From the sequence record NZ_LR134454.1: 64,000 nt of DNA; one strand, 5' to 3'. Shown here piece by piece: positions 1 to 64,000 of this stretch; position 1 is the first letter of the stretch, and each line of letters begins with the position of its first letter. The notes beneath the pieces were generated by a model that saw only the letters and a program-made list of their open reading frames with translations, did not search any database and was not told where the DNA came from. Origin of the DNA: a plasmid. Both the position numbers and the translations under genes were made by a program.

Positions 1-2
1 GC

Positions 3-3000
3 ATGATCTACGGCAACTGGACCGAGTTCCTCGACGAGCTCGCCGGCAGCGAGGAGCAGCCCGCCGCCGAGGCCGATCGCATCGTCGACTACTCGCGGCC
101 CTTCACCACCGAGTCCGAGGTGAACGGGCGCACCCGCCATACCGTCGTGATCGTGGAATCCGCTGAGCGCGCGCGGATGACGGACCAGGCGATCGCCTCG
201 CTCGCCGACGTCACGTGGATCCTGATGTCGCCGCCCGACGGCGTGATCGACTCCTTCCCGCACGCGGTCCTGCTCGACGTGGACCGGGCGGGCATCGTCA
301 CCCGCTGGGACTCGGACCTCCCGCTGGAGGCGCCCAAGGAGATCGCGCGGGCCGACTACCTCGACCTCGTCGACGCGCACACCACCGCCCGCAAGCTCGC
401 GCGCTGGGAGCTGGAGACCACGGCCTCGCTGCTGTCCAAGGAGCGCAAGGACACCGGGCGCGATTGGGCCGACCTCGTGCAGGTCGACGACCCCGGCGCC
501 ATCGACGTGGTCGACTTCTGGCAGCGCATCAAGCGGTTCGACGATCCGCGGCGCCTCAACTTCCCGATCGGCTTCGCGCCGGACGGGACCCGCATCTTCC
601 TCAACATGCGCGAGGCGAGCCAGGGCGGCACCGGTCCGCACGGCGAGATGATCGGCACGTCGGGATCGGGCAAGTCGGAGTTCCTCCGCTGCCTCGTGTT
701 GGACGCCTGCCTGTTCCACCCGCCGTCGATGCTCAACCTGCTGCTCGTGGACTTCAAGGGCGGCGCGACCTATCAGGGCATGGAGGACATCCCGCACGTC
801 GCGGCGGTGGTCACCAACCTCGAGAAGTCCGAGAGCATGGTCGACCGCATGATGGAGGTCATCACCGGCGAGCTCAAGCGGCGCCAGCAGCTCTTCGACA
901 GCGCCGCCGCCCGGTACCCGTCGTTCAACATCATCGGCCTGACCGAGTACGAGAAGGCCCGCGAGTCCGGTCACTGCCCCGACCTCGAGCCCATGCCGGC
1001 GCTGCTGGTGCTCATCGACGAGTACACCGAGCTCCTCGAGGCCAAGCCGGAATTCGTCAACATCTTCAGCCAGATCGGCCGCGTCGGTCGGTCCGTGGGC
1101 GTGCACCTGCTGCTCGCCTCGCAGAACGCGGAGATGGCGCGCTCGCGCGGCCTGGAGTCGAACATCCACTACCACATCGCGCTTCGCACCGGCACCGCCG
1201 GCGACTCGCGCGCGGTGATCGGCGTCCCCGATGCCAAGAACCTTCCCGGCAAGCCCGGCAACGGCCTCATCAAGACGCTCCACGAGGACGACCTGATCCG
1301 GTTCTACGCCGGTTTCACGGGCAAGCCCTACTTCGCGCCGGAGACGGCGCCGGAGCCCGTCGTGCGAGAGGTCGTGCAGCCCACCGCCGACGACCTCTCC
1401 TCCCGCGGCTTCACCGCGCGCCGGGTCGACATCCCGGACCTCGAGGCCGAGATCGTCGAGGACGACGAGATCGTGCGCACCGAGGAGGAACTGCTCGCCG
1501 CGCCCACCGTCTTCACCGTGGTCAAGGAGCTGCTCACGTCGGCGCCGGCGCGCCCCGCGTACAAGCCGTGGCTCCCGGAGCTCACGTCGACCACGCTGGA
1601 CGTCCTGGCACCGTCGCTCGCGGCGGACGCGTGGGTCGCGCCGAAGGTGACCACCCCCGCCACGCTGAAGCTGCCCTTCGGCGTCTTCGACGACCCGGCC
1701 AAGCACCAGCAGCCGGTGTGGGAGCTGGACCTCTCGGGCGGCCAGGGCAACGTGCTCATCTACGGCGCACCGCAGAAGGGCAAGACGACCGCCGCGATGA
1801 CGCTGGTGACCTCGTTGGCGCTCACCCACTCGCCCGAGCAGGTGCAGTTCTTCGTCGTGGACTACACCGGCGGCGGCTGGATGCGGCTCGAGGACCTGCC
1901 GCACGTGTCCCGGATCGCGACCCGGTCCGAGGAGGACGCGATCAACCGGATCGTCTCCCAGATGTCCGACCTGATCGACCAGCGCGTCAAGCTCTTCCGC
2001 AAGTACCGGGTCAACTCGATGGCCGAGTACCGGCGGCTGCGCAGCGACCCCGGCGCGGAGGTCATCACCGAGGACGCCTTCGGTGACGTCTTCATCGTGA
2101 TCGACGGCTTCGACGCCGCCGTCACCGAGGGCGGGGTCTTCGAGGACAAGGTGGCCGTGCTCGAGGCGCTCGCGTCGGGCGCCCTGAACTACGGCATCCA
2201 CTTCGTCATCACCACGGCCCGCAACACCGTGCTCCGCGGCCTCGCGAGCCACATGCACACGATCATCGAGGGCCGCGTCTCGACGGCCAGCTACGACATG
2301 TCCGTCGTGAACTCGCAGCGGAACAAGGCGGTGCCCGACAAGGCCGGCCACGTCATCACCACGGACCGGGAGCTGCTCGCCCTCGTCGCGCTGCCCCGCG
2401 CCGACGGCGACGTCTCGCCCGAGACGCTCAGCGTCGGCATCGAGGAGGTCGTGGATCGCATCCGCCGCGCCAACACGTCCGGCGCGGAGGCGCCGAAGCT
2501 GCTGGCGCTGCCCGAATCGGTCCTGCAGAGCGACCTGTTCTCGGTGCTGCCCGCCGAGGCCAGTGCCCGCGAGCGCGTCCGGCTGCCGTTCGGCGTCCGC
2601 GAGACCGACGGCGGACCCGCGATGGCGGACTTCGGCCGCGAGGCGCACATGTACGTGGTCGGCGAGAGCGGGTCCGGTCGGTCCGCGTTCGTGCACACCC
2701 TCATCGAGGCGATCAGCCGCCGGTACCCGTCCATCGACGACGGTGCCATCGCCCTCCTCGACCCCAAGCGCGTGCACCGCGGTGCCTTCGCCCCCAACCC
2801 GAAGAACCTCGGGCTGCACGGCTCCGACCTCTACGATTTCCTGCGCCGCTGGCAGGACAAGCTCGTGGACTGGATGGGCGAGGGGGAGACCGACCCGGAC
2901 AAGGTGACCTATCGCCGGGTGCCCGACACCGCCGACAGCGCCGCCCTCGCGCGCCGCGACTGGTGGACCGGGCCCGAGGTCTTCCTCATCATCGACGATT

Positions 3001-3359
3001 ACGACGCCGTCGTCGCCCGCGGGGACCGCACCAACCCGCTCACCCAGACGGTGAAGCTGATGAACGACGGTGTCATTCGCGGCTTCCACGTCATCGTGGT
3101 GCTCAACGACTCCGAGTACCTCTACAAGGCCAGCTCGGACCCGCTGATCCAGTACCTCGACACCCACAGTTCGATGGCGCTGGCCATGTCCGCGGACAAG
3201 TTCAACGTGAACATCGCAGGTGAACGCGGCCAGCGCTTCGGCATCCCCGGCCGCGGCCGATTCCACCCCGGACGCGGGGCGCCGTCGGACATCGTCCAGG
3301 TCGCCTGGAACGGCGTACGCAGGGACGAAGCGGAGTCCGACGAGGAGGTTTGGGGTTGA
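3..3359 (+). CDS. eccC: ESX (type VII secretion) FtsK/SpoIIIE-family ATPase EccC, 5'-truncated by window edge
   Basis: Three P-loop ATPase domains in translation: Walker A GTSGSGKSEF (domain 1), GAPQKGKTT (domain 2), GESGSGRSA (domain 3); Walker B LLVLIDEY (domain 1), FIVIDGFD (domain 2), FLIIDDYD (domain 3). Lies immediately upstream of PE/PPE/esx genes. Confidence 0.9.
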   Translation: MIYGNWTEFLDELAGSEEQPAAEADRIVDYSRPFTTESEVNGRTRHTVVIVESAERARMTDQAIASLADVTWILMSPPDGVIDSFPHAVLLDVDRAGIVTRWDSDLPLEAPKEIARADYLDLVDAHTTARKLARWELETTASLLSKERKDTGRDWADLVQVDDPGAIDVVDFWQRIKRFDDPRRLNFPIGFAPDGTRIFLNMREASQGGTGPHGEMIGTSGSGKSEFLRCLVLDACLFHPPSMLNLLLVDFKGGATYQGMEDIPHVAAVVTNLEKSESMVDRMMEVITGELKRRQQLFDSAAARYPSFNIIGLTEYEKARESGHCPDLEPMPALLVLIDEYTELLEAKPEFVNIFSQIGRVGRSVGVHLLLASQNAEMARSRGLESNIHYHIALRTGTAGDSRAVIGVPDAKNLPGKPGNGLIKTLHEDDLIRFYAGFTGKPYFAPETAPEPVVREVVQPTADDLSSRGFTARRVDIPDLEAEIVEDDEIVRTEEELLAAPTVFTVVKELLTSAPARPAYKPWLPELTSTTLDVLAPSLAADAWVAPKVTTPATLKLPFGVFDDPAKHQQPVWELDLSGGQGNVLIYGAPQKGKTTAAMTLVTSLALTHSPEQVQFFVVDYTGGGWMRLEDLPHVSRIATRSEEDAINRIVSQMSDLIDQRVKLFRKYRVNSMAEYRRLRSDPGAEVITEDAFGDVFIVIDGFDAAVTEGGVFEDKVAVLEALASGALNYGIHFVITTARNTVLRGLASHMHTIIEGRVSTASYDMSVVNSQRNKAVPDKAGHVITTDRELLALVALPRADGDVSPETLSVGIEEVVDRIRRANTSGAEAPKLLALPESVLQSDLFSVLPAEASARERVRLPFGVRETDGGPAMADFGREAHMYVVGESGSGRSAFVHTLIEAISRRYPSIDDGAIALLDPKRVHRGAFAPNPKNLGLHGSDLYDFLRRWQDKLVDWMGEGETDPDKVTYRRVPDTADSAALARRDWWTGPEVFLIIDDYDAVVARGDRTNPLTQTVKLMNDGVIRGFHVIVVLNDSEYLYKASSDPLIQYLDTHSSMALAMSADKFNVNIAGERGQRFGIPGRGRFHPGRGAPSDIVQVAWNGVRRDEAESDEEVWG

Positions 3360-3441
3360 GAAATTCGGACAACCAGGGATTGACGAAATTTGACAATTCT
3401 GTTTTAGTTGCAACTTGAAAATCAAGTAAAGGGGATAGCAG
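3360..3441 (+). promoter_or_regulatory. AT-rich promoter-like island upstream of the PE gene
   Basis: Local GC drops sharply. Sequence is ttgacgaaatttgacaattctgttttagttgcaacttgaaaatcaagtaaaggggatagcagGTG. It contains two TTGAC(A/G) -35-like hexamers (3380-3385 and 3390-3395), a GTTGCAAC palindrome (3408-3415) and an aaagggga Shine-Dalgarno before the GTG at 3442. Confidence 0.35.
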
Positions 3442-3729
3442 GTGGGCCTGAACGTGGCGCCTATTCAACTCTTGGCAGGAACCAACGAGGTCATGGCGAA
3501 TGTCGCCACCACCTCGGGCTTGATCGGTGGCGCGGCCGGCGCCATCGGCGCCGTCGTACCGGCGGGCATCGACGACGTCTCGCTGCTGGTCTCGGCCAGT
3601 TCCGCGGCGCACGCGGCGAACTTCTTGGCCACCTCGGTCGTCGATCACGCCGAGGTCGCGCAGTACGCGGTGAGCCTCTCGGCGGTGGCCTCGACGTACA
3701 TCATGGCCGACAACGCCGTGCAGTTCTGA
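3442..3729 (+). CDS. PE-family protein (ESX substrate)
   Basis: 95 aa, Ala-rich helical. PAGIDDVSLLVSASSAAHAANF resembles the PE-domain core (cf. PAAADEVSALTAAQFAAHAQ). Immediately precedes a PPE gene, as in ESX loci. Confidence 0.7.
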   Translation: MGLNVAPIQLLAGTNEVMANVATTSGLIGGAAGAIGAVVPAGIDDVSLLVSASSAAHAANFLATSVVDHAEVAQYAVSLSAVASTYIMADNAVQF

Positions 3730-3742
3730 CGAGCGTGACGTC

Positions 3743-5119
3743 GTGACTTTCCCAGCGCTTCCCCCCGAGGTGAACGTGGGGCGCCTCATGTCGGGCGCCG
3801 GCCCCGCGCCGGCGACGGCCGCGGCCGCCGCGTGGGCCTCGGTCGCGGCCTCCGTCAGCGCGCGGTCGGTCTTCCTGCAGTCGCTACTGCCGCGCCTCGC
3901 CGCGTCCTGGCAGGCGCCGGAGACGGCGTTGATGACACGCAACGTCGCGATCTACCTCGCGCACAACGAGGCGCTCCGGACGCAGGCGCTGCTCGCGTCC
4001 ACCCGGCACACCAAGCAGGCGGCCGACTACTCGGCCGCGCTGGCGGGCATGGCCCAACTGCCCGAGATCGCGACGAACCACGTGACGCACGCCGTCCTGC
4101 AGGCGACCAACTTCCTGGGCGTCAACACCGCGGCGATCGCCGCGAACGAGGCGCAGTACACGGCGATGTGGGCGCAGAACGCCGCGATGATGCTGACCTA
4201 CCTCGCGAACTCGACGGCGAACATGACGTTCGAACCCTTCATCCCGCCGAAGCCCATGGCCACCGCGATCGGCGTGCCGATCCCCGCCGCAGCCGCGGGC
4301 GCCGCCTCGGTCGGCGACGCGGTGGTGACCAAGATGACCCTCGCCGCACAGGGCGCGCAGGCCGTCGCCAGCATGCTGTGGATGCGCACCGCCGGCGGCG
4401 TGCTCTCCACCACGAAGCTCGGCCAGACTCTGCTCGTTCAGGCGCAGCGGTTCGAGCAGGCCGCGTCCAACGCCGCCACCGCGGCGTCCCAGTCGCGCGA
4501 GAACAGCCTCGCGCGCCCGACGACGGGGCAACAGCTCGGCCAGAGCCTCGTCCAACAGATCGGCGGGGCCGGCGGGGTGGCCGCCGGGGTCGGCGGCGGC
4601 GTGGTCGGAGTGGCCCTGGCCGGCGGCGGGCAGGCCCTGCAGACCGGGACCGGCGTGGGCACGGCCGTGACCGGCGGCGGCGTGGTCTACCAGCCGATGA
4701 GCGCACTGCTCGCGAACGTCAACCCCGAGAACCGCACCGGCACCGTCGGCTACTTCGGCGCCCGCCCGGGCTCGCCCGCCCTGGAGCGGATGTCCCGCGG
4801 CGAGCCCGCGCAGCGCTCCGCGTCCGCGCTCCGCGTCGAGCCCGGGACGGCCGCGCTGCCGCAGGTCGCCGCCCCCGCGAACTGGGCGACCGACGGCCTG
4901 ACGGTCGCGCCGCCGCCCCCGCCGGTCCCGCGCGTCGCCGCCGAGCCGCTGCGCCCGGTCCTCCCGACCGGGACGAGTGCGCCGGTCACGCGGTCGAAGG
5001 GCAAGCAGCGCGAGCGCATCGTCGTGCCCGATACCGCGGCGATGCCCATCTACCAGGACTCGGAGCCCGTGTACGAGTCCGTTCCCGTCGACGTCCCGTC
5101 GAGTGGGGAGGGGCGCTGA
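3743..5119 (+). CDS. PPE-family protein with Pro-rich C-terminus (ESX substrate)
   Basis: N-terminus MTFPALPPEVNVGRLMSGAGP carries the PPE motif at residues 7-9. Ala-rich ~180-aa PPE domain; paired with the upstream PE gene. Confidence 0.85.
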   Translation: MTFPALPPEVNVGRLMSGAGPAPATAAAAAWASVAASVSARSVFLQSLLPRLAASWQAPETALMTRNVAIYLAHNEALRTQALLASTRHTKQAADYSAALAGMAQLPEIATNHVTHAVLQATNFLGVNTAAIAANEAQYTAMWAQNAAMMLTYLANSTANMTFEPFIPPKPMATAIGVPIPAAAAGAASVGDAVVTKMTLAAQGAQAVASMLWMRTAGGVLSTTKLGQTLLVQAQRFEQAASNAATAASQSRENSLARPTTGQQLGQSLVQQIGGAGGVAAGVGGGVVGVALAGGGQALQTGTGVGTAVTGGGVVYQPMSALLANVNPENRTGTVGYFGARPGSPALERMSRGEPAQRSASALRVEPGTAALPQVAAPANWATDGLTVAPPPPPVPRVAAEPLRPVLPTGTSAPVTRSKGKQRERIVVPDTAAMPIYQDSEPVYESVPVDVPSSGEGR

Positions 5120-5172
5120 TCCCCACCATCCGCTCGGCCCACTACGACCACCTTTGAACTGGAGGAACCCTC

Positions 5173-5478
5173 ATGCCCCCGCAGATCTACGATCTCAACA
5201 CCGTGTCGCACGCGGCCGGTACCGCGAAGACCCACGACGTCGCTGCGACGACCCTCGCCAACATCAAGTTCGTCCGCACCACGGCGGAGGCCTACCGCGC
5301 CGCCAACAACGGTGACACCGCGAACAAGGCCACCGCGCACATGGAGGAGCTCATCGCCGTGTGCAACGCCGAGCAGCAGAAGCTCGAGGCAGTGGCCGAG
5401 GCGCTGGGCCGCAACGGCGGCCTCATCACCAGCACCGACGGCGACGCCGGCGGACTGTTCACCGGCTACGTCGTCTAG
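5173..5478 (+). CDS. EsxB-like small helical protein (WXG100-family partner, no canonical WXG)
   Basis: 101 aa, helical hairpin size, position directly upstream of the WXG protein. ggaggaa RBS 7 nt upstream of the ATG. No Trp-X-Gly motif present. Confidence 0.55.
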   Translation: MPPQIYDLNTVSHAAGTAKTHDVAATTLANIKFVRTTAEAYRAANNGDTANKATAHMEELIAVCNAEQQKLEAVAEALGRNGGLITSTDGDAGGLFTGYVV

Positions 5479-5507
5479 ACCGCAGATCACACCGAAGGGG
5501 AACCAGC

Positions 5508-5813
5508 ATGACTTCCGCTGAGCGCATCACAGTCACCTATGCCAGCTACGACGCGACCTCGGCCGGTCTCGCCAAGGCCTCGGCCATCGCCGATGCGAAC
5601 ATCGCCGAGCTGACCGCCAACAACACCGCGAACCTCAACGCGTGCAACTGGGTGGGCGTCGACCAGGAGAGCTACCAGCACGTCCACGAGATCTGCCTGA
5701 AGGCCAACGAGAACCTGGCCATGGCGATCCGTAAGACCGGCGTGAACCTGCAGACGGCTGCCGCGATCCACCAGGCCGGCCAGGCGCAGGCCGCGGGCCT
5801 CTACGGGATCTAG
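5508..5813 (+). CDS. WXG100 family (ESAT-6-like) protein
   Basis: 101 aa with a central W-V-G (CNWVGVDQESY), the WXG100 signature. aaggggaacc RBS upstream. Second gene of the esx pair. Confidence 0.7.
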   Translation: MTSAERITVTYASYDATSAGLAKASAIADANIAELTANNTANLNACNWVGVDQESYQHVHEICLKANENLAMAIRKTGVNLQTAAAIHQAGQAQAAGLYGI

Positions 5814-5880
5814 AACGACGAGGACGAGGCCCGGCCACCGCGCGTGCGGAGGCCGGGCCGCGTCGGAAGAGGAGGGGCGC

Positions 5881-6750
5881 ATGGCCGCGTTGACCGACGG
5901 CCCCGCGGCGAAGTTGTCCGCGTTCGCCGCCGACATCGATGAGCTGTTGCTGCTGATGCGGCTCTCGGACGTCAGCGAGCTGGCGCCGGTGGTCCTGGCG
6001 GTGCACCCCAATGTCTACCGGCCCGACGACCAGCTGGTCGTGGACCTGGCCGTCCTGCCCGGGCTGATCGACGCCGGCCTGGTGGATGCCACCGGATCGG
6101 TCGATCCGCAGGTCGGGCAGTGGCTGCGCGCCCTGCAGGCGCCGGCCGCCGAGGTCGCGATCCGCGTCTTCGACGGTGACGCGGTGCTCCGCGGGGCGGT
6201 CGTGCGGCGGGAGGAGCTGGTGGTCGTCGCCTTCCGCAACGACGAGCAGTTCACCGTCCAGGGCTTCCGCACCGACCGCGAGGACTTCGAATCGACGGTA
6301 GTCGAACCCCTGTGGCGGGTTCTCGGCGCGCGCGATCCCGCGGACTTCGAGTCCCTCACCGTCGACGAGGGCGAGCTGGCGGAGATCGTCGCGAGCTTCG
6401 ATCCGCAGGTCACGGGCGCGCGTGGCGAGCGCGAGGTGCGCAGCCGGCTGCGCGAGCACGACCTGTCCCAGCAGACGATCGACGTGCTCCTCGATGCCGC
6501 ACGGTACACGGGTCGCAGGGCTGAAATCGTTTATCACCGTTCGGATTCCAGTGGTGTTCGCACGCAGGCGGCGTGGGCCGTCGGGGTGATGGACACGGTC
6601 GCCGGCCGGGTCCTGTCGACCACCGAGCGCGGCTCGCAGGGGGTGCTCGACGTGACCCTCAGTCCCGGCACCCGGCGGCGGTTCGCCGAGGGGATCACCG
6701 CGCTCGTCGAGCGGCGCGGATGCCGCGGATGGTTCGATACATCAAACTGA
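5881..6750 (+). CDS. espG: EspG-family ESX secretion-associated chaperone
   Basis: 289 aa located immediately downstream of the esx pair, as espG is in ESX-1/2/3/5. Strong RBS ggaagaggagggg. Family assignment rests on size and synteny plus weak sequence recall. Confidence 0.65.
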   Translation: MAALTDGPAAKLSAFAADIDELLLLMRLSDVSELAPVVLAVHPNVYRPDDQLVVDLAVLPGLIDAGLVDATGSVDPQVGQWLRALQAPAAEVAIRVFDGDAVLRGAVVRREELVVVAFRNDEQFTVQGFRTDREDFESTVVEPLWRVLGARDPADFESLTVDEGELAEIVASFDPQVTGARGEREVRSRLREHDLSQQTIDVLLDAARYTGRRAEIVYHRSDSSGVRTQAAWAVGVMDTVAGRVLSTTERGSQGVLDVTLSPGTRRRFAEGITALVERRGCRGWFDTSN

Positions 6751-6827
6751 AAGCTCACACTGACTAGGCGTCTGACCTGGGTGTGTATTAGTCTGCAAAA
6801 GATTCTTCCAGCAAGAGAGGTGCAGTC

Positions 6828-8541
6828 CATGAGCGACGCAGCCACTAACGTTCGGGTGCCTTTTGTACCGCAAAACAGTCAGGGTGAGAGCGACGCGGAC
6901 GCGGCGATCCTGCCTTCGACCGACGCCGCCGTCCCCGTGGTGCGACCGTCCGTCCCCACGGGCGGCCCGCTCTCCGAGCCCGTGAGCGCCGAGTGGGAGG
7001 AGCCGGAGCTCCCCGCGGTCGATGACCTCGACGGATCCGCCGCTGTGCCCACCGCGCCCGCCACCACGCCGGTGATCGTCGCCGCGGACGAGCGCCCCAC
7101 CGCCGAGCAGCCGGCCGTCGTCGACGACGAGGCCGACGCCCCGAAGGGCGATGCCGCGACGTCCGATCTCCCGAAGGCGGACGCCCCGAAGCCGGACGCC
7201 CCCAAGGACGTCGCGTCGAAGGACGACGCCCCCAAGGCCGACGCGCCCGCGACACCGTCGACCCCCCAGGCGGCCAAGCCAGTGCCGGCCCCGGCCCCCG
7301 TGCCGCAGCCGCAGCAGCAGTGGCAGGGCGGCCAGAACGGCTTCGTGCCCGCCGCGGCGCAGAACGGCCAGGCCGCGCAGGCCCCGTTCCAGGGCGTCCC
7401 GCCCACCGGCCAGTTCCAGGCCGCGCAGCCGTCCGGCCAGATCCACCGGCCGGCCACGCCGCAGCCCTTCGGCCAGGCGCCCGCGCCCGTGCAGGGGGCG
7501 CCCGCCCCGATGGTGCCGCAGCACCAGCAGGCCCCGATGCGCCCGATGGGCGAGTCGCTGGCCGCGCCGATGTCGACCGCCTCGTCGTCCTTCAACCAGC
7601 AGATCCGGTTCTCGGACGCGGCCGTGCGCGTGTCCGGCTGGCGCGCCTGGCTGCGCAAGATGGGCCTCGACGTGGGGCCCAGCGCGAACGACCAGGAGCA
7701 TGCGGAGCTGGTGCACCGCATTCGCGTCCCGAAGAACAAGTTCCACGTGACCAGCGTCTTCGCCGACAACGCCGGCGGCACCCTGCTCGTGGGCGTGCTC
7801 GGCCAGATCCTCGAGCAGACCCGCGCCGACAACGTGGTCGCGCTCGATCTCGATCCCGACGGCGGCGACCTCGACCAGGTGACCGCGTGGCACCAGGGCG
7901 GCTCGACGGCGCGCACGCTGATCCAGCAGAGCGACCTGTCGGACCGCAACCAGGTGGACAAGCACCTCGCCGTGACGGCGACGAACCTGCACGTGCTGCC
8001 CACGCCCTGGCGCTTCAACGGCCGCGACGTCACCGACTACGACGACGTCCTGGACCTGTACTCGATCTTCCGCCCGCACTACAGCCTCGCGCTGGTCGAC
8101 GCCGGCCGCGGCCTGCAGACCCAGACGGGGACCGGCGTGCTGGAGATCTCCTCGGCGCTGATCCTGCCCGCCTCGGCCACCACCCGCGGCGTCCGCAAGG
8201 TGGCCGCGACGATCGACTGGCTGCGCCACCACGGCTGGCACGGCCTGTTGGCGAACACCATCGTGGTCATCAACCACACCAAGCGTCGGGGCAGCGTCTC
8301 GGTCGAGCAGTTCGACGAGCTCTTCCGCGCCGGGCAGAAGCTCCGCGTGCACGAGATCCCGTACGACCCGCACCTCGACTCGGACCAGCCGATCGACGTG
8401 GCACTGCTCCGCAAGCGCACGGTCCGCGCCTTCGAGGAGTTGGCCGCGGATCTGGCGGACGGCTTCAACTCGGGGTACGAGCCGCCGGCCGCCCAGAAGC
8501 TCGCCGAGCTGCAGCAGGTGCGCACGACAGAGGGACGCTGA
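6828..8541 (+). CDS. EspI/Rv3888c-like ESX-associated protein: Pro/Ala/Gln-rich N-terminal half plus C-terminal ParA/MinD-like (SIMIBI) ATPase-like domain
   Basis: Start chosen at the ATG with RBS agagaggtg; the ORF track begins at 6781. The N-terminal ~250 aa is low-complexity PAPAPVPQPQQQWQGGQ. The C-terminal domain resembles ParA-like ATPases, but the Walker A position reads DNAGGTLLVG (no GKT). Sits between espG and eccD, as Rv3888c does in M. tuberculosis ESX-2. Confidence 0.55.
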
Positions 8542-8547
8542 CGCCAG

Positions 8548-17314: not shown

Positions 17315-18511
17315 TCAGAGGCCGAGGGCGGCGTCGACGAGGTGGACGAGCTCGTCGTGGAAGCGCGGGCGGCCGCGGAGGCGGCGGGTGCGGGCGAAGT
17401 CGTTGGCGATGGTCATCGCGGCGCCGACGGCGATGCGGGCGCCGGCGGCGTCGAGGGCACCGTCGGACCCGGCGGAGAGCAGGGCCACCCAGCGCGCCAC
17501 GTAGGCCTTCTGCGCGGCGAGCAGCGCCTCGCCGCCGGATTCGATGACCACCTCGCGGCCGACCGTGAAGGCGACGGCGAGGTCGGTCGACGTGACCAGG
17601 TTGGCGGCGTAGGAGCGCACCAGCGCGCGCAACTCGGCGAGGGGGTCGCCGTCGGACACCCCGGCCGCGCCGACGACGCCGATCTCCAGCGCCGCGCGCG
17701 CCCGGGCGACGATGCCCACCAGGATCGACCCCTTCGACGGGAAGTGCCCGTACACGCTGGGGCCCGAGATGCCCACGGCCGCACCGATGTCGTCCATGCT
17801 GACGGTGCTGTAGCCGCGCGAGAAGAAGAGCTCCGAGGCGGCGTCGAGGATCTCGTCGCTGCGCACGACGGGCGCCCGACGGGGCGGGGGTGCGGGCAGC
17901 TCCGGCGCGGTCGACGGTGCCGCGCGCAGCACCCGCCGGGCGATCACCTCGAGGTCGGCGCGGTAGCGGCGGATGCCGATGCGGCCGCGGCTGGGCGGCA
18001 CCGAGCCGCCGACGGCGAGCACCGCCCACGTGAGGACGCGGGCGTCGTCGTCGGTGAGCTCGGGGTGATCGCGGCGCAGCACCTCGGTCCACGAGCCGAG
18101 GACCCCCTCGCTGGCGGCGATCATCTCGCGCGCCTGCTCGGCCGTCAGGTGCCGGCGGTTCCACCGCCACAGGGCCAGCGGGCCGGGGCGGGAGACGGCC
18201 ATCGCGAAGACGGCGGACGAGAGGTCCTCGAAGGTGGCGCCGGGGCGGGCGAGCACCCGCGCGGTCGTCTCGGCCATCTCGTCGACAGCGGAGCGCATGG
18301 CAGCGGCGAGGATGGCCTCCTTGTCCGGGAAGTGCCGGTACACGCTGGGGCCACTGATACCGGCGGCGCGCGCGATGTCGGCGACGGAGACCTTGCCGTA
18401 GCCCTGCTCCAGGAACAGCTCGGTGGCGGCGTCGACCAGTTGTCGGCGCCGCTCGGCGGGGCGCAGGCGTGTGCCCGCGGTACGTGGTGCTGTTGCCATG
18501 ATTAACGTCAC
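17315..18511 (-). CDS. TetR-family transcriptional regulator with tandem duplicated TetR modules
   Basis: Two HTH segments ([26 protein letters not shown] and [26 protein letters not shown]), each followed by a ligand-binding helical bundle. Divergent from the fadA/fadB operon. Confidence 0.8.
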
Positions 18512-18656
18512 AATAGCCCATCACGGGCGTTTTGAACCAGGATCTACCTGGCGGTCTTTCCAAATAAGCTACACGCGGTTAGCCTGTAGAGGTGACGGGC
18601 TCCGTGGTATCCGCGGGGACCGGGAACACCTTCTTCGAAAGGACGGGAAGACCGAA

Positions 18657-19868
18657 GTGTCTGACGCATTCATCTACGAGGCGATCCGCACGCCCCGTGG
18701 CAAGCTCAAGGGCGGCTCGCTGACCGCCATCAAGCCCACCGACCTCGTGGTCGGTCTGATCGACGAGATCAAGGACCGCAACCCGGAGCTCGATCCCGCG
18801 TCCGTCGACGACATCGTGCTCGGCGTCGTCTCGCCCGTGGGCGAGCAGGGCGCCGACATCGCCCGCACCGCTTCGATCGTGGCCGGCCTGCCGGACACCG
18901 TCGCGGGCGTGCAGATCAACCGCTTCTGCGCCTCGGGCCTCGAGGCCACCAACATCGCCGCGCAGAAGGTCGGCTCGGCCCTGGGCGACGACCTGGTCCT
19001 CGCCGGTGGCGTGGAGTCGATGTCCCGCGTGCCGATGGGCTCCGACTTCGGCGCCCTGTTCTACGACCCGCAGTACAGCTACGACAACTACATCGCGCCC
19101 CAGGGCATCGGTGCCGACCTGATCGCGACGATCGAGGGCTTCTCCCGCGACGACGTCGACCAGTACTCCGCCGAGTCGCAGGACCTCGCCGCGAAGGCGT
19201 GGGACGAGGGCCGCTTCGCGAAGTCCGTCGTGCCCGTCAAGGACCAGAACGGCCTCGTCGTGCTCGACAACGACGAGCACCGTCGCCCCGGCACCACCGC
19301 CGCGGACCTCGGCAAGCTGCGTCCCGCGTTCACCGTGGTCGGCGAGATGGGCGGCTTCGACGCCGTCGCGCTGCAGCGCTACAACACCGTCGAGAAGATC
19401 GACCACGTCCACACCGGTGGCAACAGCTCGGGCATCGTCGACGGTGCCGCGCTGGTCCTGGTGGGCAACGAGGCCGGCGGCAAGAAGGCCGGCCTGACCC
19501 CGCGCGGCCGCATCGTCGCCACCGCGTCGACCGGCGCCGACCCGACGATCATGCTGACCGGCCCCACGCCGGCCACCGAGAAGGTGCTCGCCAAGGCCGG
19601 CCTGACCAAGGACGACATCGACGTCTGGGAGCTCAACGAGGCCTTCGCCTCCGTGGTCCTCAAGTGGATGAAGGACTTCAAGCTCGATCGCGAGCAGGTC
19701 AACGTCAACGGCGGCGCCATCGCGCTGGGCCACCCCCTCGGCGCCACCGGCGCCATGCTGGTGGGCACCGTGCTCGACGAGCTGGAGCGCACGGGCGGCC
19801 GCTACGGCCTCATCACGCTGTGCATCGCCGGCGGCATGGGCTCGGCCACCATCATCGAGCGCGTCTGA
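18657..19868 (+). CDS. fadA: Acetyl-CoA C-acyltransferase (3-ketoacyl-CoA thiolase)
   Basis: Start at the GTG giving [16 protein letters not shown], the classic thiolase N-terminus. [10 protein letters not shown] active-site Cys region. C-terminal [15 protein letters not shown] motif. Confidence 0.9.
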
Positions 19869-19898
19869 CCCGCCGGAACAACAGGAGACTGAAGAAAC

Positions 19899-22091
19899 AT
19901 GTCTGACAACATGATCCGCTGGGAGCAGGACGCCGACGGCATCGTCACGCTGACGATGGACGACCCGACCAGCTCCGCGAACACCATGAACGAGCTGTAC
20001 GGCACGTCCATGCGCGCCACCGTCGACCGCCTCGAGGCCGAGGTCGAGTCCATCACCGGTGTCGTCATCACCTCCGCGAAGAAGACCTTCTTCGCCGGCG
20101 GCAACCTGACCGAGATCCGCAAGGCCACCAAGGCCGACGCGCAGCAGGTCTTCGACAACGTCCAGGAGATCAAGCGCGACCTGCGCCGCCTGGAGAAGCT
20201 GCCCAAGCCCGTCGTGGCCGCCATCAACGGCGCCGCGCTCGGCGGCGGCCTCGAGATCGCCCTCGCCGCGAACCACCGCATCGCCGCGGACGCCAAGGGC
20301 AGCAAGATCGGCCTCCCCGAGGTCAGCCTCGGCCTGCTCCCCGGCGGAGGCGGCGTCACCCGCACCGTCCGGATGCTCGGCCTGCAGGGCGCGCTCATGG
20401 GCGTGCTGCTCCAGGGCACCCAGATGAACCCGATCAAGGCGCAGCAGACCGGCCTGGTCAACGAGGTCGTCGGCACCGTCGACGAGCTGCTCCCCGCCGC
20501 GAAGGCGTGGATCAAGGCCAACCCCGAGGGCGGCGTGCAGCCCTGGGACGTCAAGGGGCACCGCATCCCCGGCGGCTCGCCGATCGACAAGACGCTGGCC
20601 CCCAACGCCCCCGCCTTCCCGGCCAACCTGCGCAAGCAGCTCAAGGGCGCGCCGATGCCGGCGCCGGAGGCCATCATGGCCGCCGCGTTCGAGGGCACCT
20701 ACGTCGACTTCGACACCGCCCTCGAGATCGAGTCGCGCTACTTCACCAAGCTGGCCACCGGCCAGGTCTCGAAGAACATGATCAAGGCGTTCTTCTTCGA
20801 CCTGCAGCACATCAACGGCGGCGGCAGCCGGCCCGAGGGCTACGACAAGTACACGGCCAAGAAGGTCGGCGTCATCGGCGCCGGCATGATGGGCGCGGCG
20901 ATCGCGTACGTCTCGGCCAAGGCCGGCATCGAGGTCGTCCTCAAGGACATCGACCTCGACGCCGCCAAGCGGGGCAAGGCGTACTCCGAGCAGCTCGAGG
21001 CGAAGGCGCTGGCCAAGGGCCGCACCACGCAGGAGAAGTCCGACGCGCTGCTCGCCCGGATCACCCCCACGATCGACCCGCAGGACTTCGCGGGCGTCGA
21101 CCTGGTGATCGAGGCCGCGTTCGAGTCCGTCGAGGTCAAGAACAAGGTCTTCCAGGAGATCGAGGACATCGTCGAGCCCGACGCCATCCTGGGCTCGAAC
21201 ACCTCGACGCTGCCGATCACCATCCTCGCGGAGGGTGTGAAGCGCCAGGAGGACTTCATCGGCATCCACTTCTTCTCGCCGGTCGACAAGATGCCGCTGG
21301 TGGAGATCATCCGTGGCGCCAAGACCTCGGATGCGGTGCTGGCCAAGGTCATCGACTACACGCTGCAGATCAAGAAGACCCCGATCGTCGTCCACGACAG
21401 CCGCGGCTTCTTCACCTCGCGGGTCATCGGCACGTTCATCAACGAGGCCCTCGCGGCCATCGGTGAGGGCGTCGACCCGGTGTACCTGGAGCAGGCGGGC
21501 CAGCAGGCCGGCTACCCGGCGGCGCCGCTGCAGCTGGCGGACGAGCTGACGCTCACCCTGATGCAGAAGATCCGCCTCGCCACCGAGACCGCGCTCAAGG
21601 CCGAGGGCAAGGACGTGCCGCAGCACGGCGCCTTCGCCGTGGTCGACTGGATGGTCGAGAACGGCCGCCCGTCCAAGAAGGACGGCGCGGGCTTCTACGA
21701 CTACGCCGAGGGCAAGCGCACCGGCCTCTCGAAGGGCTTCCAGGAGCACTTCAAGTCGGGTTCGACGAAGCCGGACTTCGCCGAGCTGCAGGAGCGCATG
21801 CTCTTCATCGAGTCGATCGAGACCGTGCGCTGCTTCGACGAGGGCGTCATGGACTCCGTCGCCGACGCCAACATCGGCTCGATCTTCGGCATCGGCTTCC
21901 CCGCCTGGACCGGTGGCGTGCTGCAGTACATCAACGGCTACGAGGGCCGCCCGGGCACGCCGGCCGAGGGCATCACCGGCCCGAAGGCCTTCGTCGCGCA
22001 GGCGAACGCCCTGGCCGCGAAGTACGGCGAGCAGTTCACCCCGCCCGCCTCGCTGGTCGCCAAGGCCGAGGCCGGCGAGACCTACGAGTAG
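19899..22091 (+). CDS. fadB: Fatty-acid oxidation multifunctional enzyme: enoyl-CoA hydratase / 3-hydroxyacyl-CoA dehydrogenase
   Basis: 730 aa. N-terminal crotonase fold (AAINGAALGGGLEIALA). Central NAD-binding GVIGAGMMGAAIA and 3HCDH domains. Confidence 0.9.
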   Translation: MSDNMIRWEQDADGIVTLTMDDPTSSANTMNELYGTSMRATVDRLEAEVESITGVVITSAKKTFFAGGNLTEIRKATKADAQQVFDNVQEIKRDLRRLEKLPKPVVAAINGAALGGGLEIALAANHRIAADAKGSKIGLPEVSLGLLPGGGGVTRTVRMLGLQGALMGVLLQGTQMNPIKAQQTGLVNEVVGTVDELLPAAKAWIKANPEGGVQPWDVKGHRIPGGSPIDKTLAPNAPAFPANLRKQLKGAPMPAPEAIMAAAFEGTYVDFDTALEIESRYFTKLATGQVSKNMIKAFFFDLQHINGGGSRPEGYDKYTAKKVGVIGAGMMGAAIAYVSAKAGIEVVLKDIDLDAAKRGKAYSEQLEAKALAKGRTTQEKSDALLARITPTIDPQDFAGVDLVIEAAFESVEVKNKVFQEIEDIVEPDAILGSNTSTLPITILAEGVKRQEDFIGIHFFSPVDKMPLVEIIRGAKTSDAVLAKVIDYTLQIKKTPIVVHDSRGFFTSRVIGTFINEALAAIGEGVDPVYLEQAGQQAGYPAAPLQLADELTLTLMQKIRLATETALKAEGKDVPQHGAFAVVDWMVENGRPSKKDGAGFYDYAEGKRTGLSKGFQEHFKSGSTKPDFAELQERMLFIESIETVRCFDEGVMDSVADANIGSIFGIGFPAWTGGVLQYINGYEGRPGTPAEGITGPKAFVAQANALAAKYGEQFTPPASLVAKAEAGETYE

Positions 22092-22118
22092 GACTCACCG
22101 CCACCCGGCGTGAACACC

Positions 22119-22159
22119 GAAAGGGCCGGCACCGTCGAGAAGACGGTGCCGGCCCTTTC
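22119..22159. terminator. Perfect 18-bp stem / 5-nt loop hairpin between convergent fadB and the DUF308 gene (bidirectional terminator candidate)
   Basis: gaaagggccggcaccgtc-gagaa-gacggtgccggccctttc. No U-tract, which is common for high-GC actinobacteria. Confidence 0.5.
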
Positions 22160-22198
22160 GTCTGCCGGGAGCGAGGCCGGCTGCTCCGCGGGTCCGGA

Positions 22199-22846
22199 CT
22201 AGACCTGCGGGCGGATGCGGTTGATGGTGGAGCGGATCTGGATGCCGTGGAAGATCTCGACCAGGCCGAGCACGATCAGCACGATGCCGGTGGCCAGCAC
22301 CAGCGACGGGATCGAGTCGTACGGGTAGATGACCACGAAGGCGCCGGCGGCGATGGAGATGATCGACAGGATGATGCCCCACACCTTGCCGGGGGCGCCC
22401 TTCGGGAAGTCGGTGTACAGCGACAGGCCCGCGATGCCGCGGAAGATCCAGCCCACACCGATCCAGATGGCGAGCATCACCAGCGACTCGACCACGTTAC
22501 GGAAGGCGACGACGGCCAGCACGATCGAGACCGCACCGGTCAGGAAGGTCAGAAGGCGCCACCAGAAGCTCTGCGAGGAGAGCACGCCGAAGGTCGCGAC
22601 GATCTGCAGCACACCGGTGATGAGCAGGTAGAGCGCGAACAGGATCGCCACGACGTGCAGCGTCGGCTGCGGCCAGGCGAGCAGAACGATGCCGAGGATC
22701 GCGGCCACGGCGCCGACGCCGATCGCCGTCTGCCAGGAGCGCTTGGCGACGTCGGCGGCGAAACCGCGCACCTCGTCGAAGATCGACTGCCCGGGCCCGA
22801 GCGGGCCGCCCTGGGCATTGGGGTTGTTCGTGGGACTGGTGGACAT
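22199..22846 (-). CDS. HdeD-family (DUF308) acid-resistance membrane protein
   Basis: 215 aa, six TM segments, repeated small-residue helices typical of HdeD/DUF308. Confidence 0.65.
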   Translation of the reverse strand: MSTSPTNNPNAQGGPLGPGQSIFDEVRGFAADVAKRSWQTAIGVGAVAAILGIVLLAWPQPTLHVVAILFALYLLITGVLQIVATFGVLSSQSFWWRLLTFLTGAVSIVLAVVAFRNVVESLVMLAIWIGVGWIFRGIAGLSLYTDFPKGAPGKVWGIILSIISIAAGAFVVIYPYDSIPSLVLATGIVLIVLGLVEIFHGIQIRSTINRIRPQV

Positions 22847-23103
22847 GATCTCCCTCTTCTCGTGAGACGTTCCCGGCGATGAATCGAGGTGAACCCGTGT
22901 TCGTCTCTACGCCGACGACAGACAATCACACCAGACGAGGTTTTGCGATATGAACAGCGGGTGGGAATCGTCGCAATTCGAACCCGGAACCACCCCGTGC
23001 GGGCCACCCGGCGGGGGGGGGCGCAGATGCGCGCGAGCGCATTCCCCTGGCGGCGCTCACGGCGAGCCGACCACGGACCTCCCGTCCCCGGCGGACCGTC
23101 GGG

Positions 23104-23892
23104 CTACTCGGGCCCGGCCTCGATGACCTGCTCGGCGACCTCGGCGAGGCGGACGTTGCTGTCCTGCGAGAGGCGGGCGAGGAGGCGGAAGGCGGCGTCG
23201 GAGTCGAGCTTGTACCGCTCCATGATCATGCCCTTGGCCTGGCCGATCACGTCGCGCGTGGTCAGGGCGGCGCGGATCTGCTCCTTCTCCCGCACCGCGG
23301 AGAAGGCGACCGCAGCGTGCACGGCGTAGAGCGACCCGATCGAGATGGACTCGGCGTCGAAGGCGTGCGCCTCGCGCGCCATGAGGTCGAGCGTGCCGTA
23401 GGCGTCGTTCTGCACGTACAGGCAGAACGAGAGGATCGATCCGACGCCGGCGGACTTCGCGGCCGCGGCGAAGCGCGGCCAGCGGTCGTCGGTGGCGGTG
23501 TCCTCGAGCAGCAGGATCGTCGTCGACTCGAAGGTCGCGCCCACGCTGGGGCCCTCCTCCAGGTCGCGCTGCACATCGGCGACGCGCTGCGCCTCCTCGC
23601 CGATCACCACGGGGTGCGAGATGCCGCCCTTGGGATCGACGAGCGTCACGCAGGCGAAGTCCGCGCCCGGCACCTGGTCGACCGCGAACTGCGTGGCGGC
23701 CGTCAGCAGCGATTCCGAGTCCCCGGACTGCTCCCGCAGCAGCCTCGCGATCTCGCCCATCCGCTCGCTCAGGGTCAGTTCCTCGAGCGGGACCTCGGGT
23801 GATTCGTGGACGACGCCGAGGACGGAGGGGAGTTGTTCACCGGACTGTTTGCGTGAGTGCACGGCCACCCGTTCTCCGTGCCGTTTCGACAC
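23104..23892 (-). CDS. GAF-ANTAR RNA-binding antitermination regulator
   Basis: C-terminal ANTAR signature RDVIGQAKGMIMERYKLDSDAAFRLLARLSQDSNVRLAEVAEQV. N-terminal GAF-like sensor domain. Paralog of the gene at 35471-36172. Confidence 0.7.
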   Translation of the reverse strand: MSKRHGERVAVHSRKQSGEQLPSVLGVVHESPEVPLEELTLSERMGEIARLLREQSGDSESLLTAATQFAVDQVPGADFACVTLVDPKGGISHPVVIGEEAQRVADVQRDLEEGPSVGATFESTTILLLEDTATDDRWPRFAAAAKSAGVGSILSFCLYVQNDAYGTLDLMAREAHAFDAESISIGSLYAVHAAVAFSAVREKEQIRAALTTRDVIGQAKGMIMERYKLDSDAAFRLLARLSQDSNVRLAEVAEQVIEAGPE

Positions 23893-23958
23893 GGGGTCAC
23901 ATCATGGGTATCCGCCGGTTGCTGGACGGGTCGTTCGAAAGTCGTTACTGATCGGTTC

Positions 23959-25983
23959 TCACCATATCGAGACGCGGCGGTCGCGGTCCAAAAACAGGCG
24001 ATCCCCGGCATCGACGCCGAACGCGGTGTAGAACTCGTCGAGGTTCGAGACGATGGCATTGCAACGGAATTCGGCGGGCGAGTGCGGGTCGATCGCGAGC
24101 CGCCGGATCGCCTCCTCGGGCCGCGACTTGCCGCGCCACACCACGCCCCAGCTGAAGAACAGCCGCTGCAGGCCGGTCAGGTCGTCGATCCGCGTGGCAT
24201 CGTCGTCGACGGTGCCGCCGGCGCGCTCCCGCGCGATCGCGTACGCGACCAGCGCGATGCCGAGGCCCCCGAGGTCGCCGATGTTCTCGCCCACGGTGAA
24301 GCCGCCGTTGACGTGGTGCTCGGAACCGCCCGGCTCGCCCGCCAGCTCCCGCGGCACGAGCGCGTCGTACTGCTCGATGAGCGCCGTGGTGCGCTTGCCG
24401 AACTCCTCGCGGTCGGCGTCGGTCCACCAGTCCTCGAGGTTGCCGTCACCGTCGTACTTCGCGCCCTGATCGTCGAAGCCGTGGCCGATCTCGTGCCCGA
24501 TCACGGCACCGATGCCGCCGTAGTTCACGGCGTCGTCGGCGGTGGGGGAGAAGAACGGCGGCTGCAGGATCGCGGCCGGGAAGACGATCTCGTTCATGCC
24601 GGGGTTGTAGTACGCGTTGACGGTCTGCGGCGTCATGAACCACTCGTCGCGGTCCACGGGAGCGCCGATCTTCGCGAACTCGCGGTCGTGCTCGAAGGCC
24701 TCGCCGCGGCGCAGGTTGCCCACCAGGTCGTCGCGGCGGACCTCCAGCGCCGAGTAGTCGCGGGAGACGTCCGGGTAACCGATCTTCGGGGTGAACTTGC
24801 CCAGCTTCTCCAGCGCGCGCTCGCGCGTGGCCGGCGTCATCCACGGCAGGTCCGTGATCCGGCGGCGGTAGGCCTCCACCAGGTCGGCGACGAGGGCCTG
24901 CATGCGCTCCTTGGAGTCCGCGGGGAAGTGCCGCGCGGTGTACAGCTCGCCCACGGCGAAGCCCAGGTACTGCTCGACCAGCGTGACGCCGCGCTTCCAC
25001 CGGTCCCGGATCTCCGGCGTGCCGGTCAGCACCGTGCCGTAGAACGCGAAGTGCTCGTCGACGAGGGCGTCGGTGAGGAAGGGGCTGCGCGCGTGCAGGA
25101 CCCGCCATGCGAGCCACGTGCGCCACTGCGCCAGCGGCCGGTCGACCAGGAGGTTCGCGGCGTGCGTCGCGAAGGACGGCTGGCGCACGTTCACCTCGGC
25201 GAACGCCGTGCTCTCCTCCGCGCCGGTGACGGCCGCGACCCAGGCGGCGGGCGCGACGCCCGGTGCCTCGGCCGAGAGCTCCGCGAAGGTGCGCAGGTTG
25301 TAGCCCTTGTCGGCGTCGCGGCGGGCGACGACGTCCCAGTGCCCGGCGGCGATCGCGGTCTCCAATTCGAGGACCTGCGCGGCGGCGGCGTCCTCCTCTC
25401 CCGGGGCGACGAGGCCCTCCAGCACCTCGGCGGCCAGCCGGAACGTGGCTGCGACGTGCGCCGTGAACTTCTCCCGCACCGGCGCGTACTGGTCCTCGCG
25501 GTAGTAGGCCTCGTCGGGGAGCGAGATGCCGCTCTGCACGACGTTCACCAGGTAGCGGTCGGAGCGCTTGGCGTCGGTGTCCACGTAGTAGCCGAGCAGC
25601 CCGCTGACGCCGCTGCGCTGCAGGCGCCCGAGGACGGTCACCAGGTCCGACGGGGTCTGCGCCCACCGGACCTCCGTCAGCTCGTCGGCCAGGGGCGCGA
25701 GCCCGGCCGCGGCGATGCCGTCGGTGTCCATGAAGCTCGCGTACAGCGCGCCGATCCGCGCCGTGTCGCCGGTCGCGTCGGCGTCGGCGGCGCACTCCTC
25801 GACGATCGTGCGCACCGTCTCCTCCGCCGCGTCGCGGAGCGCGTAGAAGGCGCCGTCGGTGGAACGGTCGGCGGGGATCTCGTGCGTGTCCAGCCAGGCG
25901 CCGTTGACGTGCCCGAACAGGTCGTCCTGCACGCGGATGCCGGCGTCGACGTGGCTGAGGTCCAGAGCGGGAGAAGTCGTCAC
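23959..25983 (-). CDS. M13-family zinc metallopeptidase (neprilysin/PepO-like)
   Basis: HEIGHGFDD zinc motif, ENIGDLGG and NAYY motifs characteristic of M13. Start set at the GTG giving VTTSPALDLSHV...; the ORF track extends to 26064. Confidence 0.85.
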   Translation of the reverse strand: MTTSPALDLSHVDAGIRVQDDLFGHVNGAWLDTHEIPADRSTDGAFYALRDAAEETVRTIVEECAADADATGDTARIGALYASFMDTDGIAAAGLAPLADELTEVRWAQTPSDLVTVLGRLQRSGVSGLLGYYVDTDAKRSDRYLVNVVQSGISLPDEAYYREDQYAPVREKFTAHVAATFRLAAEVLEGLVAPGEEDAAAAQVLELETAIAAGHWDVVARRDADKGYNLRTFAELSAEAPGVAPAAWVAAVTGAEESTAFAEVNVRQPSFATHAANLLVDRPLAQWRTWLAWRVLHARSPFLTDALVDEHFAFYGTVLTGTPEIRDRWKRGVTLVEQYLGFAVGELYTARHFPADSKERMQALVADLVEAYRRRITDLPWMTPATRERALEKLGKFTPKIGYPDVSRDYSALEVRRDDLVGNLRRGEAFEHDREFAKIGAPVDRDEWFMTPQTVNAYYNPGMNEIVFPAAILQPPFFSPTADDAVNYGGIGAVIGHEIGHGFDDQGAKYDGDGNLEDWWTDADREEFGKRTTALIEQYDALVPRELAGEPGGSEHHVNGGFTVGENIGDLGGLGIALVAYAIARERAGGTVDDDATRIDDLTGLQRLFFSWGVVWRGKSRPEEAIRRLAIDPHSPAEFRCNAIVSNLDEFYTAFGVDAGDRLFLDRDRRVSIW

Positions 25984-26141
25984 CCGTCCATCCTGCCAGC
26001 CGATGCCGACGATCTCACATAGTGGGAGAACTGACTCGTCAGTATTCCCTATGGCGTAGCACACGGTTAGCGTGCGGTGTGTCCCATACCGCTATCCGGG
26101 TTACTCTGACGGGACGCTGAGAAGTTAAAGGGGATTCTTCG

Positions 26142-28211
26142 ATGACGCTGACCCGCCCGCGACTGCGGCTGGCGCTGGCCGCGCTGCTCACGGCGCTCGT
26201 GCTGATCGGAACGTCGATCACCGTGCCCGGACTCGTCGGACGATCGAACGCCGAACCGTGGAAGCCGGGGCCGGGCGTCGCGGGCATGATCAACCCCGAG
26301 TGGATCGCCTCGCACGACGGCCCGACGCAGTACCCGAAGATGGCCACGGAGTGGGACGTGCCGATCCGCATGTCGGACGGCACCGTGCTGCGGGCCAACA
26401 TCTTCCGGCCGGCGGACGCCTCCGGCCGGGCGATCACCACGAAGACCCCGACGATCGTCAACGTCACGCCCTACACGAAGTTCGTCAGCACCATCGCCAC
26501 CGTGATGACCAACGTGCCCGTGCTGTTCCCGGCGCTGGTCGGCGTCCTCAACATGTTCAACTTCTCCGGCACCCCGATCGGCGGCGTCGACGACCTGCGC
26601 AACGTGCTCAACGGCGGTCTGATCAACACCTTCACCGTCGACCAGAAGCTGGTGCAGAACGGGTACACGCAGGTCGTGGTCGACGTGCGGGGTACCGGCA
26701 ACTCGCAGGGCGTGTGGGACGTCTTCGGTCAGCGCGAGCAGAAGGACACCGTCGAGGTGCTCGATTGGGTCCGCAAGCAGAACTGGACCAACGGCCGCCT
26801 CGGGATGTCCGGGGTCTCCTACTCGGCGATCAACCAGCTCCAGGTCGCGTCGAAGAACCCCGAAGGTCTGCAGGCGCTGTTCCCGGTCGTGCCGGGCGCC
26901 GACATCGCGGCCGACATCGTCGCCCCGGGCGGCGGCCTCGGGGTCGGCTTCATCGGCCCGTGGCTCGCCATCGTCAACGTCCTCAAGTTCATCCCGGACC
27001 TGCGCTCGCTGCTCAACGGCACCTTCGACTGGAAGTGGCTGCAGGATCGACTGCAGAACCCGGCGGTCTTCTTCCCCGAGCTGCTCTCAGGGGTCTTCTC
27101 GCCCACGGTCGAAGGGCTCACCCCCACCACCAAGCAACTCATCGACAAGAATTCGCCGTTGCGCGCCGCGTACCGCACGCCGCTGGACAAGATCACTGCG
27201 CCGACGTTCGCGCTCGGCGCCTGGAACGACCTGTTCACCAACACCGAATGGCGTCTCCCGAAGGACCTGAGCTCCCTGCCCACCAGCAAGAAGAAGCTCA
27301 TCATGGGCGATGCCGCGCACGCCACCGTCACCAGCGACATGGGCGGCGTGAACCAGCCGACGCGCGCCGACGTGCTGCAGAAGGCCTGGTTCGACAAGTG
27401 GCTCAAGGACGCCGACAACGGCATCGACAACTACTCTCCGGTCACCGTGCACCGGATGGGCGGCGGCTGGTGGCAGGGCGACACCTTCCCCGAGCCGGGG
27501 CAGAAGTACCAGCGCATGTACCTCTCCAGTCTGCCGTCCGGAACGGCGCCGACCGCGCTCTCGGACAACAGCCTCCAGACCGCCCCGCCGAAGATCGCGG
27601 CCCGCCGCACCGTCGGTCCCGGACTGTCGACGCTGTGCTCCAACGACACAGGGCAGGCGATGTTCGGGCTGCTCGTCTTCACCGGCTGCACCAAGGACAC
27701 ACGGGTCGCGGAGATGAACGCCCTCACCTTCACCTCGAAACCGGTCGGGAAGTCCACGGTGATCTCCGGCCCGATCAACCTGCGGCTCAACACCACCCAG
27801 GACGCGCGAGACGCCTACTGGAGCGTGATCGTCACCGACGTCGGCCCCGACGGCCGGTCCGAGAAGATCAGTGCGGGCCAGCTCACCACGTCGTTGCGGC
27901 AGATCGACGAGTCGCGCAGCATCCGGACGGCGAGCGGCGACTACGCCGCCCCGTACTACCAGCTCAACCTCGACGACCGGGAGCTGGTCAAGCCCGGCCA
28001 GGTGGTGCAGCTCGACATCGCCACCCACGCCGTGAGCGCCGTGCTCAAGCCCGGGCACCGGCTGCGGGTCGACGTCTTCGCACTGAACCTCATCAAGGCG
28101 ATGACCGTCGGGCCCGTGACCGCGGAGACGCAGCTCCGGCCGCAGCACGTGGTGATCGACCCGCAGCAGCCGAGCTACCTGGTCGTGCCCTCGGACCGCC
28201 CGCTGCCGTAG
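26142..28211 (+). CDS. Secreted CocE/NonD-family (S15, X-Pro dipeptidyl-peptidase-like) alpha/beta hydrolase
   Basis: Signal peptide MTLTRPRLRLALAALLTALVLIGTS. VVDVRGTGNSQG and GMSGVSYSAINQ (nucleophile-elbow GxSxS-like) match the CocE/NonD family. C-terminal beta-sandwich domain. Confidence 0.75.
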   Translation: MTLTRPRLRLALAALLTALVLIGTSITVPGLVGRSNAEPWKPGPGVAGMINPEWIASHDGPTQYPKMATEWDVPIRMSDGTVLRANIFRPADASGRAITTKTPTIVNVTPYTKFVSTIATVMTNVPVLFPALVGVLNMFNFSGTPIGGVDDLRNVLNGGLINTFTVDQKLVQNGYTQVVVDVRGTGNSQGVWDVFGQREQKDTVEVLDWVRKQNWTNGRLGMSGVSYSAINQLQVASKNPEGLQALFPVVPGADIAADIVAPGGGLGVGFIGPWLAIVNVLKFIPDLRSLLNGTFDWKWLQDRLQNPAVFFPELLSGVFSPTVEGLTPTTKQLIDKNSPLRAAYRTPLDKITAPTFALGAWNDLFTNTEWRLPKDLSSLPTSKKKLIMGDAAHATVTSDMGGVNQPTRADVLQKAWFDKWLKDADNGIDNYSPVTVHRMGGGWWQGDTFPEPGQKYQRMYLSSLPSGTAPTALSDNSLQTAPPKIAARRTVGPGLSTLCSNDTGQAMFGLLVFTGCTKDTRVAEMNALTFTSKPVGKSTVISGPINLRLNTTQDARDAYWSVIVTDVGPDGRSEKISAGQLTTSLRQIDESRSIRTASGDYAAPYYQLNLDDRELVKPGQVVQLDIATHAVSAVLKPGHRLRVDVFALNLIKAMTVGPVTAETQLRPQHVVIDPQQPSYLVVPSDRPLP

Positions 28212-28239
28212 CGCCGGCCAGCCGGCCCGGCGGGGCCGG

Positions 28240-28974
28240 TCAGCCGCCCAGGCGGGTGCGCATGCGCCAGAACAGGAACTCGGCACCGGCGGGGCCGGCG
28301 GTCACGCGCCGTCCGTCCCCGACGGTGCGCAGTGAGTCGCCGTCGGCGAGGTCGACGGGCCCCGTCGAGGACTCGGCGAGCACGGCACCGTCGGCCAGGT
28401 AGAGGTGCCCGAAGGGCGCGTCCGGCAGGTCGACGGCGTCGCCGGGCGCGAGCCGCGCCGCGAACAGGGTGGCGCCGCGACTGCCGATCCGGATCGCGGC
28501 GTCCTGGGCCGGGTCGCCGGACGCGACGGGGACCAGCCCGCCCGCGGTGAGGTCGGCGTCGACCTCGTGCTGCTCGTACGACGGTGCGCCGCCCGGCTCG
28601 TCCGGGAGGACCCACATCTGGACGAACCGGACGTCGGCGCCCGCGGGGTCGGGGCGGTCGTTGCGCTCGGAGTGCAGCACGCCCGTGCCCGCGCTCATCC
28701 GCTGCGCGAGGCCCGGATGGACCAGCCCGGCGTGTCCCTCGCTGTCCTGATGGACGAGGGAACCGGACAGGACCCAGGTGACGATCTCGACCGCGCGGTG
28801 CGGATGCGTGTCGAAGCCCGTACCCGCCGCGACCTGCTCGGCGTTGCAGGCGAGCAGGACGCCGTGGTGCGTATTGTCCGGATCGTAGTGGTCGCCGAAG
28901 GAGAAGCAATGGCGCGACCGCACGCCCGGCATCGTCGACGCTGCGCGGTCGGATGAGCGAACCAACCGATCCAT
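28240..28974 (-). CDS. Pirin-family cupin protein
   Basis: HPHRAVEIVTWVLSGSLVHQDSEGH with His metal ligands. 244-aa bicupin. Confidence 0.8.
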   Translation of the reverse strand: MDRLVRSSDRAASTMPGVRSRHCFSFGDHYDPDNTHHGVLLACNAEQVAAGTGFDTHPHRAVEIVTWVLSGSLVHQDSEGHAGLVHPGLAQRMSAGTGVLHSERNDRPDPAGADVRFVQMWVLPDEPGGAPSYEQHEVDADLTAGGLVPVASGDPAQDAAIRIGSRGATLFAARLAPGDAVDLPDAPFGHLYLADGAVLAESSTGPVDLADGDSLRTVGDGRRVTAGPAGAEFLFWRMRTRLGG

Positions 28975-29053
28975 ATCCCCAGGATGCCATGTGAGGACCG
29001 GTAAACTCCGCGGCCAGGGATGCCGAACACACCATGAGCAGCGAGGAGACCAC

Positions 29054-30685
29054 GTGAGACGCAGCGGCCGGACACGGTACGGCGTCGCGGCGGTGGCCTC
29101 CGCGCTCCTGCTGGCGCTGGGCTCCGGGTTGGCCGCGTGCGGCGACAGCGCCGTCGAAGAAGTGCAGAAGATGCTCGACGGCTACGGCTCCGCGCTCGGC
29201 GAGGGGAAGGCCGTCGCGGCGGCCGCCTTCACCTCCTCGCCCGACGCGGCCGGCGGCGTCATCGGCCGCACGCTGCGTGACATGAACGCGAAGTCCGTGG
29301 AGGTCAAGGCCTCCAACGTGCAGCGCTACTCGGGCGGCAACGCGACGTTCGACGTGAAGACGCACTGGAACTTCGGCGACGGCCGCGACTGGGACTACAC
29401 CACCAAGGGCAGCGCCTCGCAGCTGTCGATCGGCTGGCGCATCTCGTGGGATCCCGCGGTGCTCGCGCCCGGCCTCACCCCCGATACGTCGATCCGGCAG
29501 ATCCGCACCGACGCGAAGCCGCCGAAGGTCTTCGCCGCCGACAAGTCGGAGCTGATGTTCGCCGGGACCGTGCACCGGCTCACGGTCGACCCGAACAAGA
29601 CCAAGAACCTCACCGACAGCCTGACCCGGGTCGCGAAGATCGTCTCCCCGGTCGCGCCGCTCGTCACGCCCGATTCCCTCGCCGCGAAGGCGAAGGCGGA
29701 CCCCGGCAAGCCGGTCCCCGTCGTGGACCTGCGCGACGACGACTACGGCGTGCTGGGCGACGCCCTCACCGCCGTCCCCGGCCTGCAGGACACCCCCGCC
29801 GGCGACCTGCTCATCGCGAACCGGCAGCTCTTCTCCCCGCTCTTCGAGGGCATCAAGGGCGCCTGGCAGGCGAACCGCGACGAGACCGCCGGCTGGGAGG
29901 TGCAGCTGCTCACGAACGGGAAGCCGCCCACCAAGATCGTCGGCTTCCAGGGCCCGCCCGGGCCCGACCTGCGGACGTCGATGGACCCCAAGGTGCAGCT
30001 CGACGTCGAGAACGCCGTGGTCCAGCTCGGGCAGCCCGCCGCGATGGTGGTGCTCTCCGTCTCGACCGGCGCCGTGCTCGCGGCGGCGCAGAACACGCAG
30101 GCCAGCGGCATCGCGACCGACTGGGCGCTGAACGGCCTCTCCACCACCGGGCCGGTGCTGGAGCCCCTGTACAGCGAGGTCAACGCGGCCGCGGGGAACG
30201 ACGCCGGGAAGCAGTCGAAGCTGCTCGCCCCGCTGGGGATGGGCACCGACTTCGCGATGACCGGCGTGAAGACCACGACCGCGCAACTGCCCGGTACCGG
30301 CGGGCGCGGCGCCTCCGAGCTCGGCGCCGACTCCGTCAAGGCCAGCCCCTTCGGCATGGCCGTCTTCGCCTCCGCGATCGCCAAGGGCAAGACCACCGCG
30401 CCCTACGTCGTGCAGGGGCAGACGGCGAAGCCCAGCGCGCCTCTCGGCGACGTCGACGACAAGATCCTCAAGGCCGTGCGCGCGAAGATGGACTCGACGG
30501 TCTCCCCGTCGGGCGACGGCAGCGACCTCGTCTCGACCAAGGCCAAGGGGCTCGTGGGCACGAACGGCCCGGAGGGGCCGGGCTGGTTCATCGGTTACCG
30601 GGGCGACCAGGCCTTCGCGATCATGGTCTCGGGCGAGCGCTCCGGCGCCGGGTCGCTGCAGGTCGCGGGCGCGTACCTGAAGTAG
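29054..30685 (+). CDS. Lipoprotein with an NTF2-like N-domain and a penicillin-binding-protein transpeptidase-like domain whose active-site motifs are degenerate
   Basis: Lipobox LAAC after a signal peptide. The C-terminal half resembles a PBP TP fold, but the SxxK position reads STTG and the KTG region reads KGKT. GTG start chosen for the best signal peptide. Confidence 0.45.
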   Translation: MRRSGRTRYGVAAVASALLLALGSGLAACGDSAVEEVQKMLDGYGSALGEGKAVAAAAFTSSPDAAGGVIGRTLRDMNAKSVEVKASNVQRYSGGNATFDVKTHWNFGDGRDWDYTTKGSASQLSIGWRISWDPAVLAPGLTPDTSIRQIRTDAKPPKVFAADKSELMFAGTVHRLTVDPNKTKNLTDSLTRVAKIVSPVAPLVTPDSLAAKAKADPGKPVPVVDLRDDDYGVLGDALTAVPGLQDTPAGDLLIANRQLFSPLFEGIKGAWQANRDETAGWEVQLLTNGKPPTKIVGFQGPPGPDLRTSMDPKVQLDVENAVVQLGQPAAMVVLSVSTGAVLAAAQNTQASGIATDWALNGLSTTGPVLEPLYSEVNAAAGNDAGKQSKLLAPLGMGTDFAMTGVKTTTAQLPGTGGRGASELGADSVKASPFGMAVFASAIAKGKTTAPYVVQGQTAKPSAPLGDVDDKILKAVRAKMDSTVSPSGDGSDLVSTKAKGLVGTNGPEGPGWFIGYRGDQAFAIMVSGERSGAGSLQVAGAYLK

Positions 30686-30706
30686 ACCGGCGCTGCCCCG
30701 CCGGGC

Positions 30707-31135
30707 TCAGGAGCCGGTCGCGGCGCTCTCCGTCGCTTTCGCCCGACGCGACAGGACCGCGGCCGCGACGGCGCGCCATCCCAGCAGGAACAGGCCCAGG
30801 GCGATCGTCGCGACGATGACGAAGCTGACCTCGACGCCCTTCGACGTGAGCAGCCCGCGGGCCGTCATGCCGAAGGCCACCGTCGACACCCAGATGATGA
30901 CGCCGGCGGGGAAGACGCGCCCCGGCGCGAAGGTCGCGGCGCGACCCGGCTCGTGGCCGCGCAGCGCGGCCAGAACGTACGTGAACGCCCAGCCGACGGC
31001 CAGCGCGAGCAGGAACGGCCAGGCGGTCTCGGCGAAGCCGGCCGGCGAGAAGGCCTCGTCGTGGTTGAACCGGCCGATCACCACGAACAGCAGGACGAAG
31101 ACCACGTCGAGGGCGGCGATGACCGGTATACGCAT
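30707..31135 (-). CDS. DUF3054-like small membrane protein
   Basis: 142 aa, four hydrophobic helices. MRIPVIAALDVVFVLLFVVIGR start. Confidence 0.55.
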   Translation of the reverse strand: MRIPVIAALDVVFVLLFVVIGRFNHDEAFSPAGFAETAWPFLLALAVGWAFTYVLAALRGHEPGRAATFAPGRVFPAGVIIWVSTVAFGMTARGLLTSKGVEVSFVIVATIALGLFLLGWRAVAAAVLSRRAKATESAATGS

Positions 31136-31344
31136 ACGGCAACGGTAAATGATCTGCGGCTCCTGCCGGGAATCGGATCGCAGGGCGGTGACGGCACGCG
31201 GCCGGGGCGCGGTCCTCCCAACCGCGACCCCGACCGGGCCTGACCCCCTCGCCCCCCTCCACTCCGGGGCGCCGTGAGCGTTGCGGGTCTCTCGCTCACA
31301 AGGGAGACGATGCCCGCACGCCCTTGAGAGCCGGTTGGGGCGCG

Positions 31345-32595
31345 CTAAATCCGCTGGTCGGGGCCCGTATCGCTGGTCGACGGTCCGCTCTCGCCCGGCG
31401 GACCGTCGGGCCGGGGCGGGGGCTCCGGCGCGGAGGGGTCGGCGTCGGTGGAGTCCGCGGCCGCCTTGGCGGCCTTCTCGGACGGTCGCTCGCCGTTCTT
31501 GTCGGGGGCGTCGGGGTCGATGTCCATGGTGCTGCGGTACGAGACGAAGAAGACGACCCAGCCGATGACGACCACGAGGACGTAACTGACCAGGCGGTAC
31601 AGGATGGTCGCGGTGAAGGCCTGGCTCGCGGGCATGCCGGCGAGCACGAGGGCGGGCACGAGCGCCGCCTCGACGAGGCCGAGGCCGCCCGGGATCGGGC
31701 TGATGGAGTTGACCACCTTGGACGCCGCGTAGGCGCCGGCGAGGGCGGCCAGCCCGGGGGCGTCGCCGACGGCGTAGCAGGCGAACGCGAGGCAGGCCAC
31801 GTCGGCGATCCAGTTGAACATCGACCAGCCGAAGGCCTCCGCGCCGTAGCGGCGGCTCATCTTCACGGCCTGGAGCTGCTCGATCACCTCGCGCAGCCGG
31901 GCCAAGCCGGTGTCCTCCGGCTTGTTGCGCAGGTCGTTGATCCAGCGGATGAGGCGCGCGCCCACGACGTAGAGGCCGTCGGGATGCGAGGCCACGTACT
32001 GCACGAGCACGATGAAGACCACGAGCATGCCGACGGAGAAGATGACCGAGTACGGGCTCGACTTGGCGCCGGCCATGAGGGCGCCCACCAGGCCGAGGAC
32101 GGCGAGCCCGGCCGACATGAGCAGGCCGCTCATCACGATCTGCCAGGCCGCGACGACGCGCGAGGCGCCCCACATGCGGGTGCGTCGGTAGACGAGGGTC
32201 GGCGCGAGCACCTGCCCGCCGGGCATCGTCTGCGAGACGGAGTTCGACGCCATCTGCAGGCCCAGGGCCTGCGGCTGCGTCACCTTCACGCCCGCCGAGC
32301 GCAGCAGCACCCGCGTGACCTGGGCGAACGAGTCCATCGAGAAGAAGACCGCGATCACGCAGGCCAGGACCCATTCCCAGCGGATGTGCTCCAGCTCGCG
32401 GATCGACTTCGAGACCGTCGGGCCGAACAGGTACACCTCGACGCCGAGCACGATCGCGACCACCAGCAGCAGGGCCCGTCGGACCCACCGGAGCCGCCGC
32501 CGGGTCACGGCGGGGTCCTTCGGGGGCGCGTCCTCGGGCGGCGTGCCGCCGGAGGGCTCGGCGCCGGGGGAGGGCGCGTCGTCGTCTGCCTGCAT
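31345..32595 (-). CDS. Lysylphosphatidylglycerol-synthase-TM-region-like (UPF0104 / flippase-like) membrane protein
   Basis: 416 aa with ~8 TM segments after a Pro/Asp-rich N-terminus. Pattern matches the LPG_synthase_TM family. Confidence 0.6.
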   Translation of the reverse strand: MQADDDAPSPGAEPSGGTPPEDAPPKDPAVTRRRLRWVRRALLLVVAIVLGVEVYLFGPTVSKSIRELEHIRWEWVLACVIAVFFSMDSFAQVTRVLLRSAGVKVTQPQALGLQMASNSVSQTMPGGQVLAPTLVYRRTRMWGASRVVAAWQIVMSGLLMSAGLAVLGLVGALMAGAKSSPYSVIFSVGMLVVFIVLVQYVASHPDGLYVVGARLIRWINDLRNKPEDTGLARLREVIEQLQAVKMSRRYGAEAFGWSMFNWIADVACLAFACYAVGDAPGLAALAGAYAASKVVNSISPIPGGLGLVEAALVPALVLAGMPASQAFTATILYRLVSYVLVVVIGWVVFFVSYRSTMDIDPDAPDKNGERPSEKAAKAAADSTDADPSAPEPPPRPDGPPGESGPSTSDTGPDQRI

Positions 32596-32629
32596 CGGCG
32601 CCAGCCTACTCAGCGGTTAACGTGGGCAC

Positions 32630-33832
32630 ATGCAAGGCCTCGCATCGCGGCTGCGGCGCGTCGAACCCACCGGCGACGATGCCGGGGTGGGCGCGTCCGA
32701 CGGCGACCCCCGCGCGCCGCTCTGGCGCGGCGCGCAGTGGTTCCGTGCGCTGTCCGTCGTGTACGCCGTCGGCCGGCAGATCGACGAGGCCGACCGGTAC
32801 CAGCGGATCGGCTGGAGCTGGGTGATGATCGGCGCCGTCGTGGCGGTCAGCGTGATCGCCGGCCTCGGCTACGTGCGGGGCTTCGGGCGCAACCGGTGGT
32901 TCGTGATCGGCGAGTTCGCGGCGGCCGCCGTGCTGGCGCTGGGCACCGTCTGGGTGGCTTCGCCCGAGTTCACCGCACACAACCAGGCCCTGCCCACCAC
33001 GCTGTGGCTCACCAACCCGGTGGTCTCCGCCGCGATCCTCGGCGGGCCGGTCGCCGGTATGGCCGGCGGCATCGCGATCGCGGTGATCAACGCGATCTAC
33101 CGCGGCACCTTCCCCGAGACCATCGTCCGCGACGCCAACTACCCCGTCTTCATGGCCGTCGGCCTCGGTCTCGGCGTGGCGGCCCGCGTCGCGATCCGCT
33201 CGCAGGAGCAGCTCCGCGAGGCCGAGCGCGTCGCCGCCGAGGCCCGCGCCCGCGAGCGGCTCGCCCGGGAGGTGCACGACGGGGTGTTGCAGGCCCTCGC
33301 CTTCCTCGCCCGACGGTGCGCCGAGCTCGGCGGGCCCGGCACGGAGCTGGGCGCCCTGGGGGAACTGGCGGCGCAGCAGGAGCGGGCGCTGCGGCACCTC
33401 ATCGCGGAGACTCCGGTGGGTCCTGCCCCGGATCCCGATGGGGACGGCGCCGTCGACCTGCGGGACCTGCTGCGGCCCCTCGCGTCGGCGACGGTCACCC
33501 TCGCCGAGCCCGGCGGCCCCGTGCTGCTCCCGGCGCGCCCGGCCGCCGAGGTGGCCGCCGCGGTGCGGAACGCGCTCGACAACACCGCGTTGCACGCCGG
33601 GCCGGGAGCCCGTTCGTACCTGCTGCTCGAGGACGTCGAGGACGCCGTGCTGGTCACGGTGCGCGACGACGGCACCGGAATCGCGCCGGGACGGCTCGAC
33701 GCCGCCCGCGCGGAGGGCAGACTAGGGGTGTCGGAGTCCATCGTCGGGCGGATGCGGGCGCTGGGCGGCCGGGCCGAACTGACGACGGACGTGGATGAAG
33801 GGGTGGAGTGGGAGCTGTGGGTACCTCGGTGA
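32630..33832 (+). CDS. Two-component sensor histidine kinase (HisKA_3 / NarL-partner type)
   Basis: N-terminal membrane domain. H-box LAREVHDGVLQALAFL (HisKA_3). C-terminal HATPase_c (DDGTGI). Confidence 0.8.
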   Translation: MQGLASRLRRVEPTGDDAGVGASDGDPRAPLWRGAQWFRALSVVYAVGRQIDEADRYQRIGWSWVMIGAVVAVSVIAGLGYVRGFGRNRWFVIGEFAAAAVLALGTVWVASPEFTAHNQALPTTLWLTNPVVSAAILGGPVAGMAGGIAIAVINAIYRGTFPETIVRDANYPVFMAVGLGLGVAARVAIRSQEQLREAERVAAEARARERLAREVHDGVLQALAFLARRCAELGGPGTELGALGELAAQQERALRHLIAETPVGPAPDPDGDGAVDLRDLLRPLASATVTLAEPGGPVLLPARPAAEVAAAVRNALDNTALHAGPGARSYLLLEDVEDAVLVTVRDDGTGIAPGRLDAARAEGRLGVSESIVGRMRALGGRAELTTDVDEGVEWELWVPR

Positions 33833-34488
33833 GCGGGCCGGACGCGGACCCGGCGGGCATCTCCGTGCTGGTGGTGGACGATCACCCGATGTGGCGCGAG
33901 GCGGTGGCCCGCGACCTGGAGGCGCGCGGCTTCGTCGTGGCCGGCACCGCCGATTCGGTGGCGGCCGCCGGGCGGATCGCGAAGGCCGTGCAGCCGTCCG
34001 TCGTGCTGATGGACATGTCGCTGCCCGACGGGAACGGTGCCGCCGGCACCGCGCTCGTGCTGGAGGCGGCGCCGACGGCACAGGTGCTGATCCTCTCCGC
34101 CTCCGACGAGCGCGACGACGTGGTCGAGGCCGTGAAGGCCGGCGCCTGTGGCTACCTGGTCAAGAGCGCGTCCGCGGAGGAGCTGGTCGCGGCCGTGCAC
34201 GCCACCGCCGAGGGACAGCCGGTGTTCACGCCCGGCCTCGCCGGGCTGGTGCTGGGCGAGTTCCGTCGGATGGCGTCGGCGCCGGAGCCCGCCGGTCCCG
34301 GGTTGACCGCCCGCGAGACCGAGGTGCTGCGGCTCGTCGCGAAGGGACTGTCCGCCAAGCAGATCGCCACCCGCCTGCACCTGAGCCACCGCACCGTCGA
34401 GAACCACGTACAGGCCACGCTGCGGAAGCTGCAGCTCGGGAACCGGGTGGAGCTGGCGCGCTACGCGTTGGAGAACGGGCTGGACTAG
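33808..34488 (+). CDS. NarL/LuxR-family response regulator
   Basis: Receiver VLVVDDHPMWREAV...VVLMDMSLPDG plus LuxR HTH LTARETEVLRLVAKGLSAKQIA...TVENHV. Overlaps the kinase stop. Confidence 0.85.
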   Translation: MGAVGTSVSGPDADPAGISVLVVDDHPMWREAVARDLEARGFVVAGTADSVAAAGRIAKAVQPSVVLMDMSLPDGNGAAGTALVLEAAPTAQVLILSASDERDDVVEAVKAGACGYLVKSASAEELVAAVHATAEGQPVFTPGLAGLVLGEFRRMASAPEPAGPGLTARETEVLRLVAKGLSAKQIATRLHLSHRTVENHVQATLRKLQLGNRVELARYALENGLD

Positions 34489-34599
34489 TGGCGCCCGGTT
34501 CCGGTCGCGGCGCAGCTGATCGGGAGTCCGCGCCGTCGCGCCGGCGGACGGGATCGCCCTCGCCCGCCGGCGGCCCGGCCCCGTGCTCGCCGCGGTGGA

Positions 34600-34881
34600 T
34601 CAGGAGATCGGGACCTCCTTGATCTTGGTGTCCTCCTTGCCCGCGGTCTTGCAGTAGGCGATAGCCTCCGCGCGCAGTGCGGTCGCCGCACCCGCTGCCG
34701 GCTCCTCGCCGTGCTTGTCCTTGTACATCTTCTGGACCTGCTCGGTCTGGTCGGCCTCGGACATCGCGACGAAGTCCTTGCAGGTGGTGTCGGCGCCGGC
34801 TTTCGCGCACCCGCCGAGCGCCAGCGACACTGCGAGCGCAGCGATCACGACCACGGACCGGATCGATTGCAGCATTCTCAT
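34600..34881 (-). CDS. Small secreted lipoprotein
   Basis: MRMLQSIRSVVVIAALAVSLALGGC lipobox; ~93 aa; two Cys residues. Confidence 0.5.
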   Translation of the reverse strand: MRMLQSIRSVVVIAALAVSLALGGCAKAGADTTCKDFVAMSEADQTEQVQKMYKDKHGEEPAAGAATALRAEAIAYCKTAGKEDTKIKEVPIS

Positions 34882-34894
34882 CGTCGATCGCCTC

Positions 34895-35199
34895 TCAGCC
34901 ACGTCGCCCGGTCACCAGGCCCACGACGAACAGCAGGACGCATGATCCCGCGAGCGCGGTAAGCAGTGTGAGGATCCACCCGGCACCGGCAGTGGAGACG
35001 CCGAGGATCCTGAGGATGATCCCGCCGACGACGCCGCCGACGATGCCCACCGCGATGTTGAGGAACAGGCCTTGCTGCGCATCGGTTCCCATGATCTTGC
35101 TTGCGAGCCACCCGCGATGCCGCCGATGATGATCCACGCGATCCAGCCGATGCCGTCGAATCCGAGGCTCGCCTCGACCACCGTTGTTGAGAGTTGCAT
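34895..35199 (-). pseudogene. GlsB/YeaQ/YmgE-family (transglycosylase-associated) membrane protein interrupted by a 1-nt frameshift
   Basis: N-terminal GIGWIAWIIIGGIAG (ORF 34912-35313 frame) and C-terminal WLASKIMGTDAQQGLFLNIAVGIVGG... (ORF 34895-35239 frame) are each canonical. They join only if one base is inserted in the ggg run at ~35108-35112. Confidence 0.45.
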
Positions 35200-35470
35200 C
35201 TGTCTTCTCCTTCTTGCTGGGACACCTCGGTGAGGCCACTCAGTCGGAGAACGCGCAAGGGGACCGGCGATCCGTGATGCTCTGCGGGGAAGCGACCGAC
35301 GGCGCGCGTTCATACCGACGGGCGTGAAGACGCCGGTCGGTTGAGCGGTCGCACCGTGGTCTCAATGCGGAATGCACTCGAAACGATCATCGCTTCGGTA
35401 CGGGCGGAACACTAGCACGCGCGCCTGCTGGGGAGAAGCGTTCCGATGCGCAGCGGACGGCCTCGCCGGA

Positions 35471-36172
35471 TCACGCGGGATCGCGGTTCGCGGAACCCTT
35501 CTCCACCACGCGCTCCGCGATCGTCGCCAGAGGAACGTTGCTGTCGCTGGATACCCGGGCCAGCAGTTCGAAGGCACGCACCGCATCGACGTCGAACCGC
35601 TCCATGAGCATTCCCTTGGCCTGACCGATGACGTCACGGCTGGCCAGGGCGGAGCGGAACTGCAACGCACGGTCGTTGGCGATGAGGGCGGTCGCGGCCT
35701 GCGTCGCCAGCATCCCACCGACGGTCTCCGACTCATCGCTGAACGCGTCGACCTTCTCCGAGAACAGGTTCAACGCACCGACCCGGGAATCGAAGGTGAA
35801 CAACCGGAAGGACAGCATGCTGACGATCCCCGCTTCCACTGCGGCGGGGGCGAACTCGGGCCAGCGCTCGTCGGCCCGAAGATCGGGTGCGCGGGTCGCG
35901 GGGTTGGTGGTCGCCGCGTCCCAGCAGGGCCCCTGCTGGAACCGGTGTTGCAGCGCGTCGAGCCTCTCCGTCAGTTCCGACGTGGGTGCGAGGGAGCCGT
36001 ACTTCTCCGGTCCTTCGATGATCAGGATCGAGGCGCCCGCCACATCGGGGATCAGCTGGACGCACGCCGATGTGACGCTCTCGAGTGTGCTGTCGAGAGA
36101 ACTGGTCTGCGCGATGTTGCGGGACATCTCCGCCATCGTCGACAGGAGGCTTTCGAACCCCTCGTCAGTCAC
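35471..36172 (-). CDS. GAF-ANTAR RNA-binding antitermination regulator (second copy)
   Basis: ANTAR signature RDVIGQAKGMLMERFDVDAVRAFELLARVSSDSNVPLATIAERV. N-terminal GAF-like domain. Start overlaps the aspA stop. Confidence 0.7.
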   Translation of the reverse strand: MTDEGFESLLSTMAEMSRNIAQTSSLDSTLESVTSACVQLIPDVAGASILIIEGPEKYGSLAPTSELTERLDALQHRFQQGPCWDAATTNPATRAPDLRADERWPEFAPAAVEAGIVSMLSFRLFTFDSRVGALNLFSEKVDAFSDESETVGGMLATQAATALIANDRALQFRSALASRDVIGQAKGMLMERFDVDAVRAFELLARVSSDSNVPLATIAERVVEKGSANRDPA

Positions 36173-37734
36173 TGTGCTCGTCCTCCGGTGCCGGCGGTGG
36201 TCGGTCTACCGCGAGAAAGTAGCACGGTCGCCCGGACTCTCCTCGCAGCCGACGAGGCCCGGGCAGGGCAGGGCTGTCTAGTCGCCGGGTCCCCCGCCGG
36301 AGCGTCGTCGGGACGGGGCTGCAGGGCGTGGGGCGGGTGGCCGGTGAGGTACTCGGGGCTGAGGAGCGACGCGAGGGTCGCCTCATCGAGGAGGGCCCGT
36401 TCGCGCACGATCTCGACGACCCCGCGCCCGGACTCGAGCGCCTCGGCGGCGACCGAGGTCGCGGCGGCGTAGCCGATGGTGGGGCTCAGTGCGGTGACGA
36501 CGCCGATGGACTCGCTCACCATCTGCTCCAACCGCTCCCGGTTCGCCGTGATCCCGGAGACGCAGCGCTCCCCGAGCACGCGGGCGCCGCGCGTGAGGTG
36601 CGCGATCGACTCGACCAGCGAGCGGGCGATGATCGGCTCGAAGGCGTTGAGCTGCAACTGCCCGCCCTCGGCGGCCATGGTGATGGTGACGTCGTGGCCG
36701 ATCACCTCGTAGGCGATCTGGTTCACCACCTCGGGGATGACGGGGTTGACCTTGCCCGGCATGATCGACGACCCGGCCTGCACCGCGGGCAGGTGGATCT
36801 CCGCGAGGCCGGCGCGCGGGCCGGACGACAGCAGCCGCAGGTCGTTGCAGGTCTTCGACAACTTCACCGCGATCCGCTTGAGCACGCCGGAGAGCTGGAC
36901 GAAGACGCCGACGTCGGCGGTCGCCTCGATGAGGTCGGTGGCGCCGACCAGTTCGTGAATGCCCGTGACCTCGCGCAGTTGCTCGATGACCTTGCGGCGG
37001 TAACCGGGGTGGGCGTTGAGGGCGGTGCCGATCGCGGTGCCGCCGATGTTGAGCTCGTGCAGCAGCCGAGTGGCCTCCTGCAGCCGCACGATGTCCTCGC
37101 CCAGCGTGGTGGCGAACGCGCCGAACTCCTGGCCGAGCGTCATCGGCACCGCGTCCTGGAGCTGGGTGCGGCCCATCTTGAGGATGCCCGCGAACTCGTC
37201 CGACTTCGCGGCGAAGGTGCCGCGCAGTTCCGTGAGCGCCTCGGCCAGCTCGGCGAGCTGGGTGATGAGGGCGATCTTGATCGCGGTCGGGTAGACGTCG
37301 TTGGTGCTCTGCCCCAGGTTCACGTGGTCGAGCGGGTGCAGCGCGGCGTAGTCGCCCTTCGGCCGGTCCAGGTGCTCCAGCGCGGCGTTCGCGATCACCT
37401 CGTTGGCGTTCATGTTCGTCGACGTGCCCGCGCCGCCCGCGATGGTGTCGACGACGAACCACTCGTGCAGCCCGCCGCCGCGGATCCGCTCGCACGCCGC
37501 GACGATCGCCGCGGACCGCTCCTCGTCGAGCAGGCCAAGCTGTCGATTGGCCGACGCCGCGGCCTGTTTCACTGCGGCCAGCGCGTGCACCAGGTGGGTG
37601 TGGATGGCGATGGGAACGCCGGTGATCGGGAAGTTCAGCAGCGCCCGGGCGGTGTGGGCGCCGTAGTAGGCGTCGGCGGGGACGTCGATGTCGCCGAGCA
37701 GGTCGTGCTCGCTGCGCGTCTGCGGAGAGGTCAT
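36169..37734 (-). CDS. aspA: Aspartate ammonia-lyase
   Basis: Fumarate-lyase signature GSSIMPGKVNPVIPEVVNQIAYEVIG; the PVIPEVVNQ context favours aspartase over fumarase C. Start MTSPQTRSEHDLLG. Carries a ~50-aa Pro/Ala/Arg-rich C-terminal extension beyond the usual ...LSPEYLTGHP ending. Confidence 0.85.
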   Translation of the reverse strand: MTSPQTRSEHDLLGDIDVPADAYYGAHTARALLNFPITGVPIAIHTHLVHALAAVKQAAASANRQLGLLDEERSAAIVAACERIRGGGLHEWFVVDTIAGGAGTSTNMNANEVIANAALEHLDRPKGDYAALHPLDHVNLGQSTNDVYPTAIKIALITQLAELAEALTELRGTFAAKSDEFAGILKMGRTQLQDAVPMTLGQEFGAFATTLGEDIVRLQEATRLLHELNIGGTAIGTALNAHPGYRRKVIEQLREVTGIHELVGATDLIEATADVGVFVQLSGVLKRIAVKLSKTCNDLRLLSSGPRAGLAEIHLPAVQAGSSIMPGKVNPVIPEVVNQIAYEVIGHDVTITMAAEGGQLQLNAFEPIIARSLVESIAHLTRGARVLGERCVSGITANRERLEQMVSESIGVVTALSPTIGYAAATSVAAEALESGRGVVEIVRERALLDEATLASLLSPEYLTGHPPHALQPRPDDAPAGDPATRQPCPARASSAARRVRATVLLSRGRPTTAGTGGRAQ

Positions 37735-37781
37735 CCGCTCATCCTTCCGCACCACCCTCCTCCGTCGGAGGATTTGCGGAA

Positions 37782-38087
37782 TCAGCCTGTGCGACCGGCC
37801 CGCCCGCTGTGCGGTTCCGCGGTGACCGGGACACCCGCGGTGGCGAAGACGTCCAGCACCTCGGAGTAGAGCTTCGCGCCGAGCGCGGTGCGGACCTCGT
37901 CGGCGTGCGTGAGGCGGAAGCCGAAGGGCTCGTCCTCCGGGGTGCCGAAGCCGCCGCGCAGGCAGTCGACGAGGGCGTCGAGGTTGCTGCCGAAGTAGCC
38001 GTCGGGGCCGTTCACCGCGCGCCCGAGCTCGGTGTAGAAGTCGGCCGCCCCGGTCACCCGGCTGCCGTCCACGGTGTAGGTCTTCAC
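37782..38087 (-). CDS. Barstar-like ribonuclease inhibitor
   Basis: 101 aa. FYTELGRAVNGPDGYFGSNLDALVDCL parallels barstar's YYGENLDALWDCL helix. Located 3 nt downstream of the ribonuclease gene. Confidence 0.6.
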   Translation of the reverse strand: MKTYTVDGSRVTGAADFYTELGRAVNGPDGYFGSNLDALVDCLRGGFGTPEDEPFGFRLTHADEVRTALGAKLYSEVLDVFATAGVPVTAEPHSGRAGRTG

Positions 38088-38090
38088 GTC

Positions 38091-38471
38091 TCAGGCTCCC
38101 GTCACGATGCAGAACGAGGCGTAGTGGTCGCCGGTGTAGTACAAGTTCGGCGGGGACGTGAGCGGCGTTCCGCCGGTGACGATCCGGCGTGCGCCGCGGG
38201 TCGACGAGCCGGGCGTCGGCACCGTGTACTCGTGGTAGTACCCCGAGGCCTGCGCGGGCAGGATCCCCTCCCGGTTCTGGAACACGACCCCGTCGTTGCG
38301 CGGGTACGGGAACGGACCGCCCTGATGGATGAGGTCGACGGTGTCGGCCGCCTGCGCGGGCAGGGACGACAACGCGCAGGAGGGCAGGGCGGCGGAGGCG
38401 GGGGAGACGGTCGCGACCGTGACGCCGAGCGCCACGACGACCGATCCCGCGAGGCGGGTTGCGATGCGCAT
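38091..38471 (-). CDS. Secreted guanyl-specific ribonuclease (RNase Sa / microbial N1-T1 family)
   Basis: Signal peptide, then LIHQGGPFPYPRNDGVVFQNREGILPAQASGYYHEYTVPTPGSSTRGARRIVTGG...YYTGDHYASF. This is nearly colinear with Streptomyces RNase Sa (GPFPYSQDGVVFQNRESVLP...YYHEYTV...RGTRRI...YYTGDHYATF), including the catalytic Glu/Arg/His positions. Confidence 0.8.
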   Translation of the reverse strand: MRIATRLAGSVVVALGVTVATVSPASAALPSCALSSLPAQAADTVDLIHQGGPFPYPRNDGVVFQNREGILPAQASGYYHEYTVPTPGSSTRGARRIVTGGTPLTSPPNLYYTGDHYASFCIVTGA

Positions 38472-38580
38472 GATCAGAAGTTAGCCGAAGTAGATGATCG
38501 CCGGGTGGCAGCGCGGTGAACGTCCTGGACCGGCTGCGCCGATGGGTCGCCGGGCGCCGGACCCGGCGATGGCCGGCGCC

Positions 38581-38860
38581 AGGTGGGGGACTCGGCTTCC
38601 GGTGGGGGGTGCCGGCGGCGGATGAGGGGCGTGGCGGCGTTTCCTGGGGGACTGAACGCTGGGTGGGGGAGGAGCCGGCTTCTGGTGGGGGATTCGGCGC
38701 CGCGTGGGGGACGTTCGCTCCCCCGCTCCACGACCGGCGTCCCGTGGGGGCGGGAACGCAGGGTGGGGGAGACGGCGATCGTTGGGGGACTGAACGTGTG
38801 GTGGGGGGGAGACGGCGATCGGCGGGGAACTGAGCGTGTGGTGGGGGTAGCGCGTCCGGG
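38581..38860. repeat. Degenerate G-run repeat region (>=12 runs of G5-G7, roughly every 20-25 bp) including a ~45-bp tandem duplication
   Basis: Recurring units gggtggggga (38661, 38761), gggggactgaacg (38646, 38784) and ggcttc(c/t)ggtggggg (38594, 38686). Tandem gagacggcgatcg-N-gggga-ctga-cgtgtggtggggg at ~38769-38813 and 38816-38858. Lies between the TetR 3' end and the RNase gene 5' end. Confidence 0.55.
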
Positions 38861-38861
38861 G

Positions 38862-39521
38862 CTACCTCTCGCGGGGGGTGTACGACGCCAGGCCCAGGGC
38901 GACGACGGTGAGCTGGCGGGTGGTGCGCTCGATGAGCTCCGCCTCGTCGCGGGTGTTGCGGGCGTCGATGCGCACCAGCTCGGCGACGAAGCCCAGCATG
39001 ATCGTGACGTAGAGGTCGGCGGTCATGTCGAGGTCCTCGACGCTCCACTCGCTCAGCGCGGGGATCCGCGAGAGGTCGTGGGTGAGCTCCTTGGCGAAGA
39101 GTCGCAGCTCGACGTCGATCGCGCGTTGCAGTTCGGGGGAGCCGCCGTAGCGCTCGCGCACGAGGAACTGGAACTCGGCGTCGTTGGCGCGGGCCTGCTT
39201 GGCGACGACGCGGATCGCCTCCGCGCCGCTCGGCGCCACGCCCTCGCGCCGGCCCTCGCGCAGCATGCGGCGCAGCACGCGCATCGCGTCCTCGACCAGG
39301 GTGACGCCGAGGTCGTCCATCGATGCGAAGTGGCGGTAGAAGGCGGTGGGCACCACGCCGGCCGCCTTGGCGACCTCGCGCAGCGACAGGCTCGCGAACG
39401 AGCGTTCACCGGCCAGGGCCAGCGCCTCGTCGAGCAGGGTCTGTCGCGTGCGCTCCTTGGCCTCCGCCCGCGACGGTCCCGGGGTGTGCCGTTCGACGGC
39501 GCGCGGGGACGGTCTGGGCAT
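38862..39521 (-). CDS. TetR-family transcriptional regulator, divergent from the desaturase operon
   Basis: HTH LSLREVAKAAGVVPTAFYRHFASMDDL; 219 aa. Confidence 0.8.
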   Translation of the reverse strand: MPRPSPRAVERHTPGPSRAEAKERTRQTLLDEALALAGERSFASLSLREVAKAAGVVPTAFYRHFASMDDLGVTLVEDAMRVLRRMLREGRREGVAPSGAEAIRVVAKQARANDAEFQFLVRERYGGSPELQRAIDVELRLFAKELTHDLSRIPALSEWSVEDLDMTADLYVTIMLGFVAELVRIDARNTRDEAELIERTTRQLTVVALGLASYTPRER

Positions 39522-39662
39522 GGGGTCGAGTCTATCGCCCCTGCGTCGGGGCGGTGTCGCGGAGGTTGTGGCCGAGGTCACGGAACAACTCCTTGACGAG
39601 GAGCGGACGGCTGCGTGCATACTGTGAGTGTACAAGCGTGCACTGAACGGAGAAACACAGCC

Positions 39663-40715
39663 ATGAGCCGCTTCACTCGATTCGCCGGATCCGTCGTCGA
39701 GGCCGTGCTGACGCCTCACGCCGTCGACCGCTACCTCGAACTCGTCGATCCGATGGTCACGTGGACCGACATCCGCGGACGCGTCACCGCCGTGAGCCGC
39801 CGCACCGACCGGTCGGTGACGTTCACCGTGACGCCCACCCGCCAGTTCGAGGGCTTCGAGGCGGGCCAGTTCATCCAGGTCAGCGTCGTGATCGACGGTG
39901 TCCGTCAGTCGCGCTGCTTCTCGCCCGCCGGCTCGCAGCATCAGGGCGGCGAGCTCGAGTTCACCGTGACCGCGGACGCTGACGGCCACGTCAGCAAGCA
40001 TCTCCGCGACAATCTCGCCGTCGGCGACGTGCTGGGACTCACCCCGGCCGCCGGCACCTTCACCCTGCCCGGGACGCCGGGGAACCGCCCCGAGCGGATC
40101 CGCCTCATCAGTGGTGGCAGCGGCGTCACACCCGTACTCTCGATCGTGCGCACGCTCGTCGACGAGAACCACGACGGTCCGATCGACGTCCTGCACTTCT
40201 GCCGCGACGCGGCCGATAACCCGTACCGCGCGGAGCTCGAGCGCCTCGCCCGCCTGCGGAACGTCTCCGTCACCTACGTGTACACCCGCGCCGGCGGCCG
40301 CCACCTCGGCCCGGAGCACCTCGAGGACTTCGGCGACATCGGCTTCGCGTGCGGCCCCGCCCCGCTGCTCGAGACCGCGAAACAGCTGTACTCCGACGCC
40401 GGCGTCGAGCTCCGCGTCGAGGAGTTCACCCCGCCCGTGGCGGCGGCACCGTCGGGCGAGGCGACCGGCACCCTGCGCTTCACCGAGGCCGGCACCGCGG
40501 TCGACAACGACGGCCGCAGCATCCTCGATCAGGCCGAGTCCTCCGGCCTGTTCCCCGAGAGCGGCTGCCGCATGGGCATCTGCTTCTCCTGCACCGCCGT
40601 CCGCAAGACCGGCTGCACCACCAACATCCTCACGGGCGAGACCGACGACGAGCCCGATCAGCACATCCAGCTCTGCATCAGCGCGCCCGTCGGCGACGTC
40701 GAGATCGCGCTGTAG
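39663..40715 (+). CDS. Ferredoxin-NAD(P) reductase-type oxidoreductase (FAD/NAD-binding plus C-terminal 2Fe-2S ferredoxin), desaturase electron-transfer partner
   Basis: FNR-like module (RxFS-type CFSPAG, GGSGVTPVLSI) and C-terminal plant-type ferredoxin Cys cluster (CRMGICFSCTAV...C). Immediately upstream of the desaturase, as Rv3230c is to desA3 in M. tuberculosis. Confidence 0.85.
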   Translation: MSRFTRFAGSVVEAVLTPHAVDRYLELVDPMVTWTDIRGRVTAVSRRTDRSVTFTVTPTRQFEGFEAGQFIQVSVVIDGVRQSRCFSPAGSQHQGGELEFTVTADADGHVSKHLRDNLAVGDVLGLTPAAGTFTLPGTPGNRPERIRLISGGSGVTPVLSIVRTLVDENHDGPIDVLHFCRDAADNPYRAELERLARLRNVSVTYVYTRAGGRHLGPEHLEDFGDIGFACGPAPLLETAKQLYSDAGVELRVEEFTPPVAAAPSGEATGTLRFTEAGTAVDNDGRSILDQAESSGLFPESGCRMGICFSCTAVRKTGCTTNILTGETDDEPDQHIQLCISAPVGDVEIAL

Positions 40716-40742
40716 CCCACCATCTTCGTAGGGGAGTCCATC

Positions 40743-41915
40743 ATGACCGAGCACATCACCCTCACCGCCGAGCAGGTCGAGATCATCGGCGAACGCTTCG
40801 ACGCCATCCGCACCCGCGTCCTGAACGACCTGGGCGCCAAGGACCGCGAGTACATCTACAAGATCGTGCGGGCGCAGCGCGGCTTCGAGATCGCCGGGCG
40901 CGCCATGATGTACCTGCCGCCGCTGTGGCCCGTGGCCGTCGGCTCCCTCGGCGTGTCGAAGATCCTCGACAACATGGAGATCGGCCACAACGTGATGCAC
41001 GGTCAGTACGACTGGATGCGTGAGCCGGGCCTGAACTCCCGCGAGTTCGAGTGGGACACCGTGTGCCCCGCCGACCAGTGGAAGCACAGCCACAACTACC
41101 TGCACCACACGTTCACCAACGTCCTCGACATGGACCGCGACATCGGCTACGGCATCCTGCGCATGGCGCCGGAGCAGAAGTGGAACCCCTACTACCTGGG
41201 CAACCTCGCCTACGCGGGCGCGCTCATGGTGCTCTTCCAGTGGGGCGTCATGCTGCACGACCTCGAGGCCGAGCGGATCGTCAAGGGCGAGCGCAAGTGG
41301 GGCGACATCAAGGAGCTCGTCGCCGGCATGCGGAAGAAGGCCGGCAAGCAGGTGCTCAAGGACTACGTCATCTTCCCGGCGCTCACCGGCCCGCTGTTCC
41401 CGCTGACCTTCCTGGGCAACATGTCCGCGAACCTCATCCGCAACCTGTGGACGTTCTCCATCATCTTCTGCGGCCACTTCCCCTCGGGCGTGCAGACCTT
41501 CACCAAGGAGGAGACCGCCGACGAGACCCGCGGCGAGTGGTACGTCCGGCAGATGCTGGGCTCCGCGAACATCGACGGTGGCCGCCTGTTCCACATCATG
41601 AGCGGCAACCTGAGCTTCCAGATCGAGCACCACCTGTTCCCCGACATCCCCGCCAACCGTTACCCGGAGATCGCCGCCGAGGTCCGCGCGACGTGCGAGG
41701 AGTTCGGGCTGCCCTACAACACCGGCTCGCTGCGGGGCCAGCTCGGCTCGACGTGGAAGAAGATCGCCAAGCTCTCGCTGCCGAACCGGTGGACCAAGCA
41801 GGAGCCCGAGCTCGCCGTGACGATCGAGCGCGCCCGGCACGAGGAGGCCGCGTCGAAGGCCCTCGCCAAGGCGGGCTGGCAGCGCGCCGTCGAGCGTGAG
41901 ATGGTGTCGGTCTAG
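40743..41915 (+). CDS. desA3: Membrane fatty-acyl (stearoyl-CoA delta-9-type) desaturase, DesA3-like
   Basis: Three His boxes: HNVMHGQYDW, HNYLHHTF, EHHLFPD. ~390 aa. Confidence 0.8.
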   Translation: MTEHITLTAEQVEIIGERFDAIRTRVLNDLGAKDREYIYKIVRAQRGFEIAGRAMMYLPPLWPVAVGSLGVSKILDNMEIGHNVMHGQYDWMREPGLNSREFEWDTVCPADQWKHSHNYLHHTFTNVLDMDRDIGYGILRMAPEQKWNPYYLGNLAYAGALMVLFQWGVMLHDLEAERIVKGERKWGDIKELVAGMRKKAGKQVLKDYVIFPALTGPLFPLTFLGNMSANLIRNLWTFSIIFCGHFPSGVQTFTKEETADETRGEWYVRQMLGSANIDGGRLFHIMSGNLSFQIEHHLFPDIPANRYPEIAAEVRATCEEFGLPYNTGSLRGQLGSTWKKIAKLSLPNRWTKQEPELAVTIERARHEEAASKALAKAGWQRAVEREMVSV

Positions 41916-41939
41916 GACCGACGGCAGGAGGGCGCGGAC

Positions 41940-42260
41940 GTGGGCAGGCTCGAGCGGCGCAAGGACGCGGCGCAGGAGACCGTCGAATCGACGGCCATCC
42001 GCGTCGGCCGGATCGCGACCATCATCACCACCGCGGTGGCCGATGTCGCGCGGGAGATCGGCGACGCCGTGAGCGACGCCCTCGAGATGCGGCAGGCGGC
42101 CAAGGCCGCCGCCGCCGACGAGGCCCGCACCGAGCAGCGCACGTCCCGTCCCGCCGCGGCTGAGGGCGCCGCAGCCGAGGACTCCGTAGCCGGGGACGCC
42201 GCGGGAGGCGCCGCCGACGCCGGGGCCGCCGACGAGCCGGGCCCCGGCGACCGCGCCTGA
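41940..42260 (+). CDS. Hypothetical small Ala/Glu-rich protein
   Basis: GTG start; 106 aa; helical, no recognisable domain. Could be non-coding. Confidence 0.3.
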   Translation: MGRLERRKDAAQETVESTAIRVGRIATIITTAVADVAREIGDAVSDALEMRQAAKAAAADEARTEQRTSRPAAAEGAAAEDSVAGDAAGGAADAGAADEPGPGDRA

Positions 42261-42349
42261 CCCGCACGATCGAGCCATCGTGAAGCGAACGGTGGCAGCC
42301 CACCGCTCACCGTGAGAAGGTTGCGATCCAACAATCTTCCTGGAGAGGT

Positions 42350-42880
42350 GTGGTCGTGAGCGCAGTGGAGCAGGGCAAGGCCGTGGTGACGACGATCCGC
42401 CGGATCATCGGCGGGCTGACGCAGGCGAAAGGAGCGGCCGGGCGCGCCGCAGGCGAGAAGTCCGAGATCACCTCCGACGTCGACGCCGTGAAGTCCGCGG
42501 GGAAAGAGGTCACCGAGGGCGTGTCCAACCTCAAGACCGCGGGCTCGAAGCTCGATGCGGACGTGAAGGCCACCGCGGCGAACGTCTCCGCGGACATCGC
42601 CGCCGTCAAGGGTGCGAAGGCACCGAAGGCGGCGGCCAAGGACGAGGCCAAGGCCACCGCCACGGCGACGGGGAAGCCCGATGCCACGGCCGCGCCGACG
42701 GCCGCTCCCCAGGCCGGTGCGAAGGCCGGGGCGCCGAAGACTGCGACACCCAAGGCCGGGGTGCCGAAAGCCGCACCCGCACCCGAGTCGCCCAAGGCCG
42801 CCGCGCCGAAGCCCGCTCCGAAGTCCGCCGCGAAGCCCGCACCGGCGGCCCCGAAGGCGGACCCCACGCCGAAGGCCTGA
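42350..42880 (+). CDS. Ala/Lys/Pro-rich protein with histone-H1-like PKAA repeats
   Basis: GTG start 3 nt after a ggagag RBS. C-terminal half APKAAAKDEAKATATATGKPDATAAP...PKAGVPKAAPAPESPKAAAPKPAPKSAAKPAPAAPKADPTPKA. Confidence 0.5.
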   Translation: MVVSAVEQGKAVVTTIRRIIGGLTQAKGAAGRAAGEKSEITSDVDAVKSAGKEVTEGVSNLKTAGSKLDADVKATAANVSADIAAVKGAKAPKAAAKDEAKATATATGKPDATAAPTAAPQAGAKAGAPKTATPKAGVPKAAPAPESPKAAAPKPAPKSAAKPAPAAPKADPTPKA

Positions 42881-42966
42881 CCAGTAGTACCCATCGCGAA
42901 ACGGGCGGATCCGGCCCCACGAGCCGCTCAGCGGGCTCGGACGGCCGGATCCGCTCGTTCTCGCGA

Positions 42967-44928
42967 TCAGTCGCCGCTGCAGCAGTGCGACTTCTTCGTG
43001 CCCGACGGCACGTCGAGCGCGGGATTGCGGTCGAAGAAGCCGACCGGCTTGAGCTTGAAGCCCGCGTAGTCCACCGGCATCACGGGCCAGTCCTCCGGGC
43101 GCGGGAAGTGCGTCAGCCCGAAGGTGTGCCAGAGGACCACGTCCTCGCCCTCGATCGGCCGGTTCCCCGCGATGTACGACGGCAGCCCCGCGTCGCCGGG
43201 GTTCTGGTTGACGTAGTCGCCCGACGGGTAGCGCTGCGCCTCGTCGTACCGGGTGACCCACAGGTGCTTGGTCGCGAACGCGGCGCGCGCGGCGATCGAG
43301 CTCGACGGGTCCGCGAGCAGCGCCGGCTGCCCCTCGGGGTGCAACGCGTACCCCACCTCCTGGCCCAGGTAGTTCTTCTTGTTCGGGTTGGTCACGTGCC
43401 ACACCCGGGCCTTGAGGTTGTCCGCGAGGCGGGCGCCCTCGGCCTCGGTGGCGAGCACCGTCTTCTGCTGCCGGAAGGCGTTGCCCCACGGGTTCTCCGG
43501 GCCCATCGGCACGCGCACGGCGTCGACCTCCGACACCGTGTTCGTGGTGCCGTCCACCGCCATGTCGAGGCGGGCCGAGAACATGTGCTGGTGGAAGGGG
43601 GCGCCCAGGCCCGGCGCCATCTCGGTGGAGAAGCCCTCGGGGCCCCGGTAGGCCGAACTGAAGACGATGCCCGTGGCCTTGGCTTCCAGCTCGATCGTGC
43701 CGTCCAGGTAGAGGTACCAGTAGAAGCCGTAGTCGTAGTTGCCGATGGTGAGGAAGAACGAGATCACCAGGCGGCGCGAGCGGCGGGTCTCGGCCATGCC
43801 GTTGAACATGTCGGTGTGCTTCCACAGCACGCCGAAGTCCTCCTCGTGCATGCAGATCGCGTTCTTCATCACGCGCGGCTCGCCCTGCTCGTCGGCGATG
43901 ACGGCGTCGAAGTACTGGATCTCGCCGAGGCAGTCGCAGCCCAGCTCCAGCGCGTTGGTGTACCGCCCGAACAGGTACTCGCCCTGGTCGAAGTAGTTCT
44001 GCCAGTAGCGGACCGGCGAGGGATCGGCGTACGGCACCACCATCTCGGCGATCGACGCGCGGTACACGACGGGGCGCTGCACGCCGCCGTCGGCGACGGA
44101 GAGCGTGTGCAGGGTCAGGCCCTCGCGCACGTCGAAGCCGAACCGGAACGTCCAGTCCGCCCAGGTGATCTCGTTGCCGTCGATGCTGTAGCTCGGGCCC
44201 TCCGGCTGCGTGATCTCGATGGGCTTGAGGTCGGTGCGCGGCGCGGGCGTTCCGTGCGGCGCCGCGTCCCACTCGCCGCGATCCGCGGGGACCGGCAGCT
44301 CGATCTCGTCGATCACCTTCGTCACGCGGCCCTCGGTGAGGTCGACGTACGCGACGACACCGTCGATGGGGTGCGCCCAGGGGAGGTCGGCACCGTCGTC
44401 CTGGTGGAAGGCGAGCACGCGGCACAGCCGGTGGCCCACCTCGTCCTCGTGGCCGAAGACGCCCGCGGACAGGGGGACCGCGCGGACCTTCGCGGGATCG
44501 ATGCCGCGACTGCTCATCGCCGCGATCCACTCGGCGCTGTCGAGGAGGTACTTCTCGATGTCCTCGAACTCCTCATCGATGATCGGGACCTGGCCCTGCG
44601 TGCGGGAATCCAGCTGCACCGAGCCGACGACGGCACGCTCGGTGATCGAGACGACGTGGTCGGAGCCGGCGCCGGTGGCGCGGTCGAGCAGCATCACGCG
44701 GGCGCGGCGCTCGATCGGGTCGCCCGCCGTGAAGGAGAGGACCACCTGCTTGTGCGGCTCCTCCAGGCCGACGTAGACGAACCGGACGGTCTCGCCGAGC
44801 AGGCCGGCATCGCCGAGAACCTGCTTGACGGTGCGGATCTCGGCCGCCTGCAGCGGGACCAGCGGGTGCGTGACCGGGATCGCGGCCGTCGATACGCCGG
44901 TGTCCGTCGGGTCGAGGGTGGTACTCAT
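42967..44928 (-). CDS. Copper-containing primary amine oxidase (topaquinone cofactor)
   Basis: TPQ consensus TIGNYDYGFYW. Cu-ligand His motifs HQHMF and WHTFGLTH. 653 aa. Confidence 0.9.
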   Translation of the reverse strand: MSTTLDPTDTGVSTAAIPVTHPLVPLQAAEIRTVKQVLGDAGLLGETVRFVYVGLEEPHKQVVLSFTAGDPIERRARVMLLDRATGAGSDHVVSITERAVVGSVQLDSRTQGQVPIIDEEFEDIEKYLLDSAEWIAAMSSRGIDPAKVRAVPLSAGVFGHEDEVGHRLCRVLAFHQDDGADLPWAHPIDGVVAYVDLTEGRVTKVIDEIELPVPADRGEWDAAPHGTPAPRTDLKPIEITQPEGPSYSIDGNEITWADWTFRFGFDVREGLTLHTLSVADGGVQRPVVYRASIAEMVVPYADPSPVRYWQNYFDQGEYLFGRYTNALELGCDCLGEIQYFDAVIADEQGEPRVMKNAICMHEEDFGVLWKHTDMFNGMAETRRSRRLVISFFLTIGNYDYGFYWYLYLDGTIELEAKATGIVFSSAYRGPEGFSTEMAPGLGAPFHQHMFSARLDMAVDGTTNTVSEVDAVRVPMGPENPWGNAFRQQKTVLATEAEGARLADNLKARVWHVTNPNKKNYLGQEVGYALHPEGQPALLADPSSSIAARAAFATKHLWVTRYDEAQRYPSGDYVNQNPGDAGLPSYIAGNRPIEGEDVVLWHTFGLTHFPRPEDWPVMPVDYAGFKLKPVGFFDRNPALDVPSGTKKSHCCSGD

Positions 44929-46397
44929 CGTGCGATCTCCTTCTCGGGTTCTTCGGGGGTGATTGCTGTTCCGCCGGACGGCGGGGAGGTGCGGGGCCGG
45001 GCCGCCGCGGGGCGCAGGAGCGCCATGGCGACGCCGCCCAGGAAGACGCCCACCAGGAGCGTCCCGACGACGGCGGCCAGCGGGCGGGAACCGCCCACCA
45101 GGAGGGGCATGTTCGCGACGGTCATGGCCAACAGGACGGCGAGGCCCGCGAAGCCGAGAGCCGGTGCGATCAGGGTGTTCCAGCGGCGGTCGTCGACGGC
45201 GTTCCGCCGGAAGTAGACGAGCACCGCGATCGACGTCAGCGTCATCAGGGCGACCACGCCGACCGACGCGATCCCGGCGAACCAGGCGAAGACCTCGGTC
45301 ACGGGGTCGAGGCCCACCGCCGCCGAGACGACGACCAGGACCAGCGCGGACACCGTCTGCACGACCGACGCGACGTGGGGCGAGGAGTGCCGCACGTGCG
45401 AGCGGCCGCACCCCGACGGCAGCGCGGCGCTGTTGCCCAGCGAGAAGATGTAGCGCGCGAGCACGTTGTGAAAGGAGAGCAGCGCCGCGAACAGGCTCGT
45501 GATGAGGAGGATCTCGACGAGGTCCCCCGCGGCGGAGCCGAGGTAGCGCACCGCCGTCTCCACCACCATGCCCTCGGGGTTCGCACCGGCGAGCGCGACG
45601 GCACCGTCGTCGCCCCAGGCGGTGACGACCGACCAGCTGGAGAGGGCGTAGAAGCCGCCGATCACGAGCAGCGCCAGGTACGTCGCCCGGGGAATGGTGC
45701 GGGCGGGATCGCGCGCCTCGTCGCGGAAGACGGCGGTGGCCTCGAAGCCGATGTAGCCGGCGACCGCGAAGATCAGGGCGACGCCGGGGGCACCCGCCAG
45801 GAAGGCCGCGGGGTGCAGCGCGGCCGTCGACGGCCCCGACTCCCCGCCCGACACCAGGACCGCAGCGTCGATCGCGAGGACGATCCCGACCTCGCAGACC
45901 AGCAGGACACCCAGCACCTTGCCGGACAGGTCGATGTGGCGGTAGCCGAGGAGCCCCACCACCGCCATCATCGCGAGCGACCACAAATACCAGGGCACCG
46001 ACGGCCCGCCGTGCCCCGCGACGAAGACGTCGATCGCCGCGCCGATGTAGCCGTACACGGCGCCCTGCACCGCGGTGTAGGTGAGCAGCGCGAGGAACGC
46101 GGCGCCGAGGCCGACATGGCGTCCCAGGCCGTGCGTGATGTACGTGTAGAAGGCGCCGGCGCCGGGCACGCGCCGCGACATCGCCGTGAAGCCGACGGCG
46201 AAGAACAGCAGGATCACCGTGCACACGAGGTACGACGCCGGATAGGCGGCGCCGTTGCCGGCGGAGATGCCCAGCGGCACCGTCCCGGCGATCACGGTCA
46301 GCGGCGCGGCGGCCGCGACGACCATGAAGACGATGGCCCCGGCGCCCAGGCCGCCGGACAGGCGGTGCGGGGCGGCGGCCTCGGACGGCGTCGACAT
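44925..46397 (-). CDS. APC-superfamily amino acid/amine permease (co-transcribed with the amine oxidase)
   Basis: 12 TM helices. 4-nt overlap with the oxidase start. ATG with aggagag RBS. Confidence 0.8.
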   Translation of the reverse strand: MSTPSEAAAPHRLSGGLGAGAIVFMVVAAAAPLTVIAGTVPLGISAGNGAAYPASYLVCTVILLFFAVGFTAMSRRVPGAGAFYTYITHGLGRHVGLGAAFLALLTYTAVQGAVYGYIGAAIDVFVAGHGGPSVPWYLWSLAMMAVVGLLGYRHIDLSGKVLGVLLVCEVGIVLAIDAAVLVSGGESGPSTAALHPAAFLAGAPGVALIFAVAGYIGFEATAVFRDEARDPARTIPRATYLALLVIGGFYALSSWSVVTAWGDDGAVALAGANPEGMVVETAVRYLGSAAGDLVEILLITSLFAALLSFHNVLARYIFSLGNSAALPSGCGRSHVRHSSPHVASVVQTVSALVLVVVSAAVGLDPVTEVFAWFAGIASVGVVALMTLTSIAVLVYFRRNAVDDRRWNTLIAPALGFAGLAVLLAMTVANMPLLVGGSRPLAAVVGTLLVGVFLGGVAMALLRPAAARPRTSPPSGGTAITPEEPEKEIAR

Positions 46398-46552
46398 GAC
46401 CCGGGTCCTCTCCTGCGATGGTTGAAAGACGGTGCGCAGCAATCCCTGTCGGCCTGGAAGCCGCGACTCCAGGGGGTCGCACCGGACTCACCATAGGCAC
46501 GGGATGTGGCGCGTGTCACTGCTTTTCGCGGGTGGGAATCCGGCTGCGGCGC

Positions 46553-46690
46553 ATTCTCATTCGAACCGGGAGTCGCGAGCGGGGCGATTCTCATTCGAAC
46601 CGCGGACATCGCGCCACGTCACGCCGTCCGGCGGCATCCCGGACCGTTCTCGGGCGTCCCTCGTCGCGGACCGGATTCTCATTCGAGACC
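46553..46690. promoter_or_regulatory. Three direct repeats ATTCTCATTCGA(A/G)(A/C)C in the divergent permease intergenic region (candidate operator array)
   Basis: Copies at 46553-46567, 46587-46601 and 46675-46690. Each contains a TTCGA core. Located between the divergently transcribed APC permease genes, with an IclR gene downstream. Confidence 0.4.
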
Positions 46691-46771
46691 CGAAGAAGTT
46701 CATCGGGATTCGACGCGAACGGGTGCGCCGTCGGCTAGCGTGCACGCAGGGTTCCGGAGAGCAGGTGTGGC

Positions 46772-48226
46772 ATGGCGGAGTCGTCGGGCATCAGAGCGAG
46801 GTCGCCGGTCGTCGGCCTGCCGCGGGGACGCCTGACACAGGTCCAGGTGCTCGCGCAATCCGTCTCCGCGGTCGCCCCCTCCGCGGTGATGGTCACACTG
46901 CCGGTGCTGGTGATGGCGCAGGTCGGCCGCGGCGTGATCGCGGTCTTCGTGGTCGCGACGCTCCTCGTCGCCGCGGTGGGCTACTGCATCCGCGAGTTCG
47001 CGACGCGCATGGCCGCCGTGAGCGGGCTGTACAGCTACACCGTCAAGGGACTCGGCCCGACGACCGGCTTCGCCGCGGGATGGTCGTTGCTCGTGGGCTA
47101 CGGCGCCGCAGCGATGGCGAGCCTCGTCGGCGCGGGGAGCTACCTGGCCGCGCTCCTCGGCCGGACCGGGGTGCCGCAGGGCACGCCCACCGTCGTCGCG
47201 CTGTCCGCGGCGGCGGGGGTCGTCGCGCTGCTGCTCATGCTGCGCGGCGTGCAGCTCTCCGCGCGGATCATGCTCGCGATCGAGGTCTTCGCCATCCTCG
47301 CCGCGTCGGCGGTGCTCGTCGTGGCCTTCGCGGCGGGCGGCGGGGCCGCGGGCGGCGGGGCGCCGAGCGCACCGTCGGGCCCGGGCGCCGCGGGCTTCGC
47401 CGTGCTCCTCGCGATCACGGCCTTCGTCGGTTTCGAGAGCGCCGGTACCGTCGCGCGGGAGGCCCGGCACCCGTTCGTCACCGTCACCCGCGCGATCCGG
47501 TGGACGCCGGTCGTCGTCGGCGTTCTGTACCTGTTCGCCGCGGTGCTGCAGTTGCCCGAGTCCGCGCGGCTGGGCACGGACTCGCTGCGCGTCGTGCTGA
47601 CCCTCCCGGACCGGCTCGGCGGCGGCTCGTCGGTGCTCGCCGCCCTGATGGAGGCCGGGATCGCCGCGTCCTGGTTCGCCTGCGTCCTCGGCTCCGTCAC
47701 CGCGCTCTCGCGCACGCTCTTCGCGATGGGGCGGGAGGGCGTGTTCCCCGGGCTGGGCCGCACGCACCGCCGGTTCGGGACACCGGCCGCGGCGCTGCTG
47801 ACGACGATGCCGCTGATCGTCGCGGTCCCCGTGCTGTGCCTGCTCGTGAGCGGGTCGAGCCGCGCGACGCTCGTCGGGCTGCTCGCGGTCTCCGCGCACG
47901 GCTACATCGTCGCGTACGTGCTGGTGTGCGTCGCGACGCCGGTGTTCCTGCGGCGGATCGGCGAATCCACCCGCGGGGCCACCGTGGTCGGGACCGTCAC
48001 CGCCGCGTGCCTGGTGGGGCTCATCGTCTGGGTGGCCGTCACCTCGTGGGGCCGCGCCGAGGGCACCTCCACCGCGGTGTACCTGGCGATCATGGCGGCC
48101 GGCGCCCTCGTGCACCTGGTCCGGATCCGGCCCCGTCCGGCCATCGCGCAGCGGATCGGGGTCTACGACGAGACCACCGAGGCGGACCTCCTCGGGCCCT
48201 CCCCGCCCTGGGCGGTGCGACGGTGA
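46772..48226 (+). CDS. APC-superfamily amino acid permease
   Basis: 484 aa, 12 TM helices. Paralogous in fold to the permease at 44925-46397. Confidence 0.8.
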   Translation: MAESSGIRARSPVVGLPRGRLTQVQVLAQSVSAVAPSAVMVTLPVLVMAQVGRGVIAVFVVATLLVAAVGYCIREFATRMAAVSGLYSYTVKGLGPTTGFAAGWSLLVGYGAAAMASLVGAGSYLAALLGRTGVPQGTPTVVALSAAAGVVALLLMLRGVQLSARIMLAIEVFAILAASAVLVVAFAAGGGAAGGGAPSAPSGPGAAGFAVLLAITAFVGFESAGTVAREARHPFVTVTRAIRWTPVVVGVLYLFAAVLQLPESARLGTDSLRVVLTLPDRLGGGSSVLAALMEAGIAASWFACVLGSVTALSRTLFAMGREGVFPGLGRTHRRFGTPAAALLTTMPLIVAVPVLCLLVSGSSRATLVGLLAVSAHGYIVAYVLVCVATPVFLRRIGESTRGATVVGTVTAACLVGLIVWVAVTSWGRAEGTSTAVYLAIMAAGALVHLVRIRPRPAIAQRIGVYDETTEADLLGPSPPWAVRR

Positions 48227-48972
48227 CGGCGCGCGAGAACGCTCTGTCCGGGCGGCAGCCGAAGGCCGTCATCAGCGCGCTGCGGGTGCTAGAGGAGGTC
48301 GCGCGCGGGGGCGAGGGCATCACCGCCAAGGAGATCACGGCCCGGCTGGGAATGCCGTCGGCCACCACCTACCGGCTGCTCACCATCCTCGTGGGCGAGG
48401 GCTACATCGTGCGCGTCCCGGACCTCTCGGGTTTCGCGCTCGGCCGCCGGCTCGGCGTCATCCTCGACGCGGCGGTCGCGCCGTCGGTGTGCGCGGCCGC
48501 CCGCGACGTGCTCGCCGAGGCCCGCCTGTCCGTGCGCTTCGGCGTCCAGCTGTTCTACGTCACCGGCAGCGGCGTGCGCGCCGCGGACCTGGATCCGGAG
48601 TACCCGCCGCAGGAGTCCGAGCGCTTCCTCAACGACCACCTGTACGCCTGCGCCGTCGGAAAACTGCTGCTCGCCGAGCGGGACGGGCTCGCGGAGGAGC
48701 GCCCCGCGCTGCGCGCGCTGACGGGCAGGACCGTGACCGCCGCCGACGCGCTGCGGCGCGAGCTCGACGCGGTCCGGGCGAACGGTCACGCCGCCCAGGT
48801 CGGCGAGATGCGGGAGGACACCGCGTGCGTCGCCGTGCCGATCCGGTCGCGCGACGGCGCGCTCGTCGCCGCGCTCGCCCTGTCCGGGCAGGCGGAGCAC
48901 GCGCCCGTCATGCTCAAGCAGGTCGAGGCGCTGCGGGGCCATGCGGACCGGCTGGCGCCGCTGCTGGCGTGA
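48223..48972 (+). CDS. IclR-family transcriptional regulator
   Basis: GTG overlaps the permease stop (GTGA). N-terminal wHTH KAVISALRVLEEVARGGEGITAKEITARLGMPSATTYRLL. C-terminal effector domain. Confidence 0.8.
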   Translation: MTARENALSGRQPKAVISALRVLEEVARGGEGITAKEITARLGMPSATTYRLLTILVGEGYIVRVPDLSGFALGRRLGVILDAAVAPSVCAAARDVLAEARLSVRFGVQLFYVTGSGVRAADLDPEYPPQESERFLNDHLYACAVGKLLLAERDGLAEERPALRALTGRTVTAADALRRELDAVRANGHAAQVGEMREDTACVAVPIRSRDGALVAALALSGQAEHAPVMLKQVEALRGHADRLAPLLA

Positions 48973-49020
48973 GAGCGGTGGATCAGGTCTCGTCGACCTC
49001 CACGTCCGGATCGCGGGCCG

Positions 49021-50160
49021 TCACGACCGCCAGTCTTCGCCCTGCGCCGCGGCGATCGCGACCAGGCGATCGAGGCCGTAGTTCATGTCGAGAACGTGGG
49101 TGCCGACGAGGGGGATCCCGTTGGCTCCAGGCACGTTCACGTGCAGGAGGCGGTAGCCGCCTGAGTCGCTGCAGCGGCTGGTGCCGCGCTGTGCGCTCTG
49201 CGTCCAGGTCGAACGGCTCGTGGGCATCGCGCTGGGAAAGGTCGTGATTCCCATCGCGAGCTTGATGACGCCGGGGGCGTAGGGCTTGCTGGGCACGGTG
49301 ATCGGTTGCGGTCGGTCGTCACCGGCGATGACAGCGGGATCGACGCAGGCCACTCGGTAGGCGGGGCCGTGTCGTAGGCCCCACAGGCGTGAGAGCAGGT
49401 CGACATCGGAATTGCCGAACAGTGACAACGCTGGCGTGACGAAGTCGGTGGAGTAGGCGACGACGCACCGGCTCTGGCCCGTGCGGGTGCAGATCGGGAT
49501 GTTGTCGAAGTCGCCGCCCGTCGTTCGTCCCGGTGCGACCGTGACGTTGCCGCCGATGAGGAACGCGCCCGCGACTCTGGCGCGCACGGCCTGATTCCCG
49601 TCCACGTGCTCCCGGATCAGTTTGCGCAGCATGAGGGTGCCTTGCGAATGCCCGATGAAGATCACCGCCCGACCCCGGTTGTCGCGCGCGAGATACTCCT
49701 TCCACGCGCGGACCACGTCGTCGTAGCCGCGCTCGACAGGATTCGCGAGTTCTGGTGGCAGGATCGGCCCTGCCATCTGTGCGAGGAACCCCGGGACGGC
49801 CACCTGGCGGTAGAGCGGGGCGTAGACGCGGCACGCGTTCGAGAACCGCGCCACCTGGAACTCCGCGATCGATCGGACCTCGGGATCCGGCGTCGCCGTG
49901 GCATTGCCGACGATCTGGTTGCTCACCGTCGGGTAGACGAAGAAGCAGTCGACCTTGTCGCGGGACGAGCCGACGGGCGGTGTGACAACGCGCCCGTTCG
50001 CCAGATCGGTCGTGTCCATGGGGGAGTGGCACGGATCCTGGGCCAGGTCCGGGCGGCACAGCCACGCGCTCCTGGGCGCGGCGGTCGCCGTTGTCAGGCC
50101 ACCGGAGACGATGCAGGCGGCGGCTACTGCGACGGCGACGAGTCGGCCCAGAACAGTCAT
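49021..50160 (-). CDS. Secreted DUF3089-type alpha/beta hydrolase (lipase-like)
   Basis: Signal peptide MTVLGRLVAVAVAAACIVSGG. IGHSQG nucleophile elbow. Size and motifs fit DUF3089. Confidence 0.6.
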   Translation of the reverse strand: MTVLGRLVAVAVAAACIVSGGLTTATAAPRSAWLCRPDLAQDPCHSPMDTTDLANGRVVTPPVGSSRDKVDCFFVYPTVSNQIVGNATATPDPEVRSIAEFQVARFSNACRVYAPLYRQVAVPGFLAQMAGPILPPELANPVERGYDDVVRAWKEYLARDNRGRAVIFIGHSQGTLMLRKLIREHVDGNQAVRARVAGAFLIGGNVTVAPGRTTGGDFDNIPICTRTGQSRCVVAYSTDFVTPALSLFGNSDVDLLSRLWGLRHGPAYRVACVDPAVIAGDDRPQPITVPSKPYAPGVIKLAMGITTFPSAMPTSRSTWTQSAQRGTSRCSDSGGYRLLHVNVPGANGIPLVGTHVLDMNYGLDRLVAIAAAQGEDWRS

Positions 50161-50307
50161 TGCGGTGCTTCCTCCGGAGTTCGGCGAGGGCCCCAAACGG
50201 GGCCGAGGGGAAATTTACATGCAGATCTGCCTGTAAGTTGCTCATCAGAGGAATCCACATTCGACGAAGCCGTCGGGGCGGTGCGTACGGCCGGTACCGT
50301 TGCCGCA

Positions 50308-50928
50308 ATGAGCGCGATGCCGCCCGCCAGACGAACCCAGAAGGAGCGGACCGAGGCGACCCGAACGGCACTCCTGGAGGCGACCGTCGACTGCCTCATC
50401 GATCACGGCTACGCCGGCACCTCCACCAACCGTGTCGTCGAACGCGCCGGGCTGACTCGAGGTGCATTGGCCCACCACTTCCCCACGCGCGACGCCCTCA
50501 TCGTCGCTGCGGTGGAGCACGTCGTTCGACAGCAGATCTCCCTCATGCGGGAGATGGTGCTCGGTCTTCCGGCGGAGATGCCGCTCACGGCGACGATGGT
50601 CCTGGACGTGATGTGGGCGGGGAACCAGACAGCGACGTCGGCCGCGGGCATCGAACTGTGGGTCGCCGGTCGCACGAACCGTGCCGTCTCCGCCCACAGC
50701 AACCTCCTGCGCGACCGGATCGCCGAGGCAGCGGCAGAGGTCATCGCTGCACTGCCTGGCGTTTCCGATCCGCAGCGACTGACGAGCGTCATCGTCACCT
50801 GTCAGGACGCGATCCGCGGACTGGTCGTCACCGCATTGGGCGACCCCGACACCGAGCGGACGGAACAGAAGTGGCATCAGCTGCGGGACAACCTCCTGCC
50901 ACTTCTCGGTGACGCGCTGTCGGGCTGA
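50308..50928 (+). CDS. TetR-family transcriptional regulator
   Basis: HTH RTALLEATVDCLIDHGYAGTSTNRVVERAGLTRGALAHHF. Confidence 0.75.
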   Translation: MSAMPPARRTQKERTEATRTALLEATVDCLIDHGYAGTSTNRVVERAGLTRGALAHHFPTRDALIVAAVEHVVRQQISLMREMVLGLPAEMPLTATMVLDVMWAGNQTATSAAGIELWVAGRTNRAVSAHSNLLRDRIAEAAAEVIAALPGVSDPQRLTSVIVTCQDAIRGLVVTALGDPDTERTEQKWHQLRDNLLPLLGDALSG

Positions 50929-50977
50929 CTCCGGCGAGCCGACCGCCGCCCCCGCCCCGCGGTGATGAAAACGGAAC

Positions 50978-51009
50978 GAGCCCCGATCCCGGGAGGGGGA
51001 TCGGGGCTC
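50978..51009. terminator. Perfect 13-bp stem / 6-nt loop hairpin between the convergent TetR and mmpL genes
   Basis: gagccccgatccc-gggagg-gggatcggggctc. Confidence 0.5.
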
Positions 51010-51023
51010 GTCGGCGTGCGGGA

Positions 51024-54000
51024 TCAGTCCTGGTGCGGGGGACGCTGCTGGGGGCGCGGTCCCTCACCCGTCGGGCCCTGCGGGCGCGGACCCTGCGGCC
51101 CACCCGGGCCCTGAGGCCCCTGCGGACGCGGCGGGTACGGCTGGCGCGGACCCTGCGGACCGCCCTGCGGACCACCCGGCCGCTGCTGCCGCGGCAGCTG
51201 GCCGCTCGGTCCCTGGCCGATCGGACCGCTCGGGCGCGGTCCCTGGGGGCCGCCGGGGCCCTGCGGGCCGGGGGGCGGACCCTGACGGTGCCGCGAGGGC
51301 TGACCGGGAGCCTGCTGCGGGCCGCGGCCCGGAACCGGCTGCTGGTAGCTGCGCGGATCCTGCGGCGGGCGCTGCGTGGGCGCCGACGGGCGCGGCGGCA
51401 GCTCCAGCCGACCCGAGAAGCCGGGCGGCGGGCCGGGACGACGCGGGCCGGGGCCGACCGGGGTCGGCCGGGCCGGACGCACGTCGGGCAGGTTCGACGG
51501 CGGGTGGAGCCTGCCGTCCTCGGGCGCCGCGGGCGCGCGCGTGGCGGAGACCGGGGCACCGGCCCCGACGAGCTCCGGCGCGGCCTTGCCCGGCCCCGCG
51601 GTGGCGGGCTTGACCGACGACAGCGGGCGGCCGTCGCGGGTCTCGGCGGGCAGCGAGGTCTCGCCCAGGCCGACGGCCTCCTGGATCTTGCGCATCCACA
51701 GCGGAGCCCACCAGGAATCGTCGCCGAGCAGCTTCATCACCGCGGGCACGAGCACCATGCGGACGACGGTCGCGTCGATGAGCAGCGCGAACATCAGGCC
51801 GAAGGAGACGTATTTCAGCATCACCAGGTCGGACGTCGCGAACGCCGCCGCGACGCACGCGAGCAGCACGGCGGCCGCGGTGATGATCCGGCCGGTGTTG
51901 GCCGTGCCGGCGCGGATCGCCTGGTTCGTCGTGGCACCGCCCGCGCGTTCCTCGATCATGCGGGAGATGACGAAGACCTCGTAGTCCGTACTGAGGCCGA
52001 AGACCACCGCGATCACCAGCACCAGGACGGGCGCCATCATCGGGCCGCCGGTGAAGTTGAAGATGTCGCCGCCGTGGCCGTCGACGAACATCCAGGTCAG
52101 GAAGCCCAGCGTGGAGCCCAGCGACAGGAGCGACATCAGCACGGCCTTGATCGGCAGCGTCAGCGAGCCGAAGGCCAGGAACATCATCAACGTGGTGACC
52201 ACGACCAGCAGCAGCAGGAGCATCGGCAGCAGGCTCAGCATCGAGTCGATCGAGTCGTACTGCAGCACCGGCATGCCGCCGACCAGGAAGCCGACGCCCT
52301 TATCCGGGTCGGCCCCGTCCATCGTGATGCCGCGCAGTGCCGTCACCGCCTCGCCGACGGCCTTGGTGTCGTTCGGGTCCTGCATGCTGCCGTTGGACGT
52401 CCGCACCGAGACCTCCTGGCCGCGGACCTCGAGCTTGTCCGTCGTGCCCTTGGCGGTGGAGACGGCGTCGGTCGCCGCGCTGAACCGCGCGGAGTTCGGG
52501 TCCGCGGGGTTCGAGTGCGTGAAGCCGGGGATCTTGTTCGCCTCGTCGAGCACCTGCTTGATCTGCTCGTCGCTGGCGTTGGTGAAGACGATCTTGACCG
52601 GTTGGCCGGTATTGTCCGGGAACAGCTCCTGGAACTGGTCCTGCGCCTGCCGGGTCTCGTTGGTCGGCGGCAGGTAGGTCTGCGAGATGCCGCCGAACTG
52701 CAGGCCGACGATGGGGATGCAGATCGCGAGCAGCAGCGTCACGACGCCGACGATCGCGGCCTTCGGGCGCTTCATGACCGCGTCGGTCACCTTGCCCCAC
52801 ATGCCGGCCTCGATGTTGGCCTTCGTCTTCGCGCGGCCCGTCTTCTCGGCGGCCCAGTGGATGATGCCGCCGATGAGCGGCAGGTTCCACTTGTCGAAGA
52901 TGGTGAGGAACCAGTGGAAGCTCAGCGCGAAGACCCGCGGGCCGAGCACCGCCAGCATCGCGGGAAGCAGGGTCAGCGACAGGATCGCGGCGATGAAGAC
53001 GCCGAGCAGCGCGCCCGTGGCCATCGACGTGAGCAGGCCCAGCGGCGAGATGTAGAGACAGGCCAGGGCTCCGACGATGAGCAGCGACGACATGATGATC
53101 GTTCGGCCGGCGGTCATGACCGTGCGTCTGACCGCCGTGGGTGTGTCGTACCCCTCGTCCAGTTCCTCTCTGAACCGGGACACCATGAACAGGCCGTAGT
53201 CGTGGGCGATGCCCAGGCCGATCAGCGAGATGATCGGCCCGACGAACAGGTTGACGTCCGTGAAATCGGCCATCACCGAGGCGACCGCCATGGCGGCGCC
53301 GATGGTGAGCACACCGATGATCATCGGCAGCACCGCGGCGACGATGCCGCCGTAGACGAAGAAGAGCACGATCGCGACCAGCGGCAGCGCGATGATCTCG
53401 GCCTTCTTCTGGTCCTTCTGCACACCCTCGGTGACCTCCGAGGTCACGGGCACGAGTCCGGCCACCTGAGCCTCGAAGACCGGCTTGTTCGCCTCCGACC
53501 GCAGGATCTCCATGAGCGGCTGCTGGATCGACACCCAGTCCTTGCCGCGCTGGGTGTCGTCCGCCGACTTCATCGGCAGCGTGAAGAAGCCCCACGTGCC
53601 GCCGTCGGCGTCGGTGCGGGTGAACTTCTTGTACAGCGCGTCGTTCGCCTGGGGCGCACCCGGGGCGAACATCGTGTAGCTGAGCGAGCTCTCCTGCGGG
53701 TCCTTCTCGTTGACCGGGTTCAGCTTGGCGTCGTCGCCCGTCGCGAACTTCGCGAGGACGTCCTCGCGGGTCTTCGCGACCGCCTTCTCGACGTCAGCGT
53801 CGGAGATCTTCTTGCCCTCCGCGGGCTTGATCAGCACCAGGATGTCGGGCTGCATCTCGCGGCCGTTCGCCTTATCGGTGACCTGGGCGGCGGCGACGGA
53901 GTCGCTGGCCTCGTCGTAGAGGCCGTTCATCTTGGTCTTGGCACCCAGCCCGAGGAAGCCCCAGACGCCGGTCGCGGCGATGGACACGAAGAGGACCGCG

Positions 54001-54050
54001 ATGATCGTGTATCGGAACGCGTACGTGAAGCGTCCTATAGCTGCGAACAA
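51024..54050 (-). CDS. mmpL3: MmpL-family RND transporter, MmpL3-type (trehalose monomycolate exporter ortholog by synteny) with a long PQG-repeat C-terminal tail
   Basis: TTG start after a GGAAAGGAA RBS giving LFAAIGRFTYAFRYTIIAVL. Two 6-TM bundles with periplasmic loops. Followed by an Rv0207c-like gene and trmB, as for Rv0206c in M. tuberculosis. C-terminal ~230 aa GPQGPRPSGPIGQGPSGQ...PQGPQGPGGPQGPRPQGP. Confidence 0.85.
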   Translation of the reverse strand: MFAAIGRFTYAFRYTIIAVLFVSIAATGVWGFLGLGAKTKMNGLYDEASDSVAAAQVTDKANGREMQPDILVLIKPAEGKKISDADVEKAVAKTREDVLAKFATGDDAKLNPVNEKDPQESSLSYTMFAPGAPQANDALYKKFTRTDADGGTWGFFTLPMKSADDTQRGKDWVSIQQPLMEILRSEANKPVFEAQVAGLVPVTSEVTEGVQKDQKKAEIIALPLVAIVLFFVYGGIVAAVLPMIIGVLTIGAAMAVASVMADFTDVNLFVGPIISLIGLGIAHDYGLFMVSRFREELDEGYDTPTAVRRTVMTAGRTIIMSSLLIVGALACLYISPLGLLTSMATGALLGVFIAAILSLTLLPAMLAVLGPRVFALSFHWFLTIFDKWNLPLIGGIIHWAAEKTGRAKTKANIEAGMWGKVTDAVMKRPKAAIVGVVTLLLAICIPIVGLQFGGISQTYLPPTNETRQAQDQFQELFPDNTGQPVKIVFTNASDEQIKQVLDEANKIPGFTHSNPADPNSARFSAATDAVSTAKGTTDKLEVRGQEVSVRTSNGSMQDPNDTKAVGEAVTALRGITMDGADPDKGVGFLVGGMPVLQYDSIDSMLSLLPMLLLLLVVVTTLMMFLAFGSLTLPIKAVLMSLLSLGSTLGFLTWMFVDGHGGDIFNFTGGPMMAPVLVLVIAVVFGLSTDYEVFVISRMIEERAGGATTNQAIRAGTANTGRIITAAAVLLACVAAAFATSDLVMLKYVSFGLMFALLIDATVVRMVLVPAVMKLLGDDSWWAPLWMRKIQEAVGLGETSLPAETRDGRPLSSVKPATAGPGKAAPELVGAGAPVSATRAPAAPEDGRLHPPSNLPDVRPARPTPVGPGPRRPGPPPGFSGRLELPPRPSAPTQRPPQDPRSYQQPVPGRGPQQAPGQPSRHRQGPPPGPQGPGGPQGPRPSGPIGQGPSGQLPRQQRPGGPQGGPQGPRQPYPPRPQGPQGPGGPQGPRPQGPTGEGPRPQQRPPHQD

Positions 54051-54084
54051 GCGAAAATTCCTTTCCGGTGAACCGGTTCTAGGG

Positions 54085-54747
54085 CTAGGCCCGGCTCGAA
54101 AGTAGCGAGGACAGGGGACGGAACGGCTGCAGCCACGCACCCTCGTCGGGCAGCGAATCGAGGCTCACCCGTGGCAGCGGCTCGCGGAACACCCCGGCGA
54201 TGTCCTCGAGATCGACGAACTCCAGAGTAGGGGACGCCAGCGCCCAGGCGGCGTGCTCGCGGAACCCGAGGACGGTAACCGGTACACCGCTTGCGGAGAT
54301 CTCCTCCAGCGGCTCGCGGAAGGCCTGGCCGTCCGCGGAGGCGACGAGGAGCCCACCGAGGCCCGGCGAGTACCGCCGGACGTCGATGTGATCGAGCATG
54401 TCCTCGTCGACGTCGCTGTCGTCGTCGATCTTGGGCTTGGCGAAGACCGCGTAGCCCACGTTGCGCAGGGCCTCGACCCAGGGGCGGACCACGTCTGCGG
54501 TGCCGGGCGCGATGTTGGTGAAGACGGTGGCCTCGGGCTCGAGCCGGGTGTCCGTGTCCGATTCCAGGCCGGCCGTGTACTCCAGGAGCCAGCGGCCCAG
54601 CGCGTCGAAGCGCGGGCGGTGCGCGGCGGTCGGGCGGCCGCCGAGGATCGAGCCGAGCCCCATGTCGAGGTTGGGCGCGTCCCAGACGAGCAGGACGCGC
54701 TTGGCCGCGTCGGGCTGCGGGTCGGTGGGTGCGTCGAGCGGAGTCAC
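54085..54747 (-). CDS. NYN/LabA-like domain protein (Rv0207c-like)
   Basis: Start set at the GTG overlapping the trmB stop (GTGA); the ORF track extends to 54777. Conserved position between mmpL3 and trmB. Confidence 0.55.
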   Translation of the reverse strand: MTPLDAPTDPQPDAAKRVLLVWDAPNLDMGLGSILGGRPTAAHRPRFDALGRWLLEYTAGLESDTDTRLEPEATVFTNIAPGTADVVRPWVEALRNVGYAVFAKPKIDDDSDVDEDMLDHIDVRRYSPGLGGLLVASADGQAFREPLEEISASGVPVTVLGFREHAAWALASPTLEFVDLEDIAGVFREPLPRVSLDSLPDEGAWLQPFRPLSSLLSSRA

Positions 54748-55553
54748 CGCACCTCTCCTTCCTCCACGCGCTCCCATACGAACTCGTGGATCTCGCGGCC
54801 CACCTGCGCGGCCTTGTCCTGGAACTTGGTCACCGGGCGGTCGACGGAGATCGGCAGCCCGGCGTCGGCGAGCCGCGGCGGCAGCACCACGGGCCGCAGC
54901 AACGGCTCCGAGGGTGCGGTCTCCGCAATCGCCTCTGCATAGTCTGCATGATCAGTAGCCACGTGCAGAATCCCTCCCACACGCAGACGGTCCGCGATCA
55001 GGGAGAACATGCGCGGCTGGAGCAGCCGGCGCTTGTGGTGGCGGGCCTTCGGCCACGGGTCCGGGAAGTAGACGCGCACGCCGGTGAGGGTGCCCGGCGC
55101 GATCATGTCCTCGAGCATCGCGACCCCGTCGCCCCGCACGACCCGCACGTTCGTCAGCTCCGCGCGCTGCACCGCGCCCACGAGCTGCGCGATGCCGGGC
55201 AGGTAGACCTCCACGGCCACGACGTCGTTCTCCGGCTCGGCCTGCGCCATCGCCCAGGTCGACGTTCCGGTGCCGGAGCCGATCTCCACGATGAGCGGGG
55301 CCTTCCGCCCGAACCAGGCCTCCGCGTCCAGCGGGTGCGACGGTGCCGGGAACGTCCCGGGCGCGCCGTCGGGCGCACCGTCGGGAAGCGGCGACGCAGG
55401 AGGGATGTCGCGGCCGAGGGTCTCCCAGCCCGTGTCCATCGCCAGCTGCTGGGCGGGGGTGAGGGCGGCGCGGCGGGAGCGGAAACTGGTCACGCGGGGG
55501 TACAGCCGACGGTGCTCGGCGCGGGGATCCTGGGACTGGGGCACGCTCTCCAT
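54744..55553 (-). CDS. trmB: tRNA (guanine46-N7)-methyltransferase
   Basis: SAM motif VEIGSGTGTSTWAMAQ; VYFPDPWPKARHHKRRL motif. Start at the ATG giving MESVPQSQD (269 aa). Confidence 0.85.
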   Translation of the reverse strand: MESVPQSQDPRAEHRRLYPRVTSFRSRRAALTPAQQLAMDTGWETLGRDIPPASPLPDGAPDGAPGTFPAPSHPLDAEAWFGRKAPLIVEIGSGTGTSTWAMAQAEPENDVVAVEVYLPGIAQLVGAVQRAELTNVRVVRGDGVAMLEDMIAPGTLTGVRVYFPDPWPKARHHKRRLLQPRMFSLIADRLRVGGILHVATDHADYAEAIAETAPSEPLLRPVVLPPRLADAGLPISVDRPVTKFQDKAAQVGREIHEFVWERVEEGEVR

Positions 55554-55590
55554 CGTCCCAGCTTCACGGTTGTGACTTAGCATTGGCCGC

Positions 55591-56319
55591 ATGATCGTGC
55601 GTAACTCTCGCCACACGGCGCTCCGCCTCGCCTCCACGGTGGTGGCCCTGCTCGCCGTCGTCGGCCTTCTGGCCGCTTGCTCGAAGAGCGACGGGGAGAA
55701 GGTCAACGACGCGCCGCTGCCCGACGCCAAGACCCTGATCGACGCCTCGTCGAAGGCCGCCCGCGAGCTGCACGACGTGCAGCTGGACCTCTCCGTCGAG
55801 GGCACCGTGCCGAACCTGCCCGTCAAGAGCGTCTCCGCGTATCTGACCAACCAGCCCAAGGTCTCCGGCCAGGGCGATGCCGAGGTGACCTTCAACGGCA
55901 CCCAGGTCAAGGCGAAGTTCGTGGTCGTCGACGCCCACCTGTGGGCGCAGTTCGGCGCCGGCCAGTCGTACCAGGACATGGGCCTCGCCTCCGCCATCTA
56001 CGACGCCTCCGCCATCCTCGACCCGAACAAGGGCATCGCCAACCTCATCTCCTCCGTCCGCGAGCCCAAGGTCGAGGGCCGCGAGCAGATCGGCGGCACC
56101 GAGGCCGTGCGCATCTCCGGCATCATCCCCGGCACCGCGCTCGCCGGCATCGTCCCCAAGGCCGCGCTCGGCGACCGCCCGCTGACCTTCTGGGTGCAGG
56201 AGGCCGCGCCGAACAACCTCGTCCGCGCGAACGTCGGCTTCGATTCCGGAACGCTGACGGTCACGCTCTCGGACTGGGGCAAGAAGGTCACCCTGCTCGA
56301 CCCGAAGACCGCGAAGTGA
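55591..56319 (+). CDS. lprG: LppX/LprG-family lipoprotein (glycolipid carrier)
   Basis: Lipobox LLAACS. 242 aa. Family-typical beta-sheet cavity protein. Followed by an overlapping MFS gene, as in lprG-Rv1410c. Confidence 0.8.
   Translation: MIVRNSRHTALRLASTVVALLAVVGLLAACSKSDGEKVNDAPLPDAKTLIDASSKAARELHDVQLDLSVEGTVPNLPVKSVSAYLTNQPKVSGQGDAEVTFNGTQVKAKFVVVDAHLWAQFGAGQSYQDMGLASAIYDASAILDPNKGIANLISSVREPKVEGREQIGGTEAVRISGIIPGTALAGIVPKAALGDRPLTFWVQEAAPNNLVRANVGFDSGTLTVTLSDWGKKVTLLDPKTAK

Positions 56320-64000: not shown

Follow-up and report, generated by a model that had tools for sequence, protein, structure and literature searches.

The pairing of a secreted RNase with a cytoplasmic acidic inhibitor is exemplified by barnase and barstar from Bacillus amyloliquefaciens (PDB 1BRS). 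Barstar is also a known inhibitor of RNase Sa, as seen in the RNase Sa-barstar complex (PDB 1AY7), and RNase Sa, together with RNase Sa2 and RNase Sa3, is one of the secreted ribonucleases of Streptomyces aureofaciens (PDB 1RGG, 1PY3 and 1MGR). In Bacillus licheniformis, the RNase balifase is encoded in an operon with a barstar orthologue, YrdF, and is induced by phosphate starvation (PMC5021464). Furthermore, Zhang et al. (2012), in surveying polymorphic toxins, described "simple barnase-barstar gene pairs", which were reported in Actinobacteria (PMC3482391).

A gene pair of this kind lies on the minus strand of the 64,000-nucleotide stretch of DNA analyzed here, which is referred to below as the window. 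The RNase resembles RNase Sa, Sa2 and Sa3 in its length class, in its active-site and guanine-recognizing residues and in its fold, and it is likewise predicted to be secreted; relative to barnase, it belongs to the Sa branch and not to the barnase branch. With the barnase-barstar pair, the locus shares the logic of a secreted RNase and a cytoplasmic acidic inhibitor. The balifase-YrdF operon (PMC5021464) has the same gene order, RNase and then inhibitor, yet it stems from another phylum and encodes an RNase of another branch, and phosphate induction, which was shown there, can be conjectured here. The locus is an instance of the simple barnase-barstar class, in which a stand-alone Tox-Barnase-like domain is followed by Imm-Barstar, and no difference from that class was found (PMC3482391).

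As a whole, the locus is best read as a two-gene cassette from which an exported, guanine-specific enzyme of the RNase Sa family and a cytoplasmic inhibitor of the barstar family are co-transcribed, a reading to which we assign a probability of roughly 90%. The two open reading frames that the initial annotation had singled out are present in the list of open reading frames, and the features discussed below are as follows.

38091..38471, minus strand: RNase gene, encoding a 126-residue pre-protein of the RNase Sa family (PF00545), with an ATG start and the stop codon included.
37782..38087, minus strand: barstar-family inhibitor gene (PF01337), encoding 101 residues, with a GTG start and the stop codon included.
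38391..38471, minus strand: predicted signal peptide, codons 1-27 (MRIATR / LAGSVVVALGVTVATV / SPASA), read heuristically from the sequence.
38094..38390, minus strand: mature RNase domain, residues 28-126, delimited by alignment with RNase Sa and 120 homologues and by the invariant columns of that alignment (A2).
38096..38100, minus strand: Shine-Dalgarno-like GGGAG in the 3' end of the RNase reading frame, presumed to serve the inhibitor gene.
38478..38483, minus strand: -10-like hexamer TAACTT, 6 nt 5' of the RNase ATG, a candidate promoter element on the basis of cross-species conservation.
38515..38520, minus strand: TTCACC block at -49 to -44 from the RNase ATG, invariant in the alignment of upstream regions (A3) and a possible regulator site.

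The larger protein matches the Pfam Ribonuclease family PF00545 with an E-value of 1.1e-25 and a score of 90.5 bits (cut-off 24), over positions 11-95 of the 98 in the profile, in keeping with the family named by the initial annotation. Among PDB sequences, its best matches are RNase Sa3 (E=1.3e-33), RNase Sa (E about 5e-31) and RNase Sa2 (E=7e-26), a similarity much too strong to be due to chance. Over aligned residues, the 99-residue mature domain shares 61% identity with RNase Sa and 68% with Sa3. It had also been described as nearly colinear with Streptomyces RNase Sa, and the alignment bears this out: relative to RNase Sa there is only a 1-residue insertion after Tyr30 and a 4-residue insertion (G-T-P-L-T-S-P-P) in the 73-79 loop. 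The AlphaFold model has a pLDDT above 94 over residues 28-126, and a Foldseek search with it returned RNase Sa, Sa2 or Sa3 for all of the top 31 PDB matches, with target-normalized TM-scores of 0.86-0.91 and rmsd values of 1.1-1.8 Å.

The residues that define the active site in RNase Sa, for which the numbering and roles are those of the RNase Sa literature, are all present. Glu81, Arg92, Arg96, His116 and Tyr117 align with Glu54, Arg65, Arg69, His85 and Tyr86 of RNase Sa, so that the catalytic glutamate and histidine claimed for the protein are indeed kept, and the guanine loop Gln65-Asn66-Arg67-Glu68 is identical to Gln38-Asn39-Arg40-Glu41. Each catalytic residue is found in 121-122 of the 122 aligned sequences; taking the catalytic and guanine-loop residues together, conservation ranges from 110 to 122 sequences, with the exception of Gln38 (RNase Sa numbering), which is kept in 83. 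These residues predict that the protein is a guanine-specific enzyme of the RNase Sa branch.

There is one further difference from RNase Sa. The cysteines of the protein, Cys32 and Cys121, fall at RNase Sa positions 6 and 90, and not at 7 and 96, the positions of RNase Sa's own Cys7-Cys96 pair, for which the alignment provides no matching cysteines. In the AlphaFold model, Cys32 and Cys121 lie in the first and last predicted strands (residues 31-33 and 120-124), and a disulfide different from that of RNase Sa is therefore plausible from the model. The equivalent cysteine pair occurs in 117 of 122 homologues, and the shifted cysteines and both insertions are common to most of the actinobacterial homologues retrieved. 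The cysteine shift and the loop insertion are traits of a subfamily and not peculiarities of the locus. The Cys7-Cys96 disulfide is, conversely, a trait of the Streptomyces enzymes that is not family-wide.

The N-terminus of the RNase has the tripartite organization of a signal peptide, as had been proposed. Within residues 1-27, an n-region with two positive charges (MRIATR) is followed by an h-region of 16 uncharged hydrophobic residues (LAGSVVVALGVTVATV) and by a c-region (SPASA) with alanine at -3 and -1, which predicts cleavage after Ala27. While these regions were assigned by rules applied by hand and not by a trained predictor, the assignment is backed by the cysteine pair and by the exported N-termini of orthologues, and the predicted cleavage point coincides with the aligned N-terminus of mature RNase Sa. 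The start of the signal peptide, residues 1-16, is modeled with a pLDDT below 50. The N-terminus contains no twin-arginine motif, and the pattern points to export by Sec with cleavage by signal peptidase I. The tetrapeptide LPSC, which ends at Cys32, was considered as a lipobox and rejected because the consensus does not accommodate its proline at -2.

Among the orthologues in 80 species loci, the export signal takes three forms. A cleavable N-terminus of the signal peptidase I type is found in Tsukamurella, Williamsia and Gordonia; at least 31 loci, mostly from Mycolicibacterium and its relatives, have a lipobox, with single lipobox loci also assigned to Smaragdicoccus, Gordonia, Microlunatus and a Nocardiaceae MAG; and many orthologues from Mycobacterium and from uncultured Actinomycetota MAGs have a seemingly uncleaved membrane anchor. 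From these N-termini, all orthologues examined appear to have an export signal of some type, and the RNase domain is predicted to face outward in each case. Should this hold, the same enzyme would be deployed in three modes across the Mycobacteriales, as a free, a lipid-anchored or a membrane-anchored form, and would thus work at different distances from the cell.

The export signals bear directly on whether the locus could be a type II toxin-antitoxin or anti-phage abortive-infection module that acts in the cytoplasm. The small size of the cassette, with just two genes for an RNase and its protein inhibitor, would suit such a module, and the variation in genomic context from genus to genus that is described below could indicate mobility. 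However, an export signal in all orthologues examined, together with a conserved pair of cysteines of the sort typically seen in extracytoplasmic proteins, does not fit a toxin that acts in the cytoplasm. Furthermore, the inhibitor gene lies downstream of the RNase gene, its product has no second domain and no DNA-binding domain in Pfam, neither protein has a match in PADLOC, and the base composition of the gene pair resembles that of its surroundings, as expected of native DNA. A module of this type is therefore very improbable.

A second possibility is that the secreted RNase is a cytotoxin with which an opportunistic pathogen damages host cells. RNase Sa3 and binase are reported to be cytotoxic to cultured mammalian cells, and RNase Sa3, which its depositors call a "cytotoxic microbial ribonuclease", is the closest solved structure to the enzyme described here. 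The predicted mature enzyme is nevertheless slightly acidic, with a net charge of about -1, and according to a published study of RNase Sa variants, cytotoxicity depends on positive charge (PMC4278273). The cassette is also common in environmental, non-pathogenic relatives. Taken with the charge of the enzyme, this makes a role as a host-directed cytotoxin extremely unlikely.

The second gene of the cassette had been described as barstar-like, and both its sequence and its modeled fold uphold this. The 101-residue protein scores above the gathering threshold of the Pfam Barstar family PF01337 (E=2e-15, 57 bits, cut-off 23.4; profile positions 1-80 of 96), and its direct phmmer match to barstar in the PDB is weak and covers only residues 1-50 (E=1.2e-3). 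Its AlphaFold model (pLDDT 89.3, pTM 0.80) shows the barstar order of secondary-structure elements, and all of the top 25 Foldseek matches in the PDB are barstar, with target-normalized TM-scores of 0.70-0.79 for the top 20. Unlike barstar, it has a C-terminal tail (given as 16 residues) that is predicted to be disordered, with very low model confidence (pLDDT below 50) for residues 96-101. The protein is acidic, with a net charge of about -5, and has no signal peptide. It is a member of the barstar family, and it would be expected to inhibit the RNase.

Although the inhibitor is only 21-27% identical to Bacillus barstar, it retains the same fold and the helix that carries Tyr29, Asn33, Asp35 and Asp39 of barstar, which correspond to Tyr31, Asn35, Asp37 and Asp41. 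All 122 aligned sequences keep the equivalents of these four residues and of barstar Gly43 without exception, and the most conserved segment of the family (alignment A1) reads Y-F-G-x-N-L-D-A-L-x-D-C-L-R-G-G-F-G-T-P. Asp37 and Asp41 in helix 2 also agree with DxxxD, the listed signature of Imm-Barstar (PMC3482391). In contrast, Trp38, Trp44, Glu76 and Glu80 of barstar are not kept. Trp38 and Trp44 are replaced by valine and glycine, and Glu76, which provides a secondary acidic contact in barstar, by threonine; this last position is variable in the actinobacterial family (threonine in 38, aspartate in 38 and glutamate in 17 of 122 sequences). Because Glu76, Trp38 and Trp44 have been replaced, the affinity of the inhibitor and the details of its contacts may differ from those of the Bacillus pair.

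The two genes are separated by exactly 3 nt, from the TGA of the RNase gene (38091-38093) to the GTG of the inhibitor gene at 38087, and the minus-strand junction reads …GGA GCC TGA GAC GTG AAG…. The GGGAG motif lies 8 nt 5' of this GTG, in the context …GACGGGAGCCTGAGACGTGAAG…. Since the GTG follows the RNase stop codon by 3 nt and stands behind a GGGAG that is itself inside the RNase reading frame, translation of the inhibitor would be coupled to that of the RNase, and the inhibitor would be made whenever the RNase is made. A further 47 nt downstream of the inhibitor gene is aspA, which encodes an aspartase, starts with an ATG at 37734 and may be co-transcribed with the pair.

These features suggest how the cassette might operate. 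Both genes would share one transcript, started at a promoter that immediately precedes the RNase ATG. The 126-residue precursor would then be exported by Sec and cut after Ala27, and the 99-residue enzyme would fold outside the cell, probably with a disulfide between Cys32 and Cys121. There it would cleave single-stranded RNA 3' of guanine via a 2',3'-cyclic phosphate, with Glu81 as the general base and His116 as the general acid, while Arg92 and Arg96 would bind the phosphate and Gln65-Glu68 would recognize the base. Any RNase that folded before export would be met by the acidic inhibitor, which is predicted to plug the active site through helix 2 (Tyr31, Asp37 and Asp41), and the producer would thereby be protected in its cytoplasm from its own enzyme.

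The organism had been described as a mycolate actinobacterium, and the closest proteins agree with this: they are 98% (RNase) and 99% (inhibitor) identical, and the named ones come from Tsukamurella tyrosinosolvens and other members of Tsukamurella, in the order Mycobacteriales. The genome is that of T. tyrosinosolvens or of a close relative. NCBI names these 98-99% identical proteins "ribonuclease domain-containing protein" or "ribonuclease", and "barstar family protein". A scan with an inhibitor profile, with one genome per species, yielded at least 563 confirmed relatives, and in the best 80 of these the RNase gene lies directly upstream and on the same strand in 79 species loci. The genera represented among the 80 include Tsukamurella, Mycobacteroides, Mycolicibacterium, Williamsia and Gordonia. 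The cassette is common across the Mycobacteriales and other Actinomycetota, and for Tsukamurella it is already annotated in RefSeq.

In Tsukamurella, the order of desaturase, reductase, TetR regulator, RNase, inhibitor and aspartase genes is conserved, while the flanking genes in Mycobacteroides and Mycolicibacterium are different. Because the flanking genes are constant within the one genus and differ in the other two, the conserved unit is the two-gene cassette itself. The searches of the literature returned no experimental evidence on the RNase, the inhibitor or any orthologue from the Mycobacteriales, and no paper that characterizes a Tsukamurella or mycobacterial member. Within the 64-kb window, tblastn detected no second copy of either the RNase or the barstar gene; the single weak match to the RNase, at 14114-14281 (E=0.028), falls within the reading frame of a Ser/Thr kinase and was discarded as spurious. 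Neither protein has a match in NCBIfam.

The same comparisons allow the possibility to be weighed that the cassette is an interbacterial toxin-immunity pair, in which the RNase is delivered into competitors and the barstar-like protein protects siblings. Barnase-type domains and Imm-Barstar do serve polymorphic toxin systems, those of Actinobacteria included, and the order of toxin gene and then immunity gene is shared with such systems (PMC3482391). Yet the protein comprises nothing more than its signal peptide (27 residues) and RNase domain (99 residues), with no LXG, WXG, RHS or other trafficking module, and a free 11-kDa RNase would seem to have no evident route through a mycolate or other envelope. 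There is a single inhibitor gene, followed directly by the aspartase gene and not by an array of immunity cassettes, and the neighbors, which encode the TetR regulator, desaturase, reductase and aspartase, include no secretion-system genes. Furthermore, synteny at the locus is preserved throughout Tsukamurella, and the locus is not polymorphic in this genus; the RNase and inhibitor proteins of its different species are 74-99% identical and not hypervariable.

The lack of a delivery domain, of an immunity array and of any match to a defense system makes a dedicated interbacterial toxin less likely, and indeed we regard it as decidedly improbable. Interbacterial antagonism or nutrient scavenging had been suggested by the initial annotation. 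On balance, a free secreted enzyme accompanied by an inhibitor for self-protection is favored, and the enzyme is likely to be used to degrade extracellular RNA as a source of nucleotides or phosphate. A textbook pair of secreted RNase and inhibitor is of a kind already known, and the cassette poses no challenge to current understanding and has little significance beyond its correct annotation. The characterization of a member from a mycolate genus would be a modest first description, in particular of export across the mycomembrane and of lipoprotein versus free forms.

The region upstream of the RNase gene offers some indication of how the cassette may be expressed. In eight Tsukamurella loci, the 55 nt 5' of the RNase ATG are conserved, while the sequence further upstream is variable (alignment A3). 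Three blocks within the conserved segment are invariant in all eight loci: TTCACC at -49 to -44, GCCAC, and CTAAyTT, which is 6-8 nt away from the ATG. For a transcript whose first nucleotide is the A of this ATG, TAACTT would lie at -12 to -7 and match the actinobacterial -10 pattern TANNNT. There is no purine-rich Shine-Dalgarno sequence between TAACTT and the RNase ATG, while the inhibitor gene and aspA are each preceded by one. From this arrangement, the RNase mRNA is probably leaderless or nearly leaderless. Since no promoter and no terminator passed the consensus scans, which included a simple sigma-70 scan, the promoter is proposed from the cross-species conservation. A search of positions 37400-39100 against Rfam brought up nothing beyond a chance match to sX9, which at 20 bits falls short of the gathering score of 44.

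Two Williamsia loci likewise have the TTCACC block at a comparable distance, and we presume that the block resembles the core of phosphate-regulator boxes. The motif shows no convincing enrichment elsewhere in the window. With up to one mismatch, TTCACC-N5-GCCAC occurs four times in the window, against 1.1 expected, and the only exact copy is the one upstream of the RNase gene; a regulon of phosphate boxes is therefore unsupported. Similarly, no link of expression to phosphate was found in the window. Upstream of the RNase gene in 70 loci from outside Tsukamurella, an analysis of 6-mer enrichment brought out a conserved GTTCACTCGAGTAACGATCGTC block. As a general signal this block was rejected, as it is confined to one clade of Mycolicibacterium and probably reflects shared ancestry.

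The peculiar repeat region said to adjoin the gene pair does exist, and it occupies the 390-bp spacer between the stop codon of the TetR gene (38862) and the RNase ATG. Its units number about 13 and are 18-22 nt long, except for one of 40 nt; most of them start with CCCCCA(C) on the minus strand, and they follow a super-period of 40 nt. The corresponding spacer is variable in length among Tsukamurella species. It measures 53-128 bp and has no such units in T. strandjordii, Tsukamurella sp. 1534, T. conjunctivitidis and T. sputi; it is 105 bp long with one or two C5 runs in a record labeled T. paurometabola, 277 bp in T. asaccharolytica, and 435-550 bp in strains of T. tyrosinosolvens. At least four further loci in one metagenome, which itself contains the RNase locus at 99% identity, also have the unit types of the array.

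It could be proposed that the cassette is leaderless under the control of a conserved TTCACC operator, bound for example by the phosphate-responsive OmpR-family regulator RegX3, with the upstream repeats modulating or insulating its expression. If this were true, strains would differ in their output of RNase. We consider this proposal unlikely. As a dedicated regulatory element of the RNase gene, the array was rejected as the main reading, given that its units occur at other loci of that metagenome and that the array is absent at this site in several species. For the same reasons, namely the dispersal of the units elsewhere and the lack of the array in several Tsukamurella species, the array is not part of the cassette.

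The array belongs instead to a dispersed family of REP-like repeats, a copy of which has been inserted 5' of the conserved promoter region. To such units, the spacers of T. tyrosinosolvens add an array of CAGCGGT heptamers, which is absent from the window and variable in copy number. The C5 runs of the array in the window make its opposite strand G-rich.

In Tsukamurella, the intergenic region upstream of the gene for the predicted secreted RNase Sa-family enzyme can hold two repeat arrays, which vary in their presence among strains and species, and has a short conserved segment next to the start codon:

Window 38555-38861, in the intergenic spacer that separates the TetR stop codon (38862) from the RNase ATG (38471): C5-run repeat array.
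L007:2066-2617, L008:2134-2615 and L009:2181-2617, loci of T. tyrosinosolvens strains, at the site equivalent to window ~38840-38861: tandem array of the heptamer CAGCGG(T/C).
Window 38472-38530, minus strand: promoter-proximal 55 nt, conserved in a comparison of eight Tsukamurella loci.

The C5-run array comprises ~13 units of 18-22 nt each, with one of 40 nt, and most units start with CCCCCA(C) when read on the minus strand. Two unit subtypes alternate to give a 40-nt super-period, and one 40-nt unit contains a C5...G5 inverted repeat. The spacer between the TetR and RNase genes measures 53-128 bp in four Tsukamurella species without the array (T. strandjordii, Tsukamurella sp. 1534, T. conjunctivitidis and T. 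sputi) and is longer in T. asaccharolytica (277 bp) and in strains of T. tyrosinosolvens (435-550 bp). Three short-read assemblies (L010, L013 and L014) break off upstream of the RNase gene, no more than a few hundred bp away. Furthermore, metagenome ERZ941748, which contains the RNase locus itself at 99% identity (L109), carries array units at no fewer than four further loci (L093, L097/L099, L110 and L112). The array thus looks like one member of a REP/MIRU-like family of repeats dispersed in Tsukamurella.

The heptamer array lies between the TetR stop codon on one side and the C5-run array on the other. Its copy number ranges from ~3 to 17 across these T. tyrosinosolvens strains, and it is entirely absent from the window at the corresponding site; it is a strain-variable VNTR.

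Within the promoter-proximal 55 nt, the blocks TTCACC, GCCAC and CTAAyTT are invariant in all eight Tsukamurella loci, with CTAAyTT lying 6-8 nt before the RNase ATG. No Shine-Dalgarno sequence precedes this ATG, an arrangement that, with the conserved blocks, points to a leaderless transcript and a site for a regulator. In locus L001, the corresponding place is taken by the inverted repeat GGTGAACG-N6-CGTTCACC.

A strongly conserved upstream block is found in one group of Mycolicibacterium loci:

L023-L046, Mycolicibacterium fortuitum/porcinum-type loci, ~100-130 nt upstream of the RNase start: GTCACTCTGTTCACTCGAGTAACGATCGTCGCAC.

This block is followed by TTGACCC..GGATTTG and then by TTGCTAGCCT, placed 7 nt before the ATG. 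Here, too, a -10-like hexamer, in this case TAGCCT, lies directly at the start codon. The conservation may reflect common descent rather than function.

Among the orthologues in other genera (L020-L092), one and the same RNase domain is combined with three types of N-terminus. The RNases of Tsukamurella, Williamsia and Gordonia bear a cleavable SPase I signal. A lipobox (e.g. LLSGC, LIGC) is encoded in at least 31 loci, chiefly those of Mycolicibacterium and relatives, and a linker rich in Pro, Ser, Thr and Ala often comes after it. The third type, a membrane anchor that is apparently not cleaved (RRRLALVALCALIVIVGGW), occurs in many Mycobacterium and uncultured Actinomycetota MAGs.

Two metagenomic relatives, P0001 (220 aa) and P0019 (180 aa), contain two RNase domains in tandem. 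The first is intact; in the second, the catalytic Glu is replaced by Val (YRVYTV) and the guanine loop reads Y-E-N-R-E, so that this domain is possibly an inactive, RNA-binding copy.

Two further features lie elsewhere in the window:

Window 51030-51450: G/C-rich stretch with many short repeats of the types CGGACCCTG and GGGCCCTG.
Window 13832-15910, plus strand: 692-aa ORF, containing a spurious tblastn match of the RNase (14114-14281).

The former, which bears no relation to the C5-run array, resembles a minus-strand repeat that codes for Pro/Gly-rich sequence. In the latter, an N-terminal sequence resembling Ser/Thr protein kinases is joined through a Pro/Gly-rich linker and a membrane segment to an extracellular domain at the C-terminus.
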